Assembly: GCA_964494885.1 (NCBI GenBank)
Contig: CAZBTH010000001.1
Span: forward strand, 46,319 to 110,318
Direction of reading: 5' to 3'
From: an uncultured Gammaproteobacteria bacterium
GTDB taxonomy: Bacteria; Patescibacteriota; Microgenomatia; UBA8517
Length of the DNA stretch: 64,000 nucleotides
Made by a program: the position numbers and the translations under genes. Below, piece after piece: positions 1 through 64,000 of the stretch (positions within the stretch are counted from its first letter, which is position 1; the number at the start of each line of letters is the position of its first letter). Under the pieces are notes generated by a model. It saw only the letters and a list, made by a program, of their open reading frames with translations, was not told the origin of the DNA and ran no database searches.

Positions 1-49
1 ATTAGATAGCGCTTCGCGCATCTAATGGGACCACGTTAAGTGCCGAAGG

Positions 50-589
50 CTACTTAACTGTGGCTCTAATTGCCTTTTCACCTCCTTTCAAGATATTATT
101 CTCTCCCAACTTGAATGCATGAGTAAGGGCAATTGCCAATGCATCGGCTGCATTGTCAAAGTGAGTTTTTTTATGGACCTCACTCTTAACACGGCTACCT
201 AAAATTCTCTTTATATGAGCTTGAACTTCTTTTTTGTTTGCCCTTCCATTACCGGTAATCATTTTTTTAATAGTACCTGGAGCATATTCCTCAACATGAA
301 CGTGGGTCTTACTCGCCGCCAAAAGCATAACTCCTTGAGCTTGGCCAACAGCAATAACTGTTTTTGCATTGGTAGAGAAAAAAACTTTTTCAAAAACAAA
401 TACGTCAGGTTTATGTTTTTTAATAAGAGCAACAGTCTCTTCAAAAATGAAGTCTAGTCTGCGTTCTTTAAGAAGAGTTTTACTTGTCTCAATAAGCCCC
501 CATGTAACAACTTCGTTTCCCTCTCCGTTTAAACGAACAAGTCCGAAACCGGTTGTGGCAGTACCGGGATCTATGCCGAGAATTAACAT
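50..589 (-). CDS. ruvC: Holliday junction resolvase RuvC
   Basis: N-terminus ILGIDPGTATTGFG and the overall RuvC fold pattern in a 179-aa protein. Confidence 0.85.
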   Translation of the reverse strand: MLILGIDPGTATTGFGLVRLNGEGNEVVTWGLIETSKTLLKERRLDFIFEETVALIKKHKPDVFVFEKVFFSTNAKTVIAVGQAQGVMLLAASKTHVHVEEYAPGTIKKMITGNGRANKKEVQAHIKRILGSRVKSEVHKKTHFDNAADALAIALTHAFKLGENNILKGGEKAIRATVK

Positions 590-621
590 TAGCTAAGTAT
601 ATACCAAACAAAAAACGAAAA

Positions 622-690
622 GGGCAGGTATCTGTCTATAAATCAAACAATTATTTGTGAATAATGTTTGACAGATAACCTGCCCTAATA
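622..690 (-). terminator. Long-stem hairpin plus U-run terminator ending the tRNA array (minus strand)
   Basis: Inverted repeat gggcaggtatctgtc / gacagataacctgccc around a 33-nt loop; on the minus strand it is followed by TTTTCGTTTTTT. Confidence 0.5.
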
Positions 691-803
691 ATTTCTAAGT
701 GCCACAAACACCTTGTCCTGCCGCATCTGCTTTGGCATGGCGGTATTTATGGCACCTATTTGCCGCTTACCCTCCATCCTGAGGACGTAGGTAATTGGCA
801 AGT

Positions 804-875
804 TGGCCGGGAAGGATTTGAACCTTCGATCTTCTGGGTCCCACCCAGACGCGTTAAACGACTACGCTACCGGCC
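804..875 (-). tRNA. tRNA-Pro (GGG)
   Basis: Manual cloverleaf: 7-bp acceptor GGCCGGT/CCGGCC, anticodon stem tctgg/ccaga, loop gtGGGac, T-loop GGTTCAAAT. Confidence 0.8.
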
Positions 876-960
876 AAGAAGGTGGGCACGACCAATTTTG
901 GACCATGGATCCTGATCAGTCTACCATGACGGATAAAGAGTCCGACTGGCGCCCACCAAA

Positions 961-1033
961 AGCGGGTGAAAGGATTCGAACCTCTGACCTTCTCCTTACA
1001 AAAGGAGATGCTCTCCCACTGAGCTACACCCGC
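961..1033 (-). tRNA. tRNA-Thr (UGU)
   Basis: Acceptor GCGGGTG/CACCCGC, D-arm GCTCAGTGGGAGAGC, anticodon loop ttTGTaa, T-loop GGTTCGAAT. Confidence 0.85.
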
Positions 1034-1068
1034 ACAAAAAAATTAAAGAGCTAAAAAGAAACCGGTAA

Positions 1069-1141
1069 AGGCGCCGCAAGGATTCGAACCTTGGATCTGA
1101 GTGCTGCGCACTCAAGCCTTGCCGGACTTGGCCACGGCGCC
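1069..1141 (-). tRNA. tRNA-Cys (GCA)
   Basis: Acceptor GGCGCCG/CGGCGCC, anticodon stem TGAGT/ACTCA, loop gcGCAgc, T-loop GGTTCGAAT. Confidence 0.8.
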
Positions 1142-1227
1142 GTTTTAAATATGGTGGACACCCCATTGGCCCTGCAACCTTCGGCTGCAATCCGCTGGTC
1201 CCGACTGGGTCTTAGATGTCCACCAAA

Positions 1228-1300
1228 AACGGGTGATGGGACTCGAACCCACGATCTACTGATTTGGAATCAGTTGCTTTAGCCACTAAGCTACACCCGT
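1228..1300 (-). tRNA. tRNA-Trp (CCA)
   Basis: Acceptor ACGGGTG/CACCCGT, anticodon stem ACTGA/TCAGT, loop ttCCAaa, T-loop GGTTCGAGT. Confidence 0.85.
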
Positions 1301-1371
1301 ATATCAATTCTCAAATAAAAGAACAGAACACGAGTCTACAAAGGTTTGAAAACTTTGTCAATATGTTTGTA

Positions 1372-1644
1372 TTATTTCTTTCTCTTTGAAGATTTTTTGA
1401 CTTCCTTAACCTCCTTGCCGAAAATATAAATATAAAGAATGTCTAAAATCCCCATTGTATTTATTATTAACAATGCAACAAACCAAGGCTTGCTGTCGTT
1501 TTTGGCGGCTTTCCAAAGTGCCCAACCTTTCCAAAAAAGACTCCAAACTAATAAAGGAATCAATAGAAAAGAAAAGCCGGCCATCATACCCCCAAAAGCT
1601 GCCCCGGGATACCAATAATTTCCGTAACTGTTATTCCACATCAT
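1372..1644 (-). CDS. Small basic-tailed membrane protein (2 TM), hypothetical
   Basis: The ORF track starts at a GTG at 1689. A more likely start is ATGATG at 1644-1639, 10 nt after the SD GGGAGGAGGTG. Hydrophobic core and KK-rich tail. Confidence 0.6.
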   Translation of the reverse strand: MMWNNSYGNYWYPGAAFGGMMAGFSFLLIPLLVWSLFWKGWALWKAAKNDSKPWFVALLIINTMGILDILYIYIFGKEVKEVKKSSKRKK

Positions 1645-1654
1645 TTTGCTATCA

Positions 1655-1735
1655 CCTCCTCCCAGTGAGATAGCTTTCAAGCATCTCACGGGATCCCGTT
1701 GGATGTCGCTAGACTATCCAACTGGGATCGCCTAC
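1655..1735 (-). promoter_or_regulatory. Conserved two-hairpin 5' leader element (copy A), directly upstream of the SD
   Basis: Shares architecture and covarying stems with the copy at 12207-12285; see findings. Confidence 0.55.
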
Positions 1736-1845
1736 TCAAATACATTCATTAAATCTCCTTTCCACCTCAGCCCAATTTACAACATTCCACCCCACTTCGT
1801 CCCTTCGACTGCGCTCAGGGCTTCGCGGGGCTAGTATTTTCATTT

Positions 1846-2517
1846 TCATTTATCCAAAGCTGCTGATTGGAATCGTTTATCCACTTCAGTCCAGTTAACC
1901 ACATTCCACCACGCCTCAATATAGTCAGCACGCATATTTTTATATTTAAGATAGTAAGCATGCTCCCAAACATCCAAACAAAGCAAGAGGTCTGTGGTTC
2001 GGGTAAGCGGAGAGTCTTGGTTTTGAGTTGTAACAATCTCCATGGTCTTACTATTACTCTCACTCTTACCCACAACAAGCCATGCCCAACCACTACCAAA
2101 ACGACCTAGGGCTGAACTTGCAAAACTTTCCTTAAATTGTTCAAAAGACCCAAACGTTGAGTCGATCGAAATGGCTAGGTCGCCCTGAGGCAACCGAAGG
2201 GTCTCATCAGAATTTGATCCCATAATTTCCCAGAACATATTATGATTAGCCACCCCACCTGCGTTGTTTTTAACTTTTTGGTGGATATCATCCGGAACTT
2301 TGTCGAGATTCTTAAGAATTTCATTTACATCCATCTTTAGTAAATCTTCATGTCCCACGAGAGTATCATTCAAATTCTTAACATATGTGGCATGGTGCTT
2401 ATCATGATGGATATGCATAGTTTCCTCGTCTATAAATGGCTCTAACGAATCATACGCATATGGAAGATCGGGTAAAGTGAACCCTGTTACAATTCTATTG
2501 TTTAAATCAGTAGACAT
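1846..2517 (-). CDS. sodA: Fe/Mn superoxide dismutase
   Basis: HHDKHH, AGGVANHNMFW, DVWEHAYY motifs. Confidence 0.9.
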   Translation of the reverse strand: MSTDLNNRIVTGFTLPDLPYAYDSLEPFIDEETMHIHHDKHHATYVKNLNDTLVGHEDLLKMDVNEILKNLDKVPDDIHQKVKNNAGGVANHNMFWEIMGSNSDETLRLPQGDLAISIDSTFGSFEQFKESFASSALGRFGSGWAWLVVGKSESNSKTMEIVTTQNQDSPLTRTTDLLLCLDVWEHAYYLKYKNMRADYIEAWWNVVNWTEVDKRFQSAALDK

Positions 2518-2616
2518 TTTTCTAGAGTCGCCCTTTACCTAAATAGAATTGTAACTGGGCAAGCATATTTAAATGTATCTTGTTTGTAACTTGTAAGTCA
2601 AGGGTAATTTGCCGAG

Positions 2617-2970
2617 TTAGTCTACTTGAATAATTTTTGATGAGGTAACGACTCTACCCTCAATTTCGACCGCCACTACATCAATTCTTAGTTTTTTGGG
2701 CATGCCCGGATGAAGCAAAGAGTAATATTCGCCCGTCTTTTGGATTTTATGTAGCTTAGATCTTGTCACCGCTTCTTCAGGGGCTCCAAATTTGCGCGAC
2801 CACCTGGCTTTGACTTCAACAAATACAAGAGTTTGTCCTTGAACAGCTACAATATCTATTTCTCCAAAGCGGGACCGGAAATTACGGTCTTTTATGTTGT
2901 ACCCTTTAGACTCAAGAAGCTTCGTGGCGTAGTCTTCGGCCAGATTCCCAAGTTCACTTGTTCTTACCAC
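2617..2970 (-). CDS. YraN/UPF0102 family endonuclease-like protein
   Basis: 117 aa; GEIDIVA...LVFVEVKAR pattern typical of UPF0102. Confidence 0.7.
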   Translation of the reverse strand: MVRTSELGNLAEDYATKLLESKGYNIKDRNFRSRFGEIDIVAVQGQTLVFVEVKARWSRKFGAPEEAVTRSKLHKIQKTGEYYSLLHPGMPKKLRIDVVAVEIEGRVVTSSKIIQVD

Positions 2971-3322
2971 TCTTTATACTAGCACGCACAGCGGCTCTTT
3001 TGAAAATCATTTCTACCTCAGTTGGGGCCTTCACTCTTGTGTAGTAAAGTTTGGCACGACGCACTCCTTCGGTACCTTTTTTGACAATCAAAATTCTGTC
3101 AATTGAAGGTAAATTTATTGGGAATATCTTTTCAACTCCTATTCCTCCCTCAGCTATTTTTCTAACGACAAAGGTCTTTCCTGGCTCCCTGCCGCGGATT
3201 GCAATAACCATACCCTCAAAAAAAGATTCACGCGTCTTGTCCCCGTCCTTGATTTTTTGGACAACGCGGATTTTATCTCCGACTCCAAACTCGACTTCTT
3301 TAAGCGTAATTTTCAATGCCAT
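2954..3322 (-). CDS. rplS: 50S ribosomal protein L19
   Basis: GDKIRVV...RESFFEGMVIAIRG...RVKAP; start trimmed to MALKI at 3322. Confidence 0.85.
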   Translation of the reverse strand: MALKITLKEVEFGVGDKIRVVQKIKDGDKTRESFFEGMVIAIRGREPGKTFVVRKIAEGGIGVEKIFPINLPSIDRILIVKKGTEGVRRAKLYYTRVKAPTEVEMIFKRAAVRASIKSGKNK

Positions 3323-3354
3323 AGAAGGTATTGTATACGAAATTAAGCGTAGGC

Positions 3355-6300
3355 TCAAGTCACACTTTGAATCTTCGCGGTTTCCAAGATGTCAGCTATC
3401 CCCTTGGCCAATGTCTCGTTCCAGGATATCTGAAAGGGTAATTTGACCTTTTTGACTCTTTTTTCCCCTCCGCTGGCATCAAAAAGCAAATAAGCGTACT
3501 GGTCTCCTAGATTGTTGGTTAATAGCTCCTTTAGTCTTTTAAGTGAATTGGCATCGGCATTACCAGGTATCTTGATAAAAACATCTCGCTGTTTTTTCTC
3601 GTTCAGACTACTTAAAGTCTCGATATTTTCTACGAGAATTGAGGGTGTTTCATCTCTAAAATCTACTTTTCCCACCACAAGTAGGGGTTTACCGGCGAGC
3701 CAAAAATCACGAGTTGATTTGAATATTTTTGGAAAAACCACCAAATCAATTTGTCCTGTACCATCATCTACCTTAACAAAAGCCATTTCAGCACCCGTTT
3801 TTTTTGTAGTTATTATTCTTACTTCATTGATAACTGCAACAATCCTTACAAGGTCAGAGAAATACTCCTCGGGTGTGATTTCAAAGATTTTATGTGTTGA
3901 TTGAAACTCCAATGGACCCACAAGTTCACTAATAGGTTTTGCTGTCAGGGAAAATCCCAAAAGTTGCCGCTCGAGGGACTCCAGTTCATCGTCTCCAAAC
4001 TCTTGAATATTTTCTATCGTGATGACTGAGGCCGCCTCGGTTTTTTTTAGGTCTCCCGTCGCAAAAAGTCCCTGTTGATTGTCGTCTCCTTTGGGTTTTG
4101 CTACCTTTTCCCTTATTTTATCAATTGATGCCAAAAGAGTAGATCTCCCTCCAAACATTCCCATCGCTCCAACTTTAATCAAACTTTCCAAAACTTTTTT
4201 ATTAACTTTTCTGGCATCGACTCTTTCCAAAAAGTCAGCAAACGATTCGAATTTTCCTTCCTTTCTTGCAGTTAAAATAATATCTATCGCCACCTCTCCA
4301 ACGTTTTTTACTGCGGAGAGTCCGAATCTTATTGCTCCGTCTTGAATTGTAAAGCCGATACTACTCTCGTTTATGTCAGGCGGTAACACTTTTATTTTCA
4401 TTCTTCGACATTCGTTTATAGCCATTGAAATTTTGTCTTTGTCTGAGGCTTCAGCTGTCAGAAGAGCCGTCATATACTCAACCGGGTAGTTAGCCTTCAT
4501 ATAAGCCGTATAATAGGCCACAATGCCATAGGAAGCCGCATGAGCCTTGTTAAATCCGTAAGATTGAAAAGGCTCAAATAGTTTCCAGAGCTCTTCAGCG
4601 AATTCGGCAGTTTGGCCATGTTCAATCGTTCCTTTAACAAATTTGTCTTTTTGGGCCGCCATTTCTTCCGGAATTTTCTTTCCCACTGCTTTTCTAAATT
4701 TGTCAGCTTCTTCCCATGTGTATCCGGCTAAGTCTATCGCACAGAAAAGTAAATCATCCTGATAAACTATCAATCCATAACTTGCACCCAAAAATTTTTC
4801 CATTCTCGGGTCAAGGTACTCAACTAATTTCGGATTAGATTTCCTTTTGATATATTCAGGAATAACTGCAATGGGCCCAGGACGATATAAAGCAACCATC
4901 GCCATGAGGTCTTCCACACGGTTGGGTTTAAGCTCTTTTAGATATTTTGTCATTCCTCCACCCGCAAACTGAAAAACACCCATTGTTTCTCCGCGGGCTA
5001 ACATTTCAAATGTTTTCTTATCTTCTAATGAAATTTTATGTAGGTCGATTCTGGTGCCGTAGGCCTTTTCTACGATATCTATTGCCGAACCCAAAATTGC
5101 TAAGTTTCGAATACCCAGAATGTCGAATTTTATTAAACCAACTTCCTCTGCAGCATGCATTTCATACTGGGTGATGATTTTTTCACCCGACGGCTCGCGC
5201 TGAACTGGTGAAAAATCCGTTATATCGGTCGGCGCAACCACAACCCCGGCGGCGTGAACCGACACGTGTCGCGCCGACCCCTCAACTTGCATAGCTAAAT
5301 CCAAAACCTTTTTTGTATCAGGATCAGTTCCATAAAGATCCCTAAGATTGGGTGTTTCTTCGAGCGCTTTGGAAATAGTTATTGGAAACCCCTGTTTTGG
5401 GGGAGGAATCAATTTTGCTATTTTGTCCCCCACATTGTACGGATAACCCAACACTCTCGCAACGTCACGCACTGCAGCCCGACTTAACATTCTTCCGAAA
5501 GTGCAGATTTGTGCAACATTGTCTTTACCGTAAGTTTTTGTTATATATTCAATGATTTGGTCACGTTTATCGTCAGCTACATCAAAGTCAATATCCGGTG
5601 GAGAGGGCCTAAATGGGTTCAGAAATCTTTCGAAGGGCAAATAATATTTAAGCGGATCAACCGTCGTGATACCCAAGACGTAAGACACTAAGCTTCCGGC
5701 AGCTGAACCTCTGGTGTTTTGGATTATCCCGTGTTCTCTCGTCCATTTTGCCAAATCCCGAACTATGAGAAAATAGGCGGAATAACCTTTGGTTGAAATA
5801 ATGTCAAGTTCATGTTCTAATCTATCTAACGCGGTTTTTCCTCCATCGGGAAGTTTTTCTTTTAATGCCTCATGTGCCAGACTGCTCAGTTGTTCATCTG
5901 CAGTGACCCCCTCCGGTAGAGGAAATTTGGGGAAAAACCATTTTCCAAGTGTTATTTCAACGTTGCACTTTTCGGAAAGTTTAACCGTATTTTCTAAAGC
6001 GTCGGGATAATCCGGAAAAAGTGCCTCCATCTCCGAAGGGCTTCTAAGATAAAAGGTCTGGGCATCAATATACCTTAAGCGTTTTGTTTCACTCATGTTT
6101 TTGCCGGTAGCTACACATACCAATGCATCTTGTGCCATCGCATCTTCTTGTTTAATATAATGGGCATCGTTTGTAGCCACGAGAGGCACTCCATATTCCC
6201 TGCTAAGTTTTATTATTCCTTCATTCCACTTGTTCTCAGTTTCTTGAAGTTCGTTAAGGGTGCTTTTAATTTCTGCTGTCGGGGCTTTTGTGAGCCACTT

Positions 6301-6840
6301 TGTATATTCATGTCTTTGAATCTCAAAGTAAAAATCATCTTTAAAAGTATCTAGATAAAAATCGACGAGTTCTTTTGTGGTTGTTGTATCACCGCGAGCT
6401 ATGGCCTGACCGATTTCCGCTTGCGGGCAACCGGACGTGCAAATTAGACCTTTTGAATATTTTTTTAAAGTTTCATGATCCATCCTAGGCCGATAATAAA
6501 AACCCTCGACCTGGGCAATGGATGCCAGCTTCATTAAATTTTTATAACCCTCATTATTTTTTGCCAAAAGTAGAATATGAAAGTTTTGAGCCCTACCTTT
6601 TTCCGCTTTTTCATGAAGATCCCCCGTAGTTATATACCCTTCCATCCCTAAAATTGGTTTAACACCCTGCTTTAACCCCTCCTTATAAAACTCAACCTCT
6701 CCGTACATTACACCGTGGTCGGTAATCGCAACAGATTCCATTCCTTGCTCTTTGACATGATTAAAGAGTTTCTTGATTTTACTTAACCCATCAAGAAGTG
6801 AATACTCTGTGTGTACATGAAGATGGGCAAATTTTGACAT
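3355..6840 (-). CDS. dnaE: DNA polymerase III alpha subunit
   Basis: 1161 aa; N-terminal PHP domain HLHVHTEYSLLDG; polymerase core and OB-fold tail. Confidence 0.9.
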   Translation of the reverse strand: MSKFAHLHVHTEYSLLDGLSKIKKLFNHVKEQGMESVAITDHGVMYGEVEFYKEGLKQGVKPILGMEGYITTGDLHEKAEKGRAQNFHILLLAKNNEGYKNLMKLASIAQVEGFYYRPRMDHETLKKYSKGLICTSGCPQAEIGQAIARGDTTTTKELVDFYLDTFKDDFYFEIQRHEYTKWLTKAPTAEIKSTLNELQETENKWNEGIIKLSREYGVPLVATNDAHYIKQEDAMAQDALVCVATGKNMSETKRLRYIDAQTFYLRSPSEMEALFPDYPDALENTVKLSEKCNVEITLGKWFFPKFPLPEGVTADEQLSSLAHEALKEKLPDGGKTALDRLEHELDIISTKGYSAYFLIVRDLAKWTREHGIIQNTRGSAAGSLVSYVLGITTVDPLKYYLPFERFLNPFRPSPPDIDFDVADDKRDQIIEYITKTYGKDNVAQICTFGRMLSRAAVRDVARVLGYPYNVGDKIAKLIPPPKQGFPITISKALEETPNLRDLYGTDPDTKKVLDLAMQVEGSARHVSVHAAGVVVAPTDITDFSPVQREPSGEKIITQYEMHAAEEVGLIKFDILGIRNLAILGSAIDIVEKAYGTRIDLHKISLEDKKTFEMLARGETMGVFQFAGGGMTKYLKELKPNRVEDLMAMVALYRPGPIAVIPEYIKRKSNPKLVEYLDPRMEKFLGASYGLIVYQDDLLFCAIDLAGYTWEEADKFRKAVGKKIPEEMAAQKDKFVKGTIEHGQTAEFAEELWKLFEPFQSYGFNKAHAASYGIVAYYTAYMKANYPVEYMTALLTAEASDKDKISMAINECRRMKIKVLPPDINESSIGFTIQDGAIRFGLSAVKNVGEVAIDIILTARKEGKFESFADFLERVDARKVNKKVLESLIKVGAMGMFGGRSTLLASIDKIREKVAKPKGDDNQQGLFATGDLKKTEAASVITIENIQEFGDDELESLERQLLGFSLTAKPISELVGPLEFQSTHKIFEITPEEYFSDLVRIVAVINEVRIITTKKTGAEMAFVKVDDGTGQIDLVVFPKIFKSTRDFWLAGKPLLVVGKVDFRDETPSILVENIETLSSLNEKKQRDVFIKIPGNADANSLKRLKELLTNNLGDQYAYLLFDASGGEKRVKKVKLPFQISWNETLAKGIADILETAKIQSVT

Positions 6841-6845
6841 TTATT

Positions 6846-7559
6846 TTATTTAATATAAATAGTTTCAACGTGAGATCCGCGTTCAGCCCTGGCCGCTTTA
6901 GCAGATGCTAATTTTTTATCAAATGTTTTGAGTGCCTCACGTGCACTCAAGTTTCCACCATACTCTCCGACTATTAAACTGGCTGTAACTTTACCCTGAC
7001 TTACCTCCTTTAGGGCATTTTCAAAACGTCTCACGACTTCTTCCATGTGAGCCACGCTGTCCCCCGGCAAAAAAACCGCATACTCATCTCCACCTCCGGC
7101 ACCCTGCCTAAACACTTTATCATGTGGTCGCCTGGCGACTGTTTTTGCCGCTTCAGCTATCATTATTAAAAGTTTGTCTCCCTTCTCCCGATCGGTATAG
7201 TTTGCCGCCTTAAGTCCATCAGCATCAAGGTAAAGAAGGAGTCCAAACTCTGGAAAAACGGGGATTTCATTTCTTCTGTCCGAACTCATAGCAGCCTCAT
7301 TCAGCATCCGATCGTTCATAGCCAAAAATTTCTCTTGAGCCCTGGCACTCCCTACCCCCGTCATCAAATCCACATCAGATAGTTCCGCTGCCTCGTAGGT
7401 ATTTAAAATATCGGTGCCTCTGTCTGAAGACAATCTATGCACTTTTTTCTGGAAAAAACCCCAAAATCCGGGTTTTCGATCCTTTATATCCCCTAACTGA
7501 TCATTCGCCTTATTTGCTGCATCAATTTCAACACCCGTAGCACCAGAACCTTCACTCAT
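6846..7559 (-). CDS. GGDEF-domain protein (putative diguanylate cyclase)
   Basis: DLMTGVGSARAQEKF and RQGAGGGDEYAVFL, a GG[DE]E[FY]-type active-site motif; 4-nt overlap with gatB. Confidence 0.6.
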   Translation of the reverse strand: MSEGSGATGVEIDAANKANDQLGDIKDRKPGFWGFFQKKVHRLSSDRGTDILNTYEAAELSDVDLMTGVGSARAQEKFLAMNDRMLNEAAMSSDRRNEIPVFPEFGLLLYLDADGLKAANYTDREKGDKLLIMIAEAAKTVARRPHDKVFRQGAGGGDEYAVFLPGDSVAHMEEVVRRFENALKEVSQGKVTASLIVGEYGGNLSAREALKTFDKKLASAKAARAERGSHVETIYIK

Positions 7560-8905
7560 TTTTGTATCCCTTCTAAAAGTTTCTCACGGACAATCTGCGG
7601 ATTACCTTTTCCTTGCAATTTCTTTTGTGTCATGCCAATCAAAAACCCTATCACGTTTCCATTGCCGGTTTGATAATCGGAAACCGCCTTCTTATTTTCC
7701 ATTAAAACACTTTTCACGACATTTTCAACTTCTTCCGTTGAAGCGTATTCAACTTTAGTTAGTTCGACAATCTTTTTAACAAGTCCCGCAGGTTCCGGAG
7801 ATTGTTCATCCAGTTTTTTGTTTATCATCAAATCCGCAATCGTTTTTGCTGACAGGGTCGCCGACAGGGTCGCACCCTGTCCAAGTTTACCCTGAGCTTG
7901 CCGAAGGGCTTCCTCAAAATAATTGGCGCGAGCAAGATCAGAAACTAAAATGTCTGCAAAGTCTTTCGAAAGTTGATATTCTTTCTCAAATCTTTCGCGT
8001 TTTGCTCCCGGAAGTTCCGGAATTTGTGATTTGATATTTGCAATTTGAGATTTCGGTAATTCGATTGGTGGTAAGTCTGCTTCCGGAAAATATCTGTAAT
8101 CATGGGCATCAGCTTTTGAACGCTGGGAGAAGGTGGACTGTTTAACTTCGTCGTAACCTCTCGTCTCCTGTACCAACTCCTCCCCTTTTTCTAAAGCTTC
8201 GGCCTGTCTTTTGATTTCTGCATTTACCGCCTTTTCCAAAAACTTAAATGAATTTATATTTTTGAGCTCAACTTTGTAATTCGGCAACCTATTCGCTATT
8301 CGCTCTTCACTATTCGCTAGTGATATATTCGCCTCAAGTCGCATCGACCCCTTTTCCATATCAGCGCCGCTTATATCAAGATATCTCGCAACAAGCTGGA
8401 GTTCGCGGACAAAGGAGATAACGGAGGCAATATCATGAAAAACAGGCTCGGTAACAAGTTCAATAAGCGCGCAACCACTACGGTTAAAGTCGACGAGGGA
8501 ATACTTCTTACCATCAATCGTCTCATGCACCAACTTTCCTGCATCTTCCTCAAGGTGAATGTGATTGATGTCAAAACCATTTAAACTTCCCCCAATGCAA
8601 AAGGGCGAATCGAGCTGGGATGTCTGGAAACCTTTTGGTAAATCAGGGTAAAAATAATTCTTTCTGTAAAATTTGGAAAACTCGCTAATTTTACTGCCAA
8701 GAGCGAGTCCAAGTTTTACGGTCTTAACTATTCCCTCACGGTTTGCGAACGGGAGAGCTCCGGGCAAGCCCAAACAGATCGGACAAACCTGAGTGTTGGG
8801 AGCTTTTCCAAAATGATCCTGGGGGCAGGCGCAAAACATTTTGCTTTTAGTGTTAGGTTCGATATGAATTTCCATACCGATAATTGGTGTAAATTTATTT
8901 TTCAT
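7556..8905 (-). CDS. gatB: Asp/Glu-tRNA amidotransferase subunit B
   Basis: IIGMEIHIE...CACPQD...CPICLGLPGALP N-terminus. Confidence 0.9.
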   Translation of the reverse strand: MKNKFTPIIGMEIHIEPNTKSKMFCACPQDHFGKAPNTQVCPICLGLPGALPFANREGIVKTVKLGLALGSKISEFSKFYRKNYFYPDLPKGFQTSQLDSPFCIGGSLNGFDINHIHLEEDAGKLVHETIDGKKYSLVDFNRSGCALIELVTEPVFHDIASVISFVRELQLVARYLDISGADMEKGSMRLEANISLANSEERIANRLPNYKVELKNINSFKFLEKAVNAEIKRQAEALEKGEELVQETRGYDEVKQSTFSQRSKADAHDYRYFPEADLPPIELPKSQIANIKSQIPELPGAKRERFEKEYQLSKDFADILVSDLARANYFEEALRQAQGKLGQGATLSATLSAKTIADLMINKKLDEQSPEPAGLVKKIVELTKVEYASTEEVENVVKSVLMENKKAVSDYQTGNGNVIGFLIGMTQKKLQGKGNPQIVREKLLEGIQK

Positions 8906-8907
8906 TT

Positions 8908-10308
8908 TCAGAATGCGACCTTAGGCTCATAGCCGATTGAGTTATGATATTTTTTGCCAAGCTCAAATAAATTTCCCTCAGAAAATCTCGGGCCCATCAG
9001 CTGAAACCCCAAAGGCAAACCTTGTTTTGAAAACCCGGATGGAAGGGCAAGAGAGGGGATTCCGCAAAGATTTGCGGTCGCTGCGTAAACGTCAGTTAAA
9101 TACATTGTAAGAGGATCTGAAACTTTGTCTCCCAGCTTAAACGGCGGAGTTGGAGCAACCGGGGCAATGAGAGCATCCACTTCACCAAACACATTGTCCA
9201 CCTCACTGATTATTTTAGATCTAACCTTCATGGCTTTAAGATAATAAGCGTCGTAATATCCGGCTGACAAAACATACGTTCCCAACATTATTCTTCTTTT
9301 TGCCTCATCCCCAAAAGTATTGCGATTATTACCATAGCGTATTCCGTCAAATCTTCCTAAGTTAGAAGAAACTTCGGCCGGCTGAATAACATAATAGACA
9401 TCAATTGCATATTTAGTGGAAGGAAGAGCCACTTCTTTAAATTCGATTCCTTCTTTTTTCAAAACTTCTATCGCTAGGGTTATTGTTTTTTCAACTTCCG
9501 GATCAATTCCCCCCGTAAAAAACTCTTTTGGTATCCCAATCCTCAGTTTGTTATTTGTTTTTTGGAAGTTGTGATTTACGACAGTTCCATCAAATCCATC
9601 CTCCCCTTTTATTACATTAAAAACAGTTTCTACATCCTCGACAGTTCTTCCTATTGGCCCAACTGTATCCAACGAAGACGCCATAGCGATAACCCCGTAC
9701 CGGGATACGGCTCCATAAGTTGGTTTAATTGCAACACTGAAACAATAATTCGCAGGCAATCTAATAGACCCGCAGGTATCGGTTCCTGTTGTAATCAAAC
9801 TCATGTTCGCCGCAAGCGTAGCACCGGAACCGCTTGAAGATCCTCCGGGCACATATTCCTTATTCCAAGGGTTTTTTGTAGGACCAAAATCGCTATTTTC
9901 ACCTGATGAGCCATGCGCCCAGGCATCACAGTTTAATTTACCTATCGGAATTGCCACGGCATTCTCGATCCGTGTCACAGAGGTGGCGGAGTATGGAGGA
10001 ATGTAACTTTCGAGTAGTTTCGAACCGGCAGTGGTTCTTATTCCTTTCGTAGAAAATAAATCTTTATATGCAACCGTTACTCCTAACAGCGGTTTCTCAT
10101 CTAATATCTTTGTGTCTTTATATTCCAATATCCTATCTACCTCTCTGGCCTTTCTGTAAGCCTCCTCTTCCGCAATCGTTAAAAAAATATTGTACTCTTT
10201 GTTATATTTATTAATTCTCGCAAGGTACTCATCCACTAGTTCTACAGCAGAAAAATCCTTTTTGATCAACCTTTCTTGGGTATCCTTTATGGTTAAAGGT
10301 AAATTCAT
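8908..10308 (-). CDS. gatA: Asp/Glu-tRNA amidotransferase subunit A (amidase)
   Basis: Amidase signature GGSSSGSGATLAA...TGTDTCGSIRLPA. Confidence 0.9.
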   Translation of the reverse strand: MNLPLTIKDTQERLIKKDFSAVELVDEYLARINKYNKEYNIFLTIAEEEAYRKAREVDRILEYKDTKILDEKPLLGVTVAYKDLFSTKGIRTTAGSKLLESYIPPYSATSVTRIENAVAIPIGKLNCDAWAHGSSGENSDFGPTKNPWNKEYVPGGSSSGSGATLAANMSLITTGTDTCGSIRLPANYCFSVAIKPTYGAVSRYGVIAMASSLDTVGPIGRTVEDVETVFNVIKGEDGFDGTVVNHNFQKTNNKLRIGIPKEFFTGGIDPEVEKTITLAIEVLKKEGIEFKEVALPSTKYAIDVYYVIQPAEVSSNLGRFDGIRYGNNRNTFGDEAKRRIMLGTYVLSAGYYDAYYLKAMKVRSKIISEVDNVFGEVDALIAPVAPTPPFKLGDKVSDPLTMYLTDVYAATANLCGIPSLALPSGFSKQGLPLGFQLMGPRFSEGNLFELGKKYHNSIGYEPKVAF

Positions 10309-10315
10309 GGCTAAA

Positions 10316-10343
10316 TACTTAAATACTGTACAGTATTTAAGTA
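10316..10343. repeat. 28-bp perfect palindrome tacttaaatactgtacagtatttaagta in the gatA/gatC gap
   Basis: Read directly from the sequence. Its 11-bp arms ACTTAAATACT are identical to the palindrome at 60211-60236. Confidence 0.8.
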
Positions 10344-10652
10344 CTACTTATCGCTCCTTTCTGTCAAGATTGCGTCCACTTTGAAATAACCGTTGTGTGT
10401 TTTATCTGTCCCAGAAATTGCTCCATTTTGGTCAATACTACTAGTTTTTACTTCGTCTTCACGAAATACATTTGTCAGACCCGTAGTCTGACTGGTAGGA
10501 GCAAGGTCTGTAGTATCGACCTTGCCCAATTCACCAACATGTTCGAGTATCTGGGAAAGTTGGGGAAGAAATTTGTCGATCTCAGCCTCAGTTAAATCCA
10601 ATTTCGCTAAATTTGCTACATGTTTTACATCTGCCTTAGAAAGCTTTGCCAT
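10344..10652 (-). CDS. gatC: Asp/Glu-tRNA amidotransferase subunit C
   Basis: ~100 aa; LAKLDLTEAEIDKF pattern; operon with gatA/gatB. Confidence 0.8.
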   Translation of the reverse strand: MAKLSKADVKHVANLAKLDLTEAEIDKFLPQLSQILEHVGELGKVDTTDLAPTSQTTGLTNVFREDEVKTSSIDQNGAISGTDKTHNGYFKVDAILTERSDK

Positions 10653-10671
10653 ACCCCTAATAATACCCGAC

Positions 10672-11610
10672 TTATGTCATATTTTGAAGAGCATTAATGC
10701 GTTCCGGCATTGGGGGGTGGGTATTAAACAAACCAGCCATAAAGTTTACGGCCCTTTGACCTTTGTCGGGAACGGAATGAAAAGGATTTACGATATATAA
10801 GTGGGCAGTCGCTTTATTTGCTGCCTCCAGTGGCTCCGTGTCTTCTGATATTTTTTGGAGAGCGGAGATAAGCCCCTGGGGTTGTCTGGTTATCTCAACC
10901 GATCCTGCGTCAGCTGTGAACTCCCTGCGTCTACTGATCGCCAGTTGTATTAATTGGGCAATTATCGGTGAAAGTATGGCAAAAATTATTCCCAGCACCA
11001 AAAACATCGCTCCGATATTTCCATTGTCACGATCTCTTGACCCTCGCCCGAAATAACTTATTCTAAAAAACCAATCTCCAAGTAAGGCGACAAGCCCTAC
11101 CATAACAGAAACAACGGACATTAAACGGATATCGTAATTTCTTATATGGGAGATTTCGTGAGCCAAAACTCCTTCCAATTCCGTTCGATTTAATTTTGAG
11201 AGAAGCCCTGTTGTTGCACAAACAACAGCGTGATCCGGATCGCGTCCCGTTGCAAACGCATTGGGAGCCGTGTCTTCAATTACATATAATTTAGGTTTTG
11301 GAATTCCTGCGCCGATACATAGATTTTCCGCAACTTGTGTAAACAGTTTATCCTCAATAGTATTAGCGGGACGCGCCCCCGAAATTCCCAAAACTATTTT
11401 ATCGGAATAGTAATAACTTACAAAAGAAGAAATTCCGGAAATCGCCATCGCCATTCCAAAGTAACCCATTCCCCCCGGCTGGTAACCCATGTAGTAACCA
11501 AGGGCGTTTGTCAAAACATAAACGGCCACAAAAACAAAGATTACAAAAAGCGTCACAACAACAGCGCTTTTAATTTTATTGGCAAATTGGACTTCGTATA
11601 TATTCCGCAT
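10672..11610 (-). CDS. htpX: M48 zinc metalloprotease HtpX
   Basis: HEISHIRNYD (HExxH) and TM segments. Confidence 0.85.
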   Translation of the reverse strand: MRNIYEVQFANKIKSAVVVTLFVIFVFVAVYVLTNALGYYMGYQPGGMGYFGMAMAISGISSFVSYYYSDKIVLGISGARPANTIEDKLFTQVAENLCIGAGIPKPKLYVIEDTAPNAFATGRDPDHAVVCATTGLLSKLNRTELEGVLAHEISHIRNYDIRLMSVVSVMVGLVALLGDWFFRISYFGRGSRDRDNGNIGAMFLVLGIIFAILSPIIAQLIQLAISRRREFTADAGSVEITRQPQGLISALQKISEDTEPLEAANKATAHLYIVNPFHSVPDKGQRAVNFMAGLFNTHPPMPERINALQNMT

Positions 11611-11646
11611 AGCATCCTTCCGAGGCCCGAGCCGAAGGAGGATTCA

Positions 11647-12201
11647 TTATAAATCAACCCTCGGTGTTTTGGTATCGCTTTCTGATACTTTAACAAAATC
11701 TCCATCTTCGGGAGTTTCCAAGCCTTTCAATGTTTCAAATTGAAACATGTCAGCAACTAAGTTGCTTGGAAAAGTTACACGTTTAACGTTGTAATCGGCG
11801 GTTAAGTCAATTAAAAGTCTCCTCGCATACATCACCTTATCGCTGGTATCCCTAAGATCGTTCATTAAATTCGTAACAACTTCAGCTCCCCTAAGTTGTG
11901 GATTACTTTCAACAACAACCTGAAGTTTTGGCAAAAGTTCCGAAATCTTTTTGGATGCATCTTTACCGCTAGATACCATCTTTCTGGCATCCGACAACAT
12001 CTCCAATATCCCTTTCTCGTGTTTAAGGTAACCTTTTACGGAAGATTCCAAATTTGGAATAAGTTCAGCCTGTCTTTTAAGCTGGTTTCCAATCTCCTGA
12101 ATCGCAGCTCCGACTCTGGTCTTTGTCGATACAAAAAAATTGTAAATCGAAACTACCCAAAGAATTAAAATTAAAACTATTCCTAATAAAATATATGGCA
12201 T
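11647..12201 (-). CDS. lemA: LemA family membrane protein
   Basis: N-terminal TM then LemA-like helical domain; start trimmed to MPYILLG (ATG at 12201, 8 nt after the SD GGGGGAGGTG). Confidence 0.75.
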   Translation of the reverse strand: MPYILLGIVLILILWVVSIYNFFVSTKTRVGAAIQEIGNQLKRQAELIPNLESSVKGYLKHEKGILEMLSDARKMVSSGKDASKKISELLPKLQVVVESNPQLRGAEVVTNLMNDLRDTSDKVMYARRLLIDLTADYNVKRVTFPSNLVADMFQFETLKGLETPEDGDFVKVSESDTKTPRVDL

Positions 12202-12206
12202 AAATA

Positions 12207-12285
12207 TCACCTCCCCCGAGTGAAGTAGCCTTTGGCACTTCACGGGGTCCCGTTGAATGCTTTAGCTATTCAACTGGGACTTTTC
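12207..12285 (-). promoter_or_regulatory. Conserved two-hairpin 5' leader element (copy B), directly upstream of the lemA SD
   Basis: Same two-stem architecture as 1655-1735, with compensatory substitutions. Confidence 0.55.
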
Positions 12286-14003
12286 AACAACTTCTCGAAT
12301 TCTTTTAAACTTCGACTATTTATTATATCATCCTTCTCACACCAACCGCGCCTGGCAACAGACACTCCGAATGTCATGTTGTTCATTCCGTCAATATGAT
12401 GAGCGTCTGTACCAAATGACAATTTCACACCGTGTTTCACGGCTTCGCGGACTAATGTGTCGGGAAGGTCTAAACGCATAGGGTCGCAGTTAATCTCTAT
12501 CCACTTACCGTTACTCTTGCAATATTCGAATATTTCGGGCCAGTTTAGTTCAGCTCCTTCCCGCTCATTTAATTTGCGTCCCGTGGGGTGAGCAAATATT
12601 TTTACTTTGGGATGGGAAAGAGCTGTAAGAACCCGTCTTGTTTGAACCTCGCGCGGTAGATCAAAATTGGAATGAATTGAAACTAAAGCAAAATCCAAAG
12701 TTTCTAAACCTTCTTCGGGAACAGGCAGACTGCCATTGGATTTTATGTCAATTTCAAGGCTATTGAATACCTTTTTTACTCCTTTTGTACCCGATTTAAT
12801 TATTGAGCAGTTTATTTGTTCAACCTTTTCCTTCTTCGCTTTTAGCTTTTCGATAATTTGCAAATCTGTATGGCCTTTCTGCGAAGGATTGTGTTCCGTA
12901 AACGCTAAATATTCATATTTGAGTTCGTCAGCTTTTTTGACAATCTCCTCCATGGAACTAGCTCCCAAATCGTGACTCGTTTCTATATCAAAACTTGAAT
13001 GAATTTGTAGATCTGCTTTTACTTCATTTAATTGAATAAGTTTTGGTAATCCAGGTCGAAGACCCTGAGCGCTTCGTTGGGCCGCCTCAATTTCTCCGGT
13101 ATCCTCCCTTAATTCCGGCTCGATATAATCCAAATCCAAAAAATTATAAAAAGATTTTTCATCTTTAAACGTTCTTAGCTTTTCACTTTTACTTTTTAGC
13201 TCCTTTATTCCCTTTTCCGACAAACTTAATCCCTTTTTCAACGCATATTCGCGTAAAGCAATATTATGGTGTTTACTACCTGTGAAATGTTGTAGAGCTG
13301 CTCCGTATTGTTCGATCGTTGAAACCAAAAGATCGACTTGGATATCCCCCGGAGTTAAAATTGAAGCGGTTGTATCACCAGCTTCGATTATTTTTTGGCT
13401 ATTCGGGTATTTTGTGAAATGTTCTATTACTTTTACCTTTTCACTTTTACCTTTTACCTTTGCTAAAATGTCAATGTCTCCAATCGTCGAAGCCTGTCGT
13501 CTTAAACTGCCCAAGGGGTCAATTTGAGTAACATTCTTATCTTTTTTCATCCAATCAATAATGAGTCCGGCGGTCGTTACAGCATATGGAAGTAAATGAC
13601 GTTTACCTTTTTTCTCCCTTACTTCAACTTCTTTGAGGAGTTTTTTAACCTCGGACGGTTTACCCTGAGCGATTAAGCGAAGGGCGGTTTTGATACCAAT
13701 TCCGGGCAACTCCATTAACTTGAAGGCTTCTTTGGGAATATCCCTCATAAGTTCATCAAAATGTTTGGAATGTCCTGTTCGAAAGATTTCGTCTAAATGT
13801 TTACTTATACTTATACCTATACTGGGGACTTGGTCTAACTTTCCATCATCCCAAAGGTCTTTAAGCTCGCTTGTGGCGTGTTCTACAGCGTCAGCCGCTC
13901 GTTCATATGCAATTATCTGAAACTTGTATTTAGCTTGGTCTTTTAACTGATATGCAGCGGCCACATCGCGAAGCAATTCTGCAATTTCCAAATTAGTCAT
14001 CAA
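12270..14003 (-). CDS. polX: PolX-family DNA polymerase with C-terminal PHP domain
   Basis: N-terminal TNLEIAELL...HhH segments GIGIKTALRLI; C-terminal PHP-like His/Asp motifs. Confidence 0.8.
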   Translation of the reverse strand: MMTNLEIAELLRDVAAAYQLKDQAKYKFQIIAYERAADAVEHATSELKDLWDDGKLDQVPSIGISISKHLDEIFRTGHSKHFDELMRDIPKEAFKLMELPGIGIKTALRLIAQGKPSEVKKLLKEVEVREKKGKRHLLPYAVTTAGLIIDWMKKDKNVTQIDPLGSLRRQASTIGDIDILAKVKGKSEKVKVIEHFTKYPNSQKIIEAGDTTASILTPGDIQVDLLVSTIEQYGAALQHFTGSKHHNIALREYALKKGLSLSEKGIKELKSKSEKLRTFKDEKSFYNFLDLDYIEPELREDTGEIEAAQRSAQGLRPGLPKLIQLNEVKADLQIHSSFDIETSHDLGASSMEEIVKKADELKYEYLAFTEHNPSQKGHTDLQIIEKLKAKKEKVEQINCSIIKSGTKGVKKVFNSLEIDIKSNGSLPVPEEGLETLDFALVSIHSNFDLPREVQTRRVLTALSHPKVKIFAHPTGRKLNEREGAELNWPEIFEYCKSNGKWIEINCDPMRLDLPDTLVREAVKHGVKLSFGTDAHHIDGMNNMTFGVSVARRGWCEKDDIINSRSLKEFEKLLKSPS

Positions 14004-14023
14004 CTGTTATAATACACACTATT

Positions 14024-14297
14024 GGGGTCGTAGCTCAACTGGCTAGAGCGCTTCCCTGTCAAATGTGGCAGCTCCTAGTAGTAATATTAGGATGAAAAAC
14101 CGGGCTAATTCGGGGAAACCCCAATCGAAGTCGAAGGGTAATCCCGAGCTAAACTCTGATTAAATCGGAGAAATGTGTAGAGACTATACACCCGGCGTCC
14201 TGAGTGAAATCGAAGGATGATGAGATAGTCCAAGCTTTTTGGAAACAAAAAGATTTTCGCACGGAAGAGGTTGCGAGTCCGAATCTCGTCGATCCCG
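14024..14297 (+). tRNA. tRNA-Asp (GUC) interrupted by a group I intron (exons 14024-14059 and 14260-14297)
   Basis: Exons fold as acceptor GGGGTCG/CGATCCC plus G73, D-arm GCTC..GAGC, anticodon stem CTTCC/GGAAG, loop CTGT|CAC, T-loop TCCGAAT. The exon U before the intron and the intron-terminal G fit group I splicing. Confidence 0.75.
14060..14259 (+). ncRNA. Group I self-splicing intron (IC3-like) in the tRNA-Asp anticodon loop
   Basis: Conserved core GUGUAGAGACUAUACACC (P7 5' strand, very close to the Azoarcus/Anabaena tRNA introns) and GAGAUAGUCCAAG (P7 3' strand). P9 hairpin CUUUUUGGAAACAAAAAG. The internal guide GGCAG pairs with exon CUGU|C. Terminal G at 14259. Confidence 0.7.
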
Positions 14298-14413
14298 CCC
14301 CAAATTCCCATTGACTTCGGTTTGATCATAGTCTAAATTCAGGCTAACTTCGGTGCTACCAAAAAGGGTGGCTTGCCCCCCGAAGCTTCAGCGAAGGGGG
14401 GTGAATTTATTTG

Positions 14414-14950
14414 ATGAACTTTTATCTAAAAAAATTTTTAAAAAAATTAAAGCTTAACGAAGAGAATATTAGCATGGTTTTGGGGGCTTTGGTCATAGTA
14501 ATTGTGGGGATTTTGATTGTAAATTACTTCAGAGATAAAAAGGGTGAAACGTTAAACGGCGCCAATACCGGAAGTGAATCACAAAAAGAACATGTGGTTG
14601 TCAAAGGGGAAACTCTTTGGTCCATAGCAGAAGATAGATACGGTTCCGGATACAACTGGGTAGACGTTAAAAAAGCCAACGAACTTAAATCGGATACGAT
14701 AGAAATTGGCCAAAAACTAACATTACCGGAAGTTTCAGCCAAAAAGCCTACATCAACAAAACCAACTTTGACCACAAAAGTGGAAACAGTATCAGGAGAC
14801 AGTTATACGGTAGTCAAAGGAGACACTCTTTGGAGTATATCGTTACGCGCATACGGAGACGGATACAAATGGGTAAGTGTTGCAAAAGCAAACAAACTTG
14901 CTAATCCAAATGTAATCCACGTAGGGAATGTATTAACTCTACCTCGTTGA
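14414..14950 (+). CDS. LysM-repeat membrane-anchored protein
   Basis: N-terminal TM and two LysM repeats (VVKGETLWSIAEDRYG... and VVKGDTLWSISLRAYG...). Confidence 0.8.
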   Translation: MNFYLKKFLKKLKLNEENISMVLGALVIVIVGILIVNYFRDKKGETLNGANTGSESQKEHVVVKGETLWSIAEDRYGSGYNWVDVKKANELKSDTIEIGQKLTLPEVSAKKPTSTKPTLTTKVETVSGDSYTVVKGDTLWSISLRAYGDGYKWVSVAKANKLANPNVIHVGNVLTLPR

Positions 14951-15070
14951 ATGTTATAATGTACCCGTACTCAACAAAATTTATTTTATAAATTTTGAGA
15001 GGAAGAATAGTGGAGCATAAAGCAAAAATCGAACGCGGTTTGTGTAGTGCGAAACTTATTCCGACAATGT

Positions 15071-15141
15071 GCGGGTGTAGTTCACCGGTAGAATGCGTCC
15101 TTCCCAAGGACGAGAAGGCGGTCCGATTCCGCTCACCCGCT
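15071..15141 (+). tRNA. tRNA-Gly (CCC)
   Basis: Acceptor GCGGGTG/CACCCGC, D-arm GTTCACCGGTAGAAT, anticodon stem CGTCC/GGACG, loop ttCCCaa, T-loop TCCGATT. Confidence 0.75.
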
Positions 15142-15255
15142 CAAGTATTGGTGTGAACTGTCTCTATATTACAACATGAGAAAAACTATAAAATCCAACT
15201 TATTTCGTAGATGTCGACAGCGGTTAGTTGGCGTGCTGTATTTGAAACTTTAAGG

Positions 15256-16485
15256 CTATTTAAATTTACCCTTACTCTGGAAGGACTCAGCAAGCCTGAT
15301 TATCTCGTCTTTTGGTAAAAAGCGAGACCAATAGAAAAACGGTCTACCTTGTTCAATTTGACTTCTGCCACCACCCCAAAAACCTGAAACCTTGGCTTTA
15401 TATTCTCCTGAATACCAATAAGGCTCACCATTTATGCGGGATGTTAATTCATCCAACGCAACTTCCTTTTGCAATTTGGTTAATTCAATAGCTGGTAATA
15501 TTTCTAATAACCCTTTGAACATTGTAGGAATAAAAGTTCTGGCAATGCCGGCATTATTATATTGGTCTATCAATGCTCTGTGCAATATATTCCAAACATG
15601 TTTGACGCCATCGACTGTTTCAAATTTGTCTGTGGCACCTACCCACCAATTCATTAGCCATTGCCTAGTTTTAGGTCCCCAGTAAAATGAGTCACTTGGC
15701 AATTCCTCGGCGGTCTGGGTTACAGGCTCCACAACATTATCTCCAAAGGCACTTAGTTCGTTAGCCAAGGCTTTTTCAATGAGGTGTGTAACAAGATAAA
15801 TGGCTTGTCTATCGATTAATCCAACCAATGCAGTTGCTTCTTCAAATGTAACATCTTTTATATAATTATCGGGACTCTCCTTACCTGTGTTAAATAGAAA
15901 GGTAATTTGATCCTTAGTCAATGAAAACTCTGATAGCCGTAACCGGACCGCTTGCTTAACAACCATCTCATTTGTAGCCAAAAGAAATCCTTTTCTACTT
16001 AAGTTCTCGCGCATTTGGTGTATTTTTCCCATTTCTACCACACCTTTTTCTATCGCTTTAATTGCCTTAATGCCCAAATCATGATCATCCTGGGTTGTCA
16101 AAAGAAAAGATATCCCAACGCCATAGGCAGTTATAAAATTGTTAAGTTCTTCGATGGTGATCTCATCTCGTCCTGATTCGTTATGTGATTTTACTGCGAC
16201 ATCTAATAGCCTTTTTGAATGAGATATTAATTTCTGACCCGCTGTAAACATCAGTTTAGAATCAACATTTCGGACCGATGCAACCACCTCGGGTGTGATT
16301 TTCCCCAAAAAAACAGTTCCAGGAATTATCTCTGTTGGATTAATATTGGGCAAGTTCAAATTATGAATGAAGTCGTCTAAGCTAACGGCTTCAATAGGCG
16401 ACAATACTTGTTTGTCTGTATCTTTTGGCCTAACTTCGATTGCCATGACGCTATCATAACAAACTGGTATCAACTTTTCAACCAT
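15256..16485 (-). CDS. Hypothetical protein (409 aa), no family recognised
   Basis: Long ORF with good coding texture, in a tRNA-adjacent island. Confidence 0.5.
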   Translation of the reverse strand: MVEKLIPVCYDSVMAIEVRPKDTDKQVLSPIEAVSLDDFIHNLNLPNINPTEIIPGTVFLGKITPEVVASVRNVDSKLMFTAGQKLISHSKRLLDVAVKSHNESGRDEITIEELNNFITAYGVGISFLLTTQDDHDLGIKAIKAIEKGVVEMGKIHQMRENLSRKGFLLATNEMVVKQAVRLRLSEFSLTKDQITFLFNTGKESPDNYIKDVTFEEATALVGLIDRQAIYLVTHLIEKALANELSAFGDNVVEPVTQTAEELPSDSFYWGPKTRQWLMNWWVGATDKFETVDGVKHVWNILHRALIDQYNNAGIARTFIPTMFKGLLEILPAIELTKLQKEVALDELTSRINGEPYWYSGEYKAKVSGFWGGGRSQIEQGRPFFYWSRFLPKDEIIRLAESFQSKGKFK

Positions 16486-16510
16486 GCCTACATTCGTACT
16501 GCTTTAAATC

Positions 16511-17287
16511 TTACATTTCAGGATTAGGATGTAATTTTGTTATCCGACCCGAAAATTCAGGTATAGCTTGAGTCGAGACGACCTTAGATTCGGATAAGAC
16601 TTTTTCCAACATTGCCTGGTCGGGGTTCTCTTTAACCCCCCCCCAGACCTCATGTTCCTCATCACTATTTGAAATTTTCCTCAGTTGCATAATGTAGTTT
16701 GGTTCGATAAATTTCACCACCAGACCAATTTTCGTCCGCTCATCTAGCCAGGCACTTTCATATCTCCGGCGATTCACAAGATGTTCTAAGCCTGGGATTT
16801 TTGCGGCTGACTTTGATAACCCGGTGTGTGGTCTATAAATCCCGCCGGATAATACCTTTCTGGTGATCTCACCAGGTCCCAAAAAATCAGTATTTCCCAC
16901 CTTGCTTAAGAGGAAGAGTTGTGGCATAAAGGCGGTACTAAAACCGTTTTCAATTTGCGTCTCGATACTCACCAGTCCGTAACATGCAAAATCGCGTTCT
17001 TTGCTCACATTAACTGTAAAGTCTCCCAATTCCCCCTCAAACTTCGCTCCGTGATGCCACCAGCCCGGAAATGGGGCACCAGCCGTGCTAGCGCCGCCAG
17101 TTCGCACTCTACCATAAAGGCCATGGATAACGGCGATTTCGCTTGGACTATAACCTAGCATTACGAAGGGTGAACTAGTAAAAAATACTTCATTCAATAC
17201 TTCTCTCGCCCACGTCACTTCCAGATACAACTCTCTCATTGGGCTTACCTTTTCTTTGCTCTCCATTTGGGCAGGATTGTACACCAA
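16511..17287 (-). CDS. Hypothetical protein (258 aa), no family recognised
   Basis: Long ORF co-directional with, and 25 nt upstream of, the 409-aa gene. Confidence 0.5.
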   Translation of the reverse strand: MVYNPAQMESKEKVSPMRELYLEVTWAREVLNEVFFTSSPFVMLGYSPSEIAVIHGLYGRVRTGGASTAGAPFPGWWHHGAKFEGELGDFTVNVSKERDFACYGLVSIETQIENGFSTAFMPQLFLLSKVGNTDFLGPGEITRKVLSGGIYRPHTGLSKSAAKIPGLEHLVNRRRYESAWLDERTKIGLVVKFIEPNYIMQLRKISNSDEEHEVWGGVKENPDQAMLEKVLSESKVVSTQAIPEFSGRITKLHPNPEM

Positions 17288-17307
17288 TGCATTAATTCAT
17301 TCAACGC

Positions 17308-18255
17308 TTGGACATTTGGTGTATAATCACGATTATATGGAAAAGGCATTATCTGGAGATAAATCTAGAAACAAATTACTTTCACCAATTCCTCATATTG
17401 GCGGTCCGGGACCCCAAATTTGACCATATTTCTACCTTAGATATCGATAAAGACTCGAAAGATGCTGTGATACTTTGGGCAAACAGACAAGAGAGGGTAG
17501 AAAAAGCGTGGGCCACACTTGACAACTTAAGCAGAAATCCGGGTCTTCCCAAAGCCGAAGCCGAGGTTGCTAACGAGCTTGCAAACACTGCGCTAGATAA
17601 GTTTTCGGAGATTAATCGCGAAATAGCTAAAGCTTTAGAAGCGGATGGACTTGCAGAGTCTATTTTAAACATATATATAGGTTTTTTTGATCAAACAAAA
17701 GATGAGAAGACAATTATTGAAAGTGCTGAAAATGTCGGAAGTGCCAACAAGTTATTAGACCGGATAGACTTGGCATCCGCAATTTGCACCGCAATCGTTG
17801 AAACCAGGGCAAATAATCCCAAGCTGAGACAAATGCGTCAAAAGATAGCACAATCTGTTTTTGATGAAATGTGTAACCAATTTTCTCAGGATAGACTCCT
17901 ATTCAGACACAGAATTGAGGCGCAACCAACTGCGATTATCGATTCCCCAATTGTTGAAAAAAGCGAGCTCACCAGTGCGCTTTTATCTGAAGACTGGACA
18001 GGCAAGGAGAGAAAGAAAGCATTTGCAAGTTTTAATCAGGTGCATGACGGAATGTTAGCTCAGAGAGTCGACGGAACGCACATAAGAGACCTAAACAAGC
18101 TTTGGAGATGGGCAGACGAAGGCGTTCCGGAAGATGTATCTGTCTTTACAATCTTGGAAGTCGCCGACAGAGTTTATGGTGAAGCCGGTTCGGCTTTCCA
18201 GGATGTTTGGGAAGCACAAGGCGAGAGGGAGAGGGAAAGAAAATCCTCCAAGTGA
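17308..18255 (+). CDS. Hypothetical protein (315 aa), helical, ERERER tail
   Basis: Long ORF divergent from the 258/409-aa pair. Confidence 0.45.
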   Translation: MDIWCIITIIWKRHYLEINLETNYFHQFLILAVRDPKFDHISTLDIDKDSKDAVILWANRQERVEKAWATLDNLSRNPGLPKAEAEVANELANTALDKFSEINREIAKALEADGLAESILNIYIGFFDQTKDEKTIIESAENVGSANKLLDRIDLASAICTAIVETRANNPKLRQMRQKIAQSVFDEMCNQFSQDRLLFRHRIEAQPTAIIDSPIVEKSELTSALLSEDWTGKERKKAFASFNQVHDGMLAQRVDGTHIRDLNKLWRWADEGVPEDVSVFTILEVADRVYGEAGSAFQDVWEAQGERERERKSSK

Positions 18256-18270
18256 CGTTTAGAATCTCAA

Positions 18271-18798
18271 TCATTTACTTTTGTATAAACAATATCTTCC
18301 ACTTCCAATTATCCCCGCCCTTTCAAAGCCTGCTTTCTCCAAAACTTTTTGAGAGTTTATATTATTTGGATGGACGTTCCCAAAAAGAGATTCGTAACCC
18401 AAATTAGAAAAAGCATATTTAGATAAGGTTTTAACAGCCTTCCACATATAACCTTTCCCTACAAACTCACTGCCCAAATAATATCCAACCTCTGCTTTTG
18501 ACTCTCCGTTTTCATCAGGAATCAGATTAATACTTCCGACAAATTCTCCATGATCCCAAATGCCAAATCTTAGCTTATCGGGATTTTTTGGATTAGTAAT
18601 ACTATCAAACACCGACTTTTCATCAGGATATTTAGAGGCTGTTTCATCGCCAAATTGAGACAAATGTCCTCTATTTCTATCAATAAGTTCAAAGATAACC
18701 TTTGCATCGTCAGGGGTAAATTGTCTCAAGGTGATTCCAAATTCAGATGAGCGAATTTCCAAAGGATTAGTAGTTATTGAAAGATTCTGTTCAGACAT
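18271..18798 (-). CDS. GNAT family N-acetyltransferase (RimJ/RimL-like)
   Basis: GNAT acetyl-CoA motif region VGYYLGSEFVGKGYMWKAV. Confidence 0.7.
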   Translation of the reverse strand: MSEQNLSITTNPLEIRSSEFGITLRQFTPDDAKVIFELIDRNRGHLSQFGDETASKYPDEKSVFDSITNPKNPDKLRFGIWDHGEFVGSINLIPDENGESKAEVGYYLGSEFVGKGYMWKAVKTLSKYAFSNLGYESLFGNVHPNNINSQKVLEKAGFERAGIIGSGRYCLYKSK

Positions 18799-19028
18799 AA
18801 CATCGATATTTTAGTTCATACCCCAGAGGAAGCTATTCTATACCAGTCCTCCAAGATTCGACCACCTTTACTCGCACCAAGTATGCTTGTCCTGATAAAA
18901 TACTGCTTCATATTTATCAAGTTTTTCTAAATCTTCTTTTCTAAATCTTTCCCTAGAATTAAGAATTACAATTTTCATTTTTTAGATTATACAACTTTCA
19001 GATGAATAGAACTGCCACTAGCGCTGAA

Positions 19029-19049
19029 TATCATATATCGATATATGAT
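19029..19049. promoter_or_regulatory. Operator-like palindrome copy 1 (ATCATATATCGATATATGATA)
   Basis: Perfect 20-bp palindrome; identical core at 19536-19558 and 19999-20024. Confidence 0.7.
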
Positions 19050-19089
19050 ATTCATTGGTTAAATGACTTTAATTAAAAATTGGTGAAAT

Positions 19090-19236
19090 TTTATCATCAA
19101 AGCAGAAAACCGCTTGCGTTAGCAAGTGGATGAATGCTTTTAAGCGAGTCGTTTAACGACGAGCGACAGATTCACAGGCTTTGATGTGAATCTGAATGAG
19201 AAGAAACTACCAGTGTAAGCTGGTAGATATTCATTT
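19090..19236 (+). ncRNA. Candidate small RNA: 4 hairpins plus an intrinsic terminator, convergent with the small membrane-protein gene
   Basis: Hairpins gcttgcgttagcaagt, gtcgtttaacgac, gattcaca..tgtgaatc and ctaccagtgtaagctggtag, followed by atattcatttttt. A TATCAT-like -10 sits about 20 nt after palindrome copy 1. No ORF. Confidence 0.35.
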
Positions 19237-19488
19237 TTTAAGCCACCAGGACTTGAGGATGCCAAGAGAGAAAGTCGAAACTAAATAGGCAACCGTGGGG
19301 ATAATGGCCGAAAGAAACGGATTGGAGACTCCGATCACAACAAACAGTATTGAAACTAAAATATAAGTGAAGATTGAAATAAAAATCCTACGGGTCCAGC
19401 TTGTTTCCCAAGCCTTGTCTCCTTCTACACGCATATTTCTCGCTTTTATTTTCTCTATCTCTTTTTCCAGATTTTCAATCGTTGCCAT
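19231..19488 (-). CDS. Small 2-TM membrane protein with N-terminal coiled-coil (85 aa), hypothetical
   Basis: N-terminal MATIENLEKEIEKIKARNMR then two hydrophobic helices; bidirectional terminator hairpin at 19204-19223. Confidence 0.55.
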   Translation of the reverse strand: MATIENLEKEIEKIKARNMRVEGDKAWETSWTRRIFISIFTYILVSILFVVIGVSNPFLSAIIPTVAYLVSTFSLGILKSWWLKK

Positions 19489-19535
19489 ATGCTTATTTTA
19501 TCACGAAGATTTAGTAAACGCCCACTCTCTTTTCG

Positions 19536-19558
19536 TATCATATATCGATATATGATAG
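19536..19558. promoter_or_regulatory. Operator-like palindrome copy 2 (TATCATATATCGATATATGATAG)
   Basis: Perfect palindrome between the two minus-strand genes. Confidence 0.7.
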
Positions 19559-19560
19559 TC

Positions 19561-19992
19561 TTAACGAAGTTGACCTTTATGAAAGTCTTTCTTGAATAAA
19601 TCTGGAACCCTGCCCGAGCCGGCTTTAATGGCGTAGTCAAGAATATTAAACAAAATTTCTTTAACTGTGTTGTTTCTCCTTTGTTTTTCCAGTTTATCGA
19701 ATATGACATCGAAACCTTCCTGATGCGTCAGGATCCAAAGTTTTAATCTTGCAACAGTGGCCGGAGTTAGTTTTAAAAGGTCTTGTATCTTTATCGAATC
19801 AATATTATGTCTAAGAAGAAAGGCAGCAACCACTCTTTTGGCAATCATAAGCCTTTCGGTTTCTGACAGAACGGAGGTTAGGAACTTTTCGGTATCGGAA
19901 ATATTATTCAGATCCTTAAGGAGGAAGGTCAGCGAGTCGAGTGTATACTTTTGTATCTTGGGCTCTATTTTCCTTTTAGAAACATGCGGCAT
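19561..19992 (-). CDS. Putative HTH-type transcriptional regulator (143 aa)
   Basis: Helical protein; the segment IQDLLKLTPATVARLK resembles an HTH; flanked by three copies of one palindrome. Confidence 0.45.
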   Translation of the reverse strand: MPHVSKRKIEPKIQKYTLDSLTFLLKDLNNISDTEKFLTSVLSETERLMIAKRVVAAFLLRHNIDSIKIQDLLKLTPATVARLKLWILTHQEGFDVIFDKLEKQRRNNTVKEILFNILDYAIKAGSGRVPDLFKKDFHKGQLR

Positions 19993-19998
19993 ACCTAA

Positions 19999-20024
19999 CT
20001 ATCATATATCGATATATGATAGTC
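19999..20024. promoter_or_regulatory. Operator-like palindrome copy 3 (CTATCATATATCGATATATGATAGTC)
   Basis: Perfect 26-bp palindrome starting 7 bp upstream of the regulator start codon. Confidence 0.7.
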
Positions 20025-20979
20025 AAGACCGTGGGGTTGAGACAACACTCTTGATTTCTTCAAAACTCGTGGCCTCCATCAGTTTTTGTCTGAGTATGCT
20101 TGCCCCATTAAAATTATTGATATACATTTTGAAAAATTTCTTGATTATGGCAAAGTTTTTGGTTTCTCCCCAAGTTTTTTCAAATAGATCGATATGTTTT
20201 AACAAAAGGTCAATATAATCCTGCCTTACCCCTCGAAGCTTTAGCGAAGTGGGGTTGAATACCCAAGGGTTTGTAAAAATTCCACGCCCTATCATTACCC
20301 CATCCACTCCGTACTTTTCAGACAGAACAACAACCTCATCATAGCTTTTAACATCACCGTTTCCGATAATAACAGTCTCGGGAGAAATTTCATTTTTGAT
20401 TTTTACAATTTCACCTATTTCGTTCCAATCTGCGGGGGAAGCGGACATTTGTTTGGCGGTTCTCGCGTGAATAGTTAGTGTCGCAATATTTTGTTTTAGG
20501 AGAAACGTACACCATTCGCGCGCAATATTTTCGTTTTTACCGAGCCGAGTTTTGACACTAACGGGTATTTTTCCCGCCCCTTTTTTAACCGATTTTATAA
20601 TTTCACCCGATAAATCATAATTACCAATAAGTCCCGCTCCTGCCCCTCGTTTCATCACCTCCCGAACCGGACAGCCCATATTTATATCAATTCCGTCAAA
20701 GCCAAGGTCTGCAACAATCCCAGCCGCTTTTTCCATTAACACCGGATCTTTCCCCCAAATCTGGGCAACAATTGGATGCTGATCTGGAGTAAAAGTTAAT
20801 TTACGGAGAGGAACTCCGTGCGAATTGTACACAAGTCCATCCGCGCTCGTAAACTCAGTGAAGAAGACATCAGGCCTTCCCGCTTCCATTACAACCTGCC
20901 TAAAAACATTATCAGTAACATCGTCCATCGGGGCCAAAACCGTGAAAGGTTTGGGTAGTTTTTGCCAAAAATTATTCAT
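20023..20979 (-). CDS. dus: tRNA-dihydrouridine synthase
   Basis: VLAPMDDVTD...DINMGCP...TIHARTAKQ TIM-barrel Dus motifs. Confidence 0.85.
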   Translation of the reverse strand: MNNFWQKLPKPFTVLAPMDDVTDNVFRQVVMEAGRPDVFFTEFTSADGLVYNSHGVPLRKLTFTPDQHPIVAQIWGKDPVLMEKAAGIVADLGFDGIDINMGCPVREVMKRGAGAGLIGNYDLSGEIIKSVKKGAGKIPVSVKTRLGKNENIAREWCTFLLKQNIATLTIHARTAKQMSASPADWNEIGEIVKIKNEISPETVIIGNGDVKSYDEVVVLSEKYGVDGVMIGRGIFTNPWVFNPTSLKLRGVRQDYIDLLLKHIDLFEKTWGETKNFAIIKKFFKMYINNFNGASILRQKLMEATSFEEIKSVVSTPRS

Positions 20980-22042
20980 TTTCTCCGCTCCCCAACTCCA
21001 AACTTTTTATTTCGGGCAAACTCTTGCCGATTACTCCCTGCAGGTCCCCATACATCCCGTGAGTGTGATCTATGACTTTCCTTATTTCTTTTTCCTGTCT
21101 GGCCCATTTAACATTAAAGTATCTTTTTTCTTTTTCCAATTCTTCCTGCAAGTTGCTGAATGCATCCACAATTCCTTCGACTCTGTTTTTAAACTCTGTC
21201 CCCGTCAAATATTGATAAAGAATTTTCATTTTCTCGTCTTTGCCTTCACTTGAAGCCCTTTCGTGGAACAAACTCACCAAATTAAAACGTAGGGACCAGG
21301 AAAGTGGAATAAAATGTTTCCAGCTTACTATCCAAACTCCGTCACGATAAGCAAAACTGTCCACACCCTCGGGTAAGTTAACCGTAACTAAAACCGCCAA
21401 ATCAGCCTTGGCTTGGCGTTGGTCTTCTTTTAATTTGGAAATCCAGCCATTGCTCCATTCGGCATTTTTGCTTTCCCAAAGTATTTTTCCACAAGACCTG
21501 CCTAACTTATCCACCACTTCCTGCTCTACATCCGCCCCGCGTTGACCCTTTTTAACTTCTAAAATTCTATCTGTTGGAAATTCTTCTCTAAGTTTTGACT
21601 CAAGTTCGAGCTCCAAAGTTTCTCCCTGTGTTTGCTGCGAACCCTGTTGAATTTTAGTTTTTAAAGATTCTATCTGATCCAGGGCTTCACGAAGCTTGTT
21701 GTCCTTTTCCAAGTCTTTTAATTTATGCTCCTCTTCTGTTTTTTGTCGGACTTCCACTTTGATTTTCTCTTCCTCCTCCATTAGCTTCTTCTTCATTTGA
21801 ATTTCGCGCTCTTCATCTTTTTCTCTAAGTTTCTTAATCTCATCAAGCAGTTCAGATATTTGATTTGTAAGTTTTTCAACCCGCGCTTTTGATTCTTCTT
21901 CGCTCTTCCTTTTTACATTTTCCAGTTCTTCTTTATGCTTTGCTAATAAAGTTTGACTGACCCGCTCTTCAATTTCATGCTTCAGAGCTTCCGTAGCTTC
22001 AAATTCTTTGCCGCAATGCGGACATTTAATAACATTTTTCAT
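20972..22042 (-). CDS. Zn-ribbon / coiled-coil protein with C-terminal DUF2130-like nuclease-fold domain
   Basis: N-terminal CPHCGK, long E/K-rich coiled coil, conserved C-terminal domain. Confidence 0.5.
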   Translation of the reverse strand: MKNVIKCPHCGKEFEATEALKHEIEERVSQTLLAKHKEELENVKRKSEEESKARVEKLTNQISELLDEIKKLREKDEEREIQMKKKLMEEEEKIKVEVRQKTEEEHKLKDLEKDNKLREALDQIESLKTKIQQGSQQTQGETLELELESKLREEFPTDRILEVKKGQRGADVEQEVVDKLGRSCGKILWESKNAEWSNGWISKLKEDQRQAKADLAVLVTVNLPEGVDSFAYRDGVWIVSWKHFIPLSWSLRFNLVSLFHERASSEGKDEKMKILYQYLTGTEFKNRVEGIVDAFSNLQEELEKEKRYFNVKWARQEKEIRKVIDHTHGMYGDLQGVIGKSLPEIKSLELGSGENE

Positions 22043-22084
22043 ATTTTATCTTCCCATTTTACTACAATGATATATAATTAACTT

Positions 22085-22432
22085 GTGAAATTCAGTATTA
22101 GACTTTTATATCTTTACCTTTTTTCTTTTATTGGTCTCCTTATAGCCGTAATAGGAACAATCAGATTGATTCAACTCGGGATTAAGGTATATATTTTCAA
22201 GGGAGCAGATGTCTATATTTCATATCCGATTTCTGTGGGCCCGGACGGCAAAGGTGTTGAATTATCCCAAGTTGACAAAGAGTTACAACAACGAACTCAA
22301 AATGAAGAAAATAGACGCCAAAGACAAAGAGAGGTATCGGAAGCTTTTGCTATGTTGCTTGTTGGAATTCCCCTATACAAATACCACTGGAATATTATTC
22401 AAAAAGAAGGCAAGAAGTCATCGACTTCGTAA
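22085..22432 (+). CDS. Small membrane protein, hypothetical (GTG start in the ORF track)
   Basis: Two hydrophobic segments; start uncertain. Confidence 0.4.
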   Translation: MKFSIRLLYLYLFSFIGLLIAVIGTIRLIQLGIKVYIFKGADVYISYPISVGPDGKGVELSQVDKELQQRTQNEENRRQRQREVSEAFAMLLVGIPLYKYHWNIIQKEGKKSSTS

Positions 22433-23323
22433 CAGTTTTTTAAACTGCTCCAAACTTTTGTAGTCGTGAATGGAAACCGGCAAAATTTTATTCACCAATT
22501 TACTTAATTTTTTAACTAATTTTTGTACATCTTCAGTCTTAACCAAATCAGTTTTTGTCAAAATAATTATTTCGGGTTTTTTAGTAAGATCGAACCCAAA
22601 TTTGTCAAGCTCGCCTCTGACGGTTTCGTAATCCTTTAAAACATCGCCAGATTCGCAGGAAATACAATGAAGCAAAACTGAAACTTTTTCTATGTGCTTT
22701 AAAAAACCGATTCCCAACCCCTTGCCACTGGAAGCTCCCTCAATCAGACCGGGAATATCTGCAAGGCATTTATCCTCAAAAACTCCCAGGTTGGGTTCAA
22801 GTGTAGTAAATGGGTAATTCGCGGTTTCCGCTTTTGCGTTAGTCAATTCATTCAAAAGACTGCTTTTACCAGCATTTGGCAACCCGATTAACCCGAAATC
22901 GGCGATAAGTTTGAGGGATAGAATTACTTTTTTCTCTTCGCCACGTGTACCGGGTGTACCGGTAGTACCCCCAAATCCACCACGCCCCCCACGGCATATT
23001 AAAATCCGTTCATCCGGTTTTGTTAATTCTAATATAACTTTGCCGGTGTCTTTTTCGATAACACTTGTACCTGCAGGGAGCAGGATTTCAATATCACTGC
23101 CCTGTTTACCGCTTCTATTGTTTTTGCCTCCCATACTTCCGTTTTCAGCAATAAAAAGATCTTTTTCACTAAATTGGTTTAAAAGATTGATATTTGATGA
23201 GGTTTTGATAAAAACGCTACCCCCATTACCTCCGTTCCCTCCGTCGGGGCCTTTAAACTTGTTAGGCATACCATGTCCGCCGTGCCCACCCCTAATTGTA
23301 ATTTCAGCTCTGTCTATTAGCAT
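22418..23323 (-). CDS. obg: GTPase Obg/CgtA
   Basis: N-terminal Gly-rich Obg fold (GGNGGNGGSVF, GGRGG) followed by G1 GLPNAGKSSL and G3 DIPGLI. Confidence 0.85.
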   Translation of the reverse strand: MLIDRAEITIRGGHGGHGMPNKFKGPDGGNGGNGGSVFIKTSSNINLLNQFSEKDLFIAENGSMGGKNNRSGKQGSDIEILLPAGTSVIEKDTGKVILELTKPDERILICRGGRGGFGGTTGTPGTRGEEKKVILSLKLIADFGLIGLPNAGKSSLLNELTNAKAETANYPFTTLEPNLGVFEDKCLADIPGLIEGASSGKGLGIGFLKHIEKVSVLLHCISCESGDVLKDYETVRGELDKFGFDLTKKPEIIILTKTDLVKTEDVQKLVKKLSKLVNKILPVSIHDYKSLEQFKKLLRSR

Positions 23324-23353
23324 ACTTGTATTATATTCTTTCTTGAGTGTATT

Positions 23354-24397
23354 ATGTTCTTTATGTTGGATTTTCCTGCCGGGAAGAAATTAGCCTTCGC
23401 CTACAATGTTAGGCACGCATATCCCGATCCCGATAAACCTTCAACTTTTAATGAGGCGGATTTTGACGACCAGGTGACAATCGATGCAATCATTGGACAC
23501 CTTAAAAATATAGGGCTGGATATAATGCCACTCGAGGCAAACCTGGATGCTGAAGCATTTTTGTCTAAAAATAAATCGCAGATAGGTTTTGTGTTGAATT
23601 ATTCCGAGGAAGTGTTTGCTTCTGTTCCAAAAACCTACATGGCCGAAGTTTTAGAAAGAGTCGGCCTACCTTTTTCCGGATGTTCCTTTAAAACCCAAAA
23701 AATAATTATCAACAAAGGAGAAATGAAAAGATTAATGCTAATCGAAAACATTTCAACGCTTCCCTACCAAGTTTTTGAAAGCACGGAGGAAATGTTGCAC
23801 GAACGACTTAAATATCCTCTAATCGTCAAGCCCATTGCCCGCGGGTCTTCTGCCGGGATAACAAATAAAAGTGTAGTTAACACTCGAGAAGAGCTGGCAG
23901 AACAGGTGAAATTTATTCTGGAAACTTTTAACGAGCCGGCACTTATCGAACCGTTTATAAACGGACGAGAATTTTCGGTTGGGATGTTGGGAAACCCGCC
24001 TGAATTTTTTCCTATAATCGAGCCCAGACACGATAAAATCCCTAAAGGGTATCACCACATAGATTCGATGGAGGTCAAATGGAGGCTTGAGGATGAACTT
24101 GGAATCAATTACTTTAATTTACCCGCCAAGGTTGACAATGAATTAAAGTCTAGAATTGAAAATTTGTGCATTCAAACTTGGAAGGCTTTGGAAATCCGTG
24201 ATTTTTGTAGAATCGATCTTCGAATAGATGAAAAGGGTGGAAATGTGTATGTTTTGGATGTTAATTCTCCTCCGGGTCTGGTCCCACCGGAAATCACAGC
24301 AACATCATACTTCCCAGCCGCAGCTAAAGTAAAGGGTTATGAGTATGAGATCCTTTTGTTTAAAATTGTTGAAACTGGTCTAAAAAGATATCAATGA
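23354..24397 (+). CDS. ddl: ATP-grasp enzyme, D-alanine--D-alanine ligase family
   Basis: ATP-grasp motifs EPFINGREFSVG, VLDVNSPPGL; Ddl-like length. Confidence 0.6.
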   Translation: MFFMLDFPAGKKLAFAYNVRHAYPDPDKPSTFNEADFDDQVTIDAIIGHLKNIGLDIMPLEANLDAEAFLSKNKSQIGFVLNYSEEVFASVPKTYMAEVLERVGLPFSGCSFKTQKIIINKGEMKRLMLIENISTLPYQVFESTEEMLHERLKYPLIVKPIARGSSAGITNKSVVNTREELAEQVKFILETFNEPALIEPFINGREFSVGMLGNPPEFFPIIEPRHDKIPKGYHHIDSMEVKWRLEDELGINYFNLPAKVDNELKSRIENLCIQTWKALEIRDFCRIDLRIDEKGGNVYVLDVNSPPGLVPPEITATSYFPAAAKVKGYEYEILLFKIVETGLKRYQ

Positions 24398-24528
24398 TCA
24401 TCAAAAGAAAAGAAGGGTACTACGTTATCGGCAGAACTTCAAAAAAGCACTTAGGCGGACCGTACAAAAAAAGAGAGGATGCTGTAAACAGGTTGCGACA
24501 AGTGGAGTATTTCAAAAAATCCCGTTAA
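24394..24528 (+). CDS. Unannotated 44-aa basic ORF (MIIKRKEGYYVIGRTSKKHLGGPYKKREDAVNRLRQVEYFKKSR)
   Basis: Its ATG overlaps the ddl-like stop codon (ATGA), suggesting translational coupling; below the 60-aa ORF-track cutoff. Confidence 0.35.
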   Translation: MIIKRKEGYYVIGRTSKKHLGGPYKKREDAVNRLRQVEYFKKSR

Positions 24529-24536
24529 CCAGATAT

Positions 24537-25244
24537 GTGTTATGCTCAAGTATGAAATTAAAACTTGTTGAAAAAAAGGAAGAAGCTAAAGGAACGGTTT
24601 CTTTTTTTTGGGAACCAGAAAAACCTGTGAATTTCCTGGCGGGACAGTATTATTATTTCACAATTCCAAATTTGAAATATCCGGATTCGAGAGGAACAAC
24701 CAGACACTTTACAATTTCTTCTTCTCCGACTGAAGGAGATCTTCTAAGGATTACAACAAGAATTAGAGAAGAGTTGGGGTACAAAAAAACACTTAACGAA
24801 CTTCCTATCGGTGCTGAAATCGAAGGAGAGGGTCCCAATGGAACTTTTATTTTTGATGAAAAGGACATGGGGCAACAGGTGTTCATTGCGGGAGGAATCG
24901 GGATCACTCCATTTAGGAGCATGGTTAAATACGCCTTAGATAAGAATATACGAACTCCTATTTATTTAATTTATTCAAATTCCGATAGCCAATTCGTTTT
25001 TAAAGATGAATTCGACAAATGGTCAAGTCAAAATGATTACTTCAAAGTTTCGTATTTCGATTCGTCCGTATCCGGCCACATCGATAGTGCAAAATTGCAG
25101 CCCCTACTTACTACATACGACATACAACATACAACTTTTTGGTTAGCCGGCCCACCCCCAATGATTGACGCTATGGAACAGGTTTTGGGTAAACTTAAGA
25201 TTACCTCCGACAAAGTCCACTCCGAAAAATTCACGGGGTATTAA
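24537..25244 (+). CDS. FAD/NAD(P)-binding oxidoreductase (ferredoxin-NADP reductase-like)
   Basis: RHFTISS (FAD) and VFIAGGIGITP (NAD) motifs. Confidence 0.7.
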   Translation: MLCSSMKLKLVEKKEEAKGTVSFFWEPEKPVNFLAGQYYYFTIPNLKYPDSRGTTRHFTISSSPTEGDLLRITTRIREELGYKKTLNELPIGAEIEGEGPNGTFIFDEKDMGQQVFIAGGIGITPFRSMVKYALDKNIRTPIYLIYSNSDSQFVFKDEFDKWSSQNDYFKVSYFDSSVSGHIDSAKLQPLLTTYDIQHTTFWLAGPPPMIDAMEQVLGKLKITSDKVHSEKFTGY

Positions 25245-25311
25245 AGCTTCTCACCACTTGTGTTGTATAATCATGACAAGCCGGGCGGTATCGCCTGCCC
25301 GCAGAGCCTAC

Positions 25312-25383
25312 GCCAGTGTAGCTCAATGGTAGAGCAATCCCATCGTAAGGGAAAGGTTAGAGGTTCAAGTCCCCTCACTGGCT
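25312..25383 (+). tRNA. tRNA-Thr (CGU)
   Basis: Acceptor GCCAGTG/CACTGGC, D-arm GCTCAATGGTAGAGC, anticodon loop atCGTaa, T-loop GGTTCAAGT. One mismatch in each of the anticodon and T stems. Confidence 0.65.
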
Positions 25384-25422
25384 CATGCGTTGGCGGGCGG
25401 GTAAACCGCAGTTACTAAAATC

Positions 25423-26142
25423 ATGATAAGAAATTATTCCAGACTGGCATCGGTCGAAGAAAGAAAAAACCTAAGAAGGGCAATTACTTATATTGTTCTT
25501 GCGATCTCTGGTCTTATTCTTCTCTTTTTTCTGGGAATTCCGATCCTTGGAAAATTTACCGCATTTGTCTCCGATCTTGGAAAAAGCAACAAACCGATTA
25601 CAAATAACGACAATACTCCACCCGCCCCACCTAGGTTTAATACTTTTTCCGATTTCACCAATCAAAACCAAGTAAGCCTTACCGGCACCACCGAACCCGG
25701 GTCCACTATTAAATTGTCACTTAATGGAAACGGAATGGATACTTTAGCCGACAAAGACGGCGCTTTTACTTTCAGTGATCTAAGTCTTAAAGATGGTGAC
25801 AATATATTTTTAGCTACTGCTGTCGATACCGCCGGAAATATCAGCCAACAAACTCAAGAATATAAAATAGTTTTTGATAACAAACCCCCCGACCTAATAA
25901 TAGAAAGTCCTAGTGATGGATCAACTTTTTTTGGCTCAAAACAAAGGCAGGTTACAATACAGGGAACGTCGGAAAGCGAGATTCAAGTAACAATTAATGA
26001 CAGAATCATTGTGGTTGATAATAACGGCAAATACCAATATACACTCACGCTCAACGAAGGAGAAAACAAGTTTGTTGTCAAAGCAACAGATCGAGCTGGA
26101 AATTCGACCGAAAAAAATATTACACTAAATTTTTCTTCTTAA
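25423..26142 (+). CDS. Membrane-anchored surface protein with Ig-like beta domains
   Basis: N-terminal TM; repeated beta-rich segments (VTIQGTSESEIQVTIND...). Confidence 0.5.
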   Translation: MIRNYSRLASVEERKNLRRAITYIVLAISGLILLFFLGIPILGKFTAFVSDLGKSNKPITNNDNTPPAPPRFNTFSDFTNQNQVSLTGTTEPGSTIKLSLNGNGMDTLADKDGAFTFSDLSLKDGDNIFLATAVDTAGNISQQTQEYKIVFDNKPPDLIIESPSDGSTFFGSKQRQVTIQGTSESEIQVTINDRIIVVDNNGKYQYTLTLNEGENKFVVKATDRAGNSTEKNITLNFSS

Positions 26143-27295
26143 TGCAAAGTGCAAGCAAAATCACCATCCACCCCATTATCCAGGGATAAAAAAACGAATT
26201 GGAAAAAAGACTGTGAACAACGAGAGCAACAAAAGAAGCAAAAAGTAGTATGTAGTATGTAGTATGTAGAATCGCATTTCTAATTTGCAAAAATAGATAG
26301 ATTGAAACTATTAACCCCACCACTCCGGTTGTTGTCAAGACAAACAGAAGACTTGAGTCGGATCCTGAACAAGCGTGAGAAGTAAACATCTGAGGTCCAA
26401 TATATTTTTGGTAAGCAAAGCACATATTGTTATATCCAATCCCAAAAACCGGAGACTTTGCAAATATCGCCAACGTAGCTTGATAGTTTTCAATTTTTGC
26501 GATAGCAGAAAAACTCCTAAAAAGTCGAATACTGTTATTTTTGGTTGTGGGAAGGAAAAATACGACGACCGAGAGTCCGGCAATTAAAAGTAATAACTTT
26601 TTTAACTTTCTGTTCAAATAGATTATTACCAATACACCGACTGTAAATGCTATATAACTGGCTCGGGAATAAGTGAAAGCTAAAGATATCAATAAAAATA
26701 AAGCTAAGATGTAGTACCATCTTTTTTTATTTACGATGCATCGATGTATCGTAATCAATAGACCAAAAACTAATATTAAACCGAGGAAAGTCGGATCCAA
26801 AAAAGTACCAACCAAACGGAACAAATGCATATCCCAACCCCATGTAAAAAACGGTTTTATATCAGGAAATTTAAAAAACTGAATCCAACCAAATACGGCA
26901 GACATAACTGAAATAGATAAAAGCGAGTCTAAAAGCAATTTTCCATTCTTCAAATTACTTGTTGAAAAGTGACACACATATATAAAAAAATAAGAATACG
27001 CAAACAGACGGATTAGATACATCAGTCCGTAGAGTACTTCAACTTGTTTAAATATCAGTGACCCAAAAATCCAGGAAAATGTTGCTGCGGCTAGTAACCC
27101 CTCAATATATTTAAAAAAATCCGGTTTTTTGAATCTTTTGAGAATTGCATAGAAAGCTGTCAACCCCACGATTACATCCATTGGATGTAGTATCCCAATT
27201 CTAATTATTTGTCCAAAAGGAAATAATACAAAGAAAAGAAAGATGAAAATGTTATTAAAATTTAAGCGTTTTGTATAATCCATTGTTTGCTCCAC
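26120..27295 (-). CDS. O-antigen ligase/polymerase-like polytopic membrane protein
   Basis: About 10 TM helices, Wzy_C-like loop (YSRASYIAF). Confidence 0.6.
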   Translation of the reverse strand: MEQTMDYTKRLNFNNIFIFLFFVLFPFGQIIRIGILHPMDVIVGLTAFYAILKRFKKPDFFKYIEGLLAAATFSWIFGSLIFKQVEVLYGLMYLIRLFAYSYFFIYVCHFSTSNLKNGKLLLDSLLSISVMSAVFGWIQFFKFPDIKPFFTWGWDMHLFRLVGTFLDPTFLGLILVFGLLITIHRCIVNKKRWYYILALFLLISLAFTYSRASYIAFTVGVLVIIYLNRKLKKLLLLIAGLSVVVFFLPTTKNNSIRLFRSFSAIAKIENYQATLAIFAKSPVFGIGYNNMCFAYQKYIGPQMFTSHACSGSDSSLLFVLTTTGVVGLIVSIYLFLQIRNAILHTTYYILLFASFVALVVHSLFSNSFFYPWIMGWMVILLALCIKKKNLV

Positions 27296-27837
27296 GATAA
27301 ATAGGAATGCAGAGATTGCATTATACTAAAAACTACGTTTCTGGATTTAATTAATGTAATGAAAAATTTTCCGATGGGATAAAAAATAATTTTAAACAAA
27401 TTAGATTTCTTTCCCTCTTTGATATTTTCTAATGCATGCAATTCCGAATAATAATTAACTTTTTTTAAATAGTCCTGTAAATTTTGGGAAGTGTTGTGAA
27501 CAATATAGGCATTTTTAATTTCACCAATTCTGCCGTTGACATGCCAGGTTTCATGAACACCCCTTTCCCAGGTACCTGCATTGTTTTTACCAAGACGTAA
27601 TATCTTATCTGTGCCGACATACTGCCTCAGAAAATAGTTTTTCCTGTTCAAGTAAAACCCGTTATATCCGCTTGTATTCAGTCTCTTAATTTCGCTTTTT
27701 AGGTCTTTTGAGATCACCTCATCAGAATCCAAAAACAATATCCATTCTGATTTTGTCGATTTAAGAAGATCGTTCCGTGATGTGGCGAAATCTGTAATAT
27801 TTTTTTTATTTAAAGTAATAACTGTGAAGTTTTTCAT
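27262..27837 (-). CDS. Family 2 glycosyltransferase (small, LPS-core type)
   Basis: DSDE(V) motif, GT2-like. Confidence 0.55.
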   Translation of the reverse strand: MKNFTVITLNKKNITDFATSRNDLLKSTKSEWILFLDSDEVISKDLKSEIKRLNTSGYNGFYLNRKNYFLRQYVGTDKILRLGKNNAGTWERGVHETWHVNGRIGEIKNAYIVHNTSQNLQDYLKKVNYYSELHALENIKEGKKSNLFKIIFYPIGKFFITLIKSRNVVFSIMQSLHSYLSWSKQWIIQNA

Positions 27838-30098
27838 TCAATTGATTTATATATCCAAACCCCCCCGTCTGCCCAAATTTTACTTCCGGCTGGAATCTTT
27901 CCGGAATTTCTTTCTTCAACTATTGTATACCGTATTCCTGCATCGTTCTTAATTTTTGCCCCTCTAATAGTTAATAAATAAATATAATTATTCGCGAATT
28001 CATTCTCAAACTTATCATTGACTCCAATCCTTGAAATCGAAAAAACAGATCCTTCCGAATCTTTAATAATTTTACCAACTACAGAAAGTTGAACCGAATA
28101 AGGGGGTGCTGTTTGGATATATTCTGAACGTGGCATATCTTGATAGAACCAATTTCTGTTTATCAAACTCCACAAACACAAACCTCCGATTAATATGGTT
28201 AGTGTAGTTACAATAAATTTATCCTTAAACGTTTTGATAATCAGGAAAGCTAAAAGAATTAGAGGTATCGGGAATATTGCTAAAAAGTAATGTTCCGGGG
28301 GGTCGCCATGAATAAACAAACCTAAATATACAACAACTAAATTGATAAAAAGTAAAACAAACGACATTTCCTTGTTTCTGTCACGAAGTGCTTTAGAAAC
28401 CCAAACGAGTAATCCAACAAACATCAAGGCAAATAATCCGATTGAAACTATATATGAATCTGGAACAAACGAGTCTTTAAAAAACTGATAAATTGAGTAA
28501 ACATTCTGAGATATAACTTTCGAATCAACATTGTTTTTTGGATATAAACCAAAAAAGCCAATCACTCTGTATGGAATCCACGCTAAAAGTTGAAGCGTAA
28601 TAGTAAACCTGTTTGTCATTTCGTAGATAATAAAAGTAATATTCGGAATCAAAAAACCCAAAAAGAAATGAAATACATATTTTAACTTAGGTCTTATTTT
28701 GTAATAAATAAAAGACACAACGATTGCCGGTATCAAAAGAAGCGGGCTTGGGAAAAAACTCATGGAGAGCCCTAAAATAAGTCCTAAAACCCCCAGACTT
28801 TTACCTTTATTATTAATTGACTTTAGTAAATACCAAAGATATGGAAAAAATATTATACCCGCAGGAGCGTTATAGCGTGAGTCTCGGGTTAGTGTGATCC
28901 ATGCGGGGGAGACGGCCAGCAAAAATGACGATATTAACGCGATTTTTTCATCAAAAAGTTTTCTAAGATAATAATAACTAACTAAAATTGAAAACGACCC
29001 CACTATGGCCCAAAAAATATTTATTACAATTGGATTGAATTTTGCAAAAAACAAAAGTACCGAATAGATCCAATAAGAAACCGGTGGAATAAAAAACCAT
29101 TCGTGGGAAGTTCTGGGGCCAATTAAGAAAGTCCTTGTTCCATGAACAATATTCCAAACATTCATATAGTCTGTCCCCATCTCGCCATTTAAAACAAGGT
29201 TGGGTATCAATCTGTAGAATCTTAAAAAAGTTCCTAGGACCAATATTCCTAAAACTAGGAGTGTGCTTTTTGAAAATCTGGCAAATGCCTCTACTATTAA
29301 GGCTGGCAGAATGCCATAGTGTTTTTTAAAATAATAATGTCTGCTTCGTGCAAAGGCATTTTTTATTTCATCTGAATTTTTTAATGTACCTTTTGATTCC
29401 AAATGAGTCACTTCAGATTTTGAATCAAAATAAATTTTATATCCGTTTTTCTCTAAACGTTTTGAAACATCATTTTCCTCAAAATATAAAAATAGATTCT
29501 CATCAAATTTTCCTATTACGTCACAAGCCTCTTTCTTGATTATAAAAGCCGCAAGTTGGCCTACTTCGACTTTTCGGGAAGTTTGCCTATTCCAACCATT
29601 CATCAAGTAATCTTTAACGACAAAACTACGTGGAAAAATTTTGTTTACAAAAGACAGGAAGTAGATTCCTCTAATTGGGGTCAATTCTTTAGTTGCTTCG
29701 GGTGTAAATCGCCCCGAAATATTTTTAATACGCGGTACCACCATTCCGATTTTGGGGTCTTTTTTCAGGACGTTATAAATATTTTTAAAAGACTTAAGGT
29801 CAATTAGAATATCTGAGTCGAGAGAGAAAATATACTTTCCAGCCGCATATCTGATCCCAAAATTTCGCCCTCCTCCCCAACCTAGATTTTTCTGAGATGG
29901 CATGTATTTTACCCAAGGATATTTTTTCCTAAAAATGGTTTTCTCGAGCTTTTCTTCATTGTTGTCTACTAAAATAAACTCCGCAGATTTAAATTTTGAT
30001 TTGATTATTTTAAGTTTACTAAGACACCTAAACACCTCACCCCCATGGCCATAATGGACAACGACCACAGATACTTCAATAGTTTTTTTTAGCTTCAT
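27834..30098 (-). CDS. Bifunctional GT2 glycosyltransferase fused to a large polytopic membrane domain
   Basis: N-terminal GT2 (VVVVHYG, ILVDNN, DSD) and C-terminal ~12-TM domain. Confidence 0.6.
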   Translation of the reverse strand: MKLKKTIEVSVVVVHYGHGGEVFRCLSKLKIIKSKFKSAEFILVDNNEEKLEKTIFRKKYPWVKYMPSQKNLGWGGGRNFGIRYAAGKYIFSLDSDILIDLKSFKNIYNVLKKDPKIGMVVPRIKNISGRFTPEATKELTPIRGIYFLSFVNKIFPRSFVVKDYLMNGWNRQTSRKVEVGQLAAFIIKKEACDVIGKFDENLFLYFEENDVSKRLEKNGYKIYFDSKSEVTHLESKGTLKNSDEIKNAFARSRHYYFKKHYGILPALIVEAFARFSKSTLLVLGILVLGTFLRFYRLIPNLVLNGEMGTDYMNVWNIVHGTRTFLIGPRTSHEWFFIPPVSYWIYSVLLFFAKFNPIVINIFWAIVGSFSILVSYYYLRKLFDEKIALISSFLLAVSPAWITLTRDSRYNAPAGIIFFPYLWYLLKSINNKGKSLGVLGLILGLSMSFFPSPLLLIPAIVVSFIYYKIRPKLKYVFHFFLGFLIPNITFIIYEMTNRFTITLQLLAWIPYRVIGFFGLYPKNNVDSKVISQNVYSIYQFFKDSFVPDSYIVSIGLFALMFVGLLVWVSKALRDRNKEMSFVLLFINLVVVYLGLFIHGDPPEHYFLAIFPIPLILLAFLIIKTFKDKFIVTTLTILIGGLCLWSLINRNWFYQDMPRSEYIQTAPPYSVQLSVVGKIIKDSEGSVFSISRIGVNDKFENEFANNYIYLLTIRGAKIKNDAGIRYTIVEERNSGKIPAGSKIWADGGVWIYKSIE

Positions 30099-30099
30099 G

Positions 30100-31386
30100 T
30101 TATATCGTAGAGATTTTAGGAAATGAGACTATGAATTTACCTCCATTTTTGATAAAAACGCGCTCCTTTTTAATTATTTCTTTTTTATAATTCCATGCAA
30201 GAAGTAATACAAACTTTACCGAATCCTTCCTAAATACTTCTGGTGAAACAATCGGAATATGTGTTCCCGGGGTAAACCTACCTTGTCTTTCGACAGATTC
30301 GTCAACTATATAATCCAAAATGTCTTTACCAATTCCGCATGAACACAAAAATGTGTTTGCGCGCCCCCCAGCACCGTATCCGACAATTCTTGAACCACCT
30401 TTCTTAATACCCAGCAGCAACTTCTTTATGTCTACTTTGTGTTTTTCAATTTTTAGATCAAAGTTTTTTAAGATCTTTTCGTCGACCCGTCCCAAACCCT
30501 GTTCAAACTTTATCAACCTTAAAACACCATCTCTTGTCTTTAATTTGTTATTACTCTTAAATTTTACGTAAACACGAATAGAACCAGAGTGTATCGACAT
30601 TTTTTTAACATCAAATATTTCCAGGTTAAACTTGTTCAAGAACGGACTTAATGTCGACAAACTGTAATAACTCAGATGCTCCCCATAAAAAAAGTCATAT
30701 TGCATCATTTTCAAAAGATCGGGGAAATAGTGGACTTCAAAAATCAATATACCATCATTCTTAAGAAGTTTACTTACACCCTTAAAAACATTGTCCATGT
30801 TATCAATGTGGGCCAAAACATTATTTGCCAAAATTAAGTCTGCTTTTCCGTATTTATTTATGATTGTATCGGCCACCTTAACACCAAAATAATCAATAAT
30901 AATGTCAAGTGCCTTTTTCTTGGCAATTCTTCCAACATTAACGGCTGGATCCACCCCGAGAACTTTAAAACCCATTTTTAAAAGTGGAAGGAGCAAAACT
31001 CCGTCATTGCTACCAATTTCTACAATAAAAGAATTTTTAACTGAAAATTTCTTTTTTATTTCCTCAGCATATTCCTGAAAATGTTTAGTTAAACTCACCG
31101 AGGATAAATAATGGTAATTTCTGAATAAGGTCGCGGAAGAGATAATATCCAAGTTCTGGATTAGGCCGCAACCTCTACAAAAGAAAATTCTAAGGGGATA
31201 ATAACGCTCTTTCCCTACCTCCTCGGGTTTAAGATAATTGCCGGCATGAGGTATGTAACCAAAATCTAAAAATTTGACTAATTTGCGGCTTTTGCAAAAT
31301 CTACAGATACATCTCTTTTTGAATTTACCCAATTTTGCCTTTTTCTTAATCATTCGTGTGTAGTTTAACAAATTTTGTGCTAACAT
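30100..31386 (-). CDS. SAM-dependent C-methyltransferase (NDP-sugar C-methyltransferase family)
   Basis: N-terminal Zn-ribbon CRFC...CRGC, class I MTase motif VEIGSNDG, C-terminal C-MT domain. Confidence 0.6.
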   Translation of the reverse strand: MLAQNLLNYTRMIKKKAKLGKFKKRCICRFCKSRKLVKFLDFGYIPHAGNYLKPEEVGKERYYPLRIFFCRGCGLIQNLDIISSATLFRNYHYLSSVSLTKHFQEYAEEIKKKFSVKNSFIVEIGSNDGVLLLPLLKMGFKVLGVDPAVNVGRIAKKKALDIIIDYFGVKVADTIINKYGKADLILANNVLAHIDNMDNVFKGVSKLLKNDGILIFEVHYFPDLLKMMQYDFFYGEHLSYYSLSTLSPFLNKFNLEIFDVKKMSIHSGSIRVYVKFKSNNKLKTRDGVLRLIKFEQGLGRVDEKILKNFDLKIEKHKVDIKKLLLGIKKGGSRIVGYGAGGRANTFLCSCGIGKDILDYIVDESVERQGRFTPGTHIPIVSPEVFRKDSVKFVLLLAWNYKKEIIKKERVFIKNGGKFIVSFPKISTI

Positions 31387-31403
31387 TCTCTCAAATTACC
31401 ATT

Positions 31404-32159
31404 ATGGAAGATTTTCTGGTTCTTGGGGGCGAATCCACTTTAGCCAAATATTTTATTCAAACTTACAGAGAAAGGTGTGTGGCTTTAAGCAAAAAGCAAT
31501 GCGACATAACAAATATCAAGGTACTAGAGAAAGTCATCAAGAGTTCTGGCGCTCGGTATATAGTCAACTGTGCCGCAATTACTGATATTGAATATGCTGA
31601 AAAAAATCCTGAAAAATGTTTCGATGTTAACTCAATTGCTGTAGGAAATTTGGACAACTTTTCCCAAAAATTCAATAAAAAATTAATTCATCTTTCTTCG
31701 GACTACGCAGTTAATCCAATAAATGTTTACGGTTATTCCAAAATGATGAGTGAGATGCTTATCAATAAGTCTAAAAACCTGATAATCAGAACAAGTTTTT
31801 ATAGTGATAGATACTACATAATAAAATCTCTTGTTTCGGGCAACGTCACCAATGCTTACAAAAACGCTTTCTTTAATCCCGTGTCCATAAACAGGCTGGT
31901 CTGGGAAATCTGCAAAAACAAAGACAAACGTGGAATTCTGAATATTTTTACTGAGAAAAAAATATCCAAATACAGTTTTGCAATAAATGCGGCTAAAATT
32001 TTTAATATCGATCGAAAGTTAATTCAACCGGTTAATTTAGTTAACACAGATGGAAGGGTAAATCTGCCATTAAATTCGTTCGTTGCTCCAGACGTCAAAA
32101 TTCAGCTGGACGGTGATCTCCTTTCTTTTAAAAAACATTTTGGACCAATCAGATCTTAA
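31404..32159 (+). CDS. RmlD-like NAD(P)-dependent sugar reductase/epimerase
   Basis: VLGGESTLAKY Rossmann-type N-terminus; start moved to MEDFLV. Confidence 0.5.
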   Translation: MEDFLVLGGESTLAKYFIQTYRERCVALSKKQCDITNIKVLEKVIKSSGARYIVNCAAITDIEYAEKNPEKCFDVNSIAVGNLDNFSQKFNKKLIHLSSDYAVNPINVYGYSKMMSEMLINKSKNLIIRTSFYSDRYYIIKSLVSGNVTNAYKNAFFNPVSINRLVWEICKNKDKRGILNIFTEKKISKYSFAINAAKIFNIDRKLIQPVNLVNTDGRVNLPLNSFVAPDVKIQLDGDLLSFKKHFGPIRS

Positions 32160-33369
32160 GAGTTTTGAATATAAAGTACACAGTAAAGGGGAGGGAAATT
32201 AGAGTTCCTATGATGGCTGATGCGCCAGCGCCTATTATTCCATAGGTTTGTGTGAGGGGGATAATTGCAATCCAAAGACCTAAGGTACTAACCATTGTTA
32301 TAACTGCAGAATATTTTTGCTTCTCTTTTGCTACCAATAAAGAATTTGTAGAACTGGCGACCCCACGAACCACCCCAAGAATCACCAAAAGTTTTACAAC
32401 AGGGATAGCACTCTCCCAACCTTTTCCAAATAGAATATTAACTATCGGTGCGGCAAAAACAAAAACAATTATTCCTGCGGTCGTCATTAATATAAAATTT
32501 GCTAAAGTATTTTTAATAAAAGCGGATTTGAGTCGCACAGCATCACCCGAAATCTTGGAAAAAATTGGGAAAGTTACTCTGTAAAAAATATCACCAACTT
32601 CAGTCAATGGAGCAGTGGAAATTTTATATGCATTCTGATAAATTCCTAAAGGTGCTACTCCTAAAATTTTACCGACGACGACATTGTCACTTTGAGTATA
32701 AAGATAATCGAAAATCCCAAACAATGTCACCCATTTGCCTCTTTCAATTACTCGTCGTGTCTTGGTTTTATTAAAAGCAAACTTCGGCCAAGGTTTGGCA
32801 ACGGCAAAAGTAAAAACTACTTCATACACAGCACTGGCTACAAGCCCCCACACCATCCCCAATGCAGATTTTGTGAGAATAACCCCCAACACCGAAACCA
32901 AACATTCAACCAAAAAAACTGAAACTCTGTATAAAAACTCTTTGTTAAACTGCAACTCCTTTTGGAACTTAACTATCGATGGATTGATAAGGCCGCGGAT
33001 TAACGGCACTAAAGATACTATATATAAGAGATTTTTTGATTCGGGTGAATTGAAAAATGCTGAGGTGGGGGAAGCCGCGATAAAAATAAGTACTGAGATT
33101 AAAATACCACGAACAATAGAAACCACCCAAGCAGTATCTATATAGTTGTCAATATCTTCCTTTTCCTGAATCAGAAAAATATTGATTCCGGTTTCTGTGA
33201 TAATCTCCAAAAATCCCAAAACTATCGTAACTATTCCAAAAACCCCCAAACTGAATGGAGTAAGAATGTGGGCAATAATTGCAATCCGAATAACACCAAT
33301 AATGCGATACAGGATCCTAAACGCCGCCATCCAACTTACACCCTTTAATGTGTCTTTAAAATAGCCCAT
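32149..33369 (-). CDS. Polysaccharide biosynthesis flippase (Wzx/MOP superfamily)
   Basis: About 12 TM helices, Polysacc_synt-like. Confidence 0.65.
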   Translation of the reverse strand: MGYFKDTLKGVSWMAAFRILYRIIGVIRIAIIAHILTPFSLGVFGIVTIVLGFLEIITETGINIFLIQEKEDIDNYIDTAWVVSIVRGILISVLIFIAASPTSAFFNSPESKNLLYIVSLVPLIRGLINPSIVKFQKELQFNKEFLYRVSVFLVECLVSVLGVILTKSALGMVWGLVASAVYEVVFTFAVAKPWPKFAFNKTKTRRVIERGKWVTLFGIFDYLYTQSDNVVVGKILGVAPLGIYQNAYKISTAPLTEVGDIFYRVTFPIFSKISGDAVRLKSAFIKNTLANFILMTTAGIIVFVFAAPIVNILFGKGWESAIPVVKLLVILGVVRGVASSTNSLLVAKEKQKYSAVITMVSTLGLWIAIIPLTQTYGIIGAGASAIIGTLISLPFTVYFIFKTLKI

Positions 33370-34313
33370 TACCTATTAAGTATACCTGATACAAAACCAC
33401 CCATGACACTTAGATCGGAAACGATTTGAAGAATAGGCCCCCAGATAGCCACACGGTAGTCTCGAAATTCAAGATAGATTTTCCGAAACGCGTAGATTAA
33501 ATAAAAGAAAAAGAAAAAAAGCAAATAGGCAAGTAGGAAGGGGAACTTAAAACTAAGAACTAATAACGAAAAACCTAACACATATCTTAAGAGAACAAAA
33601 AGCACTTTAATATTGTGCGACGCAAAGCTTTTTCCAGGAAATATCCAAATTTTTGATTTTGCGTCCCCTTTTGCGTATTCATAAATCTTAGATCTGAAAT
33701 CCTTGATCGACCCGGGCATCCCCCACTCCACAACAGCATTTTTCATGCGTGAAATCTTGGCTCCATTTTTAATTAATTTATAATTAAAAACAGTATCCTC
33801 CGCCGCGCCAATCACCCCTTCGGGAAACCCGCCAATCTTTTCCCAAATTTGTTTTGTAAAAGCAATTGAGCGTGTTGAAGGTAAAAAACTGATATCAAAA
33901 TCTTTCGGCCTTGTTCCTAAAAAAACCGACTCCGCCTTTTGAAAAGTATTGTTTGATATCATTTTGTAAAATCCCGCAACGACATCTATTCCAGCATTTT
34001 CAAAAGGAGAAACAATATTCTTAACCCAATCCGGCGAGGCTACACAACCAGCATCGGTCATAAGAATAATTTCACCTTTGGCAATTTCCACGCCAAGGTT
34101 ACGGCCTCTGGCTCTTGAGCATTTTTCGACAAGAAGTTTAATACGGTCGTTCTTTTTTTGATAATGCCTAATTATTTCAACTGTTTTATCGTCGGAACCT
34201 CCGTCAACAACAATAATCTGGTCAGGTTTTTTTGTTTGCGCCAATAGTGAGTCTAAGAGTCGCCCTACCGAATCTTCTTCATTTAATGTTGTAATACAGA
34301 TCGAGATATTCAT
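33369..34313 (-). CDS. Family 2 glycosyltransferase with C-terminal TM helices
   Basis: ISICITTLNEE...VVDGGSDD...DAG GT2 motifs. Confidence 0.75.
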   Translation of the reverse strand: MNISICITTLNEEDSVGRLLDSLLAQTKKPDQIIVVDGGSDDKTVEIIRHYQKKNDRIKLLVEKCSRARGRNLGVEIAKGEIILMTDAGCVASPDWVKNIVSPFENAGIDVVAGFYKMISNNTFQKAESVFLGTRPKDFDISFLPSTRSIAFTKQIWEKIGGFPEGVIGAAEDTVFNYKLIKNGAKISRMKNAVVEWGMPGSIKDFRSKIYEYAKGDAKSKIWIFPGKSFASHNIKVLFVLLRYVLGFSLLVLSFKFPFLLAYLLFFFFFYLIYAFRKIYLEFRDYRVAIWGPILQIVSDLSVMGGFVSGILNR

Positions 34314-35196
34314 TTGCTAATTTTTCCCAAGTCTGAGATTTTCCCCACTGCTTGACGTCGCTATCGACAAAAGGAGACATCTTCCAGTAGTCTTCCTTTA
34401 TTTTACTATTTCCGAATAGCTTTAACTCACAACCATACGATAGTGCTTCCAGGGCCGCCAGATATCCTCCGGGCACACAATGGTTTGCCTTTTTCAAAAA
34501 CGGAACCGGATCAGTAAACCCGTGCACTTTCCCAAATTTTTCGCACTCGTTTCTAAGTCGACCATCCCCACAAAAATCAACTGTATATTTCTGGTTTTTA
34601 CCTAACCATTTCAGAAATTTCGCCAGTCCTGTATTCTCTTCCAATCTTCCCACATATACAATTTTATTTTTGTCTTTTGCTACACTGTTACGTATCACTG
34701 TAGCAGCACCATAAATTATTTTATTAAATTTAATTTTTAAGTATTTTTCTAAAAATTTTCCAATACCAACTGCTCCTGTTGAAAGTTTGACGGCAAGTTT
34801 TTTTTGCCAAATACTAAATTTTGATAATGGATTGTCCCATTCAAGTCCGTGAATAGTCGTAAATACGGGCTTTTTTGGATACATTAATCTAAACGGCAAA
34901 TACCAAATAAAAACGTCGTGGATATGGACTACATCTGCGTCTTGAATTAGTTTTCGATTTTTAAATATTTTCAACCAGATAGATAAGAGCCCCAATAATT
35001 TAATGTGTGGATACGAAAATCTTATTACTTTAGTTTTACCCGTTGCCTCCTTGCTCCTTAATTTTGAATCGAATTTTTCCGTAAGGATGGTTACACTTTT
35101 CCCTTTTCGCTCCAAACTCTTAGCTACTTCGAAAACATGCTTTTCTACTCCACCAACGTGTGGAAAATAAAGCCGAGTGATAAAAAGAATATTCAT
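34279..35196 (-). CDS. Family 1/4 glycosyltransferase
   Basis: N-terminal ILFITRLYFPHVGGVEKH typical of GT4. Confidence 0.6.
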   Translation of the reverse strand: MNILFITRLYFPHVGGVEKHVFEVAKSLERKGKSVTILTEKFDSKLRSKEATGKTKVIRFSYPHIKLLGLLSIWLKIFKNRKLIQDADVVHIHDVFIWYLPFRLMYPKKPVFTTIHGLEWDNPLSKFSIWQKKLAVKLSTGAVGIGKFLEKYLKIKFNKIIYGAATVIRNSVAKDKNKIVYVGRLEENTGLAKFLKWLGKNQKYTVDFCGDGRLRNECEKFGKVHGFTDPVPFLKKANHCVPGGYLAALEALSYGCELKLFGNSKIKEDYWKMSPFVDSDVKQWGKSQTWEKLANEYLDLYYNIK

Positions 35197-35356
35197 AGCT
35201 CGAATTTTATCAATTTATTCAAACTCTGTGAATACATCACATCTTTGGAAGAACATCTCGTTTAATACAATGCGGAAGAAGTTTATCTCTTGACAGACAA
35301 ATTATTAGGATAATAATTTAATATATGAAGAGATTGGAATATTTATTTATATCTCT

Positions 35357-37219
35357 GTGCTGTCTTATCAGATGTTGAAGAAGATTTCTTTTCGAATTAC
35401 AGTTTTGGTAATTGTATTGCCGTGCTTATTTGCCTCGGCCGTAACTATTATCAAAGCTTCTTCGCAAATATGGAGTCTTCAATCAACTTCTGATTGTTCA
35501 GGCTATGGCGGTAATGGTGAAACCTTCGATAATCTTTGCTATAACCAAAACGGCGTCAACAGCACTATACCTTGGATTCACAGTAGCGATCCTGCAATAC
35601 ATTTTGATGTAATAGTTGGTCACACGTACGAATTTAGCGAAACTACAAATTTTATAGGTGTAGGTGGCGATTTTATTGCCAATTTTTTAACCGACGGACA
35701 GGGTAAAGATTATGGATCCGGTGACGATTGGATATGTCCCACAGCAAAATGTTCACATGGTGGTTGGGCCAAAACTTTTACAGCAACCAGTAAAGATCTG
35801 TATTTTGCACAAGGTTCTGGCTGTTCTTCCTCTACAAGCTGTTATACCACCAATTTACTGCTAAATGATTTAAGTATTGCTGATTCACCCACCCCTACAC
35901 CAACTCCCACAGAAACACCCACCCCAACTCCATCACCAACCTCAACCCCCACTCCTTCTCCAACTCCGTCACCCCTACCCGTTACTAAAACAGTTTTTGT
36001 TCCTGGTTTTGGTGGAAGCTGGGACACATCTTCAATATTAAGTTGTCAGTATGATCCAAATGCTACGTGGGGTTTGGCGCCATTTGCAGAAAGTGTTTAT
36101 AATCCCCTCTTAACCACACTTGTACCATCTGACTGGAGTGTAATTCCCTTTTATTACGATTGGAGACAACCGGTTACCCAAAATGGAACATTACTAAAAC
36201 AAAAAGTAGACTCTTTAAATGAAAAGGTTAATCTTGTAGGACATAGTATGGGTGGTCTTGTTGGTAGAGCATATTTGGAGGAAGAATTCGATTCAAATAA
36301 AATTAGCAGCTTCTTAACCGTCGGCTCACCTCACAGAGGAGTTGCAATAGCCTATCCCGCTTGGGGAGGCGGTGAAATTTGGACTGATAATTTTCTGGCA
36401 AAAATTGCCACAACTCTTTACCTTAAGCTTTGCGGTCAAAAAGGTCCACTTTCCAACAACCGCGAAACTCTACAAAACATTTTTCCATCATTTCGTGACT
36501 TATTGCCTATTGATCCGTATTTAGTAAGTACTAGAAATTTTTCTCCTCCAAACATAAATGATGTTGACATGAACGCCAAAAACGTATGGCTGGTTGGAGA
36601 CACCAAATGGCCAATTTCGAATATCAAATTAGGCTCTTTATCCGGATCGGGATTTGCAACTCTACAAAACATCCCAGTCAAAGAACCGTCAAACCGTGAT
36701 ATCTCCTTGGGAAACTGGACTGATGGCAAGCCAGCAGGAAAAATTTACTCAACCAGCGGCGACGGAACAGTTCTCACCTCAAGCAGCGATATTAATGACC
36801 CAGCAGTTGAATTCCATCCAATAATTTCGCAAACGCACTCAGGCCTTGTGGCAAGTAATAATGGTTTAAATCAAATTCGTGAGTTTTTAGGTTTATCGCA
36901 AATTGTGGCAACAAGCTCAACTTTTTCTGAACCAACTTCTGCCTTAATATTAATCGGTTATCCGGCCAAGTTTTGGATAGCTGACCAAAAAGGAAATATT
37001 GTAAAAGATAAAAATGGCATGGTTGCTATTATGAATCCTAAATCGGGTATTTTCAAAATTAGTCTCTCACCAAAAAGTGGCAACACCAGGTTTATAATTG
37101 CTCAATTTTTAGCTAACGGGGATGTAAAATATAAAGAATATAGTTTCAAAGGTTTTGCCAATCAATTCAAAACTCTAAAATTTGATATCAATAACCCCCA
37201 AGAAGATATCCTCAACTAA
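35357..37219 (+). CDS. Secreted alpha/beta-hydrolase lipase/esterase with a Pro/Thr-rich linker
   Basis: Signal/TM N-terminus, Cys-rich N-domain, PTPTPTPTETPTPTPSPTSTP linker, nucleophile elbow GHSMGG. Confidence 0.65.
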   Translation: MLSYQMLKKISFRITVLVIVLPCLFASAVTIIKASSQIWSLQSTSDCSGYGGNGETFDNLCYNQNGVNSTIPWIHSSDPAIHFDVIVGHTYEFSETTNFIGVGGDFIANFLTDGQGKDYGSGDDWICPTAKCSHGGWAKTFTATSKDLYFAQGSGCSSSTSCYTTNLLLNDLSIADSPTPTPTPTETPTPTPSPTSTPTPSPTPSPLPVTKTVFVPGFGGSWDTSSILSCQYDPNATWGLAPFAESVYNPLLTTLVPSDWSVIPFYYDWRQPVTQNGTLLKQKVDSLNEKVNLVGHSMGGLVGRAYLEEEFDSNKISSFLTVGSPHRGVAIAYPAWGGGEIWTDNFLAKIATTLYLKLCGQKGPLSNNRETLQNIFPSFRDLLPIDPYLVSTRNFSPPNINDVDMNAKNVWLVGDTKWPISNIKLGSLSGSGFATLQNIPVKEPSNRDISLGNWTDGKPAGKIYSTSGDGTVLTSSSDINDPAVEFHPIISQTHSGLVASNNGLNQIREFLGLSQIVATSSTFSEPTSALILIGYPAKFWIADQKGNIVKDKNGMVAIMNPKSGIFKISLSPKSGNTRFIIAQFLANGDVKYKEYSFKGFANQFKTLKFDINNPQEDILN

Positions 37220-37882
37220 CTAAAAAGTGGGTTTAAAACGCGTTTTTACAAATACAAAAAGTTTGTAGATTATAATCAGCCCAATTATTGCGAGGGCCGG
37301 ACCATGGAAAAATGAAAAAGGAGGGGTCCCTATATCGCTTCCTAAACCAATCGAATGTATACCTATAAATACAAATACCAAATAATTGAGGATGTGGAAT
37401 TTTTTCCAATTGGCCCTCATATAAGGGGTGGCCATGCGAAGTAGTCCGGCCCATACAGCAATATTTAAAAGCCAAAAAGAGATCCTACCCAATGTTTGAT
37501 AAAAATCAATTCTGGTCGGACACAGAACGCAGAAATATATAAAAACAGTAAAAGGGTCCAATCCCCGTTGCGAAAAATAATTGAATAGCATAAAACTAAG
37601 CGGGTGAAGAATAATAAGAATGTATACCAAAACTCCTTCGATAATATGGAACCTGAATATCCAACCCCCGAGTTTGTTGGTCCACTTTTCCATAAATGCA
37701 CCAAGAACAATCTGGAAAAATAGCAAGGTAAATGCCGTAAGCCCCAAAAGTCTTTGAACAAAATTTGCGATTGTGGAATAGTTTGTTAACGCACGGGATA
37801 ATGGAGTATTGGACAATATTGAAATGGGAGCCAAACTCAGCACCCCTAGCCAAACAAGAAAAAAAATAATTTTGTTTTTCAT
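37220..37882 (-). CDS. Polytopic membrane protein with paired His (ferric-reductase-like b-haem TM domain)
   Basis: Two His pairs spaced 13 residues apart in TM helices (HIIEG..13..H; HILNY..13..H). Confidence 0.45.
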   Translation of the reverse strand: MKNKIIFFLVWLGVLSLAPISILSNTPLSRALTNYSTIANFVQRLLGLTAFTLLFFQIVLGAFMEKWTNKLGGWIFRFHIIEGVLVYILIILHPLSFMLFNYFSQRGLDPFTVFIYFCVLCPTRIDFYQTLGRISFWLLNIAVWAGLLRMATPYMRANWKKFHILNYLVFVFIGIHSIGLGSDIGTPPFSFFHGPALAIIGLIIIYKLFVFVKTRFKPTF

Positions 37883-37888
37883 CTAATG

Positions 37889-37960
37889 TGGACGACGTTG
37901 GAATCGGACCAACGACCTTTCGAATGTGAGTCGAATGTTCTGCCACTGAACTAGTCGTCC
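37889..37960 (-). tRNA. tRNA-Val (CAC)
   Basis: Acceptor GGACGAC/GTCGTCC, D-arm GTTCAGTGGCAGAAC, anticodon stem TTCGA/TCGAA, loop ctCACat, T-loop TCCGATT. Confidence 0.8.
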
Positions 37961-38034
37961 TTCTCGATCTATTTTAGCATGGCAAGCCCTGCTTATCATC
38001 TTGACAAGATAAAAACGAATTAGTAAAAAGGTGT

Positions 38035-38616
38035 ATGGCACTCCCCGAAGTTCTTTCAGAAAGCGAAGTACCTTATGTCCCCTTCTCTGAAAACCCCAAA
38101 ATTATTACTGTGGGAGATTTTAAAGTCTTCGAATATGTTAGCCCCACCGAAATGGCAAAATATATCAATTTGCTGTCCAATAAGGTCAAACTTGACACCT
38201 TTGATGCTGTTCTGGTGAACATGAATGGCGGAATGTTTCTGTTTGATTGTCTTTCGCGTTTACAAGGGTACACCAAAGATCCTGTAAAAATTGAGTATCA
38301 CCGGCCCGAAAGGGCATATGGCGCAACGATTATATCCCCGGTTCCACCTGAACTTAGACACCTAAAACTTTTAGGAGTAGATGATATTTACGACAGTGGT
38401 GGAGTTTTCCGTGCCATTATGGCCGATTCCGGCCCATTGTCGGAAGCTGTGGCTCTCGTCACAAAAAAGGGTATTCCAAACCAGATACAAATTCCAAACA
38501 TTACCATCGGATTAAAAATTGATGATCGCTGGGTCGGTGGTTGCGGCATGAATCTTGGTGCCCCCGGTGAAGAAAATATCTTTAGAAACTACCCAGGACT
38601 AGTAGTAAAAATTTAA
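38035..38616 (+). CDS. Phosphoribosyltransferase-family protein (purine PRTase-like)
   Basis: PRPP-binding motif LLGVDDIYDSGG. Confidence 0.6.
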   Translation: MALPEVLSESEVPYVPFSENPKIITVGDFKVFEYVSPTEMAKYINLLSNKVKLDTFDAVLVNMNGGMFLFDCLSRLQGYTKDPVKIEYHRPERAYGATIISPVPPELRHLKLLGVDDIYDSGGVFRAIMADSGPLSEAVALVTKKGIPNQIQIPNITIGLKIDDRWVGGCGMNLGAPGEENIFRNYPGLVVKI

Positions 38617-38673
38617 ATAATTTTACTAGTACTTGTGTTTACTCCTTAACCCCAAATATAATGAAGGTTATAT

Positions 38674-39225
38674 ATGTTTGGTAAAATTGGCGCGTTTTTT
38701 TTGGATATATTGGAAGTAATAGTTTTTGCGATCGGCATCTTCTTTTTTGTCTATCTTCTTATTATGCGTCCCCATAAAATTAAAGGACAATCTATGCATC
38801 CCAATTTTCCGGACGGTGAATACTTATTAACCGAAAAAGTAACCTACTATACCAGAAGCCCCAAGAGAGGAGATGTCGTAGTTTTTACCCCACCCGTCTC
38901 GGAAACAGACGAATTTATTAAAAGAGTTATAGGGCTTCCCGGAGAGCGTGTAATGATTCAAGACAGTCGTGTCTACATCGACGACAAACTACTTAACGAA
39001 CCATATCTTGCAAGCAATATTTATACAGAAAATGAGGGGTTTTTAAAGGATGGGGAAAATTATACAATTCCTGAAGGCCAATATTTTGTTATGGGAGACA
39101 ACAGACCCCACTCCTCCGATTCCCGTGCTTGGGGTCCCATTACTAAAAAGTCAATTAGCGGTAGAGCCTGGATAATTTATTGGCCTCTAGATCTTTCGGG
39201 AGTCGTAAAAATACCGACGTATTAA
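38674..39225 (+). CDS. lepB: Signal peptidase I
   Basis: GQSMHP (Ser box), GDVVVF, GDNRPHSSDSRAWG. Confidence 0.85.
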   Translation: MFGKIGAFFLDILEVIVFAIGIFFFVYLLIMRPHKIKGQSMHPNFPDGEYLLTEKVTYYTRSPKRGDVVVFTPPVSETDEFIKRVIGLPGERVMIQDSRVYIDDKLLNEPYLASNIYTENEGFLKDGENYTIPEGQYFVMGDNRPHSSDSRAWGPITKKSISGRAWIIYWPLDLSGVVKIPTY

Positions 39226-40061
39226 GAAGTAATTGCTTTATAAACTCTTTGGAGTCTTTCTTCGGTTTCTTCCAGTCCACCTTTAAAAGTAAAGTTAACT
39301 TTTGTCTCTCTTTGGGATCTTATTAGCTTAACTGCTGTCTTTTTGGCAAGTTCGGAATCACCATTGATTTGAAATGCTTTTTGCAAATCTTCCTGCATTC
39401 TGTCTATCTCCTCAGAGACAATTCTAACGTGCTGACTTGATCTTGGCGCTTCCTGTTGAGACTTGGCCTTCATACGTCTTGCAAGCTCCTCTGCGCGACG
39501 CACACTGCCGCTCTCTCTTAACACTATCTTGTAAGCCTCTATCATGAGGTTTGGATCGTCTATAGCCGCCAAAGCCCTTGCATGACCTTCCGTAATAAGC
39601 CCCGACAAAAGTCCGTCTTTAAGTGCATCCGGAAGAGAAAGCAATCTTAAGGAGTTACTTACATAAGCAACAGATTTACCGATTCTAACCGCAATCTCAC
39701 TTGTAGTTAAATTGAACTCATTCATAAGGCGTTCAAAGCCTTTGGCGCGGTCCAACGGATTAAGGTCTACTCTTTGAACATTCTCAACAAGCGCCATTTC
39801 GAGCATTCCTTTGGGGGAGGTTTCACGAACAATGACAGGCACATGAGTCAAACCCGCAAGTTTAGAAGCTCTCCATCTACGCTCCCCTGCAATTATTTGA
39901 AAACCGGCCGGAGTCTTGGCAACTACCAAAGGTTCCAATATTCCATGTTCACGGATGGAATCAACTAGGTCTACTAAACTTTCAGGAGTGATTGCACCAC
40001 GAGGTTGAAGAGGGTTTGGCTGTAACTGTGTAACTTCAATTTGTACTATTTCTTCTGCCAT
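39222..40061 (-). CDS. parB: Chromosome partitioning protein ParB/Spo0J
   Basis: ParB N-domain IAGERRWRAS, HTH, C-terminal dimerisation region. Confidence 0.85.
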   Translation of the reverse strand: MAEEIVQIEVTQLQPNPLQPRGAITPESLVDLVDSIREHGILEPLVVAKTPAGFQIIAGERRWRASKLAGLTHVPVIVRETSPKGMLEMALVENVQRVDLNPLDRAKGFERLMNEFNLTTSEIAVRIGKSVAYVSNSLRLLSLPDALKDGLLSGLITEGHARALAAIDDPNLMIEAYKIVLRESGSVRRAEELARRMKAKSQQEAPRSSQHVRIVSEEIDRMQEDLQKAFQINGDSELAKKTAVKLIRSQRETKVNFTFKGGLEETEERLQRVYKAITS

Positions 40062-40083
40062 AATATTTTTAAGACACTAGTGA

Positions 40084-40341
40084 CTAGGCACTAGCAACTA
40101 CACTAACAACTCTTTTACCCAGCTTCTTAGTAAATTTAACAATGCCGTCGGCAACTGAGTATAAAGTATGATCACGGCCTAACTTTGCTCCGGCTCCTTT
40201 ACCAAAAGTGGTACCGCGTTGACGGACTAAAATTTGCCCCCTGCCCACTTTTTCGCCACCTGAAACTTTTACACCCAATCTTTTACCTGCCGGGCTAACA
40301 TGTTGTGAAGCTTTTCCACCCGCTGCTTTATGTGTTGACAT
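40084..40341 (-). CDS. rpmA: 50S ribosomal protein L27
   Basis: MSTHKAAGG...KRLGVK...GQILVRQRGT; start trimmed from the track ORF (40422) to MSTHK. Confidence 0.85.
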   Translation of the reverse strand: MSTHKAAGGKASQHVSPAGKRLGVKVSGGEKVGRGQILVRQRGTTFGKGAGAKLGRDHTLYSVADGIVKFTKKLGKRVVSVVASA

Positions 40342-40415
40342 CCTTCGCACAATATAAATGATGTTTTCACAGTTGTCAAGAGGGTTGGTAAGATGTATTA
40401 AATCATATTTCGTTC

Positions 40416-40443
40416 TTGACAAAAGAATAATATAGGCTATAAT
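40416..40443 (+). promoter_or_regulatory. Consensus sigma70 promoter (TTGACA-16-TATAAT) for the GC-rich inserted gene
   Basis: TTGACA 40416-40421, TATAAT 40438-40443. The -35 lies in a 9-bp inverted repeat (ttgtcaaga / tcttgacaa) that also supplies a TTGACA for the divergent rpmA promoter. Confidence 0.55.
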
Positions 40444-40503
40444 TCTGGCCTAATACGCATCGTGCGTAAATTCCTGAGTTTGCACATAAAAAAGGAGAAT
40501 AAG

Positions 40504-41046
40504 ATGCTCGATTTAAGCAATTTGACCGGTGCTAACGGCACCAAGTTCGTGATTCATCTGGAAAACCAGGCAGATCTGGCAAAGATTGAGCACCAATTCC
40601 ATGACAATGCCTCGCTTTTGGCTTTCGTCCAGGATGGTGCGGATTTTGATCTCGGCGGTTCCAACCTCGGCCCGGACAAGATCGTGCACGCCATGTTCGC
40701 TAAAAATCGGCGCGTGACCTACCTGACCGAAGAGAAGTACGTTGAATGGGCGAAAACCGGCGATTGGCAAAATGTCGACCCCGATGGCGACAATGAACCC
40801 GAAGCGAGCCTTAATGATGTCCTGTCAATGCTCCTCGGCGGTGGCAGTCATTCGAATTTCACGGGTCCGACCGATGATCAAATCGCGAAATACGCCAGCA
40901 ACCCGACTGCTCAGATGATCAGTGGCGAGGACGCAAACTGCTCTTTTTGCCTTCGGCCTACTGGTGGCTGCATCGGTCGTGACGCTTCGTTCGACGAAGC
41001 CGCTTTCGACGCAGAAATTCTCACGCGCAAGGCTGCATTGAACTAA
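40504..41046 (+). CDS. GC-rich (~52%) acidic protein of unknown function, apparently horizontally acquired
   Basis: ATG 8 nt after AAAAAGGAGAA. The track ORF begins at a TTG at 40462. Composition is clearly different from its neighbours. LSMLLGG double-Gly-like segment followed by a Cys-containing C-terminus. Confidence 0.6.
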   Translation: MLDLSNLTGANGTKFVIHLENQADLAKIEHQFHDNASLLAFVQDGADFDLGGSNLGPDKIVHAMFAKNRRVTYLTEEKYVEWAKTGDWQNVDPDGDNEPEASLNDVLSMLLGGGSHSNFTGPTDDQIAKYASNPTAQMISGEDANCSFCLRPTGGCIGRDASFDEAAFDAEILTRKAALN

Positions 41047-41072
41047 CGAATTACTTCTTTTATTGTTATTCC

Positions 41073-41136
41073 GCGGCTGGAACCAAAGTGAATGTTCACA
41101 AACATTTACCCAAAAGTTCCAGCCGCAAGATTTTTC
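41073..41136 (+). terminator. Compound hairpin plus U-run terminator of the GC-rich gene
   Basis: GCGGCTGGAAC ... GTTCCAGCCGC (11-bp stem) enclosing an inner hairpin AATGTTCACAAACATT, then AAGATTTTTC. Confidence 0.5.
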
Positions 41137-41443
41137 AGGAAATTTTCTCCACCAGAAGTCTTGCATATTGAGGTCTAAATCCTGTATGCTTCCTGTAGCG
41201 TGATTTTGCTTTAAATTTATAGATCTCGATTTTTTCTCCTTTTTCCAGCTCTGTTACAACCTTTAAGGCTACTTTTACATCTTTGAGGACCGGCTTACCC
41301 ACTTTTACCTTTTCCCCGTCCACGAACATAAGTACTTCAGTTTCAAAACCCTTAATATCGATAAGTTTGTCCACCAAAAGCTCTTTGCCTTCCTCGACCT
41401 TATATTGCCTGCCGCCAATCCTGACTACCGCATATTTATTCAT
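41135..41443 (-). CDS. rplU: 50S ribosomal protein L21
   Basis: MNKYAVVRIGGRQYKVEEG; start trimmed to MNKYAVV. Confidence 0.85.
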   Translation of the reverse strand: MNKYAVVRIGGRQYKVEEGKELLVDKLIDIKGFETEVLMFVDGEKVKVGKPVLKDVKVALKVVTELEKGEKIEIYKFKAKSRYRKHTGFRPQYARLLVEKIS

Positions 41444-41456
41444 AATAACTGGTATT

Positions 41457-42518
41457 TTAGCGTTTATAAGACGAACTGGCAATCCCCAAGCCTATCATTG
41501 TGGCCAAAAGTGAAGATCCGCCGGCTGAAACCAAGGGAAAAGGCAGCCCCGTAACCGGTAATAGACCAATATTCATGCCTATGTGAATAAATATTTGGAG
41601 TAAATATGTCAGGAAAAAACCGGAAAGATAGGCACGGGCAGCAGAACTTACGGCTTTTTCCATATAAATAGTCAAGCGGTAAAGGATAATAAAACTGGCA
41701 ATTATAGACATTAGAGCCCCGACAAAACCCAGCTCTTCAGAAATTGCCGAAAAAACAAAGTCTGTTTGTTTTTCAGGCAAAAAAGACAACTGTGTCTGAA
41801 TTCCCCGCCCCAACCCCAATCCTGTAATTTTTCCTGACCCCGCCGCAATCGTCGATTGCAAACTGTTATAACCAGCACCGAGTGGATCAGACGACGGCGT
41901 GATAAACGTAGTGAGACGCAGTCGTTGATAAGGCGCCATTATCAACCAAAATATAGGAGAAACAACCAACAAGGCAACAAGACCAAAAAAAATATATCTC
42001 TTATCAATCTTTGAAGAAACCAAAACACCCAAAAATCCCACCAAGGTTAGAACCGACACTCCAAGGGAGGGTTGGATAAAAATAAGAAAAACCGGAAGTA
42101 GAGCCAATGCGAATGTTTTTACTATTTTAACAGAATCCAACGTACCGTAAGTAAGATAGTTGGCAAAAAAAATCAGAAGAAACGGACGTACGATTTCTGC
42201 CGGCTGAAGACTGATCGGACCAATTGGTATCCAGCGAATTGTTCCTCTTGTAACGCTACCGATTATAAGAGTTGCCAAAAGAAGGATAATTGAAAAAATA
42301 TATAAATGCTTAGAAAAAAGAGATACGATATCGAAATCTAATTGGGAAAAAAGAAAAAAAGCGCCAACTCCGATGAAAACACTTAGGAAATACAACGGAA
42401 ATATCGATGGGGCTACCGACTTTAAAACAATCACACTTAATATAAGCAAAAATATTATGGAAAACGTAAAACTAATATCTTTGGTCAAAAATCCAAATAT
42501 CAGGTTTTGTCTTTTCAC
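41457..42518 (-). CDS. SEDS family peptidoglycan glycosyltransferase (RodA/FtsW paralogue 1)
   Basis: 10-TM SEDS topology; conserved GLLPVTGLPFPLVSAGGSS C-terminal motif. Confidence 0.8.
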   Translation of the reverse strand: MKRQNLIFGFLTKDISFTFSIIFLLILSVIVLKSVAPSIFPLYFLSVFIGVGAFFLFSQLDFDIVSLFSKHLYIFSIILLLATLIIGSVTRGTIRWIPIGPISLQPAEIVRPFLLIFFANYLTYGTLDSVKIVKTFALALLPVFLIFIQPSLGVSVLTLVGFLGVLVSSKIDKRYIFFGLVALLVVSPIFWLIMAPYQRLRLTTFITPSSDPLGAGYNSLQSTIAAGSGKITGLGLGRGIQTQLSFLPEKQTDFVFSAISEELGFVGALMSIIASFIILYRLTIYMEKAVSSAARAYLSGFFLTYLLQIFIHIGMNIGLLPVTGLPFPLVSAGGSSLLATMIGLGIASSSYKR

Positions 42519-45500
42519 TTTGAAGCTTTAGAAACTTTAAATTTACCTACACTAAGACTATTTATTTGCGCTTTTTTAGTCATCCATTGAACAAGTTTTT
42601 TGTCCAATGGAATCGCCTCTAATTGAACATTAACCTTCTGAGTAAGATTTAAACCCAATAATTTTCTTTCTTCCTGAATTTTGCGTGCCAAGTCCCGGAT
42701 TCCAGCCTCTTCGGAAAGTTCCGCTGTAATTTTTAAATCAAACTCATTTTCTTTTGATCCCCAAATTAGTTTCTTTACATTGATTTCATCTTTTATTAAA
42801 TATTCCAGATTTTTAGAAATCGGCTGAAGTGTTATCGAGTAAGAATTGAGAGGCTGTTTAACACCTATCCCCTTTTCTTTTCGTATAGAATGCGCTGTTT
42901 CTACAATCTCGCGTACTATTTTCATTTCCTCCAATAGTTTGTGACTTGTTTTTTGAGATTTGATATTTACATTTGGCCAATCACTCAAATGTACAGACTC
43001 CTCTTTAGTTAAGTTCATAAACAACGTTTCAGATATGAAAGGTATAAACGGAGCAAGAAGACGGGACAAAGTATGTAGTATGTAGTATGTAGTCTGATAA
43101 AAAGCACTCCTATCATTCTCGGACTCTGCGGCAGGGCCTACTCTATCACGGGACCTTCTTATATACCAAAGACTTAAATCATCAACAAATTTCTCAATTT
43201 CGCCGGCTCCTGTGTAAGCGTCGTATTTTTCAAGATCATTTGTAACTGTCTGAATTACCTGATTCAGTCTCGCCAATATCCATTTGTCCAAAACGTTAGT
43301 GCTGTGTACTGAGTACTTTGTACTCTGTACTGGACGCCAAGCGTCCAAATTTGCATAAGTCACAAAGAAGTTGTAAACGTTCCAAATCTTTAAGTGAAAT
43401 CTCCTTCTGACTTCATCTGCAACTTTATATCCGAACAATAAATTCTCCGCCGGATTCTGACGCACAAACATCCACCTCATTACATCCACCCCCATCTGGT
43501 CAGCCCCCTGAGTAAATTCAATCATGTTCCCGGAACTTTTATGCATGGCGTTCCCCTTCTCGTCGAATAGTGTGGCATACCCTAGAACAGTTTTAAAAGG
43601 CTCAGCGTCTTCCATAACAGTACTCATGGCAATGAGCGAGTAAAACCAGTTCTTAAATTGTCCCGGAAAACTCTCAGTAATAAAATCAGCCGGGAACCAT
43701 TTCTCCCATTTAGATATATCTGCTAAATATAAAGGTTTGGTTTTTGTCACTTCAAAGTTGGCAGCTTTGTTGTTTTCGCTGATTGTTGAATACGGAATTA
43801 TCCCGGCGTCCAGCCAAGGGTTGCCAACCGGCTCGATTCTACTCATAACACTTCCACACTTGCCGCACTTGATTTTAACCTCGTCTATCTGGGGTTTATG
43901 AGGGGTCTTCCCATCAAATTTTTCCCATCCGATAACAGCAAGCTCTTTAAGTTCCTCTTTCGAACCGACGACCTCAAAATTCCCGCATTTTTTACATTCC
44001 CAGATGGGAAGAGCGAGACCCCAATATCTATTTTTTTTGCTTATAAGCCAGTCATGCATGTTGGACAGCCAATCCATCTCACGATCAAGCCCAAACCCGG
44101 GAATCCAATTAATCTTCCCTGTAACATTTTTCATCTGTTCCCTTAGTGTTCTAGTGTCGAGTTTTTGTGGCCTTTCTTCTTCCTTTTCGTTCCACTCAGA
44201 AATTTTTAATTTTTCATTTTTAATTTTTAATTTTGATGGAGCATCCATCGCTATGTACCATTCGTCAGTTACTTTCCAAACGAGTTCTGTTTTGCATCTC
44301 CAACAAGCGGGGTATCTATGGGTATATCTCTCAGTTTTAAAAAGAAAATGATTTCCTTCTTTATCCAGGTTGCGTAGATAATCTAAAATTATTTCCGGAT
44401 GTTTTTTAGCGTTTAGACCCGAAAATTCTCCCAGTCCTTCCACATAGGACGCATCATCGTTGATCACCGGAATCATCGGCAAACCAAGTTTTTTACCAAG
44501 TTTAAAATCCTCACTTCCCGCCGAAACTGCAGTGTGCACAAGCCCGGTTCCTTCGTCGACTGAAATCGGTAGAATCAGGTTATCAGTGGCAACGACATTG
44601 TGAAACTTGGCATCGTTTTTTGATGAAGCCGTAACCACTCCCGGCAAATTATCAAAAGCACCTTTGTACCTTAAGCCAACTAATTTTGCACCTTTAGTGG
44701 TTTTTATAACCTTGTAGTTTTCACCCGCAAGTACCCGGGAAACAGCGTCCTTGGCCAGCCAGTATTTTCGCGTCTTGACCTCAACAAGTGAATACTCCAG
44801 TTTTTCATCAACCGCTATAGCAATATTGGCCGGAATTGTCCAAGGGGTTGTTGTCCAAACCATAAAATACTCATCGATAACCCCAACCACCGGAAATGCC
44901 AAATACACTGATTCGTGTGTGATTTCTTTATAATCTTCGGTCAGCATTTCGTGTTGAGAAATAGCTGTTTCGCATCTTGGGCACCAAGGAACAGAATCGT
45001 TCCCTTTGTAAATCCAGCCGTTATCATAACATTTCTTCAAAAAATCCCAGATCATGTAATTGTTGTCATCACTTAATGTGTAATACGAGTTATCCCAATC
45101 CATGAAGTAACCCAAGCGCTTGCTTTGTTCAGTTTGAATACCAGAATATTTCTTCACCCTGTCGCGGCAAAGCTGAACGAATTTTGCAACACCGAAAGTT
45201 TCTATATCTTTTTTACTTTTAAACCCGAGTTCCTTTTCAACTTCCACTTCTACCCACAGACCCTGAGCATCAAAACCGTTTTGAAATCGTTGATTAAATC
45301 CCTGCATGTTTTTAAACCTGCGCCACAAATCTTTATACGTTCGCCCCCAGGCATGGTGTACCCCCATAGGGTTATTGGCGGTAATCGGGCCATCCAGGAA
45401 AGAAAAATGCTTTGTGGATTTTGAATTTTTTTGAAGATATTTCTTTACAATGCCTTTTTTTGCCCAAACCTCAAGAAGCCTATTTTCCATTTTAGGAAAA

Positions 45501-45547
45501 TCGACTTTCAGGTCAACAGGCTCAAAATAGGGCTTTCGGGTAGACAC
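42515..45547 (-). CDS. ileS: Isoleucyl-tRNA synthetase
   Basis: Class I aaRS, HIGH-region PITANNPMGVHHAWG, KMSKS-like MHKSSGN, editing domain; 1010 aa. Confidence 0.85.
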   Translation of the reverse strand: MSTRKPYFEPVDLKVDFPKMENRLLEVWAKKGIVKKYLQKNSKSTKHFSFLDGPITANNPMGVHHAWGRTYKDLWRRFKNMQGFNQRFQNGFDAQGLWVEVEVEKELGFKSKKDIETFGVAKFVQLCRDRVKKYSGIQTEQSKRLGYFMDWDNSYYTLSDDNNYMIWDFLKKCYDNGWIYKGNDSVPWCPRCETAISQHEMLTEDYKEITHESVYLAFPVVGVIDEYFMVWTTTPWTIPANIAIAVDEKLEYSLVEVKTRKYWLAKDAVSRVLAGENYKVIKTTKGAKLVGLRYKGAFDNLPGVVTASSKNDAKFHNVVATDNLILPISVDEGTGLVHTAVSAGSEDFKLGKKLGLPMIPVINDDASYVEGLGEFSGLNAKKHPEIILDYLRNLDKEGNHFLFKTERYTHRYPACWRCKTELVWKVTDEWYIAMDAPSKLKIKNEKLKISEWNEKEEERPQKLDTRTLREQMKNVTGKINWIPGFGLDREMDWLSNMHDWLISKKNRYWGLALPIWECKKCGNFEVVGSKEELKELAVIGWEKFDGKTPHKPQIDEVKIKCGKCGSVMSRIEPVGNPWLDAGIIPYSTISENNKAANFEVTKTKPLYLADISKWEKWFPADFITESFPGQFKNWFYSLIAMSTVMEDAEPFKTVLGYATLFDEKGNAMHKSSGNMIEFTQGADQMGVDVMRWMFVRQNPAENLLFGYKVADEVRRRFHLKIWNVYNFFVTYANLDAWRPVQSTKYSVHSTNVLDKWILARLNQVIQTVTNDLEKYDAYTGAGEIEKFVDDLSLWYIRRSRDRVGPAAESENDRSAFYQTTYYILHTLSRLLAPFIPFISETLFMNLTKEESVHLSDWPNVNIKSQKTSHKLLEEMKIVREIVETAHSIRKEKGIGVKQPLNSYSITLQPISKNLEYLIKDEINVKKLIWGSKENEFDLKITAELSEEAGIRDLARKIQEERKLLGLNLTQKVNVQLEAIPLDKKLVQWMTKKAQINSLSVGKFKVSKASK

Positions 45548-45596
45548 TATGGAGCTATTTTACTATTTCACCCGAAGGCATTCAAGGCGGGTTTGG

Positions 45597-46751
45597 CTAG
45601 TGGATTTTGCGAAGAAAAGCTGGGATTTCAAATTTCTCACCAAAAACATCGTCGTCACCTGAATTATCAGAATTTTCTGGTGGCTCGGTATCCCTATTAT
45701 CCGCATCATCTTTCCTATCAAAAACGGGTTCGCTTACAACTCCTTGGACAATGGGTTTTTGAACTGGTTTACTCATTTGCGCCAAACGGGAACGTGTTTC
45801 ATCAAAACCTGTGGCAATCACTGTAATTCTAACTTGATCATTCAACCCCTCTTTAATTACTGCTCCAAAAATGACGTTGGCGTCGGGGTCTGCCGCACTA
45901 GAAATGATTCTTGCAGCCTCGTCGACTTCAAACATCGTCAAGTCATTTCCACCGGCGATGTTAAAGAGGACTCCCCGCGCACCCTCAATGGACAAGTCAA
46001 GAAGCGGCGATGACACTGCCGCACGTGCCGCCATTTGTGCCCTGTTTTCGCCGGCTCCGGTTCCAATACCCAAAAGAGCGCTTCCCGCGTCTTTCATAAT
46101 TGTCTTTACATCAGCAAAGTCTACATTTACTAGCCCTGCAGTTGTAATAATATCCGCTATGCCGCCAACCGCCTGACCCAAAACCGAGTCAACCACTTTA
46201 AATGCCTCAAGAAGAGTCATTTTTCTGTCAATAACGTCCATTAGGCGTTGGTTTGGAATAACAATAAGAGTGTCTGTTGATTCCTTAAGTTTTTCGATTC
46301 CATCTTCAGCCGCTACCGTTCTTCTGGTGCCTTCAAATGCAAAGGGCTTAGTAACAACCCCAACCGTGAGGGCTCCGCTCTCTTTAGCAAGTCTTGCGAT
46401 AACAGGCGCCGCTCCCGTGCCAGTTCCACCACCCATGCCGGCAGTTATAAAAACCATATCACTATCAATCAGAAGTTCTTTTATTTTTTCTACTGACTCT
46501 TCTGCTGCTTGAGCGCCAATTTCCGGATTTCCACCAACACCAAGTCCCTTTGTCAGCTTTTCTCCGATCTGAAGTTTTGTCGGAGCTTTGTTTTGAAGAA
46601 GTACTTGCGCATCAGTATTTAATGCAATAAATTCAACCCCACTAATTGTACCGGCATCAATCATCGAAGAAACTGCGTTTCCACCACCACCACCAACACC
46701 GATTACTTTTATTTTTGCTATTCTAGCCGAATCAGGTTTAACAAGTGCCAT
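45597..46751 (-). CDS. ftsZ: Cell division GTPase FtsZ
   Basis: [23 protein letters not shown] tubulin signature. Confidence 0.9.
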
Positions 46752-46857
46752 AGTCTACGGCCATGATTCTACATGGCCAAATTATAAATTACAAATGCCA
46801 AAAGGCAAATGGAGCAGTTTTTGACTAATTGCTAACGTCTAATTACTAATTACTTTT

Positions 46858-48123
46858 TTATGGCAGGAGGTCTTTGATCGATTCGATTACTTTTCCAAAC
46901 ATTCCGGTCATCTTAGGTAGTCTCATCTTTTTCCCGAAGCTTGTCAAGCTCTCACCCGGCGACTCTTTTGCTCCATAATGTAATAGTCCGACGCACGTAG
47001 CAAATGATGGATTCATTATGTCATCTATTAGACCTTCCACACCTCTGGGAATTCCAATGCGAACAGGAAGGGAAAGCATCCGTTTGGCCGAGTCTATCAC
47101 GCCAGCAGTCTCTGCCCCACCACCTGTAATAATTGCCCCCGAAGGAATCCGAACCGCTAGGCCTTCCCTTTCAAGTTCAATTCTAACCATTGTAAATATT
47201 TCGTTTAGCCGAGGTCGAATTATTCCCTCCAAAAGTGTTTTTTTGGAAATCTTCCTAACTTCGGTTACCCCCAAACTCTCCAAATCCATTTCATCCTCTT
47301 CCGTCTTATCCTTTCTTGAGTTTTTGGAAAGAGCAAGTTTGATTTTTTCCGCAGTTTCGAGTGAAACCCGAAGGCCAATTGCCAAATCATTTGTAACATT
47401 CTTAGCCCCAACCGGAATAACGCCAGAATAAGTAAGTGCGCCATCGACGTAAATTACAATTGAAGTTGTCCCTCCGCCAATATCGATTAAAACACACCCC
47501 AATTCCTTTTCGGTAGGAGAGATAACAGCTTCCGCAGCAGCTAGCCCTGAAAAAACAAGGTCCTCAATTTTTATGCCAGCCTCTTGTATTGCCTTCTTTG
47601 CATTTTTGATAGGTCCGACACCGGCAGAAATTATATGAGTATCCACTTCGAGCCTTACACCACTCATTCCTACCGGGTCACGCACACCGCTCTCCCCATC
47701 AACAATAAATTCCCTAGGTAACACATGGATAATCTCGCGCGAGGCCGGAATAGAAATCGCGCTAGCAGCCTCTATCGCACGGTCAACATCGTTTTGATTA
47801 ATTTCCCCGCTGGGATCCGAAATAGCGACAACTCCATGAGAATTTTGAGAATGAATATGTGCCCCACCGATTGATGCAAAAGCTGTATCTAAATTATAAC
47901 CGGCCATCCTTTCCGCAGCTTCTATCGAAGCAATTGTTGCCTCGGTTGCCTCTTCTATGTCAACTATTTGACCTTTCTTTATTCCGCGAGACTCGGCAGT
48001 CGCTGCGCCTGCTATATTAATCGAAGTCTCTGCACTAACAGGGTCAACCGCAACCTGACTTATCAGGGTAGATATTTTAGTCGAGCCCATTTCAATTGCC
48101 GCTATAATTCTTGTTTTAGTCAT
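46858..48123 (-). CDS. ftsA: Cell division protein FtsA
   Basis: Actin-like ATPase fold (IAAIEMGSTKI, DIGGGTTS). Confidence 0.85.
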   Translation of the reverse strand: MTKTRIIAAIEMGSTKISTLISQVAVDPVSAETSINIAGAATAESRGIKKGQIVDIEEATEATIASIEAAERMAGYNLDTAFASIGGAHIHSQNSHGVVAISDPSGEINQNDVDRAIEAASAISIPASREIIHVLPREFIVDGESGVRDPVGMSGVRLEVDTHIISAGVGPIKNAKKAIQEAGIKIEDLVFSGLAAAEAVISPTEKELGCVLIDIGGGTTSIVIYVDGALTYSGVIPVGAKNVTNDLAIGLRVSLETAEKIKLALSKNSRKDKTEEDEMDLESLGVTEVRKISKKTLLEGIIRPRLNEIFTMVRIELEREGLAVRIPSGAIITGGGAETAGVIDSAKRMLSLPVRIGIPRGVEGLIDDIMNPSFATCVGLLHYGAKESPGESLTSFGKKMRLPKMTGMFGKVIESIKDLLP

Positions 48124-48131
48124 TGTTTAGT

Positions 48132-48800
48132 TCATCTTAATACCGCATTTTTAAAACGCAAGTCAATTTCGGAATATTTTCCGATATTGCCTGGTTCACT
48201 AATCTTAGAGTATATCAATCTCAAGCTTCCAAGCAAAATGTTAGAATCTCCGTACAATGGAAATATTACTCTGATTTGTGGTAGGAGTTCAACAACCAAA
48301 CTCTCCGAATTCATTTCACCGGTCCTAATTTGATACATTTGAAAAACACCTGCAATTATTTTAAGTGCAAAAAAATCTCTATCGGTAATCCTTTGACCCT
48401 CCTTTCGATCGATTGAATCTGCTGTCACGGTCGGAAGAGTTGAGTCTGATCCGAAAAATAGTATTTTTCCCTCCTCATCAATCAGGGCAACTTTCTTAGA
48501 ATTTCTGTCAACCAAGGCTGCAAAAGGTTTTTTTACAACTATGTAAGTTTCCAAAATATTGGGCAACTTAAACTGCAAACTGTAATTCGAAATTGTGAAA
48601 TCGGAAGATAGTATTTTTCTTATATTTTTCTTGGCAGTGAATAAGCTATTACCGTTAAAGGCGTCAATCTTAGATAAAACTCTTTCGGGACAAGCACCAA
48701 ACTGGGTTTTACAATTTATTTTGACCTTGATGAAAAACGGAGAGAGAAATATAAAAACTAAACAAACTGATATTAAAATAAACAGAAGTCTTTTTGTCAT
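48132..48800 (-). CDS. ftsQ: FtsQ/DivIB-like cell division protein
   Basis: N-terminal TM plus POTRA-like region; position between ftsA and murG. Confidence 0.55.
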   Translation of the reverse strand: MTKRLLFILISVCLVFIFLSPFFIKVKINCKTQFGACPERVLSKIDAFNGNSLFTAKKNIRKILSSDFTISNYSLQFKLPNILETYIVVKKPFAALVDRNSKKVALIDEEGKILFFGSDSTLPTVTADSIDRKEGQRITDRDFFALKIIAGVFQMYQIRTGEMNSESLVVELLPQIRVIFPLYGDSNILLGSLRLIYSKISEPGNIGKYSEIDLRFKNAVLR

Positions 48801-49903
48801 ATATAGTTCTTTACGAGATCAACAACCTTTTTGGAAGCTTCTGTATCCGGACTGTGGGTTCCTTTTGCTTTTCGAATTAGTTCGGGCCAATCTTTTAATA
48901 AACGGTTAATTTCTTTGAGAATTGTTTCAGGTGTGGCATTCTCTTCCAGAAAAACAGAGGAAAACCCAAAGCTTTCTGCATACCTGGCATTTTTTACTTG
49001 CTCTCCCAGAAAAGTTCTCGGGAGTGGAATTAATATCGCAGGACGCTTAGCATAAATAATTTCGGAAATAGAGTTCGCCCCGGATCTACTAATAATTAAA
49101 TCTGCCTGAGAGTAATAATTTCCAATTTCTGAAGGATTGATTGACCGATAAACTTTATAATTTTTTCTAAGGGTCGGTGACAATTTTTCTTTAAACTTCT
49201 CTACTTTTTCAAAATCCCTCTCACCTGTTATGTGTATTAGAACATTATGAGAGAGAACCAATTTTAATATATCGATCACTAACTCATTAATAAAGTTGGA
49301 ACCACGCGAACCTCCAATAACCAATATTATTGGCGGTCTTCCCGGAAATTTCTTGGCTCTTATATTTAAGATATTCTTCATCAATGGGTTTCCAGTAACT
49401 ACCGATTTATTTTTTGGAAAATATCTTTGACTTTCCGGTCTGGCCAATGCAATTTTTGTTGCAAAAAAGGCCGAAGAAATAGATGCGCGACCGGCTACCA
49501 CCGTCTGCTCATGTAAAATTACAGGGATTCTAAAAACCCACGACCAAAAAATCACAGGAAATGAGGAGTAACCACCGAAAGAGAGAGTCACTTTGGGTTT
49601 AATTTTCAACAGTAACCAAAAGGCCTGGAAAAAACCAACTGGAATTTTAAGCAAAGATGGAATAGTGTGTCTTGTAAATTTGGTCTGAATTTTTCCGGCA
49701 ACAATTGGAACAAAGTTGACATCGATTTTTGGAAAAGTCCTGGACTCAATTGTTGAGGCTTTAGAGCCCTCAATAGCAGTTTGCGAGCCGATCCAATAGA
49801 TTTGAACCCCTTTCAACGATTCACGTCTCCTGATTTCTTCAACAACGGCAATCCCCGTTGTCGCCGCATGTCCGCCTGTTAAAAGTATCGTTTTTGAATT
49901 CAT
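48797..49903 (-). CDS. murG: UDP-GlcNAc:lipid I GlcNAc transferase MurG
   Basis: LLTGGHAATTGIAV N-terminus; GT28 C-terminal GGSRGS motif. Confidence 0.85.
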   Translation of the reverse strand: MNSKTILLTGGHAATTGIAVVEEIRRRESLKGVQIYWIGSQTAIEGSKASTIESRTFPKIDVNFVPIVAGKIQTKFTRHTIPSLLKIPVGFFQAFWLLLKIKPKVTLSFGGYSSFPVIFWSWVFRIPVILHEQTVVAGRASISSAFFATKIALARPESQRYFPKNKSVVTGNPLMKNILNIRAKKFPGRPPIILVIGGSRGSNFINELVIDILKLVLSHNVLIHITGERDFEKVEKFKEKLSPTLRKNYKVYRSINPSEIGNYYSQADLIISRSGANSISEIIYAKRPAILIPLPRTFLGEQVKNARYAESFGFSSVFLEENATPETILKEINRLLKDWPELIRKAKGTHSPDTEASKKVVDLVKNYI

Positions 49904-50202
49904 ACCTACTTTGAATTATAGACTATTTGCCAAAAGTCTTCATTTTTAAAAAAAGTATCCCATAGACTTGACTTTTTAATGTGGTGGTGGTACCATTAGC
50001 CTCGGCAAATTGTATAAACATAGGTTTATTTTGTAACTTATAGTTATAGGCTTGCTTTTTCTATTTTTTCGCTCTTTTGCATACAAAATAGCCTCATTCT
50101 ACTGCACCACAAGCTCACTAGCTTAGCGGGTTTTTGGTGCAGTAGTTTTAAGCACAGATGTAATCAAACTCTGTTTTTTCAATCTTGCTTAAGGAGGCAA
50201 AG

Positions 50203-50997
50203 ATGACTAAGAAGAATGTTACGTTCGATCTGAGTGGTAGTTCAACTCTCACTCTCAAAAACCTTTTCGCGCAGGTGACTGTTCGTAAAGGCTCGACTGG
50301 CAAAGCTTCTGTGGAAGTAAGCGGTGAAGATGAAGTGATCAAAGAGATTAAAGTCACACAGCCCAACTCCAGTGAAGTTTTGATCGAAGGCCCGGACAAC
50401 GGAGGTGGTGGTATTACTGTAGTCCAAAGTGGTCGCAGCTCATCCATCTCAGTTCGTGGAAACGACGTTGTCGTCGGTGGAAACATTGTCGGCGGACGGA
50501 TCATCAGCGGAGGAAATGTCGTTATTGTTAACGGCAAAGTTATCTCCGGACAGGTAACGGAACTTGGTGGCGCAGAAATGGCTTCCATCACCGTGACTGT
50601 TCCCGAAGGAACTGAACTTGACGCTGAAAGCGTTGAAGAACTCAATTCCCAAGGTCTGAATGGAAAACTTTACCTTTCGCTCGATGTATCGGGAAAAGCC
50701 AAAGTACTGGACGTAACCAGCGCAAAGATCGACTGCAGAGGGCAGACACGCGCCGAACTCGGTAATGCCAAAGGAGACCTCAAGGTTTCCTGCAGTGGTC
50801 AATCACGCGTTACAGCCAAAGGCAACTTTGGGGATATTGATATGGACGCAAGCGGTCAATCTCAAATCCAGGTCGCCGGAAATTGCAGGGACTGCGAAGG
50901 CAGCGCAAGTGGTCAAAGCACAATTTCGCTCACCGGCCATGCATCTGGCAAAGTTCGCAAACACGAAAGTGGCCAGAGCAGTGTCGATATCGAATAG
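50203..50997 (+). CDS. DUF4097/DUF2807-like beta-repeat protein ('putative adhesin' fold), GC-rich (~50%)
   Basis: ATG 7 nt after TAAGGAGG; repeated Gly-rich beta-strand units (VVVGGNIVGGRIISGGNVVIVNGKVISG). Confidence 0.6.
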   Translation: MTKKNVTFDLSGSSTLTLKNLFAQVTVRKGSTGKASVEVSGEDEVIKEIKVTQPNSSEVLIEGPDNGGGGITVVQSGRSSSISVRGNDVVVGGNIVGGRIISGGNVVIVNGKVISGQVTELGGAEMASITVTVPEGTELDAESVEELNSQGLNGKLYLSLDVSGKAKVLDVTSAKIDCRGQTRAELGNAKGDLKVSCSGQSRVTAKGNFGDIDMDASGQSQIQVAGNCRDCEGSASGQSTISLTGHASGKVRKHESGQSSVDIE

Positions 50998-51021
50998 TCA
51001 TTGATTCAAGCAAAAGGGAAG

Positions 51022-51062
51022 CCTCTCATTGTAGAAATACAAAACAATGGGAGGTTTTTTTT
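51022..51062 (+). terminator. Intrinsic terminator of the DUF4097-like gene
   Basis: cctctcattg ... caatgggagg followed by tttttttt. Confidence 0.7.
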
Positions 51063-51064
51063 GG

Positions 51065-51840
51065 CATAATCGCTTGCAAGGTGTCACCTTTAATGCTATC
51101 ATAAATTATGCCCAGTCGCAACATCGTAAAAGTTTATCTTGAAAACGGTTATTACCATATTTACAATCGAGGGGTTGAGAAAAGAACTATCTTTGTAGAC
51201 GAACAAGACTACAGGAGCTTTTTAAAATATTTGAAAGAAAGCCTTTCCTCTCCGTCCGACCTTAAAACAACTACCAAAACTTTTAGCGTTCGAGGTGTCA
51301 CCTTTGACGCTACACCAAGGCTCGTTAAAAACTTCGACAAAAAAATTGATTTAATGGTTTATTGTCTTATGCCAAATCATTTTCATCTTCTTGTAAAACA
51401 AAGCGAACATATGGATATAAATAAATTCATACAGTCTATATGCACCAGATACTCGATGTACTTCAATAAAAAATATAAAAGGATTGGCAAACTTTTCCAA
51501 GGATCCTACAAAGCAATTCTTATAACGACCGATGAATACCTATTACACCTTTCCAGATATATTCATCTAAACCCGGCAGAATTTACAAAAGATCTTGCAA
51601 GTGCCTACTCTTCATATGCAGAGTATATAGGCATAAGAAAAACGAGCTGGGTTAAGACCAAGGAAATTTTGTCTTATTTCAACAAAACGAGTAAGGATTT
51701 TAAAAAACGAGCAAATACATATCGCGATTTCGTCGAAAAATATCAAACAGACTTGGGACTAACTTTGGATAAATTAACTCTCGAAGAGTAGGTGCCTTCA
51801 AGTGCATTCAAGGTGACACCTTGAATGCTAGCGCTTTGCA
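51065..51840 (+). mobile_element. IS200/IS605-type or REP-associated tyrosine (HUH) transposase unit, flanked by REP-like hairpins
   Basis: Flanking related hairpin repeats caaggtgTcacctttaatgctatc (51072-51104) and caaggtgAcaccttgaatgctagc (51793-51836); the right copy forms a perfect 25-nt hairpin gcattcaaggtg-a-caccttgaatgc. Confidence 0.6.
51108..51791 (+). CDS. tnpA: HUH Y1 transposase (IS200-like TnpA / RAYT)
   Basis: HuH motif LMPNHFHLLV and a downstream catalytic Tyr region (GSYKAIL). Confidence 0.7.
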   Translation: MPSRNIVKVYLENGYYHIYNRGVEKRTIFVDEQDYRSFLKYLKESLSSPSDLKTTTKTFSVRGVTFDATPRLVKNFDKKIDLMVYCLMPNHFHLLVKQSEHMDINKFIQSICTRYSMYFNKKYKRIGKLFQGSYKAILITTDEYLLHLSRYIHLNPAEFTKDLASAYSSYAEYIGIRKTSWVKTKEILSYFNKTSKDFKKRANTYRDFVEKYQTDLGLTLDKLTLEE

Positions 51841-52907
51841 TTTTCGTATGATCTAAACTTAGATATATTCAAGAGTATTCCGCATGCAGTAAGTATCATC
51901 ACCAAACTTGTTCCTCCATAAGATAAAAACGGCAATGGTATACCGGTCAAAGGCGTAAGTGACACCATGGAAGCGATATTCAAAAACGCCTGTCCGGAAA
52001 TCCAAGCAACAATGCCGATTGCAAGTACCTTTGAAAATTTGTCGGGTGCTCCCTTCGCTACCCTGACTCCCCTGATAAATAAATATATATACAAAGAAAT
52101 AATAACGATCGAACCAATTAATCCCAACTCTTCTGCAATGACTGCAAAAATAGAATCAGTCGAAGCCTCAGGTAAAAACGAATATTTTTGTCTGGAAGCT
52201 CCCAAACCTACACCAAATATTCCTCCAGACCCCAATGCTAATAAAATTTGCCTAATATGGTAACCCTTTCCCAATGGGTCGCTTGTTGTTTCAAAAAAAG
52301 TAAGAAGTCGATCTCTTCTGTAGGGTGAAACAAGAATTAGAACAATAGTGCTCAATGCGCCAATTACCATGGCACCAAAAAAATGTAATAAATTGACCCC
52401 TGAAATAAAGATTTGTGAAAGTCCGATTGTAGCCACCACCAAAGTCGTTCCCAAATCCGGCTGTAACATGATTAAACCGGCCACAATAGCCAAAGGAACA
52501 AAGTACGACGCCGGCCCTTTGTTTTTGGCGGCAATCTTTGCTAAATAAATAGCAAGGCTGAGTTTGACCAACTCAGAAGGCTGGAAGTTAAAACCAGCAA
52601 TCGAAATCCACCTTCGGGCACCGAGAGCCGCAAAACTTAAGTGTGGCAGTAAGACTGCCAAGAGGAATAACACCGAAAGAAAAAAGAAGGGAGTCGCAAC
52701 TTTTTCCCAAAACGAATAATGTACATGCGCAGTGGCAAAAAGTGCAACAACCCCAATAGCGGCCCATACAACCTGTTGACGAAGAAGGAAAAACTTATCT
52801 CCATAAGCATTCAACGCCTGGGGAGCTGAAGCATCGGCGACTGCAATCAAGCCTATTACCACAAACAAGAGTATCAACCAAAAAAATTTCTTATCAATCT
52901 TTTTCAT
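51828..52907 (-). CDS. ftsW: SEDS family protein FtsW (paralogue 2, next to mraY)
   Basis: SEDS topology; conserved PLPFLSYGGTS motif. Confidence 0.8.
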   Translation of the reverse strand: MKKIDKKFFWLILLFVVIGLIAVADASAPQALNAYGDKFFLLRQQVVWAAIGVVALFATAHVHYSFWEKVATPFFFLSVLFLLAVLLPHLSFAALGARRWISIAGFNFQPSELVKLSLAIYLAKIAAKNKGPASYFVPLAIVAGLIMLQPDLGTTLVVATIGLSQIFISGVNLLHFFGAMVIGALSTIVLILVSPYRRDRLLTFFETTSDPLGKGYHIRQILLALGSGGIFGVGLGASRQKYSFLPEASTDSIFAVIAEELGLIGSIVIISLYIYLFIRGVRVAKGAPDKFSKVLAIGIVAWISGQAFLNIASMVSLTPLTGIPLPFLSYGGTSLVMILTACGILLNISKFRSYENAKR

Positions 52908-52911
52908 TCAT

Positions 52912-53967
52912 TTATATGGTAGCCAGCCAAAGGCCAAAAATGGCGAGAAGAGTTCCCAAAAGCCATGCCCGCATTACTATCTTCGGTTCTTCCCAGCCGA
53001 CTGCCAGAAAAGTATGGTGAATTGGGGCAAGAGGAAATATTGGTTTTTTTAATAATTTCCATCCAGCCATTTGAATTGCGGAAGAAGCCAGTTCAACAAC
53101 AAAAATTCCACCCATTACCAAAAGTGCAATAATACTTCCCGAAAGTAAACCGATAACAGCAAGGCTTGCCCCGAAAGACAAAGCTCCCGAATCCCCCAGA
53201 AAAATTCTGGCAGGCCAGATATTAAAATATAGAAATGCAAATAAAGATCCCAACCATAGTGCCACAAAAAGCGAAAGTGGTGTATCCAAGTGTCCGGCAA
53301 TTATTACTCCGAATGCTGCCAAACATATTATTAGAAGACCCGAGGCCAAACCGTCCAAGCCGTCGGTGACATTGAATGCATTCGAAAAAGCTACAAGCAT
53401 TAAAGCAGCAAACGGTATATACCAAACGCCCAAGTCATAGACAACGTGTAAAAGAGGGATGTTGACAATGTGTATTCCCAAATCTCGATAAATTAAAAAC
53501 CCGACGGTCAGTCCCAGAACCCACTGAAGTATAAACTTTTGCCATCGTCTAAGTCCGAACCACAAACCCAAAACCCCTCTCGTGGGTCTGGCAAAAATTT
53601 TTAGAACGTCATCAAGTAAACCTAAAATCCCAAAACTCAAAAAAGTGAAGAATATTATGAAAAGCTCGTCCCTAAGTGGGTAGGAAGTTTTTATATATAC
53701 CCCAAGCCTGGAAGACAGGGGAAATAAAATGGCAAAGAACAAAGTGACGAGAAAGATAATAAAAATCCCTCCTCCCACGGGGGTACCGGTTTTTATGTCG
53801 TGAAGCCTGTCGAAAAGAGGTATTTTGCCACTTTTTGGAGCTTCTCTACGTCTTGTCAGTTTCAGTTTATACAAAAGCCCGATATATGGAACTATCAGGA
53901 CAAAAGAAATTAAAAAAGAGAAGATAATTAGGCCCAAACCAAGCGGCAACAAGTTCGGAGTGGTCAT
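52912..53967 (-). CDS. mraY: Phospho-N-acetylmuramoyl-pentapeptide transferase MraY
   Basis: Polytopic; NAFNVTDGLDGLA and DSGALSFG motifs. Confidence 0.85.
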   Translation of the reverse strand: MTTPNLLPLGLGLIIFSFLISFVLIVPYIGLLYKLKLTRRREAPKSGKIPLFDRLHDIKTGTPVGGGIFIIFLVTLFFAILFPLSSRLGVYIKTSYPLRDELFIIFFTFLSFGILGLLDDVLKIFARPTRGVLGLWFGLRRWQKFILQWVLGLTVGFLIYRDLGIHIVNIPLLHVVYDLGVWYIPFAALMLVAFSNAFNVTDGLDGLASGLLIICLAAFGVIIAGHLDTPLSLFVALWLGSLFAFLYFNIWPARIFLGDSGALSFGASLAVIGLLSGSIIALLVMGGIFVVELASSAIQMAGWKLLKKPIFPLAPIHHTFLAVGWEEPKIVMRAWLLGTLLAIFGLWLATI

Positions 53968-54022
53968 ATCGTGGGTTAATTATATCAGGATTTTCAACCC
54001 TGTGAAAAGGCAATCCGGAGCG

Positions 54023-55045
54023 TTAAAGATGTCTTGTTGTTTTTCTCAAATTTTCGAATAGATATGTAAACCAATACATTTTGGATATTGCAAGATCTTG
54101 GGCATGAAGCCAGTCTATTCGCTGACCTCCAAAACCAGTTTTAAACAATGTTACACCCGCAAATCTATGTTTTAGGTTATCATCAGGTGCAATTCCCCAA
54201 AAATTATAAAATTTCATACCACGCTTCTTAGCCTCCTTAATAATTTCCCATTGGAGAAAATAAGAAAACGGAATCTCATTGTGTCCCGAGGCAGACCCAC
54301 TAAAATGATAATAAGCGGTGTCACAATAAAAAATTATGATTGCCGCAGCTAAAACTTTTTTTGCTTTTCTACAAATAAAGACCGAGGCACTATTATCTTT
54401 AACAAATGATTTTATTTCCGACTTAAAGAGTTTTTCTGGAAAACCAACAAAACTGTGACGTATGGCGGTTTCTTTTTGAAGATCGAATAATATTTGGGAA
54501 GCTTTCGGATCTTTTGACATTTCCAATTCCAGACCAGCGTTCATACTTTTTTTGATTAAATATCTCGTTGACTTTCGCATTTCAGAAAGAAGTATTTCTT
54601 CAGGTTTTGAAATATCCAATATCCAAGTGTTTTCAGCATGCAGATGCATCGGTGCTGGGATAAAACCCAGTTTTTTAAATAATTGTTGAGATTCCACGGA
54701 GTCCCGCAATTCCGGTCTTACTCTGACAAACCAAACCTTTTCTTTTATCGCAATTCTTATAATTGATTCCACAAATACGGATACTAATTTATTATCTTTC
54801 CAGTCAATTATGGGGCCACCGGGTATTATTAGATGTGGACCTCTTTTTGCATTTTCTTTAATTAACAAACAAATCCCCACGAGTTTACCGTCTTTTTTAA
54901 ATCCAATTCTAAAAATTTTTGCCCTCATCTTTTCATTCGTTTCACCCCATGCCCATGATTGTAAAAATGAAAATGGATGGTGAGATAGGACAAACCTCTC
55001 CCAGACTTTTTCATTTGCGATTAATTCTGTTGTGTATTTAGCCAT
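54023..55045 (-). CDS. FemAB-family peptidyltransferase (peptidoglycan interpeptide bridge)
   Basis: FLQSWAWGE N-terminus and FemAB-like length. Confidence 0.6.
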   Translation of the reverse strand: MAKYTTELIANEKVWERFVLSHHPFSFLQSWAWGETNEKMRAKIFRIGFKKDGKLVGICLLIKENAKRGPHLIIPGGPIIDWKDNKLVSVFVESIIRIAIKEKVWFVRVRPELRDSVESQQLFKKLGFIPAPMHLHAENTWILDISKPEEILLSEMRKSTRYLIKKSMNAGLELEMSKDPKASQILFDLQKETAIRHSFVGFPEKLFKSEIKSFVKDNSASVFICRKAKKVLAAAIIIFYCDTAYYHFSGSASGHNEIPFSYFLQWEIIKEAKKRGMKFYNFWGIAPDDNLKHRFAGVTLFKTGFGGQRIDWLHAQDLAISKMYWFTYLFENLRKTTRHL

Positions 55046-56190
55046 TTATTAATAAGCGCTGAGATTTTTTCAGCGTCTTCTACTGTAACATTAACGTGTG
55101 TTGGTAAATTGACAATTTCTTCTGAAACTTTTTCAGAGTTGGGACACATTCCCTTTTTATAGTTTGTTAATTTCAAAAATCGGGCGGGTGCAATCGGGGC
55201 ATCATACCAAGTGTCTGTAATATATATTACATTTTGTTTTAGATAGTCAATCAACGCCTTCCTGTTTTTAACAAAAATCGGAAATCTCAGACTGAACGCG
55301 CTATCGTGTTTTGAAAGTTTTTTTTGGTAAATACTTATTATCTTTTTTCTATGTCCTAAGTCTTTTTTAAAATTAGAAAATTGAAAATTAACAAGATCAC
55401 AGTACCAATTTGGCAAACTATGCAAAACTATCGAATTGTTTCCGTCCATCGGTTTTGACAATAAATTTATTTTTTTCAAAAATAAATGAAAGGCCTTGCC
55501 AAGGCCAATTTTATAAGTTTTTCTAATTTTATATGTAAATAGAGGGTAAAGCTTATCTTTTATTTGCCTTCCAATAGAAACAGGTGTAAATGCGACATTC
55601 CCAGCATAAGAAAATTTAGAATTTCTGATAATTAAAGCTCCTCCTGAAACTGCGTCAATAATCTTATCTTGACCAAAAGAAAGCACTATAAAGTCTCCGT
55701 AAAAACCTGCCTCCTTATTACTTTGGTAAATTGACCCAATGCTATGCGCCAAATCCTCAATAAGGATAATTCCGTTTTCAAAACAATATTTTTTTATCTC
55801 GACAACATTACATGGATTCCCGAATGTGTTTTGAATAATCAAAACTTTTAAATTTTTGTGTTGTTTAACTTCGTCAAGTGAAAAATTTAAAGTTTTTTCT
55901 TCAACGTCCAAATATTCCGGCAAAAGACCGGCATCAACCACTGCCTTATAAACTGCGTAGCAAGTAAAACCGGCGATTCCCACTTTGCTGTTTTTTGGAA
56001 ATTTAAGAATATCTAATGCCAACTTTATTGCCTCCCTGCCTTTATATAACAAAATAGTTTTACCTTTATATTTTTTGTCTAAAAAATCAGTTAAGGTCGT
56101 CCTGCCATTTTCATCATTGGTTGCAAAAAGCGATTTCAATACAAACTCTAAATTGTAATTTGACCCCAGAGAATTAAAAATGGTTTTCAT
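55021..56190 (-). CDS. DegT/DnrJ/EryC1/StrS family PLP-dependent sugar aminotransferase
   Basis: Fold-type I aminotransferase pattern, about 390 aa. Confidence 0.55.
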   Translation of the reverse strand: MKTIFNSLGSNYNLEFVLKSLFATNDENGRTTLTDFLDKKYKGKTILLYKGREAIKLALDILKFPKNSKVGIAGFTCYAVYKAVVDAGLLPEYLDVEEKTLNFSLDEVKQHKNLKVLIIQNTFGNPCNVVEIKKYCFENGIILIEDLAHSIGSIYQSNKEAGFYGDFIVLSFGQDKIIDAVSGGALIIRNSKFSYAGNVAFTPVSIGRQIKDKLYPLFTYKIRKTYKIGLGKAFHLFLKKINLLSKPMDGNNSIVLHSLPNWYCDLVNFQFSNFKKDLGHRKKIISIYQKKLSKHDSAFSLRFPIFVKNRKALIDYLKQNVIYITDTWYDAPIAPARFLKLTNYKKGMCPNSEKVSEEIVNLPTHVNVTVEDAEKISALINKWLNTQQN

Positions 56191-56909
56191 TTCAAAAAAT
56201 TTTTGATTAATACAACAACCTCATCCGGGTGGGTAAAAAATGGGGAATGTCTGGCGCCCTCTATGATTTCCAGTTTTGATTTAATGATCAGTTTATTAAT
56301 AAGCACTGCATCAGAAACCGGAGTAATTTTGTCTTCTTTTCCCCAGATGATAAGAGTTGGAATTTCTATTTTTGATAAAAACGGAACCAAATCATGGTGT
56401 GTAAGATTGACCATGGACAATTTCATGTTTGGAGTCGCTTTTTGGTAATCTCTTTCCCCTGCTAAGTAATACAGAAAATCTTTTAACACATCCGAGGATG
56501 TAATTTTTTTACCAATTTTGGAGATAGATCCAAAAACAAAACGTTTTATTTGAAGAAATAATTCTCTGTGATAAACCCCCGCTGTATCAATCAGGATCAA
56601 TCGATCAATTTTTTCTGGATGAACTGACGCAAAAAACGCAGCTATCCGACCTCCATTAGAATGCCCCAAGAGAATAACCTTATCCTTAATATTTGAAAGT
56701 TTATTCTCCAACCAATCAGAGTATTTTTGAACATCCCAGATTTTATCACTCTGTTTTGTAAGTCCTGGAATTTTTATAATAACAGGGTCAAGGCCATTAT
56801 TCTTTAGTAACTTAGAAAACACCTCCCACATATCCAGCGAATATGTCCATCCATGTAATATGTATATTTTTTTGTTTAGAGTCCCCATTTTTTCCTTCTG
56901 ATCTCCCAA
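56187..56909 (-). CDS. Alpha/beta hydrolase
   Basis: Nucleophile elbow GHSNGG. Confidence 0.6.
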   Translation of the reverse strand: MGDQKEKMGTLNKKIYILHGWTYSLDMWEVFSKLLKNNGLDPVIIKIPGLTKQSDKIWDVQKYSDWLENKLSNIKDKVILLGHSNGGRIAAFFASVHPEKIDRLILIDTAGVYHRELFLQIKRFVFGSISKIGKKITSSDVLKDFLYYLAGERDYQKATPNMKLSMVNLTHHDLVPFLSKIEIPTLIIWGKEDKITPVSDAVLINKLIIKSKLEIIEGARHSPFFTHPDEVVVLIKNFLK

Positions 56910-58147
56910 ACCTTTTCTCTACGAGCCAGATATTTAGCGTCCGCTTTATTCTCCAAAAGGTTTTCTATTACTCCTTCCAGAAATCTCGCGCCTTTAAAAA
57001 GAATTGTTTCTCCTCCCTTTATATTTTTCGAAAGATAATCTAACGTTTCCTTCGGTCCTAAAAAATGCTCGATGACAATATTAGAATTTAATTTTTTCCG
57101 AAGTATTGGATATGTATATTTTGTTACCCGGGGACCCATTAAAATTATTCGATCGAACCCAAATGCCGATATGTAATCTGCAAGTTTCTCGTGTTCCTCT
57201 TTTTCTGCGATTCCTTGTTCCAACATATCTCCCAACACTACCCACTTTTTTCCAGATTTAATTTCGCCAAACATTTCAATAACTGCTTTCATGGAATCTA
57301 AATTGGCATTGTATGAACTATCGACTATTGTGGTATTTTTTATTCCCTCAAATACAGAATTTCTTCCGGAAGGTAGATGTAAATTTGGAAAATCTTTATC
57401 AAAATCAAATTTCAAATACTTCAACAATTCTTTACACATTAAAATAGAAGTGCCGATTTTCTTTGGCAATAAATATTTTAATTTATAAGACTGATCCGAA
57501 AATCTAAATTCTGTTAACCCCGAACTAACGATGTATTTTTCTAATTTTGCAATTGATACTTTTTTTACCTCTGCCTGGACCCTCTTCATTTGGTCATTTT
57601 GCAGTTTCGACCCTGAGTCAATAACTACCAATTTTTTTGTCCTCTCCGCAAAAAAACCAAACTCATAAGCAATCGCTTCTTCGACCGAGCCGAATTTGCC
57701 ATTTTTTACCAGATTCTCAAAATTTATGGTGTGGGTCCTTGCAACATTCGTCCAAAGGGTAACTTCCGGTTTTAATAAACTACTCAAAAAATCACCTTCG
57801 TGAGGTCTGTCGCAATCCGCTTCAACAATATATATTTTCTCATCAGGGAGCTTTTTGAAAATATTAATCCAAGGCAAAAAAGGTATTGTAAACCATTCCG
57901 CTAAAGTTAAGTCCTTCCGGTGAATATCCAAAATATCGAAAGGTATTCCAATTGCGCTATTTGCATGATGACTATAACGTGCCTCATTCCCCAGCTGGGA
58001 TTCAACCAAATGGAGCAAGGTTGTCTTGCCGCTTGAACCGGTAATTACAACAACGCTCGGATTCCACTTTTTAAGCCTTATTGAAGCAAAAAAACGAAAG
58101 TAACCGGCCAGGGGAAAATATAAAAGCTGTTTAATTTTTTGGAACAT
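56876..58147 (-). CDS. murF: Mur ligase family enzyme (MurF-like)
   Basis: P-loop VITGSSGKTT and Mur ligase middle/C domains. Confidence 0.65.
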   Translation of the reverse strand: MFQKIKQLLYFPLAGYFRFFASIRLKKWNPSVVVITGSSGKTTLLHLVESQLGNEARYSHHANSAIGIPFDILDIHRKDLTLAEWFTIPFLPWINIFKKLPDEKIYIVEADCDRPHEGDFLSSLLKPEVTLWTNVARTHTINFENLVKNGKFGSVEEAIAYEFGFFAERTKKLVVIDSGSKLQNDQMKRVQAEVKKVSIAKLEKYIVSSGLTEFRFSDQSYKLKYLLPKKIGTSILMCKELLKYLKFDFDKDFPNLHLPSGRNSVFEGIKNTTIVDSSYNANLDSMKAVIEMFGEIKSGKKWVVLGDMLEQGIAEKEEHEKLADYISAFGFDRIILMGPRVTKYTYPILRKKLNSNIVIEHFLGPKETLDYLSKNIKGGETILFKGARFLEGVIENLLENKADAKYLARREKVWEIRRKKWGL

Positions 58148-58148
58148 T

Positions 58149-58955
58149 TTAAGAATTAAGTGTGACCTTATCTATTCTACCCTTAATTCTTTCTCCTAGA
58201 AACATTTCTGCAACTTTTGCGAATCTTTCGGTCAAATCGGTCACGAAGAAATTCTTTTTTCCACTGATTTTCTGCTCATTTAACATTTTATTCTTTGATA
58301 AGAAATCAAAAACTTCTTTGGCAACTGATTTTCCAGGATCGACAATTCTGACGTGATTATCTACCTCCATGGCAATAAGCTTTCCGATAATCGGATAATG
58401 AGTACAACCTATTACCAGAGTATCTATCTTTTTTATTTTTAACTTTGAAAGATACTCCTGCGCGACTTCTTTTAAGCCGGCACTTTTAATTTCCCCTTCT
58501 TCAATGAACGGAACAAACAAAGGACACGCCAAAGAAATTATTTTCACGGATTTTGAATATTTTTTAATATCTTTCTCGTAGGCTTTACTCGCAATAGTCG
58601 CTCGCGTTCCGATTACGCCTATTTTCCCTCCCACTCTTGCCGCCTCTTTGGCTGCGGGATCGATCACTTCAAAAATTGGAATATTCTTAAACTTCTTTTT
58701 TAAATAATCTGCAGCGACAGCTGAGGAAGTATTGCAGGCAATTACAATGCATTTAACTTTTTTGGAAATCAGAAATTGTGTATTTTCTTCTGAAAACTTT
58801 TTTATTGTCTCCGGACTTCTCGGGCCATATGGAACTCTGGCGGTGTCTCCAAGATAGATAATATCTTCGTGAGGAAGAAGCTTGATAATCTGCTTGGCAA
58901 CAGTTAACCCGCCAAGTCCCGAGTCGAATATTCCAATGGGGCTATTTTTGCTCAT
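58149..58955 (-). CDS. murI: Glutamate racemase
   Basis: IGIFDSGLGGLTV...YLGDTARVPYG...GCTHYP; start trimmed to MSKNSPIG. Confidence 0.85.
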   Translation of the reverse strand: MSKNSPIGIFDSGLGGLTVAKQIIKLLPHEDIIYLGDTARVPYGPRSPETIKKFSEENTQFLISKKVKCIVIACNTSSAVAADYLKKKFKNIPIFEVIDPAAKEAARVGGKIGVIGTRATIASKAYEKDIKKYSKSVKIISLACPLFVPFIEEGEIKSAGLKEVAQEYLSKLKIKKIDTLVIGCTHYPIIGKLIAMEVDNHVRIVDPGKSVAKEVFDFLSKNKMLNEQKISGKKNFFVTDLTERFAKVAEMFLGERIKGRIDKVTLNS

Positions 58956-60201
58956 TAAGAAGTGATTGTACAGCTTTTTTGAATTGATTTCCTCTATCTT
59001 TATAATTTTTAAACATATCAAAGCTTGCTGCAGCGGGCGATAAAATTACTACCCCACCTTTTTCTGTGATCTCAAATGCTTTATCAACAATTTCTTTCAT
59101 TGAAGAAAACCCAAGATCATAAATCTTACCTTTAAAGGGTGACCCTTTAAAGGTCTTAGCTATCACCTCTCGAATTTGGCCTATCAAAATTATATTTTTA
59201 ACATTTTGTTTATTTGACACAACACTTCCAAGTTCTGAAAAATCAAGCCCTTTGTCGCTTCCACCCAAAATTAACGTCTCCGGTTCTGTAAATGAATTAA
59301 TCGCGGCTATTGTGGGTTGGGGCCCAGTCGCAAAAGAATCATTGTAAAAAGTTCGTCCTTCAACCTCGGTAACCAACTCAAGTCTGTGCTCAAGCCCTTT
59401 AAAATTTCTGACGGTTTGTAAAATGAAATCTTCATTAATACCTAAAACTTTAGCAACAGATACAGCAGCGGATATATTTTCTAAATTATGCTCTCCGCGA
59501 AGAAGTAATTTTTCCTTGTATTTTGGATCGAGTGTTTTTTTTGAAAACCACACCACCTTAGCTTTTGTTTCTTTGGCAAAACTTTTTGGTAAATCATAAT
59601 TCTCATTAATAACAGCAAAGTCTGATGCTAATTGGTATCTGACAATGTTTTTCTTTGCATCAATATATTCTTCTTGATTTTTATGCCAATCCATGTGGTC
59701 TGAAGTGATATTAAGAACAACTGCGATATTTGGACTTCTATCTAAATCTATCAACTGAAACGATGACATCTCCATTATCACAAAACTATCTTTTGTTAGT
59801 TTTGGCAAAAGCTCAAGGTAGGGTTTGCCGATATTGCCTGATAGATAAACGTCGCGTCCGTCCGCTTTTAGTATCTCGTAAATTAACGTTGAAGTTGTTC
59901 CCTTTCCTTTTGTTCCTGTCACAGCAATAATTTTCCCAGGACATTCCTCAAAAAATATTTTGACTGCTGATGTAATTTTTATTCCCGACTTTTCGGCTGC
60001 CACAATTTCCGGTAAATATCGATAGACCCCAGGAGAACGTACTACATACTCGAATTCGTTTAAGTTACCAAGATATTTTTGATCAAATTTTTGATCGAAA
60101 ATTTTGATTTTTGCACTTTGATTTTTGAGATATCTTTCTGTATCTTGCCCTTCCAATCCATAACCTAAAATTGCTACCTTTTTGTTTTGATATTTATTCA
60201 T
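58942..60201 (-). CDS. murD: UDP-N-acetylmuramoylalanine--D-glutamate ligase
   Basis: KVAILGYGLEG Rossmann-type N-terminus, P-loop AVTGTKGKGTT. Confidence 0.85.
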   Translation of the reverse strand: MNKYQNKKVAILGYGLEGQDTERYLKNQSAKIKIFDQKFDQKYLGNLNEFEYVVRSPGVYRYLPEIVAAEKSGIKITSAVKIFFEECPGKIIAVTGTKGKGTTSTLIYEILKADGRDVYLSGNIGKPYLELLPKLTKDSFVIMEMSSFQLIDLDRSPNIAVVLNITSDHMDWHKNQEEYIDAKKNIVRYQLASDFAVINENYDLPKSFAKETKAKVVWFSKKTLDPKYKEKLLLRGEHNLENISAAVSVAKVLGINEDFILQTVRNFKGLEHRLELVTEVEGRTFYNDSFATGPQPTIAAINSFTEPETLILGGSDKGLDFSELGSVVSNKQNVKNIILIGQIREVIAKTFKGSPFKGKIYDLGFSSMKEIVDKAFEITEKGGVVILSPAAASFDMFKNYKDRGNQFKKAVQSLLNEQK

Positions 60202-60210
60202 ATTTTTGTC

Positions 60211-60236
60211 ACTTAAATACTATATAGTATTTAAGT
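60211..60236. repeat. 26-bp perfect palindrome acttaaatactatatagtatttaagt in the murD/murC gap
   Basis: Same 11-bp arms as the palindrome at 10316-10343; only the central 4 bp differ. Confidence 0.8.
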
Positions 60237-60244
60237 ATTTGAGC

Positions 60245-62461
60245 CTAGAAATTAATTAATTGGACTTCTCTTTCCAGTCTTATTCCAAATTTTTCATTAA
60301 CGTCGTCGATTATTTCTTGAGATAAATCATAGACTTCTTTTGCTGTGGCTTTGCCAGTTTTATTAATTAATATTAAGGCGTGTTTAGAAGAAACTGCCGC
60401 GTTTTTATATTCTTTGCCTTTCCACCCGGCCTTTTCTATTAACCAACCTGCAGATATTTTGAATTTGTCTCCAAATGGGAAAATAGTAATCCCGGGTAGA
60501 CTTTTTTCTAATTTTTCTTTGGCTTGTTGTGTAATAATCGGGTTCTTGAAAAATGAACCTGCGTTTCCAACCATTTTTGGATTTTCTAGTTTCTCTGATC
60601 TGACTTTCAGTACGGCTTCACGGATTTCTAGAATTGTAGGTTTTTTTGATTTTATATATTTGCTTAATGATTCGTAATTGGCCGTTCCGTAATTGTCTCG
60701 TTTTAGTTTTAAAGTAACACTGGTAATGATATATTTCTGCCAATATCCACTCTTTTTGAAAATACTTTCTCGGTATCCAAATTCGCAATCTTTTTTAAAG
60801 AACGTAACAACTTTGCCTTTTTCTAAATCATATGCCTCAAGACTTATGAACGTATCATCTAACTCCGATCCGTAAGCCCCTATATTCTGAATCGGAGCGG
60901 CCCCAACGGTACCGGGGATTCCCGATAAATTTTCAATCCCTTGAAAACCCCGGGCAACGACTTCTTTTACTAATTTATCCCAATTCGCACCAGCCTCGGC
61001 TTTCGCGTTACCGTCATCGTCGATAATGATATTACTGCCTACATATTTAACAACAATGCCATTGAAATCCTTATCTGACGCTAAAATATCTGTTCCGTCC
61101 CCGATAATAAAAATGGGTAAATTGCTGTAACTTGCAAACTTAACAGCTTCATCGATCTCGTTCTTGGTCCTTACTTCAAAATATTTTTTTATCTCGCCGC
61201 CAATTCTAAAAGACGTAATATCTGAAAATTTAACAATATCGATTTTTCTAGCTTGCCCTGAAATTGCTTTAACAATTTTACGGGCCCACAAATAACTTTT
61301 GCCAGCACCCATGACGACGATTACGTCGTAATCTCCAATCTTCAATCTCCAATCTCTAATAATTTCATCAAATGAGTTAAAGCCAATCGCATTTTTATGG
61401 CCAGACATCTTAGCGACTAGTTCTGGTGTAATCAACTCATCTACTTCGTCTCTAGCTTTAAAGATGGGTCCAATTGTAACTTTATCTGCACTATCAAAAA
61501 CACCTTTATAATTTTCAAGAAGAGCTTTTGTTCTTTTATAACCGTGCGGCTCGTCAATTGCTAAAATTTTTGCTTTTGGATATTCAGCATGAACTGCTTC
61601 GAGAGTTGCCTTTATTGCGGTTGGGTGATGGGCATAATCATCATAAACTTTAATTCCTCCACGATCCTCAATTAGTTCGAGTCGCCTACCAATCCCTTTA
61701 GAATTTTCGATTGAAGAAACAATCTTCTCTTCATCTATTCCCAATGCTTTACCCAACAAAAAAACCATATTAGCGTTTTTTTGGTTATGTTCACCCAAAA
61801 TTTTCAGGTTAAATTTCTTTCCCAAACTATCACCCTCTGTGATTAACAGTTTTTCGCCCTTTAGATTTCCCACAAATTTTTTAAAACCTTCTTTGACTTC
61901 CCCTTCATTTTTAAAAAAATCGGGATGGTCAAATTCAATGTTGTTGATGATTGCAATATCCGGATAGTAATTAAGAAAATTGTCATTAAACTCGTCCGCT
62001 TCGATGACTGCATATTTGCCGTGTCCGAAACGAGAATTTCCTCCCCATTCAGGAACATAAGCACCAACCATCACAATCGGATCGAAACCATTATCGATAA
62101 GGAGTTTTCCGGCCATTGCTGTCGTGGTCGACTTTCCGTGAGTTCCGGCAATACAGATTATTTTTTTATCATTTAGAAGAATCCTGCCCAAGAACTCCTG
62201 CCAGGTCATTAACTTATTTTCTTTTCGTGCCACCTCAATTTCGTCAATTTTTTCTTTGTTGAAATATAAAGCGGGAGACACGACGACCAAATCAGTATCT
62301 TCTAAATGTTGAGGGCTATGTCCTTGAAATATATTTTTTGCATACGCCGTAGAAGATTCTAAATCGCATCCCGTAACTTCGTAACCCATTTTTTCGGCCA
62401 ATTTGGCCACACCTGAAATTCCGCTCCCCCCAATTCCTATAAAATGAATTTTCTTTGTCAT
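60245..62461 (-). CDS. murC: Bifunctional MurC (UDP-MurNAc--L-Ala ligase) fused to MurB (UDP-GlcNAc-enolpyruvate reductase)
   Basis: N-terminal IHFIGIGGSGISGVA and Mur ligase P-loop AGTHGKSTT; C-terminal FAD-binding MurB domain (FRIGGE..., GAGSFFKNP). Confidence 0.8.
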   Translation of the reverse strand: MTKKIHFIGIGGSGISGVAKLAEKMGYEVTGCDLESSTAYAKNIFQGHSPQHLEDTDLVVVSPALYFNKEKIDEIEVARKENKLMTWQEFLGRILLNDKKIICIAGTHGKSTTTAMAGKLLIDNGFDPIVMVGAYVPEWGGNSRFGHGKYAVIEADEFNDNFLNYYPDIAIINNIEFDHPDFFKNEGEVKEGFKKFVGNLKGEKLLITEGDSLGKKFNLKILGEHNQKNANMVFLLGKALGIDEEKIVSSIENSKGIGRRLELIEDRGGIKVYDDYAHHPTAIKATLEAVHAEYPKAKILAIDEPHGYKRTKALLENYKGVFDSADKVTIGPIFKARDEVDELITPELVAKMSGHKNAIGFNSFDEIIRDWRLKIGDYDVIVVMGAGKSYLWARKIVKAISGQARKIDIVKFSDITSFRIGGEIKKYFEVRTKNEIDEAVKFASYSNLPIFIIGDGTDILASDKDFNGIVVKYVGSNIIIDDDGNAKAEAGANWDKLVKEVVARGFQGIENLSGIPGTVGAAPIQNIGAYGSELDDTFISLEAYDLEKGKVVTFFKKDCEFGYRESIFKKSGYWQKYIITSVTLKLKRDNYGTANYESLSKYIKSKKPTILEIREAVLKVRSEKLENPKMVGNAGSFFKNPIITQQAKEKLEKSLPGITIFPFGDKFKISAGWLIEKAGWKGKEYKNAAVSSKHALILINKTGKATAKEVYDLSQEIIDDVNEKFGIRLEREVQLINF

Positions 62462-63522
62462 TTTTTACCTTTCAGACTCTTTACAAAACCTGATATCTTC
62501 CTAACCTCCTCAGGTGTTGTAGACCCGTGACCCCCCTCAACTTCTAAGACTTCGATTTTTTGTGGATCTGTATCGTTTATACTTTCGATATATTTATCAG
62601 GGACGCTACCCACAATTTTGTCATTTTTCATTTTTATCATTAAAATTTTTGAGTTTGGCTCATTGGCATATTTTTTGATTGAATCAAAGGCGTAAGAGTC
62701 TTCCGGAGATTTAGTTTTAATAACCCCTTTTTCTCCACCAAACACTGGTTCCTGTTCACTTTTTTGACCGAATTTTACATGATGTGCAAATACCGAATAA
62801 GCTGCCGGCTCAGTTAAAACCAAGCCGTCGGCGCCGACTTTTTCAGCTACCACTGTAGCTACTTCACCCCCCATACTGTCTCCAATTATTATAATGTTAC
62901 CATTCCACTTAATGCCTTTATCTGCATATTCTTCAACCAAATTATCTTGGGTGTACTTGAGAGCAATGAGGATATCAGCCACACGGTCATCCAAACCGTA
63001 ATCCTCTTTTGCTTTGTGAGACTGGGGTCCTCTGTGATCCATAGCAATTAAAATCATATCTGGATTATCTTCATAAAGCATTGGAAGGTATCCACTCGAC
63101 GCAATCACTTCTGAATGTATCTTTCCGCCATGACTAAAAATTACTAAAGGAACTCCATCCTTTAAACCTTCCTTACTAACTTTTTCTGGAGACAGAAAAC
63201 TATATATTTTCAGAGACTGTTCTCCACTCCGGTCTGGACCCCGTACCTCGTCGGGTATATTTTCCTGGAAACCGATTGTTATGACTTCTGTAGAAACAGT
63301 CTCGGTTTCCGAAATATTCAAATCTCTTAATGTTCTCTTTGTATTTAGTAAAAATGCATCTTCTTCACCTGGCTTTACCGCCGGTCTTTGAGGTAAAACG
63401 GGAATCTCAACAAAACCACCATCAACGGTCGACTCGTTTAAACGGATAGATCTTATCGATAGTTCTCGATCGACGGGAGGATGATTTAAGTACTCTTCAA
63501 CCATGTCATCTATTGATTCCAT
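62458..63522 (-). CDS. Alpha/beta hydrolase (esterase/peptidase-like)
   Basis: GDSMGG nucleophile elbow, about 350 aa. Confidence 0.55.
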   Translation of the reverse strand: MESIDDMVEEYLNHPPVDRELSIRSIRLNESTVDGGFVEIPVLPQRPAVKPGEEDAFLLNTKRTLRDLNISETETVSTEVITIGFQENIPDEVRGPDRSGEQSLKIYSFLSPEKVSKEGLKDGVPLVIFSHGGKIHSEVIASSGYLPMLYEDNPDMILIAMDHRGPQSHKAKEDYGLDDRVADILIALKYTQDNLVEEYADKGIKWNGNIIIIGDSMGGEVATVVAEKVGADGLVLTEPAAYSVFAHHVKFGQKSEQEPVFGGEKGVIKTKSPEDSYAFDSIKKYANEPNSKILMIKMKNDKIVGSVPDKYIESINDTDPQKIEVLEVEGGHGSTTPEEVRKISGFVKSLKGKK

Positions 63523-63523
63523 T

Positions 63524-64000
63524 TTAATTATGTCCTTTTAGTTTCTTGTCCATCTTCCTATTTGCTTCCGCAAGTTGTTCCGGAGTATTAATCCCCTGCC
63601 ATTCGTCGTCATTAGGTAAAGTATATGTAGCCATTCTGTCACCTTGGTCTATTGCAAGTTTAATTAAATCTACAAGATAGTACTCACCTTGAGCACTTTT
63701 ATTAACTTTTTTAATATTTTGGGAGAACCATTTTTTATCAAAAACATAAAGGCCGTCATTGACTTCGTTAATTTTTCTTTCTGCATCAGTTGCGTCTTTC
63801 TCCTCAACAATTTTTGCAATAAGACCGTCGGGTCTACGTATAACACGGCCCAATCCTGTTGGATTTTCTTTCATCAAAGATACAAATGTAAGTTTCCGCT
63901 CTCTATCTGTGTGGATTTCTAAAATCTTTTTAATTGTTTCCGGAGTGTAAAAAGCACTGTCGTCTCCGTTTATGATTAAAAGGGTTTTAGTGTTTGGAGA
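63524..64000 (-). CDS. Sugar-phosphate nucleotidyltransferase, N-terminally truncated by the window edge
   Basis: The reading frame continues to the window end without a start codon and matches the NTP-transferase fold (LIINGDDSAFYTPE... upstream, NDGLYVF later). Confidence 0.6.
   Translation of the reverse strand, partial: SPNTKTLLIINGDDSAFYTPETIKKILEIHTDRERKLTFVSLMKENPTGLGRVIRRPDGLIAKIVEEKDATDAERKINEVNDGLYVFDKKWFSQNIKKVNKSAQGEYYLVDLIKLAIDQGDRMATYTLPNDDEWQGINTPEQLAEANRKMDKKLKGHN

Follow-up and report, generated by a model that had tools for sequence, protein, structure and literature searches.

A double-hairpin repeat of Woesebacteria-like bacteria at a polX-lemA junction and its association with small GIY-YIG nuclease genes

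Anatomy of the double hairpin between polX and lemA

The window analyzed here is a stretch of 64,000 nt from contig CAZBTH010000001.1 (positions 46,319 to 110,318; GenBank assembly GCA_964494885.1; GTDB lineage Bacteria, Patescibacteriota, Microgenomatia, UBA8517). On its minus strand, polX (12270-14003), encoding a family X DNA polymerase with a PHP domain, lies upstream of lemA, and two adjacent imperfect hairpins on the same strand, designated copy B, occupy 12280-12214 at the junction. Hairpin 1 (12247-12280, minus strand) reads GUCCC-A-GUUGAAU-A-GC-UAAA-GC-AUUCAAC-GGGAC and has two bulged A residues, both in the 5′ arm. Hairpin 2 (12214-12246, minus strand, with its 5′ end at C12246 or C12247) reads CCC(C)-GUGAAGU-GCC-AAA-GGC-U-ACUUCAC-UC-GGGG and has its bulges in the 3′ arm. 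Both were delimited from sequence, fold and covariation within the family. Copy B folded at -34.6 kcal/mol, compared with -20.2 ± 3.0 kcal/mol in 200 shuffled sequences (z = -4.8), none of which was as stable. The two-hairpin structure that had been proposed from the sequence-only reading is therefore regarded as real on the basis of this fold and the family covariation.

The polX stop codon TGA (12270-12272, minus strand) was located inside the 5′ arm of hairpin 1, and the Shine-Dalgarno (SD) run of lemA, GGGGGAGGUGAU (12206-12217, minus strand), directly followed hairpin 2, in agreement with the earlier placement of the element across the 3′ end of polX and up to the lemA SD. This run opens with the 3′ Gs of hairpin 2, and in the fold the base of the hairpin pairs with these first Gs of the SD. 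The GGGAGGTGATATTTATG part of the SD is native, since the same letters occur in an element-free relative (L008). PolX ends here in ...EKLLKSPS*, and in the relatives in ...K(G/E/R)G(D/E)*.

Other structured features were observed in the window. A group I intron (Rfam RF00028, 90 bits) is present inside a tRNA gene at 14044-14252 (plus strand), and ARAGORN called a tRNA-Val(cac) once 14052-14253 had been removed. A 31-nt palindrome with a perfect core, ATCATATATCGATATATGAT, occurs three times with a spacing of approximately 500 nt (19024-19054, 19531-19561 and 19995-20025), and a 27-nt palindromic motif of the CAAGGTGTCACCTTTAATGC type occurs three times within 800 nt (51072-51098, 51286-51312 and 51804-51830).

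Start codon of lemA

The automatically called lemA start, GTG at 12243, is within the 5′ arm of hairpin 2. ATG at 12201-12199, suggested previously as the better start, gives a protein of 184 aa (PF04011; 11647-12201, minus strand) beginning with MPYILLG. LemA homologues open with MPYILLG, MQYILLG or MPYILLV right behind the SD, and the identical LemA protein is 184 aa long in public gene calls. In relatives L009, L010 and L011, so few nt separate the polX stop from the lemA ATG downstream that an N-terminal extension could not fit. The spacing of 8 nt given earlier for this start holds when counted from GGAGG; counted from GGGGGAGGUG, it is only 6 nt.

If lemA were translated from GTG 12243, the hairpins would be coding and would form an N-terminal extension (MKCQRLLHSGEVIF). 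The frame is indeed open from this codon. However, the 14-codon extension corresponds to hairpin 2 plus the SD sequence, is not conserved, and was missing or broken by stops in every homologue; the strong SD 8 nt before ATG 12201, the junctions in relatives and the public gene calls also speak against it. We regard the coding reading as scarcely credible, and the sequence comparisons support ATG 12201, not GTG 12243, as the lemA start. The hairpin family also corrects gene starts that automatic ORF calling has extended into hairpins, lemA being an example.

Two further copies in the window

Three copies, all on the minus strand, were recovered from the window by BLAST and with two covariance models. 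Copy A (1661-1728), noted before as a second copy with compensatory changes, does exist; it precedes a DUF5652 gene, with the SD AGGAGGUGAU at 1660-1651 and the ATG at 1644. Copy C (1-63), which that reading had not listed, is cut by the window start, and its full sequence is present at L001:10527-10599. As the element is near to its own reverse complement, copy C was at first placed on the opposite strand. Copy C lies between ruvC and a gene for an 81-aa protein resembling domain 2 of EF-Tu; the ruvC stop TAG (52-50) is in hairpin 1, and the element is followed by a weak SD, GGGAG, and then by the ATG of the 81-aa gene.

The 23 nt on the 5′ side of copy A (1729-1751, AATGAATGTATTTGAGTAGGCGA) resemble the sequence on the 3′ side of copy C (L001:10600-10626, TAATGAATATGTTTAAAGTAGG; TAATGAAT...GTAGG), a likeness that was not significant in BLAST. 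A 37-aa ORF after the superoxide dismutase (SOD) gene (1736-1849, minus strand) repeats the SOD C-terminus (WNVVNWAEVERRF; 1752-1798 versus 1871-1917). This remnant is older than copy A, since the same ORF is present in relative L091.

Empty sites at orthologous junctions

The window derives from a Rifle groundwater metagenome, and relatives found through PolX belonged to Candidatus Woesebacteria and other Patescibacteria. The polX-lemA synteny was kept in L007-L012. The element was absent from the junction in the five closer relatives (L007-L011), and none was detected by the model in L012. In L009-L011, polX and lemA are tightly coupled, with the polX stop inside or beside the lemA SD and junctions reading ...AAAGGTGGTGATTAAATTATG and alike; L007 and L008 have unrelated spacers. 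A more distant relative, L082 (PolX 61% identical), carries hairpin 1 and a truncated hairpin 2 at this junction, so that lemA has one full and one truncated copy among 8 lineages. Strain polymorphism was not seen at lemA, where every contig with the identical LemA has the element.

Similar results were obtained for the other two copies. At the sites of copies A and C, the element was absent in all three syntenic genomes, where the genes overlap: ruvC shares 8 nt with the 81-aa gene, and the DUF5652 gene is overlapped by SOD or its remnant ORF. Compared with L091, copy A was inserted along with 23 extra nt (1751-1729). Its 3′ edge is exact, since copy A and the empty site of L091 continue downstream with the same sequence (AGGAGGTGATAGCAAAATG...). 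At the copy C site, the old SD survives inside ruvC, and a new weak SD plus ATG replace the TTG start of the relatives. The 81-aa protein of the window was 77-91% identical to proteins of empty loci and 55-63% identical to those of other element-bearing loci, and was nested among the former. With their orthologous sites lacking the element, the three copies are gains in this lineage. For rplL, all four randomly chosen close relatives of one element-bearing locus likewise lacked it, showing instead either a gap of 13-16 nt or a rplJ-rplL spacer of unrelated sequence.

Size and covariation of the repeat family

A pattern scan of metagenomes for hairpin 1 detected 77 loci, with one or two expected by chance by our estimate. 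In most of these, hairpin 2 came next, then GGGGGAGGTGAT and then a start codon. A scan with covariance model R2 yielded approximately 63 distinct copies. Among 37 distinct copies, 97.6% of the pair cells were standard and 131 cells were changed on both sides, which was matched by none of 500 shuffles. Copy number was low, roughly one per 25-35 kb, with 3 copies in about 74 kb.

Searches of Rfam gave no match at gathering thresholds for the whole window, no relevant match at E ≤ 10 for 12100-12400, and no match in 11 element-bearing loci. No described repeat family, RNA motif or structured non-coding element of Patescibacteria was found in the literature searched, and viral contigs gave no matches to the element. 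These double hairpins are a widespread, undescribed repeat family of Woesebacteria-like bacteria.

A sub-group of the pattern hits (L020, L027, L029, L035, L062, L070 and L078) has a stem like that of hairpin 1 (CAGTTAAATAG...ATTTAACGGGGCCCC) followed by a different conserved sequence, GATAGCGGGATC... / GATAGCGGGATCTACGC..., and had no Rfam match.

Position relative to ribosome-binding sites and genes

The siting of copy B just 5′ of an SD, described earlier for this locus, proved to be a rule of the family: a strong SD was fused to hairpin 2 in 50 of 62 assessable copies (approximately 80%). An ORF start was present in 46 of these 50, and 43 of the 46 starts were 10-16 nt past the last G of the hairpin. 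Exact sites of GGAGG plus start are few in these genomes, with 29 before ORFs of at least 80 codons in approximately 230 kb. The 5′ flank was enriched for AAAG or AAGG (19 of 48 copies); a split extended SD was considered and rejected, native GGAGG sites having no such 5′ context. At L054:839-912, L069:1127-1200 and L075:607-680, the strong SD is followed by an ORF of only 13 codons (MKKLIMNEIYDGK), which may be a leader peptide.

Copies sit between co-directional genes, with the upstream stop inside hairpin 1 in 11 of 48, and also in divergent intergenic regions, with one copy beside each start codon (L055). The downstream families, varied but recurrent, were the 81-84-aa protein resembling EF-Tu domain 2, DUF4870 membrane proteins, ribosomal proteins L7/L12 and S11, an RRM protein, a glutaredoxin-like protein, camelysin-like secreted proteins, small membrane proteins, LemA and DUF5652. 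Two more, which gave no database match, we take to be EF-Ts and YbaB from their N-terminal sequences. The genes downstream of the copies are functionally unrelated.

Several of these features would suit a cis-regulatory RNA leader, in which initiation at the fused SD would be controlled by hairpins that respond to temperature or to binding of a protein or ligand, the regulon being one of small, highly expressed or envelope proteins. They include the fixed distance to the start codon, the occurrence in 5′ UTRs of divergent genes with one copy per gene, and the recurrence of certain downstream families (EF-Tu domain 2-like proteins of 81-84 aa, DUF4870, L7/L12, RRM, glutaredoxin and LemA). Strong covariation of the stems, the pairing of hairpin 2 with the first SD Gs, an excess of G-U over A-C at the base pair of hairpin 1, and hairpins that remain intact beside a decayed nuclease gene (see below) can be added. 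Against this, in none of the four gene families compared was the element kept at orthologous loci, the downstream genes are heterogeneous in function, and some copies are inside an ORF, after a 16S gene or without a nearby start codon. Beyond single bulges, there were no conserved unpaired nucleotides for a ligand pocket, and Rfam gave no match. With the symmetry and pairing described in the next section, we consider such a leader unlikely, though well short of negligible.

Another reading at the RNA level is a constitutive intercistronic module, serving as a processing site (e.g., for RNase III) and as a stabilizer or insulator, that would uncouple cistrons, protect mRNA ends and be selected for expression level rather than regulation. 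It agrees with the two stable helices, each of about 15-17 bp, with the location between co-directional genes whose upstream stop is often in hairpin 1, with the strong SDs of genes that are likely highly expressed, and with a structure maintained over long periods. However, relatives manage the same junctions with overlapping genes, and neither the DNA-level symmetry, the lack of G-U tolerance nor the association with GIY-YIG genes would be accounted for. This module seems rather improbable.

No known repeat family explains the fusion to strong SDs, which leaves room for a role at the RNA level.

Signatures at the DNA level

In architecture, down to its bulges and loops, hairpin 2 mirrors hairpin 1 as its reverse complement. 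In hairpin 1, the 5′ arm carries bulged A residues and the loops are T-rich; in hairpin 2, the bulged U residues are in the 3′ arm and the loops are rich in A. The most frequent loops of hairpin 1, C(TTT)G and C(TTC)G, are exact reverse complements of those of hairpin 2, C(AAA)G and C(GAA)G. As a result, one recognizable hairpin would be present per DNA strand. The covariance models scored on both strands. For this symmetry, loops included, an RNA leader offers no rationale.

Among 1635 pair cells in 63 copies, 95.6% were Watson-Crick. Inside the stems, G-U was as rare as A-C (10 versus 11), which is not what pairing rules of RNA would predict; at the outermost pair, the counts were 19 versus 4, indicating a sense-strand bias. 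The two hairpins varied independently of each other. A single long hairpin or bistable switch, formed by the 5′ arm of hairpin 1 and the 3′ arm of hairpin 2, was rejected, as 75.8% of its positions were paired compared with 76.0% after shuffling. From the symmetry, the pairing bias and the independent variation, the unit that is kept would be a local hairpin with fixed extrahelical bases, present once per strand.

Extrahelical bases also recall a site for a tyrosine recombinase of the integron attC type. In many copies, the 7-bp stems fit GTTRRRY/RYYYAAC, and the center ATCTAAC-N8-GTKAGAT is like a core site, which is a resemblance only. The order of the boxes is inverted, with the 5′ arm being GTTRRRY and GTT at the foot, not towards the loop; position 1 varies between G and A and position 3 between T and G; no integrase gene was seen near any copy examined; and the flanking genes are syntenic core genes, not cassettes. 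On box order and context, this very improbable reading was rejected.

Regarding the behavior of the copies, tandem and decayed copies were found upstream of intact SD-adjacent ones (L021 and L048), besides the truncated copy in L082. At L076:6109-6561 (minus strand), a copy and a partial duplicate are translated within a 150-aa ORF, which is the only open frame; the neighborhood of this ORF looks like a phage-like gene cluster. In L063, a weak copy (2852-2932) is situated about 20 nt after the 3′ end of the 16S gene. This 16S gene (L063:1-2850) has an apparent long insertion with an ORF, the Rfam match ending at 1182 and the 3′ end being near 2830. L048 contains a near-identical pair before two different genes, sharing the block from GGGTCAC to GGAGGTG and differing in the loops.

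No target-site duplication, as would mark a MITE with terminal inverted repeats, was detected, the shared flank length being 3.11 within copies versus 3.27 across copies. Identity between copies was 0.76 within contigs and 0.76 between contigs; except for the L048 pair, no recent burst within a genome was seen. Since copies in the same contig are as diverged as those in different contigs, the structure appears to have been maintained over the long term.

Association with small GIY-YIG nuclease genes

The recurrent neighbor gene found among the collected loci, first noticed as a small ORF beside two copies, encodes a GIY-YIG protein, not a Y1 transposase. In 768 kb of collected DNA, 9 of 14 GIY-YIG ORFs preceded a same-strand element by 130 nt or less, while by our own estimate about one such case would be expected by chance. 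Those directly upstream of elements included L066:2745-3014, L061:3571-3834, L023:1153-1452, L057:1114-1401, L068:199-477, L025:329-622, L059:236-496 and, as a pseudogene, L056:4615-4782. The nine ORFs stand before at least 5 different downstream gene families. Copies of the repeat are thus significantly associated with small GIY-YIG nuclease genes. The window itself contains no GIY-YIG gene, and no hairpin of the family was found 5′ of GIY-YIG genes.

The encoded proteins are 85-95 aa long and have a single domain, matching PF01541 only. Their best solved relative is the UPF0213 protein 1zg2, and 1ywl was also matched in the PDB. L056 shows the order ruvC, decayed GIY-YIG gene, intact element and 84-aa gene, and the other loci of this clade have the element alone.

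It had been proposed that copies on two unlinked genes are a leader receiving a shared regulatory input. This is not borne out: the sites are empty in relatives, the downstream genes are unrelated, the symmetry is a dyad at the DNA level, internal G-U is no commoner than A-C, and the copies are tied to small GIY-YIG genes. A dedicated regulatory input is not indicated, and an inserted repeat element matches these traits more closely than a riboswitch-like leader does.

Comparison with known repeats and mobile genes

Ssn proteins (cd10448) are 94-aa single-domain GIY-YIG proteins flanked by NTS/SRM hairpin repeats, SRM being Ssn-related motifs and NTS/dRS3 those of Neisseria (Chenal et al. 2025, PMC11893778). 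Ssn cuts these repeats only as single-stranded DNA and on only one strand, and its authors liken the unit to RAYT with REP/BIME and to an IS-like element (PMC11893778). In both systems, a single-domain GIY-YIG protein of about 90 aa is encoded beside hairpin repeats, as was seen here for 9 of the 14 ORFs, and the SRM repeats, which are hairpins of 20-50 nt scattered genome-wide and mostly outside genes, are like the double hairpin in this respect. However, the SRM pattern HGTCWYN(0-2)YYVSBRHN(0-5)WNVSBRGN(0-2)RNCYNB fitted none of 92 aligned double-hairpin rows and no site in the window, the NTS control being matched. The double hairpin is an obligate inverted doublet found only 3′ of the nuclease gene, whereas SRM is on both sides; its copies number tens and those of SRM hundreds; and about 80% of its copies are fused to an SD plus start codon. 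The relation is thus one of analogy, not membership, because the SRM pattern fails and the proteins are known here as PF01541 only.

REP/BIME and REPIN elements are likewise imperfect palindromes, about 35 nt in length, whose mismatches or bulges are conserved. They too occur as inverted pairs, are extragenic, often in operons and transcribed, and lack target-site duplication. Both groups are linked to a dedicated nuclease for single-stranded DNA hairpins, here a candidate one. The associated gene is different, being GIY-YIG and not HUH/Y1 (IS200/IS605-like Y1 transposase), and the two halves of the double hairpin, unlike those of REPINs, have not co-evolved as one long hairpin. The double hairpin also differs in its low copy number, its fixed SD-adjacent position and the lack of within-genome bursts. 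With 3 copies in about 74 kb and an identity of 0.76, the double hairpin does not show the many near-identical copies of a REP/BIME family.

Mycobacterial interspersed repetitive units (MIRUs) and Rickettsia palindromic elements (RPEs) are short repeats that, like the double hairpin, insert at junctions of operon genes. Their own sequence provides or overlaps the stop and start signals of the neighbors, so that expression survives, and they are sometimes in frame within genes, for which the copy in L076 may be compared. MIRUs carry small ORFs and not double hairpins, and RPEs are mostly intragenic. To our knowledge, neither is linked to a GIY-YIG nuclease. Free-standing GIY-YIG genes of the T4 seg/mob type resemble the situation here as small ORFs between conserved genes that are present or absent (L056 versus L022); they are different in having a DNA-binding domain, in homing to the homologous locus and in being without a dispersed hairpin repeat.

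Interpretation and significance

On balance, judging from the comparisons above, it is somewhat more likely than not that copy B is a solo copy from an undescribed family of double-hairpin DNA repeats, dyad-symmetric, roughly 70 nt long and associated with GIY-YIG genes, that was inserted at a coupled junction. Copy B is a lineage-specific insert between ...TTGAAA and GG(A)GGTGAT, which donates a new polX stop and leaves the native lemA SD and ATG 12201 intact. The unit under constraint would be a DNA hairpin with fixed extrahelical bases, and its likely partner a small single-domain GIY-YIG nuclease, encoded upstream of many copies elsewhere. By analogy with Ssn-SRM/NTS or RAYT-REP/BIME, the nuclease may recognize the hairpin as single-stranded DNA and could account for the spread or upkeep of the repeats. 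Strand-specific recognition of this kind would explain the Watson-Crick-only stems, the conserved extrahelical bases and the inverted doublet. Persistence 5′ of strong ribosome-binding sites may mean that this position is tolerated in gene-dense genomes or that it is targeted, and the element has perhaps been co-opted there.

In the transcript, the polX stop and the lemA SD would be separated by a pair of stable hairpins formed by copy B. This can be expected to remove the direct stop-start overlap, to put a structured barrier where the polX segment ends and to leave the first SD Gs partly paired; lemA translation or mRNA stability may be affected. Mobility, nuclease activity and an effect on lemA expression are what we infer from these comparisons.

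Certain findings do not fit a DNA repeat easily. SD fusion in about 80% of copies at a fixed start distance is unlike known REP, SRM or MITE elements and suits a role in RNA or translation, and the same downstream gene families recur. The hairpins are perfectly paired beside the decayed GIY-YIG gene of L056, and divergence is equal within and between contigs, which argues for long-term selection on structure rather than recent bursts. The 19 G-U versus 4 A-C at the outermost pair amount to a sense-strand bias. The lack of target-site duplication, the low copy number, the failed SRM pattern, and the absence of a GIY-YIG gene from the window and of family hairpins 5′ of GIY-YIG genes are further points of this kind.

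In a more speculative and, in our opinion, unlikely extension, the double hairpin and GIY-YIG gene would together be an unrecognized selfish or domesticated element of Patescibacteria that inserts specifically at strong SDs or is selectively kept there. It would act as a portable, orientation-independent ribosome-binding-site cassette that rewires translational coupling in ultra-compact genomes, and its inverted hairpins in single-stranded DNA would flag both strands to an Ssn-like nuclease that acts on such DNA when it is incoming or being replicated.

The genomes of Patescibacteria are tiny and tightly packed, yet they still acquire short structured inserts, and do so where an operon is most sensitive, namely after a stop codon and ahead of the ribosome-binding site that follows it. 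The repeat described here is a dispersed hairpin tied to single-domain GIY-YIG proteins, a class only recently shown to be site-specific cutters of single-stranded DNA. If the link is true, it would extend the Ssn/SRM idea to a new phylum and to a new architecture in which an inverted doublet is joined to an SD, and would provide new hairpin-nuclease pairs for single-stranded DNA tools.

Follow-up and report, generated by a model that had tools for sequence, protein, structure and literature searches.

Does a tRNA gene that is broken inside its own anticodon still supply a working tRNA, and how did it come to be broken? These questions are raised by positions 14024-14297 (+ strand) of the window, by which we mean the whole 64,000-nt stretch of DNA that was analysed. 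There, a tRNA-Asp(GUC) gene consists of exons of 36 and 38 nt around a 200-nt group I intron. With default settings, ARAGORN reported seven other tRNAs and no tRNA-Asp in the 64-kb window; default tRNA finders miss the interrupted gene, and such genomes therefore seem to lack tRNA-Asp. The element is very probably a compact intron without an ORF, of class Asp.4Ug and with a P1-P9 architecture like that of the Azoarcus intron, located in the window's only tRNA-Asp(GUC) in a host with a tiny genome from the Woesebacteria/Microgenomates (CPR/Patescibacteria).

The interrupted tRNA-Asp gene

The gene and the region immediately upstream contain the following features.

13985-14013 (+): promoter-like site, TTTCCA, 17-nt spacer and TATAAT at 14008-14013, with TG at 14005-14006 (10 of 12 in a consensus scan)
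14024-14059 (+): 5' exon, nucleotides 1-35 (ARAGORN on the joined exons; same as the intron-less gene of locus L101)
14060-14259 (+): group I intron (Rfam RF00028, 90.3 bits; our own covariance model R1, 206.5 bits; covariation)
14260-14297 (+): 3' exon, C36 to G73 (sequence, ARAGORN on the joined exons, identity with L101)

The 5' exon (GGGGUCGUAGCUCAACUGGCUAGAGCGCUUCCCUGU, 36 nt, with the 3' end ...CCCUGU) holds acceptor, D arm, the 5' half of the anticodon stem and the loop nucleotides C32, U33, G34 and U35. The intron starts with CAAAUGUGGCAG and ends with UUUUCG, its terminal (omega) G being 14259. The 3' exon (CACGGAAGAGGUUGCGAGUCCGAAUCUCGUCGAUCCCG, 38 nt) starts with CACGGAAG, ends with ...CCCG at the discriminator G73 and holds C36, A37 and C38, the 3' half of the anticodon stem, the variable loop, the T arm, acceptor and the discriminator G. 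The break lies between U35 and C36, inside the anticodon. CCA is absent from the 3' end of the gene, where GCCCCA comes next. The tRNA carries what we take to be the Asp identity elements, namely G73, G34-U35-C36, C38, G10 and G2-C71. The promoter-like site is located ~10 nt upstream of tRNA position 1, and the 25 nt upstream are identical in the intron-less L101 allele; we infer that this site may function as a promoter.

ARAGORN called tRNA-Asp(gtc) from the joined exons and also, in intron mode, from the interrupted gene. The joined exons are identical at 74 of 74 positions to the uninterrupted tRNA-Asp of L101, which scored 63.1 bits with the Rfam tRNA model, and because of this identity the content of the exons is fixed. 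The original prediction of a tRNA-Asp(GUC) built from exons of 36 and 38 nt with G73 was borne out by both results. It had also proposed a search with the Rfam Intron_gpI model (RF00028) and named a region left unscored as one possible refutation. The model instead matched 14044-14252 (+) over its full length (1-253) with 90.3 bits and E=8.7e-22, where the gathering score is 50; this was the sole match in the 64-kb window.

Because the intron and the second exon each start with C, introns at 14060-14259 and 14061-14260 are inseparable by deletion mapping. Group I introns follow a rule of U at -1 and a terminal G, and this rule together with the position of the U•G wobble therefore led us to choose 14060-14259. 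The break point given by the intron mode of ARAGORN was in the wrong place and was rejected; the junction was set by the U-1/omega-G rule and the intron-less alleles.

Two features of the window tRNAs were observed in passing. T-loop position 55 is C instead of the near-universal U in three of the eight (UCCGAAU or UCCGAUU), namely the tRNA-Asp (T loop UCCGAAU, 14276-14282), a tRNA-Gly CCC at 15071-15142 and a tRNA-Val CAC at 37888-37960 (- strand). Many relatives share the C55 variant in their tRNA-Asp, whether or not the gene carries the intron, and the L004 group has G there (UGCGAAU). The tRNA at 961-1033 (- strand) was listed as tRNA-Tyr(gta) in the ARAGORN table and as 'tRNA-?(Gln|Thr)(ttgt)' in the detailed output. 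It has an 8-nt anticodon loop (UUUUGUAA), a 73-nt body, a short variable arm and discriminator U, no homologue among the retrieved loci, and a body resembling that of the window tRNA-Thr(CGU) at 25312-25384. It is probably a tRNA-Thr(UGU) with an extra loop U, or the result of a homopolymer sequencing error.

Fold and proposed splicing of the intron

We drew the P1-P9 structure by hand, and each drawn pair is a standard pair. All elements are on the + strand.

14056-14060 with 14067-14071 (+): P1 hairpin, CUGUc with GGCAG (sequence; U•G kept in 84 of 86 relatives)
14065-14071 (+): internal guide sequence GUGGCAG (read from the sequence)
14073-14092 (+): P2 hairpin with a GUAA (GNRA) loop at 14081-14084 (compensatory changes at 7 of 7 modelled pairs)
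14100-14104 with 14191-14195 (+): P3, CCGGG with CCCGG (compensatory changes at 5 of 5 pairs, 94.5% paired)
14110-14115 with 14142-14147 (+): P4, enclosing P5/P5a at 14118-14139 (compensatory changes at 6 of 10 pairs; MFE fold)
14148-14149 with 14175-14176 (+): P6, GC with GU, within 14148-14176
14154-14170 (+): P6a hairpin (compensatory changes at 6 of 6 pairs)
14180 and 14182-14186 with 14226-14231 (+): P7, G14180 and GACUA with UAGUCC, A14181 bulged (97% paired)
14197-14218 (+): P8 hairpin (compensatory changes at 7 of 7 modelled pairs)
14235-14252 (+): P9 hairpin, CUUUUUG-GAAA-CAAAAAG with a GNRA loop (compensatory changes at 7 of 7 pairs, 95.6% paired)

P1 is short, with four exon pairs plus one, and its U35 (14059)•G14068 pair, the sole wobble in the guide pairing, marks the 5' splice site. 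The guide pairs unbroken with the entire future anticodon loop: GCAG with C32-U35 (CUGU) and GUG (14065-14067) with C36-A37-C38, the CAC at 14260-14262 of the 3' exon, which forms P10. Across the aligned rows with a 3' exon CAC, P10 is GUG:CAC in 39 and a 2-bp AUG:CAC in 10 more. P7, the helix that binds guanosine, is engaged in a pseudoknot with P3, and P5 is minimal, without a P5abc-type extension. The unconstrained MFE fold alone recovered P1, P2, P3, P4, P5, P6a, P8 and P9 (z = -4.75 against shuffles).

The longest + strand ORF overlapping the intron is 36 aa, and no homing endonuclease ORF is present in the 200 nt, which sets the intron apart from endonuclease-bearing mobile group I introns and agrees with the ~200-nt, endonuclease-free element first described. 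Gene callers may place spurious ORFs on such an intron; an example is the 74-aa minus-strand ORF at 14105-14329, which had no Pfam match.

To assess the fold we built a covariance model (R1) from six Asp introns and the hand-drawn structure. Model R1 matched 96 sites in the retrieved loci and, in the window, the target as its sole match (206.5 bits). In the alignment of these 96 introns, which was fitted to our own structure, 88.6% of cells were paired compared with 71.7% in shuffles, and 39 of 49 modelled base pairs had compensatory changes; the observed values were reached by 0 of 500 shuffles. When partners were slid by one to three columns as a control, pairing dropped to 36-50%. All modelled pairs of P2, P3, P6a, P8 and P9 had compensatory changes, and L2 is GNRA in 92 of the 96 sequences, L9 in about 75. 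P7 is 97% paired and essentially invariant (89 distinct sequences), an invariance that, like that of P4/P6, is partly by construction because the patterns used to retrieve relatives fix parts of P4/P6 or P7; P2, P3, P5, P6a, P8 and P9 were free of this constraint. The compensatory changes across relatives indicate that the fold is under selection.

The insert at 14060-14259 has the properties of a group I intron (RF00028), namely a score over threshold, a P1 with U•G, a terminal G with P10, and a P3-P9 core with covariation. Together with the intron-less allele, the Rfam match of 90.3 bits, the U-1•G pair, P10 and the covariation uphold the earlier placement of a group I intron between nucleotides 35 and 36, and the P7, P9, guide pairing with CUGU, U•G and terminal G on which that placement drew were all found. 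The group I intron is real and probably functional, and from its intact conserved group I elements we infer that it would be self-splicing.

Two ambiguities could favor a junction after C36 (intron 14061-14260) or after U33: the C that starts both intron and second exon leaves a 1-nt uncertainty against the intron-less allele, and the ARAGORN intron mode sets the break at yet another position. However, an intron at 14061-14260 would have C at -1 and C, not G, at its end. For a junction after U33, U33 pairs Watson-Crick with A14070, the sole U•G in P1 is U35•G14068 (84 of 86 relatives), and an unchanged 3' site would leave an anticodon loop of 5 nt. P10 (GUG:CAC) is compatible with 35/36 only, and we consider a junction elsewhere extremely unlikely. 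Location in a tRNA anticodon loop is also what would be expected of a protein-spliced intron of the archaeal/eukaryal type (bulge-helix-bulge), an interpretation to which we give practically no credence: position 35/36 is not the canonical 37/38, the 200 nt form a group I core by Rfam match and covariation, and the host is bacterial. We rejected this assignment, as the insert is a group I ribozyme at 35/36.

It may be that the intron is a decayed remnant that no longer splices, that the interrupted gene is a tRNA pseudogene and that a second tRNA-Asp works elsewhere. Our view of the genome is a 64-kb window, beyond which a second intact tRNA-Asp is possible, and the T loop UCCGAAU is non-canonical. 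We nevertheless find a pseudogene very unlikely, as the core helices are all intact in the window, the Rfam score is far over the cut-off, the compensatory changes in relatives point to selection on the fold, the exons equal the intact gene of a relative with its T loop included, and the 64-kb window has no other tRNA-Asp. In CPR genomes of about 1 Mb, moreover, tRNAs are usually single-copy. A real group I intron could also need a protein cofactor or RNA chaperone in the cell. Dependence on proteins in vivo is frequent among group I introns, and here P1 is short and P5 is reduced to a minimum that lacks an extension of the P5abc type. On the other hand, the Azoarcus tRNA-Ile intron, of similar architecture, self-splices efficiently, and conservation of the GNRA loops L2 and L9 suggests that the tertiary structure is stabilized from within the intron; we regard a need for such a factor as unlikely, and it is compatible with the main explanation.

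For a self-splicing Asp.4Ug intron, the RNA elements described above can be arranged into a pathway whose chemistry would be that of established group I introns. A pre-tRNA would be transcribed from the promoter-like site at 13985-14013, and the intron would fold into P1-P9 with the GNRA loops L2 and L9 free for tertiary docking. The guide GCAG on exon CUGU would display U35•G14068, and free guanosine bound in P7 would attack the bond between 14059 and 14060. The terminal G14259 would then take over the G site while GUG 14065-14067 lies on exon CAC as P10, and the 3'-OH of U35 would attack between 14259 and 14260, so that the exons would be ligated and the anticodon loop would again read CUGUCAC. 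The ligated 74-nt product would read ...CCCUGUCACGGAAG... across the junction. Because the break lies between the anticodon bases U35 and C36, the unspliced transcript would be unable to act as tRNA-Asp, and charging and decoding would therefore be carried out by the spliced RNA only. Should no other tRNA-Asp gene exist in the genome, reading of all aspartate codons would depend on a ribozyme that restores the anticodon by splicing.

Place among known tRNA introns

The scan of 81,441 genomes in Williams 2020 (bioRxiv 10.1101/2020.01.27.920355) brought the tally of known tRNA/group I combinations to 21, up from 4; the four classical classes are reported there to be IC3. The supplementary alignment of that work contains a class Asp.4Ug with the seed Wba81, where the code stands for tRNA-Asp interrupted behind nucleotide 4 of the anticodon loop, with U preceding the intron (-1) and G at its end (omega). 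The window intron has each of these properties (tRNA-Asp, insertion after nucleotide 35, U at -1, omega G) as well as homology to Wba81. By that alignment it is a further member of an already catalogued class, and the site is not new. The location had originally been called unusual; this holds against the four textbook tRNA hosts alone and fails for an unrecorded site, as the supplementary alignment of Williams 2020 lists it as Asp.4Ug. Because the class was already listed there in 2020, current understanding is unchanged.

Wba81 is identical to the intron of L008 (Candidatus Woesebacteria bacterium GW2011_GWF1_31_35, CP011214.1). It shares with the window intron the host tRNA-Asp(GUC), the junction CUGU/CAC after nucleotide 35, U-1, the terminal G and the guide GGCAG, and the core strings GGCUAAUUCGGGGAAA, AAUCCCGAGCUAAA, AAAUGUGUAGAGACUAUA and AGAUAGUCC are identical. 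Both loci have PolX as a neighbour and come from one bacterial group, and the introns can be aligned over their full length, with long blocks of identity in the core. They differ in having ~70% identity over aligned intron columns, with compensatory changes in P2, P5, P6a, P8 and P9. The P10 guide is GUG (3 bp) in the window and GAG (2 bp) in Wba81, and the T loop is UCCGAAU in the window but UUCGAGU in the Wba81 tRNA.

Among experimentally studied introns, that of Azoarcus sp. BH72 tRNA-Ile(CAU) (205 nt, 'Ile2.5Ug') is likewise compact (~200 nt), ORF-less and located in a bacterial anticodon loop, and the core strings AAUUCGG.GAAACC, GUGUAGAGACUA and AUAGUCC are common to both. The Azoarcus intron belongs to subgroup IC3 and consists of P1-P9 only, with GNRA loops on P2 and P9. 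Its insertion is after nucleotide 36 rather than 35, in another tRNA and another phylum, and its self-splicing and structure were shown experimentally, whereas those of the window intron are predicted. The window intron resembles the Azoarcus intron and other tRNA introns in Williams' alignment, and its relation to subgroup IC3 is one of resemblance.

The cyanobacterial and plastid tRNA-Leu(UAA) intron ('Leu.3Ug') is also an ORF-less anticodon-loop intron that has stayed at one site throughout a lineage and has a patchy presence, but is inserted at 34/35 in another host tRNA and is usually longer. Both how it evolved and how it splices have decades of research behind them. Tentatively related work also exists closer to the present host: a 2025 preprint by Nakagawa et al. 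reportedly treats tRNA group I introns in Patescibacteria and may overlap with the present finding.

Also related are the introns catalogued, by the alignment of Williams 2020, as Asn.4Ug and Tyr.4Ug in other CPR genomes (for example L001, L002 and L049; L012 and L023), which share the 35/36 site and a CUGU:GCAG P1. Model R1 placed them in the same family at 65-180 bits, lower than the Asp members. Their hosts are instead tRNA-Asn(GUU) and tRNA-Tyr(GUA), and the P10 guide finds only a weak match in their 3' exons (UAA and AAA).

Relatives, synteny and history of the intron

A genome scan with the core pattern retrieved at least 50 loci, mostly from CPR bacteria among the matches listed. At least five of the genome matches listed are tRNA-Asp genes with an intron at 35/36 (L004, L007, L008, L009 and L035); most of the others listed are members of the same family at 35/36 of tRNA-Asn(GUU), and a few lie in tRNA-Tyr(GUA). 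From metagenomes, an Asp-specific 3' pattern also retrieved at least 50 loci, and among the matches listed at least 47 are complete tRNA-Asp genes split as CUGU/...G/CAC, with introns that all end in G. Intron lengths of the Asp class were 173-220 nt among the matches listed, so that the family comprises a range of very small group I ribozymes found in nature. The Asp intron class is common in Woesebacteria/Microgenomates-like metagenomes.

Brute-force U/G splicing with ARAGORN was too permissive when unfiltered and became usable once a 5-bp anticodon stem and a 7-nt loop were imposed. In intron mode, ARAGORN called L001, L003, L005, L013, L015, L025, L030, L039-L041, L045, L048 and others tRNA-Thr(tgt) split after U33. 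These can also be read as tRNA-Asn(GUU) split after U35, the ambiguity arising because CU/GU...GUG/UAA fits both; the P1 U•G, U1-A72 and G73 favour Asn. We reassigned such matches to Asn(GUU) by wobble position and tRNA body and excluded them from the Asp examples. The 'Thr.2Ug' seed in Williams' alignment also starts cuguc...GGCAG, and the same Thr/Asn ambiguity may apply.

Several relatives merit separate mention. The 173-nt tRNA-Asp introns (L066, L069, L071, L073 and L082) keep P1-P9 with P5, P6a and P8 shortened and are shorter than the 205-nt Azoarcus intron; the two tested, L071 (72.3 bits) and L066 (57.6 bits), passed the Rfam threshold. At L018, L029, L022, L042, L028, L037, L038 and L047 the Asp-derived model matched outside tRNA genes at 65-82 bits, and in L037, L038 and L047 the match begins within sequence that seemingly codes for a CxxCH (HNH-like) motif. 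L007 (CAZYCE010000002.1, 'uncultured Gammaproteobacteria') has a Woesebacteria-type tRNA-Asp intron in a PolX/LemA/LysM neighbourhood with about 65-71% nucleotide identity to the window, and the bin seems to have been given a wrong taxonomic label.

The gene next to the window tRNA-Asp encodes a family X DNA polymerase (PolX) with a PHP domain, whose homologues come from named Woesebacteria or Microgenomates, the best being 84% identical (L101). We chose twelve PolX-homologue contigs blind to the intron. All twelve share the order LysM / tRNA-Asp / PolX / LemA / M48 peptidase / GatC / GatA; the tRNA-Asp(GUC) is uninterrupted in ten and carries the intron in two (L106 and L109). L101, the closest relative found, has no intron, and its 25-nt flanks on each side of the gene are identical to those of the window. 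Conversely, PolX adjoins tRNA-Asp in all 24 intron-bearing loci with enough flank. As far as these contigs represent their genomes, the intron occupies one conserved syntenic site, divergent from PolX, and is present in a minority of related genomes. Such matched alleles with and without the intron provide material on gain and loss.

Intron identity correlated with PolX identity (Spearman 0.55, 276 pairs), a correlation whose p-value is inflated because the pairs are not independent. These patterns would fit an old intron that was inherited mainly vertically, was precisely lost several times and may now and then have been transferred. A recently mobile element, passed laterally among Woesebacteria and among tRNAs with a CUGU loop, would instead explain why L101, the closest by PolX, lacks the intron despite identical exons and flanks, why only 2 of 12 syntenic loci have it, why the intron of the outlier L076 is 86% identical to that of the window with a PolX identity of 69%, and why the same family is found at 35/36 in tRNA-Asn and tRNA-Tyr of other CPR bacteria. 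However, an endonuclease ORF is absent, intron similarity follows host similarity overall (rho 0.55), and PolX is adjacent in all 24 loci with enough flank. A phage origin or vector was also considered and rejected: the Asp-specific pattern had no match in IMG/VR, and blastn against GenBank phages returned nothing. On balance, recent lateral mobility has an appreciable but minority chance of being correct.

As a rather doubtful extension, we tentatively suggest that the family may still move at the RNA level and that its 173-nt members would undercut the Azoarcus intron, which, at 205 nt, is commonly named as the smallest self-splicing group I ribozyme in nature. Such movement would proceed by reverse splicing or exon recombination, not by an endonuclease. 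It is suggested because the guide GCAG matches the CUGU common to G34-U35 anticodon loops, and because the family occurs at 35/36 in Asp, Asn and Tyr genes and near-identical alleles differ by the presence of the intron alone.

Two of the syntenic contigs differ in local arrangement. In L109 and L112 the tRNA-Asp is on the strand of PolX and not divergent from it, and a small local inversion is therefore indicated. In L109 there is also an overlap between the called PolX start and the end of the intron match, so that this start may have been mis-called.

Follow-up and report, generated by a model that had tools for sequence, protein, structure and literature searches.

A conserved palindrome on both sides of a long TrpR-family regulator gene as candidate autoregulatory operator in Patescibacteria

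We analysed a 64-kb stretch of DNA (the window), in which three copies of a palindrome are located within 1 kb around a gene encoding a 143-aa protein of the TrpR family. We propose that the palindromes are operators of this adjacent regulator, through which it would repress its own gene, and assign a probability of roughly 0.6 to this reading. The proposal is based on a geometry of gene and palindromes that is kept in 15 loci, and on its fit to the 20-bp palindromic autoregulatory operators of TrpR and HisR. A previous sequence-only reading had suggested one repressor with three operators. Family membership of the protein and presence of the same palindrome on the flanks of its orthologues in 15 loci provide comparative support for this suggestion, from which we infer binding.

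The palindromes and the regulator gene

The 20-bp core of the palindrome, ATCATATATCGATATATGAT, is present in exact form at positions 19030-19049, 19537-19556 and 20001-20020 of the window (palindromes 1, 2 and 3, respectively). These are the three sites at which copies of a perfect 24-bp palindrome had initially been noticed, albeit with coordinates off by 1-3 bp. However, only the core is exact in all of them: the 24-mer is perfect only at 19999-20022 (palindrome 3), while it carries one mismatch at 19535-19558 (palindrome 2) and two mismatches at 19028-19051 (palindrome 1), always at the outermost bases. Palindrome 1, taken from 19025 to 19054, is a perfect palindrome of 30 bp. The number of matches expected by chance is 0 (100 shuffles), and besides the three copies the 64 kb contain neither sites with up to five mismatches nor isolated half-sites. 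Therefore, the palindrome is locus-specific within the window and not MITE-like, which answers for these 64 kb the question whether it might be a widespread repeat. A dispersed MITE- or REP-like repeat was dismissed in view of three copies in 64 kb that all fall within 1 kb, no degenerate copies, and five exact copies of the 20-mer in a sister genome, three of them in the syntenic locus. Readings as dif/Xer sites, integron sites or IS ends were rejected as well, as all three copies fall within 1 kb and the locus has no recombinase.

The genes around the palindromes are all encoded on the minus strand. In this direction, dus (20979..20023) is followed by palindrome 3, the regulator gene (19561..19992), palindrome 2, the gene of an 85-aa membrane protein (19231..19488), a terminator-like hairpin (19207..19226), a non-coding stretch of 177 bp, palindrome 1, a doubtful 36-aa ORF (18868-18978) and a gene for a GNAT acetyltransferase (18271-18798; Acetyltransf_3, E 2e-23). 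The 24-mer of palindrome 3 ends 6 nt and its 20-bp core 8 nt before the ATG of the regulator gene. On its other side, palindrome 3 is abutted by a -35-like hexamer, TTGACT (20021..20026, minus strand), which includes the TGA stop codon of dus. Palindrome 2, lying 464 bp from palindrome 3, follows the stop codon of the regulator gene by 2-4 nt; its edge is 46 nt and its centre ~58 bp upstream of the ATG of the 85-aa protein gene. The module had also been called tRNA-proximal, which holds in a loose sense: the nearest tRNA genes are 3.9 and 5.3 kb away and three ORFan genes are located between tRNA-Gly and the module. The base-composition profile of the window gave no clear island signature. No integrase, recombinase or transposase genes were found in the locus, no histidine or tryptophan genes near the regulator, and no R-M genes in the window.

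As judged from Pfam score and predicted fold, the 143-aa protein, initially described as HTH-like, belongs to the TrpR family, whose members recognise specific DNA sequences and in most cases need a co-repressor for this. It matches PF01371 with 29.9 bits (gathering cut-off 27), whereby residues 18-101 align with profile positions 3-87 of 88, and a profile of its homologues matches TrpR-like entries only in the PDB, namely 3FRW (5e-8), 3G1C (HisR of E. eligens, 8e-7) and 3KOR (4e-5). The same three structures were the best Foldseek matches to the AF2 model of the protein (pLDDT 77; TM 0.78-0.86 on the target, rmsd 1.7-5.2 Å), and E. coli TrpR came next. Residues T76, T79 and R82 in the recognition helix are invariant. 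However, the protein is ~40 residues longer than HisR and TrpR, with an extra C-terminal helix in the AF2 model, and it fails the YerC/YecD equivalog model TIGR02531 (14.7 bits versus a cut-off of 42.2). Because of this failure and the extra helix, we consider it a member of a distinct long subfamily of TrpR proteins, which numbers 416 cluster representatives (E<=1e-10). In their source, the homologues go by the names Woesebacteria, Patescibacteria group and YerC. A canonical YerC/HisR orthologue was rejected, as TIGR02531 is failed, the site is unlike the published consensus and no his genes adjoin any of the sites examined.

Conservation of the layout and proposed mechanism

TrpR and HisR (YerC) bind 20-bp palindromes, and about half of the hisR genes possess an autoregulatory site at their own promoter (PMC9413887). 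An exact scan for the 20-mer in 185,579 species genomes detected it in 38 stretches, of which 20 derive from low-GC MAGs of Patescibacteria, some of them labelled Gammaproteobacteria, and 18 from cyanobacteria; the scan counted exact matches only, so that the regulon size obtained is a lower bound. In 11 Patescibacteria loci the 20-mer is next to a yerC-like gene for a protein with 32-95% identity to the regulator of the window, and a copy adjoins a yerC-like gene in at least 10 of the 14 Patescibacteria genomes with the exact 20-mer. Viral contigs yielded one match to the palindrome. In the Nostocales, the identical 20-mer precedes parA-parB-like genes, and a yerC gene is lacking within 8 kb. 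These cyanobacterial copies are treated as a separate system, but they count against the operator reading insofar as they show that the sequence is not exclusive to the regulator.

To describe the geometry, 15 loci were collected from the genome scan, metagenomes and protein look-ups, with regulators 32-100% identical to that of the window. All 15 possess an upstream copy with 0-3 mismatches, which ends 6-9 nt before a conserved start, ATGCCNCA (MPH...). Most of them carry TTGAC(T/A) or TTGATT 0-4 bp beyond this copy, and L072/L073 have TTAATT at this place. Likewise, a downstream copy is present 2-20 nt after the stop codon of the regulator gene in 15 of 15 loci. It is kept even if a convergent gene (L006, L022) or a tRNA gene (L037) comes next, and therefore belongs to yerC rather than to the downstream gene. 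In a comparison of 43 distinct sites, ATATAT at positions 4-9 never varies, and 93% have C at position 10.

Further copies occur at diverse places. In L062 and L072 a third copy is located 74-75 bp past the second one, in each case before an unrelated small ORF. The third copy of the sister genome is flanked by a convergent 90-aa coiled-coil ORF on one side and by a long leader preceding a DUF3800 gene on the other; palindrome 1 of the window is orthologous to this copy, with 88% identity across 41 nt that include the minus-strand flank. A fourth copy in the sister genome is positioned between a curated DUF3800-V RNA (64 bits) and an HsdR-like gene. Other sites in relatives are near genes for a methyltransferase, a HEPN_Swt1/DUF499 protein and an RNase-H-like exonuclease. 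Some are found at tsf-frr, at tyrS-recG or inside a recX-like ORF, and sites within or between such housekeeping genes are a further point against the operator reading.

According to the operator reading, palindrome 3 fills the spacer and the -10 region of the regulator promoter, and bound regulator would block RNA polymerase. The -35-like hexamer TTGACT abuts the palindrome, the -10 box would coincide with its right arm or directly follow it, and the start codon would be at about +1. An operator that covers the core promoter in this way would be the classical layout for autorepression. Position of the -35 box and an ATG 8 nt past the core imply that the mRNA of the regulator is probably leaderless. 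A literature search for TrpR-like regulators or leaderless promoters in CPR bacteria returned nothing relevant. Palindrome 2 is a candidate second operator, which together with palindrome 3 would most likely strengthen autorepression through DNA looping; it may also stop transcription leaving or entering the regulator gene. Palindrome 1 would be a lineage-specific third operator between the structured RNA candidate on the plus strand (see below) and the GNAT gene on the minus strand, possibly within a divergent control region. The 36-aa ORF has an extended -10 box, TTGTATAAT (18986..18994, minus strand), 7 nt upstream of its start codon. The 85-aa protein and the structured stretch are regarded as putative cargo beside a conserved operator-regulator-operator unit and not as a toxin-antitoxin pair.

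Two observations are less easily accommodated by the operator reading. The site is unlike both published consensus sequences of the family, cacTTTAnnnnnnTAAAgtg and TGTAcTnGTnnACnAgTACA. Moreover, the variable flanks of the core covary from arm to arm: 3.42 of 6 positions are complementary versus 2.18 +/- 0.19 after permutation (0/2000 permutations reach the observed value), and the complementary flank sequences differ between sites within one genome. This covariation is not explained by a sequence-specific dimer and hints at a role as hairpin or cruciform or at a palindrome-generating origin. Selection for cruciforms or hairpins, tandem dimers or a palindrome-generating origin may each be its cause.

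The 85-aa membrane protein and the structured stretch

The 85-aa protein is predicted to consist of a long conserved hydrophilic helix at the N-terminus (30 aa) and two TM helices. It is, by sequence comparison, a conserved membrane protein family of the CPR with more than 400 members of uniform length (~87 aa), which are 50-80% identical and share an invariant hydrophilic N-terminal motif, RN.RVE.DKAWETS.TRR. Searches of Pfam, NCBIfam, PADLOC and PDB gave no match for the protein, and Foldseek of its model against the PDB detected nothing meaningful. The family usually occurs without yerC, palindrome and RNA, as in five distinct homologue contexts that lack a yerC gene, the palindrome and a similar RNA (L055/56, L057/58, L059/60, L061, L069/70), and in L062 the 85-aa protein gene is located upstream of yerC rather than downstream. 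An extended -10 box, TGATAAAAT (19495..19503, minus strand), precedes the ATG of the 85-aa protein gene by 6 nt and is kept in L041 and L062. Most distant homologues without palindrome likewise have a -10-like box, 6-8 nt upstream of the start codon (L055, L057 and L061, while L059 is ambiguous). We infer that TGATAAAAT is part of the gene's own leaderless-type promoter. Palindrome 2 is positioned outside this promoter, and for this reason direct repression of the 85-aa protein gene by palindrome 2 is not evident.

A hairpin-rich stretch ending in a bidirectional terminator had been noticed on the plus strand next to this gene, and both elements were confirmed. The plus strand from 19052 to 19242 folds with -65 kcal/mol (z -7.5) and the minus strand with -48.8 kcal/mol (z -6.7). 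The fold is thus biased toward the plus strand, and five of its G.U pairs would be A.C on the other strand. Among 3192 windows of 190 nt covering the whole 64 kb, the plus-strand window at 19041 ranks first after correction for GC content, ahead of the tRNA cluster. The candidate structured RNA itself (19057..19240, plus strand) has an MFE of -64 kcal/mol and is predicted to fold into a three-way junction closed by a 12-bp helix, followed by a 10-bp hairpin and the terminator. The terminator-like hairpin at 19207-19226 has T-rich tails on both strands and would be common to the two convergent units. Promoter candidates for the RNA are the weak hexamers CTGAAT...GATATT around palindrome 1, placed as those at palindrome 3, or TATCAT at 19091. 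The stretch is bracketed by a 10-nt direct repeat, GATATTCATT, which points to a possible origin by insertion.

Homologues of the stretch were searched for at several levels. BLASTN with 18979-19230 against 70+ loci and the window retrieved only the palindromes and 100%-identical contigs of the same population (L044-L054). This population is present in groundwater samples (runs SRR2177362, SRR2177950 and SRR2177986). Exact scans for two of the hairpins in 2.9 million viral contigs had no match, and Rfam gave nothing at the gathering threshold; at E<=10, the best match was RAGATH-22 with 15 bits versus 120. The closest relatives with the gene pair lack the stretch, and sister genomes have a protein ORF in its slot. 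Strong structure beside the palindrome is not general among 33 sites; only the site in the window, the one in L006 and the DUF3800-V site stand out. As to pairing with the mRNA of the 85-aa protein, duplex energies outside the terminator were no better than those of shuffles (fractions 0.32 and 0.87), and the only repeats common to RNA candidate and mRNA are the palindromes and a 9-mer. Taken together, 19057-19240 remains an orphan sRNA candidate with a sound structural basis, and we see roughly even odds that the plus-strand stretch is a real and discrete RNA.

Alternative explanations, related systems and implications

The locus had previously been likened to a par/Fst-type type I toxin-antitoxin system or a phage-exclusion module, in which the 85-aa protein would be a membrane toxin, its mRNA would be controlled by the convergent plus-strand RNA and the module would be gated by the repressor. 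The convergent arrangement with a terminator-like hairpin that both units would share, a small protein with two TM helices, the highly structured plus strand and the fact that palindromes 1 and 2 would be mutually complementary if transcribed are what such a system would lead one to expect. However, type I toxins are short hydrophobic peptides, typically under 60 aa with one TM helix, and an 85-aa protein with a 30-aa hydrophilic helix and two TM helices was discarded as a candidate. A toxin is likewise at odds with the invariant hydrophilic motif, with the uniform length of more than 400 homologues and with the five homologue contexts without palindrome, yerC and similar RNA. A co-inherited pair of toxin and RNA was also rejected: sister genomes keep the gene pair at 88% nucleotide identity, but homology does not continue past the stop codon (19228), where a protein ORF takes the RNA slot, and homologues elsewhere occur without the RNA. 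With RNA-mRNA pairing beyond the terminator in the range of shuffles and no PADLOC hits, we consider this explanation very improbable, and the earlier comparison was abandoned. Much closer to an even chance, though still somewhat below it, is an explanation of the stretch 19057-19228 not as an independent sRNA but as an insertion or relic without function, or else as several stacked terminator hairpins for the genes that converge there. Its lack of homologues in relatives, in the 2.9 million viral contigs and in Rfam, the flanking 10-nt direct repeat as expected for an insertion, the lack of a good sigma-70 promoter besides the weak hexamers placed as at palindrome 3 and the absence of a general trend to structure near the 33 sites all fit this explanation. 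However, several features argue against it: after GC correction no other 190-nt window in the 64 kb is as stable, the tRNA cluster included, the strands differ with -65 versus -48.8 kcal/mol and five G.U pairs, and a proper terminator closes the stretch on the plus strand. Moreover, the sister genome has a copy of the palindrome upstream of the curated DUF3800-V RNA (64 bits), which is likewise convergent with a protein gene.

A further explanation concerns the palindromes themselves, which could mainly be structural or recombination elements, i.e. DNA cruciforms, RNA hairpins or boundaries of exchangeable cassettes. Homology to the sister genomes extends from 20029, exactly the outer edge of palindrome 3, to 19228 at the stop codon of the 85-aa protein gene, and the flanking genes differ. 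The slot between this gene and the third palindrome varies by lineage, with 177 bp of RNA-like sequence here and the 90-aa ORF in the sister genome, and even within one population, as L040 has a 134-bp deletion relative to L041. These features, together with site-specific arm-to-arm covariation in the flanks and the direct repeat GATATTCATT around the structured stretch, are what exchangeable or structural elements might produce. On the other hand, the locus is devoid of integrase, recombinase and transposase genes, and the fixed register to -35 box and start codon in 15 loci is a prediction of the operator reading. The core is invariant in sequence and not merely self-complementary, and the upstream copy is probably untranscribed, so that an RNA hairpin offers no explanation for it. 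We therefore regard a mainly structural role as unlikely and retain the palindromes as proposed operators of the TrpR-family protein. A more far-reaching version of the operator reading is similarly doubtful: the long TrpR-like regulator and its hyper-conserved palindrome might form a portable control cassette of the CPR, which gates adjacent cargo such as defence genes, small membrane proteins and structured ncRNAs, and the ~180-nt stretch might represent an orphan RNA class controlled in this way, similar to the DUF3800-associated RNAs.

Among known systems, HisR (YerC) and TrpR (PF01371) are closest, with which the regulator of the window has in common the fold, the recognition-helix signature, a 20-bp palindromic site and its position before the own gene. 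It differs from them by its length, the additional C-terminal helix and failure of the YerC/YecD model, by an operator sequence unlike cacTTTAnnnnnnTAAAgtg or TGTAcTnGTnnACnAgTACA, and by a second operator kept directly after the stop codon, with no his or trp genes nearby. In relatives, the additional sites adjoin accessory or defence-type genes instead (DUF3800, HsdR, methyltransferase, HEPN_Swt1). In par/Fst of the Enterococcus plasmid pAD1, a gene for a small membrane protein is convergent with a structured RNA and both share a terminator. The small membrane-protein gene and the structured RNA candidate of the window would be arranged in the same way, but the protein is larger, widely conserved and has two TM helices, 5' complementary repeats are lacking and the RNA is not co-conserved. 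DUF3800-associated structured RNAs end in a terminator and are located beside a protein gene (Weinberg et al. 2017, PMC5737381). The stretch in the window resembles them in being a terminator-ended structure beside a protein gene, which is convergent here, and a DUF3800-V RNA is found near a palindrome of the sister genome. In contrast, it has no match in Rfam, DUF3800-I to -XI included, and a search of the window for a DUF3800 gene was negative. Controller (C) proteins of R-M systems are small autoregulatory HTH proteins of the Xre type with palindromic boxes at their own promoter. The proposed small autoregulatory HTH protein, the palindromic boxes and the accessory-gene surroundings are reminiscent of them, but C proteins differ in being Xre-type with different boxes, and the window is free of R-M genes.

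To our knowledge, hardly anything has been learned about how transcription is controlled in CPR/Patescibacteria, organisms that cannot yet be cultured on their own. The findings leave current understanding standing and overturn none of it. If the operator reading is correct, the system would be a new variant of TrpR/HisR-type autoregulators, notable for an operator on each side of the gene, an uncommon autoregulatory layout, and for a site that appears near-invariant across deep CPR divergence. There is also a hint that CPR organisms may express many genes from leaderless mRNAs, and mapping of metatranscriptomes to the orphan structured RNA candidate would cost little. With at least 416 cluster representatives in the family and a proposed operator that hardly changes down to 32% protein identity, regulator and site would offer a pair that can be tested in vitro, and the operator sequence may allow the regulon to be mapped across metagenomes.

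The slot of the RNA candidate and the sequence following the palindrome

The structured stretch that constitutes the RNA candidate (plus strand) is flanked on both sides by a 10-nt direct repeat, GATATTCATT, one copy of which follows palindrome 1 (19047-19056), while the other follows the terminator (19226-19235). When extended to 16 nt, the two copies match at 14 of 16 positions, and their arrangement is that expected if sequence had been inserted or locally duplicated here. In the sister population the same slot is occupied by a convergent 90-aa ORF, the 3' end of which is removed by a 134-bp deletion that distinguishes two contigs of this population, L040 and L041 (~3780-3912 of L041).

In relatives, GC-rich repeats of the GGAGCGAGCG type begin 0-30 nt after the palindrome, and a conserved leader of ~200 nt follows it twice, ahead of DUF3800 and HsdR-like genes. 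Such repeats or leaders are located at 4284-4720 and 5676-5950 of L041, 6990-7215 of L001 and 1946-1975 of L062 as well as in the flanks of L034, L042 and L018. Of this sequence, no more than the initial 15 nt are retained in the window (19014-19029).

Exact 20-mer copies in cyanobacteria and a viral contig

Of the 18 cyanobacterial loci, mostly from Nostocales (L003, L007, L009, L011-L015, L019-L021, L023, L025, L027, L028, L030, L033, L038), 16 have the identical 20-mer immediately in front of a parA-parB-like operon, and it is often accompanied by an additional half-site, TCGATATATGATGC, at a distance of 7-9 bp. No yerC-like gene, i.e. a gene for the TrpR-family regulator, was detectable within 8 kb of the 20-mer in these loci. 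Probably, the cyanobacterial copies represent an unrelated partition site or operator site. One viral contig of IMG/VR (L071; 121,816 bp) likewise contains the exact 20-mer, at positions 905-924.

tRNA genes and their surroundings

A tRNA-Asp(GUC) gene (14023-14300, plus strand), which was overlooked by the standard tRNA scan and detected by aragorn when introns were allowed, contains a group I intron of 200 nt that splits its anticodon loop; the Rfam search of the window yielded Intron_gpI with 90 bits at 14044-14252. A run of three ORFs (409, 258 and 315 aa; 15256-18255), for none of which a Pfam match was found, lies between tRNA-Gly (15071-15142) and the GNAT acetyltransferase gene; together, these ORFs may constitute a small block of accessory genes. 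Directly 3' of tRNA-Pro, the folding scan revealed the second most structured 190-nt interval of the 64 kb (~600-800, minus strand). This segment terminates with a hairpin and a T-run, gave no Rfam match at the gathering threshold and could be an unrecognised small RNA.

Start codons and -10-like boxes

Many genes in the window and in the genomes of relatives carry a -10-like box 5-9 nt upstream of the start codon and lack a Shine-Dalgarno sequence. Examples are the starts of the 85-aa membrane-protein gene (19488), the yerC-like gene (19992) and a doubtful 36-aa ORF (18978) in the window, position 731 of L016, position 3580 of L042, and L055-L061. These sequence features suggest that leaderless mRNAs are widespread in this CPR lineage.

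Follow-up and report, generated by a model that had tools for sequence, protein, structure and literature searches.

A probable accessory gene cassette of an unnamed Microgenomates protein family in the rplU-rpmA spacer

The window analysed here is a stretch of DNA of 64 kb from a Woesebacteria genome, in which the genes for the ribosomal proteins bL21 (rplU) and bL27 (rpmA), identified by Pfam, lie on the minus strand with a spacing of 793 bp. As the original prediction had stated, this pair is split by a plus-strand ORF, which is antisense to both genes. The features of the locus are as follows.

40084..40341, minus strand: rpmA (ribosomal protein bL27, 85 aa; Pfam PF01016, E 4e-23)
40351..40379, minus strand: rpmA promoter, TTGACA-17-TATATT, 11/12 consensus
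40380..40415: A/T-rich segment between the two promoters, host-derived (upstream region of the rpmA promoter)
40416..40443, plus strand: cassette promoter, TTGACA-16-TATAAT, 12/12 consensus
40454..40468, plus strand: predicted 5' leader hairpin, TACGCA-TCG-TGCGTA (folding, family conservation)
40492..40497, plus strand: Shine-Dalgarno sequence AAGGAG, 6 nt before the ATG
40504..41046, plus strand: 180-aa ORF of an unnamed Microgenomates family (homology search, alignment)
40825..40831, plus strand: 7-bp segment TCAATGC, deleted in contig L001 (L001 compared with the window)
41073..41126: compound GC-rich hairpin, then AAGATTTTT (dG and z from folding)
41135..41443, minus strand: rplU (ribosomal protein bL21, 102 aa; Pfam PF00829, E 7.5e-23)

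The rpmA promoter is one of only three 11/12 consensus sites in the window, and 9 nt separate its end from the rpmA ATG, so that the rpmA mRNA would be nearly leaderless. Its motif (CTTGACAnCTGTGAAAA..TTTATATT) was found in all relatives, whether the insert is present or absent. The separate rpmA promoter that had been proposed was thus not made by the insertion; it is older than the cassette and conserved clade-wide. The cassette promoter, also claimed originally, is the sole 12/12 consensus site on both strands of the 64 kb. Its -10 region, AATATAGGnTATAAT, is conserved across the family, and 9 of the 10 gap copies contain AATATAGG-n-TATAAT or a closely similar sequence. The two promoters stand back-to-back, with 36 bp separating the -35 hexamers. 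The 9-bp inverted repeat that had been noted at these hexamers (ttgtcaaga at 40372-40380, tcttgacaa at 40413-40421) is present, but is probably incidental, because the other copies conserve nothing of it beyond the hexamers.

The A/T-rich segment at 40380-40415 is kept in the empty site of the close relative L003, where the breakpoint coincides with the -35 box of the cassette. It is ~95% identical in L002 and still recognisable in L026, L029, and L047. By these comparisons, the segment is part of the host and lies outside the cassette.

The leader hairpin lies ~3-4 nt from the predicted 5' end of the transcript. Although its folding energy is not significant when it is taken alone (z -0.9), a hairpin of 5-7 bp begins 8-11 nt past the -10 element in all 10 family copies, with five different stem sequences and a chance of 1-8% per copy, as estimated by a per-sequence hairpin test against shuffles. 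The TACGCA/TGCGTA stem itself is kept in 6 of the 10 copies, and this kept stem could alternatively be a sequence-specific binding site. The Shine-Dalgarno motif, (A)AGGAG, is found in nearly all family copies. The arrangement resembles the 5' stem-loop stabilisers of the E. coli ompA and B. subtilis aprE leaders, in that the hairpin lies a few nucleotides from the predicted 5' end and upstream of a strong Shine-Dalgarno sequence, and in that the structure is kept despite changes in the stem. In contrast to those stabilisers, the same stem recurs in 6 of 10 copies, and the role of the hairpin is a predicted one.

At the other end of the cassette, directly past the rplU stop on the opposite strand, the compound hairpin consists of an 11-bp outer stem and a 9-bp inner stem. 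It folds stably on both strands (dG -31.7, z -6.0 on the plus strand; dG -31.8, z -4.5 on the minus strand), and a simple terminator scan missed it owing to the loop-size limit of the scan. Every stand-alone or terminal copy has an equivalent long 3' hairpin, of differing sequence and in most cases followed by a T-run. At 41073-41126 a stable GC-rich hairpin is immediately followed by a T-run, as in intrinsic terminators, and this element is the predicted intrinsic terminator of the cassette. The original description of a leader hairpin, a ribosome-binding site, and a compound hairpin terminator therefore agrees with what is present; we infer the promoter, stabiliser, and terminator roles of these parts from their sequences.

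A single-ORF unit that ends in a long imperfect hairpin, at a site that holds different ORFs, is also reminiscent of integron cassettes. Unlike these, the window cassette has its own promoter, and a T-run follows its hairpin, as is typical of intrinsic terminators. The core-site consensus of integron attC is RYYYAAC / GTTRRRY, which the ends of the hairpin, GCGGCTGGAAC..GTTCCAGCCGC and variants thereof, do not fit on visual inspection, and no integrase gene was present among the genes called at the loci that were looked up. The insert gave no Rfam match even at E<=1, so the GC-rich island corresponds to no known structured RNA.

The protein belongs to a family of 25 cluster representatives, found at E<=1e-3 among 1.84e9 proteins. 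Members have so far been seen in Microgenomates only (Woesebacteria, Shapirobacteria), and the family was previously unnamed and unannotated. The only invariant columns of the alignment are W82, C146, C149, C156, and R159. The window protein consists of an N-domain (residues 1-90), which contains no invariant acidic or lysine residue, a variable linker (93-116), and a C-domain (117-180) that carries C146, C149, C156, and R159; the AF2 model (pLDDT 83) likewise shows two domains and a disordered linker. Its pI of 4.46 bears out the claim of an acidic product, and most members lie between 4.4 and 5.7. Purifying selection acts on this two-domain protein, which is cytoplasmic as well as acidic.

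The claim that the product matches no nameable family was also correct. Scans of Pfam, NCBIfam, PHROGs, and PADLOC with the protein and all family members returned nothing significant; PADLOC, which covers known anti-phage defence proteins, gave hits for single members only (E>0.003), and the phage protein families of PHROGs gave none. Neither the full alignment nor either domain separately had a significant match in a PDB sequence-profile search, in which RING-finger hits had E of about 1; for the C-domain, the sole low-E hit was a helix bundle designed de novo, in which no individual matched stretch passed. The predicted structure had no significant fold match among solved structures. A JAMM/MPN metalloprotease, suggested by the IMG label 'RPN8/RPN11' on member P0024, was rejected: no Pfam hit was obtained for P0024 even at E<=10, and a loose H-x-H-x7-S-x2-D motif occurs in 1 of 24 members (P0009) and is absent from P0024 and the window protein.

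The invariant C-x2-C-x4-6-C-P-x-R cluster probably binds a metal ion or an Fe-S cluster. This reading is based on the three invariant Cys residues, with no fourth invariant ligand, and none of the metal-binding families gave a significant match. A C-x2-C-x4-6-C motif near the C-terminus of a small protein is shared with the WhiB-like Fe-S proteins and the Cas4/AddB nucleases with their 'iron staple', and, as in Cas4/AddB, Q-x3-Y precedes the Cys cluster (Q127..Y131 in the window protein). In contrast to all of these, the window family has only three invariant Cys at variable spacing, a different taxonomic range, no Pfam, PDB sequence, or significant fold match, and no nuclease catalytic residues. 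WhiB-like proteins and ferredoxin CP motifs were dropped as candidates, having no profile support.

In L001, a second contig, from an aquifer metagenome, which is identical to the window at 706 of 715 positions, the 7-bp TCAATGC deletion frameshifts the ORF in the linker. This is either a variant in which the gene is dispensable or an assembly error.

The higher GC content of the ORF, claimed from the start, is clear: 0.532 (~0.53) compared with 0.392 for the whole window. It exceeds that of 99.9% of 543-bp windows, equalled only by a tRNA cluster at 800-1300. The GC3 of the ORF is 0.61, compared with 0.29-0.42 in the neighbours and 0.35 in all long ORFs, and among the 62 ORFs that encode 100 aa or more, none has a more atypical codon usage; some NNA codons, among them GGA, ACA, and AGA, are never used. 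The same protein encoded with host codon usage would have a GC content of 0.44, whereas 0.535 is observed. Translational selection was rejected as the cause of the high GC3, since the neighbouring ribosomal protein genes have a GC3 of 0.29-0.42 and the ORF also uses G-ending codons, among them CCG, GCG, and CGG.

In all 13 copies for which DNA was available, the GC3 of the ORF is above that of the host, by 5 to 34 points. Among these are three copies that are syntenic at a different locus and were, it appears, inherited vertically. High GC is therefore a trait of the family in every host, and is by itself no mark of recent foreign origin.

The rplU-rpmA gap contains antisense family members, together with the same regulatory elements, at 11 independent loci (the window, L002, L025, L026, L027/28, L029, L030, L047, L069, L085, and the P0021 contig), out of 14 located family loci; L027/28 carries two tandem copies (hhalign probability 100). 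The sole exception is the P0027-29 lineage, in which the gene is near dprA. Every located member sits in a Microgenomates-type context. The members at the gap loci range down to ~26-28% identity with the window protein. Such an association with a single site, down to ~25% identity, may also reflect a function tied to rpmA/rplU, besides recombination.

The synteny of relatives, which the original prediction had proposed to compare, shows that the gap is usually empty and that family members recur in some of the others. The gap is empty at 54 of 64 informative loci, and 7 hold unrelated genes (~84% empty, ~5% with this family, ~11% with unrelated genes). These proportions combine a genome set (10 empty, 1 family, 2 other) with metagenome loci (44 empty, 2 family, 5 other), for which the conserved rpmA promoter was used as a DNA probe that yielded 54 loci. 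Because seven loci hold unrelated genes, the rplU-rpmA gap is an accessory-gene hotspot. The separate promoter of rpmA, which the whole clade conserves, would explain why insertions there are tolerated.

The site resembles integration hotspots or 'islets' in that one site holds different genes in different genomes and is empty in most, in the atypical composition of the insert, and in the recombination mosaic seen between near-identical genomes. It differs from them in that only one tiny gene makes up the unit, with a conserved promoter, 5' hairpin, and terminator specific to its family, and in that one family recurs at one site in hosts whose L21 proteins are only 61-70% identical. In addition, no integrase, tRNA, or repeats are involved.

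The clearest case of allele exchange is the L021/L023 pair, in which the DNA is 100% identical over more than 2 kb on both sides of the gene, whereas the first two-thirds of the ORF are only 80-94% identical (dS 0.26, dN/dS 0.25). This is a clear recombination import, and the dN/dS value of the pair shows that the family protein is under purifying selection. For the window and L002, the L21 proteins are 96% identical and the ORFs 36.5%; for the window and L025, the corresponding values are 70% and 43%. In the syntenic dprA lineage, the ORF evolves only moderately faster than its neighbours (58% vs 69-80% identity), so vertical descent would predict roughly 85-90% identity for the window-L002 pair. 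However, the background DNA of this pair is ~85% identical (about 15% different), which makes it weaker as proof of allele replacement, and in-place divergence at a near-neutral rate could, strictly, still account for it. Overall, the alleles of the ORF appear to be decoupled from the host phylogeny.

We consider it fairly probable that the insert is a monocistronic accessory cassette of an unnamed Microgenomates family, whose usual home is the rplU-rpmA spacer, in antisense orientation, and which is swapped by recombination. The promoter upstream of rpmA would make the loss of read-through from rplU to rpmA harmless. The cassette itself would be self-sufficient, with a sigma-70-type consensus promoter, a 5' hairpin, a strong Shine-Dalgarno sequence, the ORF, and a long hairpin with a T-run. 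The 5' hairpin at the start of the mRNA may act as a stabiliser, and the 3' hairpin, which faces the end of rplU, would terminate cassette transcription and might insulate the two convergent genes from each other. Expression of the cassette would presumably be high and constitutive. Related genomes would gain, lose, and replace cassettes by homologous recombination with each other through the conserved ribosomal genes on either side; such recombination is evident in one near-identical genome pair, and is likely by extension for the window locus.

The GC content of the ORF (0.53 vs 0.39), its codon usage, the most atypical of the 62 ORFs, and the absence of the cassette from L003 and most relatives would also be expected from a recent one-off transfer of a foreign cassette from a higher-GC organism outside the clade. 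We regard such an event as unlikely, because all located members lie in Microgenomates-type contexts and at ten other loci a family member occupies this site, equally oriented and with a similar GC excess, which is the kind of finding that the original prediction had itself named as refuting it. In addition, the copies share their promoter, leader, and terminator, which match the host in being AT-rich, syntenic, long-resident copies also show the GC excess, and no relatives were found by tblastn against phage and plasmid collections or by pattern scans of IMG/VR. Thus, the horizontal insertion originally proposed was correct in describing a self-contained and atypical unit that most relatives lack, but not in treating it as a one-off foreign arrival. 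The other original proposal, a lineage-specific functional partner of bL27/bL21 (either associated with the ribosome or regulating how rpmA is expressed), retains its positional argument, in that 11 of 14 located loci are in the gap, even for members ~26-28% identical, and the back-to-back promoters, with their -35 hexamers 36 bp apart, point the same way. It nevertheless seems doubtful, since ~84% of relatives lack the insert, ~11% have unrelated genes there, in one lineage the gene is located near dprA, allele exchange proceeds independently of the flanking ribosomal genes, the window L27 offers no extension that could be processed, and the protein shows no similarity to Prp or any ribosomal factor. 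In Firmicutes and a number of other phyla, the rplU-rpmA spacer encodes Prp (YsxB, PF04327), a cysteine protease. The window gene is likewise small, lies between rplU and rpmA, and encodes conserved Cys and His. In contrast to Prp, it is on the opposite strand with its own promoter and terminator, is not co-transcribed with rplU/rpmA, and belongs to a family present in only ~5% of related genomes. No PF04327 hit was obtained at E<=1 for the window protein and all 24 members, and the window L27 begins with MSTHKAAGGKA, has no cleavable N-terminal extension, and is aligned by the Pfam L27 model from residue 4, so the suggested analogy with Prp does not hold.

A free-standing selfish gene of the homing-endonuclease type, which would target the empty form of the conserved rplU-rpmA spacer and insert a copy of itself there, is quite improbable. 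The protein had no significant structural match to the core of the PD-(D/E)XK nucleases, which include Cas4-like enzymes and homing endonucleases, and the conserved PD-(D/E)XK catalytic residues, D ... (D/E)-x-K, were not found in the family. The double-glycine leader that had been suspected would make the product a secreted modified peptide precursor, with a long leader and a Cys-containing core. The LSMLLGG segment exists (residues 108-114; counted from the GG, L occupies -4 and -7) and is followed by a 66-aa Cys-containing segment. However, the GG is unconserved and lies in the most variable, low-pLDDT linker, whereas the supposed C-terminal tail is the most conserved and best-folded part of the protein (pLDDT 85-98). 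Moreover, no peptidase-ABC (C39) transporter or modification enzyme was present at the loci looked up, the cassettes are all monocistronic or tandem copies, and no NHLP/Nif11 leader match was obtained in NCBIfam and Pfam. These points make a peptide precursor extremely improbable.

More speculatively, and with a rather low probability in our view, the gene may be a locus-locked polymorphic gene of Microgenomates under diversifying or balancing selection, in which deeply divergent alleles, tandem paralogs, and domain duplications recombine at a single fixed site. The product would then be a highly expressed Cys3 metalloprotein with a part in conflicts, either of self with non-self or of phage with host, or else a partner that under some conditions serves the ribosome or the expression of rpmA. 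The GC excess would come from GC-biased gene conversion, as a by-product of very frequent recombination. If this were true, it would represent a new kind of hypervariable locus in reduced episymbiont genomes.

Under the favoured reading, that of an accessory cassette swapped by recombination, a GC-rich, promoter-equipped ORF that mimics a fresh foreign insertion is revealed by comparison to be a recurrent, clade-specific occupant of a hotspot. The family-wide GC excess is a caution that composition alone is unsafe for calling recent transfer. The L021/L023 pair provides a clean case of recombination-driven allele replacement in CPR genomes, and the conserved promoter of rpmA itself, documented here in Woesebacteria-type genomes, means that the spacer can serve as a hotspot. 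The unannotated family, with its invariant Cys3-Arg site and confidently predicted two-domain structure, is a target for the biochemistry of CPR 'dark matter'.

The genes for bL21 and bL27 are separated by 793 bp in the window, and this interval contains a plus-strand ORF with its own expression signals. The original prediction had described this split locus accurately, with the gene identities, ORF, GC content, promoters, hairpins and AAGGAG all present:

40084–40341, minus strand: rpmA, encoding bL27 (Pfam)
40379–40351, minus strand: promoter TTGACA-17-TATATT, 11/12 consensus
40416–40443, plus strand: cassette promoter TTGACA-16-TATAAT, 12/12 consensus
40454–40468, plus strand: leader hairpin (sequence and folding)
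40492–40497, plus strand: AAGGAG (sequence)
40504–41046, plus strand: ORF of 180 aa
41073–41126: two-tier hairpin, then AAGATTTTT (dG −31.7, z −6.0)
41135–41443, minus strand: rplU, encoding bL21 (Pfam)

In the 64 kb, the cassette promoter alone matches the consensus at 12/12 positions, and three sites match at 11/12, the minus-strand promoter among them. The term self-contained cassette is thus justified by the promoter, leader hairpin, AAGGAG, ORF and 3′ hairpin. The insert exhibited no match to known RNA families.

In a word-indexed search, the sole match to the ORF product was P0001, a near-identical fragment on a 710-bp aquifer contig that shares the rplU junction of the window and carries a 7-bp deletion (40825–40831) shifting the frame of the ORF. 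An exhaustive HMMER search of 1.84 billion proteins yielded a family of 25 representatives at E≤1e-3, and the closest pair that could be aligned gave a dN/dS of 0.25. The ORF represents a genuine gene of an unnamed family. In the family alignment, W82, C146, C149, C156 and R159 are invariant, and G12, H18, W88, F119, P122, F163 and D164 are nearly so. The AlphaFold2 model built on this alignment (pLDDT 83) consists of an N-domain of a strand, two helices, two strands and a helix (residues 1–90), a variable linker of low confidence (residues 93–116), and a helical C-domain with a C-x2-C-x4-6-C-P-x-R loop (pLDDT 85–98). The LSMLLGG segment, previously likened to a double-glycine leader, sits in the variable linker and its GG is not conserved, so that reading fails.

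Among the 13 L21-anchored loci from GTDB species genomes of Woesebacteria/Microgenomates, the rplU–rpmA spacing was 56–106 bp in 10. The gap of the relative L002 contains an antisense family member (P0017), and those of L011 and L012 each contain an antisense ORF (150 and 307 aa, respectively) with no relation to the family. Contig look-up placed P0002, P0004, P0008, P0011 and P0021 antisense in the gap, as well as P0006, adjoined by a tandem paralog (P0016), and P0003, in which the N-domain is duplicated. The only members outside the gap are P0027–P0029 (Shapirobacteria-type), which form a syntenic stand-alone gene near dprA. Probing metagenome DNA with the rpmA promoter shared across the clade retrieved 54 loci, of which 51 were informative: the gap was empty in 44, held the ORF family in two (L047 and L069), and held unrelated inserts on either strand in five (L032, L041, L052, L056 and L079). 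These varied contents indicate that the rplU–rpmA gap is an accessory-gene hotspot, of which the ORF family is the commonest tenant.

Sense-strand pairs of small ORFs (117–127 aa) occupy the gaps of L041 (8284–9015) and L056 (2043–2808; both in promoter-oriented rather than stored locus coordinates). They look alike by eye, e.g. ..IKTVV..D....V..LELE..RDD...K.TAYF, and may be another tenant family that recurs at this site. In L016 and L017, distant L21 matches from Spirochaetota, the gap is ~410 bp (6303–6717).

The motif CTTGACAnCTGTGAAAA-n5-TTTATATT lies immediately 5′ of rpmA in all relatives, with or without an insert, indicating that the rpmA promoter predates the cassette. This conserved separate promoter would explain why the site tolerates the cassette. 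In L003, whose site is empty, the A/T-rich segment found between the two promoters of the window is still there, and the break falls at the cassette −35 box; the inserted unit thus extends from the −35 through the terminator hairpin.

The spacer motif of the rpmA promoter, CTGTGAAAA, is conserved clade-wide, and the dprA-linked loci L018, L021 and L023 have a similar promoter, TGGACA-ACTCTGTGAAT..TATATT, ahead of the family gene. In the gaps of L003–L015 and the window, the end of the rpmA promoter lies 9–20 nt from the rpmA ATG in most relatives and 9 nt in the window (40342–40379, minus strand). The distance is greatest in gaps with a duplicated rpmA start region, such as that of L004, where a short copy (GAAGGATATGTCAACACATA...) stands before the true start (6310–6415). 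This spacing implies that the bL27 mRNA from this promoter would be leaderless or nearly so in Woesebacteria-type genomes.

The cassette anatomy is shared. AATATAGG-n-TATAAT or a close variant is common to nine of the ten gap copies, and all ten carry a perfect 5–7 bp hairpin starting 8–11 nt past the −10, which places it 2–4 nt from the expected transcript 5′ end (loops of 2–7 nt; chance per copy 1–8%). Five stem sequences occur (TACGCA/TGCGTA, TATGCA/TGCATA, ACGCGG/CCGCGT, GGAAA/TTTCC and CACACAA/TTGTGTG). Because the loop length varies and the stems change, an RNA hairpin is favoured over a fixed-spacing operator. 5′-terminal hairpins are an established kind of stabilising element, and we read this one as a putative mRNA 5′ stabiliser. 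A long GC-rich 3′ hairpin of differing sequence follows every stand-alone or terminal copy, with a T-run in most.

Among gap copies, ORF identity stays flat at 34–43%, whereas the L21 proteins of the hosts are anywhere from 61% to 96% identical. The window and L002 ORFs are 36.5% identical. Near-neutral divergence in place retains a slight probability as the source of this difference, given that the background DNA of the two is itself only ~85% identical. However, vertical descent predicts ~85–90% ORF identity for this pair, an expectation based on the syntenic dprA lineage, in which the ORF (58% identity) evolves only moderately faster than its neighbours (69–80%). Recombination import is seen in a clean case between L021 and L023, Shapirobacteria-type contigs whose DNA is 100% identical for >2 kb on either side of the family gene, and 80–94% identical from the region 5′ of the ORF through codon 150 (dS 0.26). 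The gene adjoining it on the 5′ side is swapped outright (L021 3100–3700 versus L023 2390–3127; 172 aa with a weak AAA_18 match in one contig, 245 aa and unrelated in its counterpart); the dprA-linked copy also borders a strain-variable spot.

The GC content of the ORF is 0.532 versus 0.392 for the window, equalled only in the tRNA cluster at 800–1300, and its GC3 is 0.61 versus 0.29–0.42 for neighbours and 0.35 for 18,000 host codons. Under a host codon model, its codon usage is the most atypical among 62 ORFs of ≥100 aa, and the same protein in host codons would have a GC content of 0.44 versus 0.535 observed. In each of the 13 copies for which DNA was available, GC3 is 5 to 34 points higher in the ORF than in its host, and the long-resident dprA-linked copies are no exception (0.39–0.43 versus 0.21–0.23). 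No such richness in GC is seen in the unrelated inserts of L011 and L012. The family as a whole is thus characterised by high GC, which is of no use for dating the insertion. The proposed recent foreign insertion is unsupported as stated, since relatives carry copies in the same gap and the excess is family-wide; nor does GC prove it, given the excess in the long-resident copies. Candidate causes are GC-biased gene conversion at a locus prone to recombination, serial transfer out of GC-richer Microgenomates (host GC3 is already 0.50 in L030) and selection on the mRNA; the neighbouring ribosomal protein genes lack GC bias, which argues against translational selection.

Elsewhere in the window, an ORF of 620 aa whose linker is rich in Pro/Thr (35357–37219, plus strand), and whose L030 counterpart matches LCAT/PGAP1 lipase families, is a second fast-diverging gene of the neighbourhood: only ~50% of it can be aligned with L002, against the ~85% background identity. 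At 38619–38626, L002 has ~1 kb of extra intergenic DNA, another small indel hotspot, between genes that we take, by eye, to encode a phosphoribosyltransferase (38035–38616) and a signal peptidase (38674–39225). A group I intron (Rfam RF00028, 90 bits, 14044–14252) lies between stretches that read as tRNA gene halves (GGGGTCGTAGCTCAACTGGCTAGAGCGCTTCC... and ...GGAAGAGGTTGCGAGTCCGAATCTCGTCGATCCCGCC) whose acceptor stem matches; 14024–14300 (plus strand) is therefore an intron-interrupted tRNA, missed by ARAGORN, with a 179-aa ORF downstream (14411–14950).

The family exhibited no significant match in Pfam, NCBIfam, PHROGs, PADLOC, PDB sequence profiles, or phage, plasmid and IMG/VR collections, and Foldseek found no significant fold match in PDB or BFVD. 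Weak fold matches lean toward a PD-(D/E)XK nuclease, but the catalytic residues are not conserved and the proteins are acidic; the IMG label RPN8/RPN11 on one member is unsupported. The suggested analogy to Prp fails for want of a significant Pfam match, and the support for the proposed partnership with L21/L27, namely the recurrent position in the gap, is positional. Going by a full-text literature search that joined rplU, rpmA and the Candidate Phyla Radiation, whose match bears on ribosomal protein genes absent from MAGs, the arrangement and the protein family are previously undescribed. Most members are acidic (pI 4.4–5.7), and inspection by eye revealed neither a hydrophobic signal at the N-terminus nor a membrane segment. 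We read the product as cytoplasmic and highly expressed, with an invariant Cys3-Arg site that would bind a metal ion or cluster.
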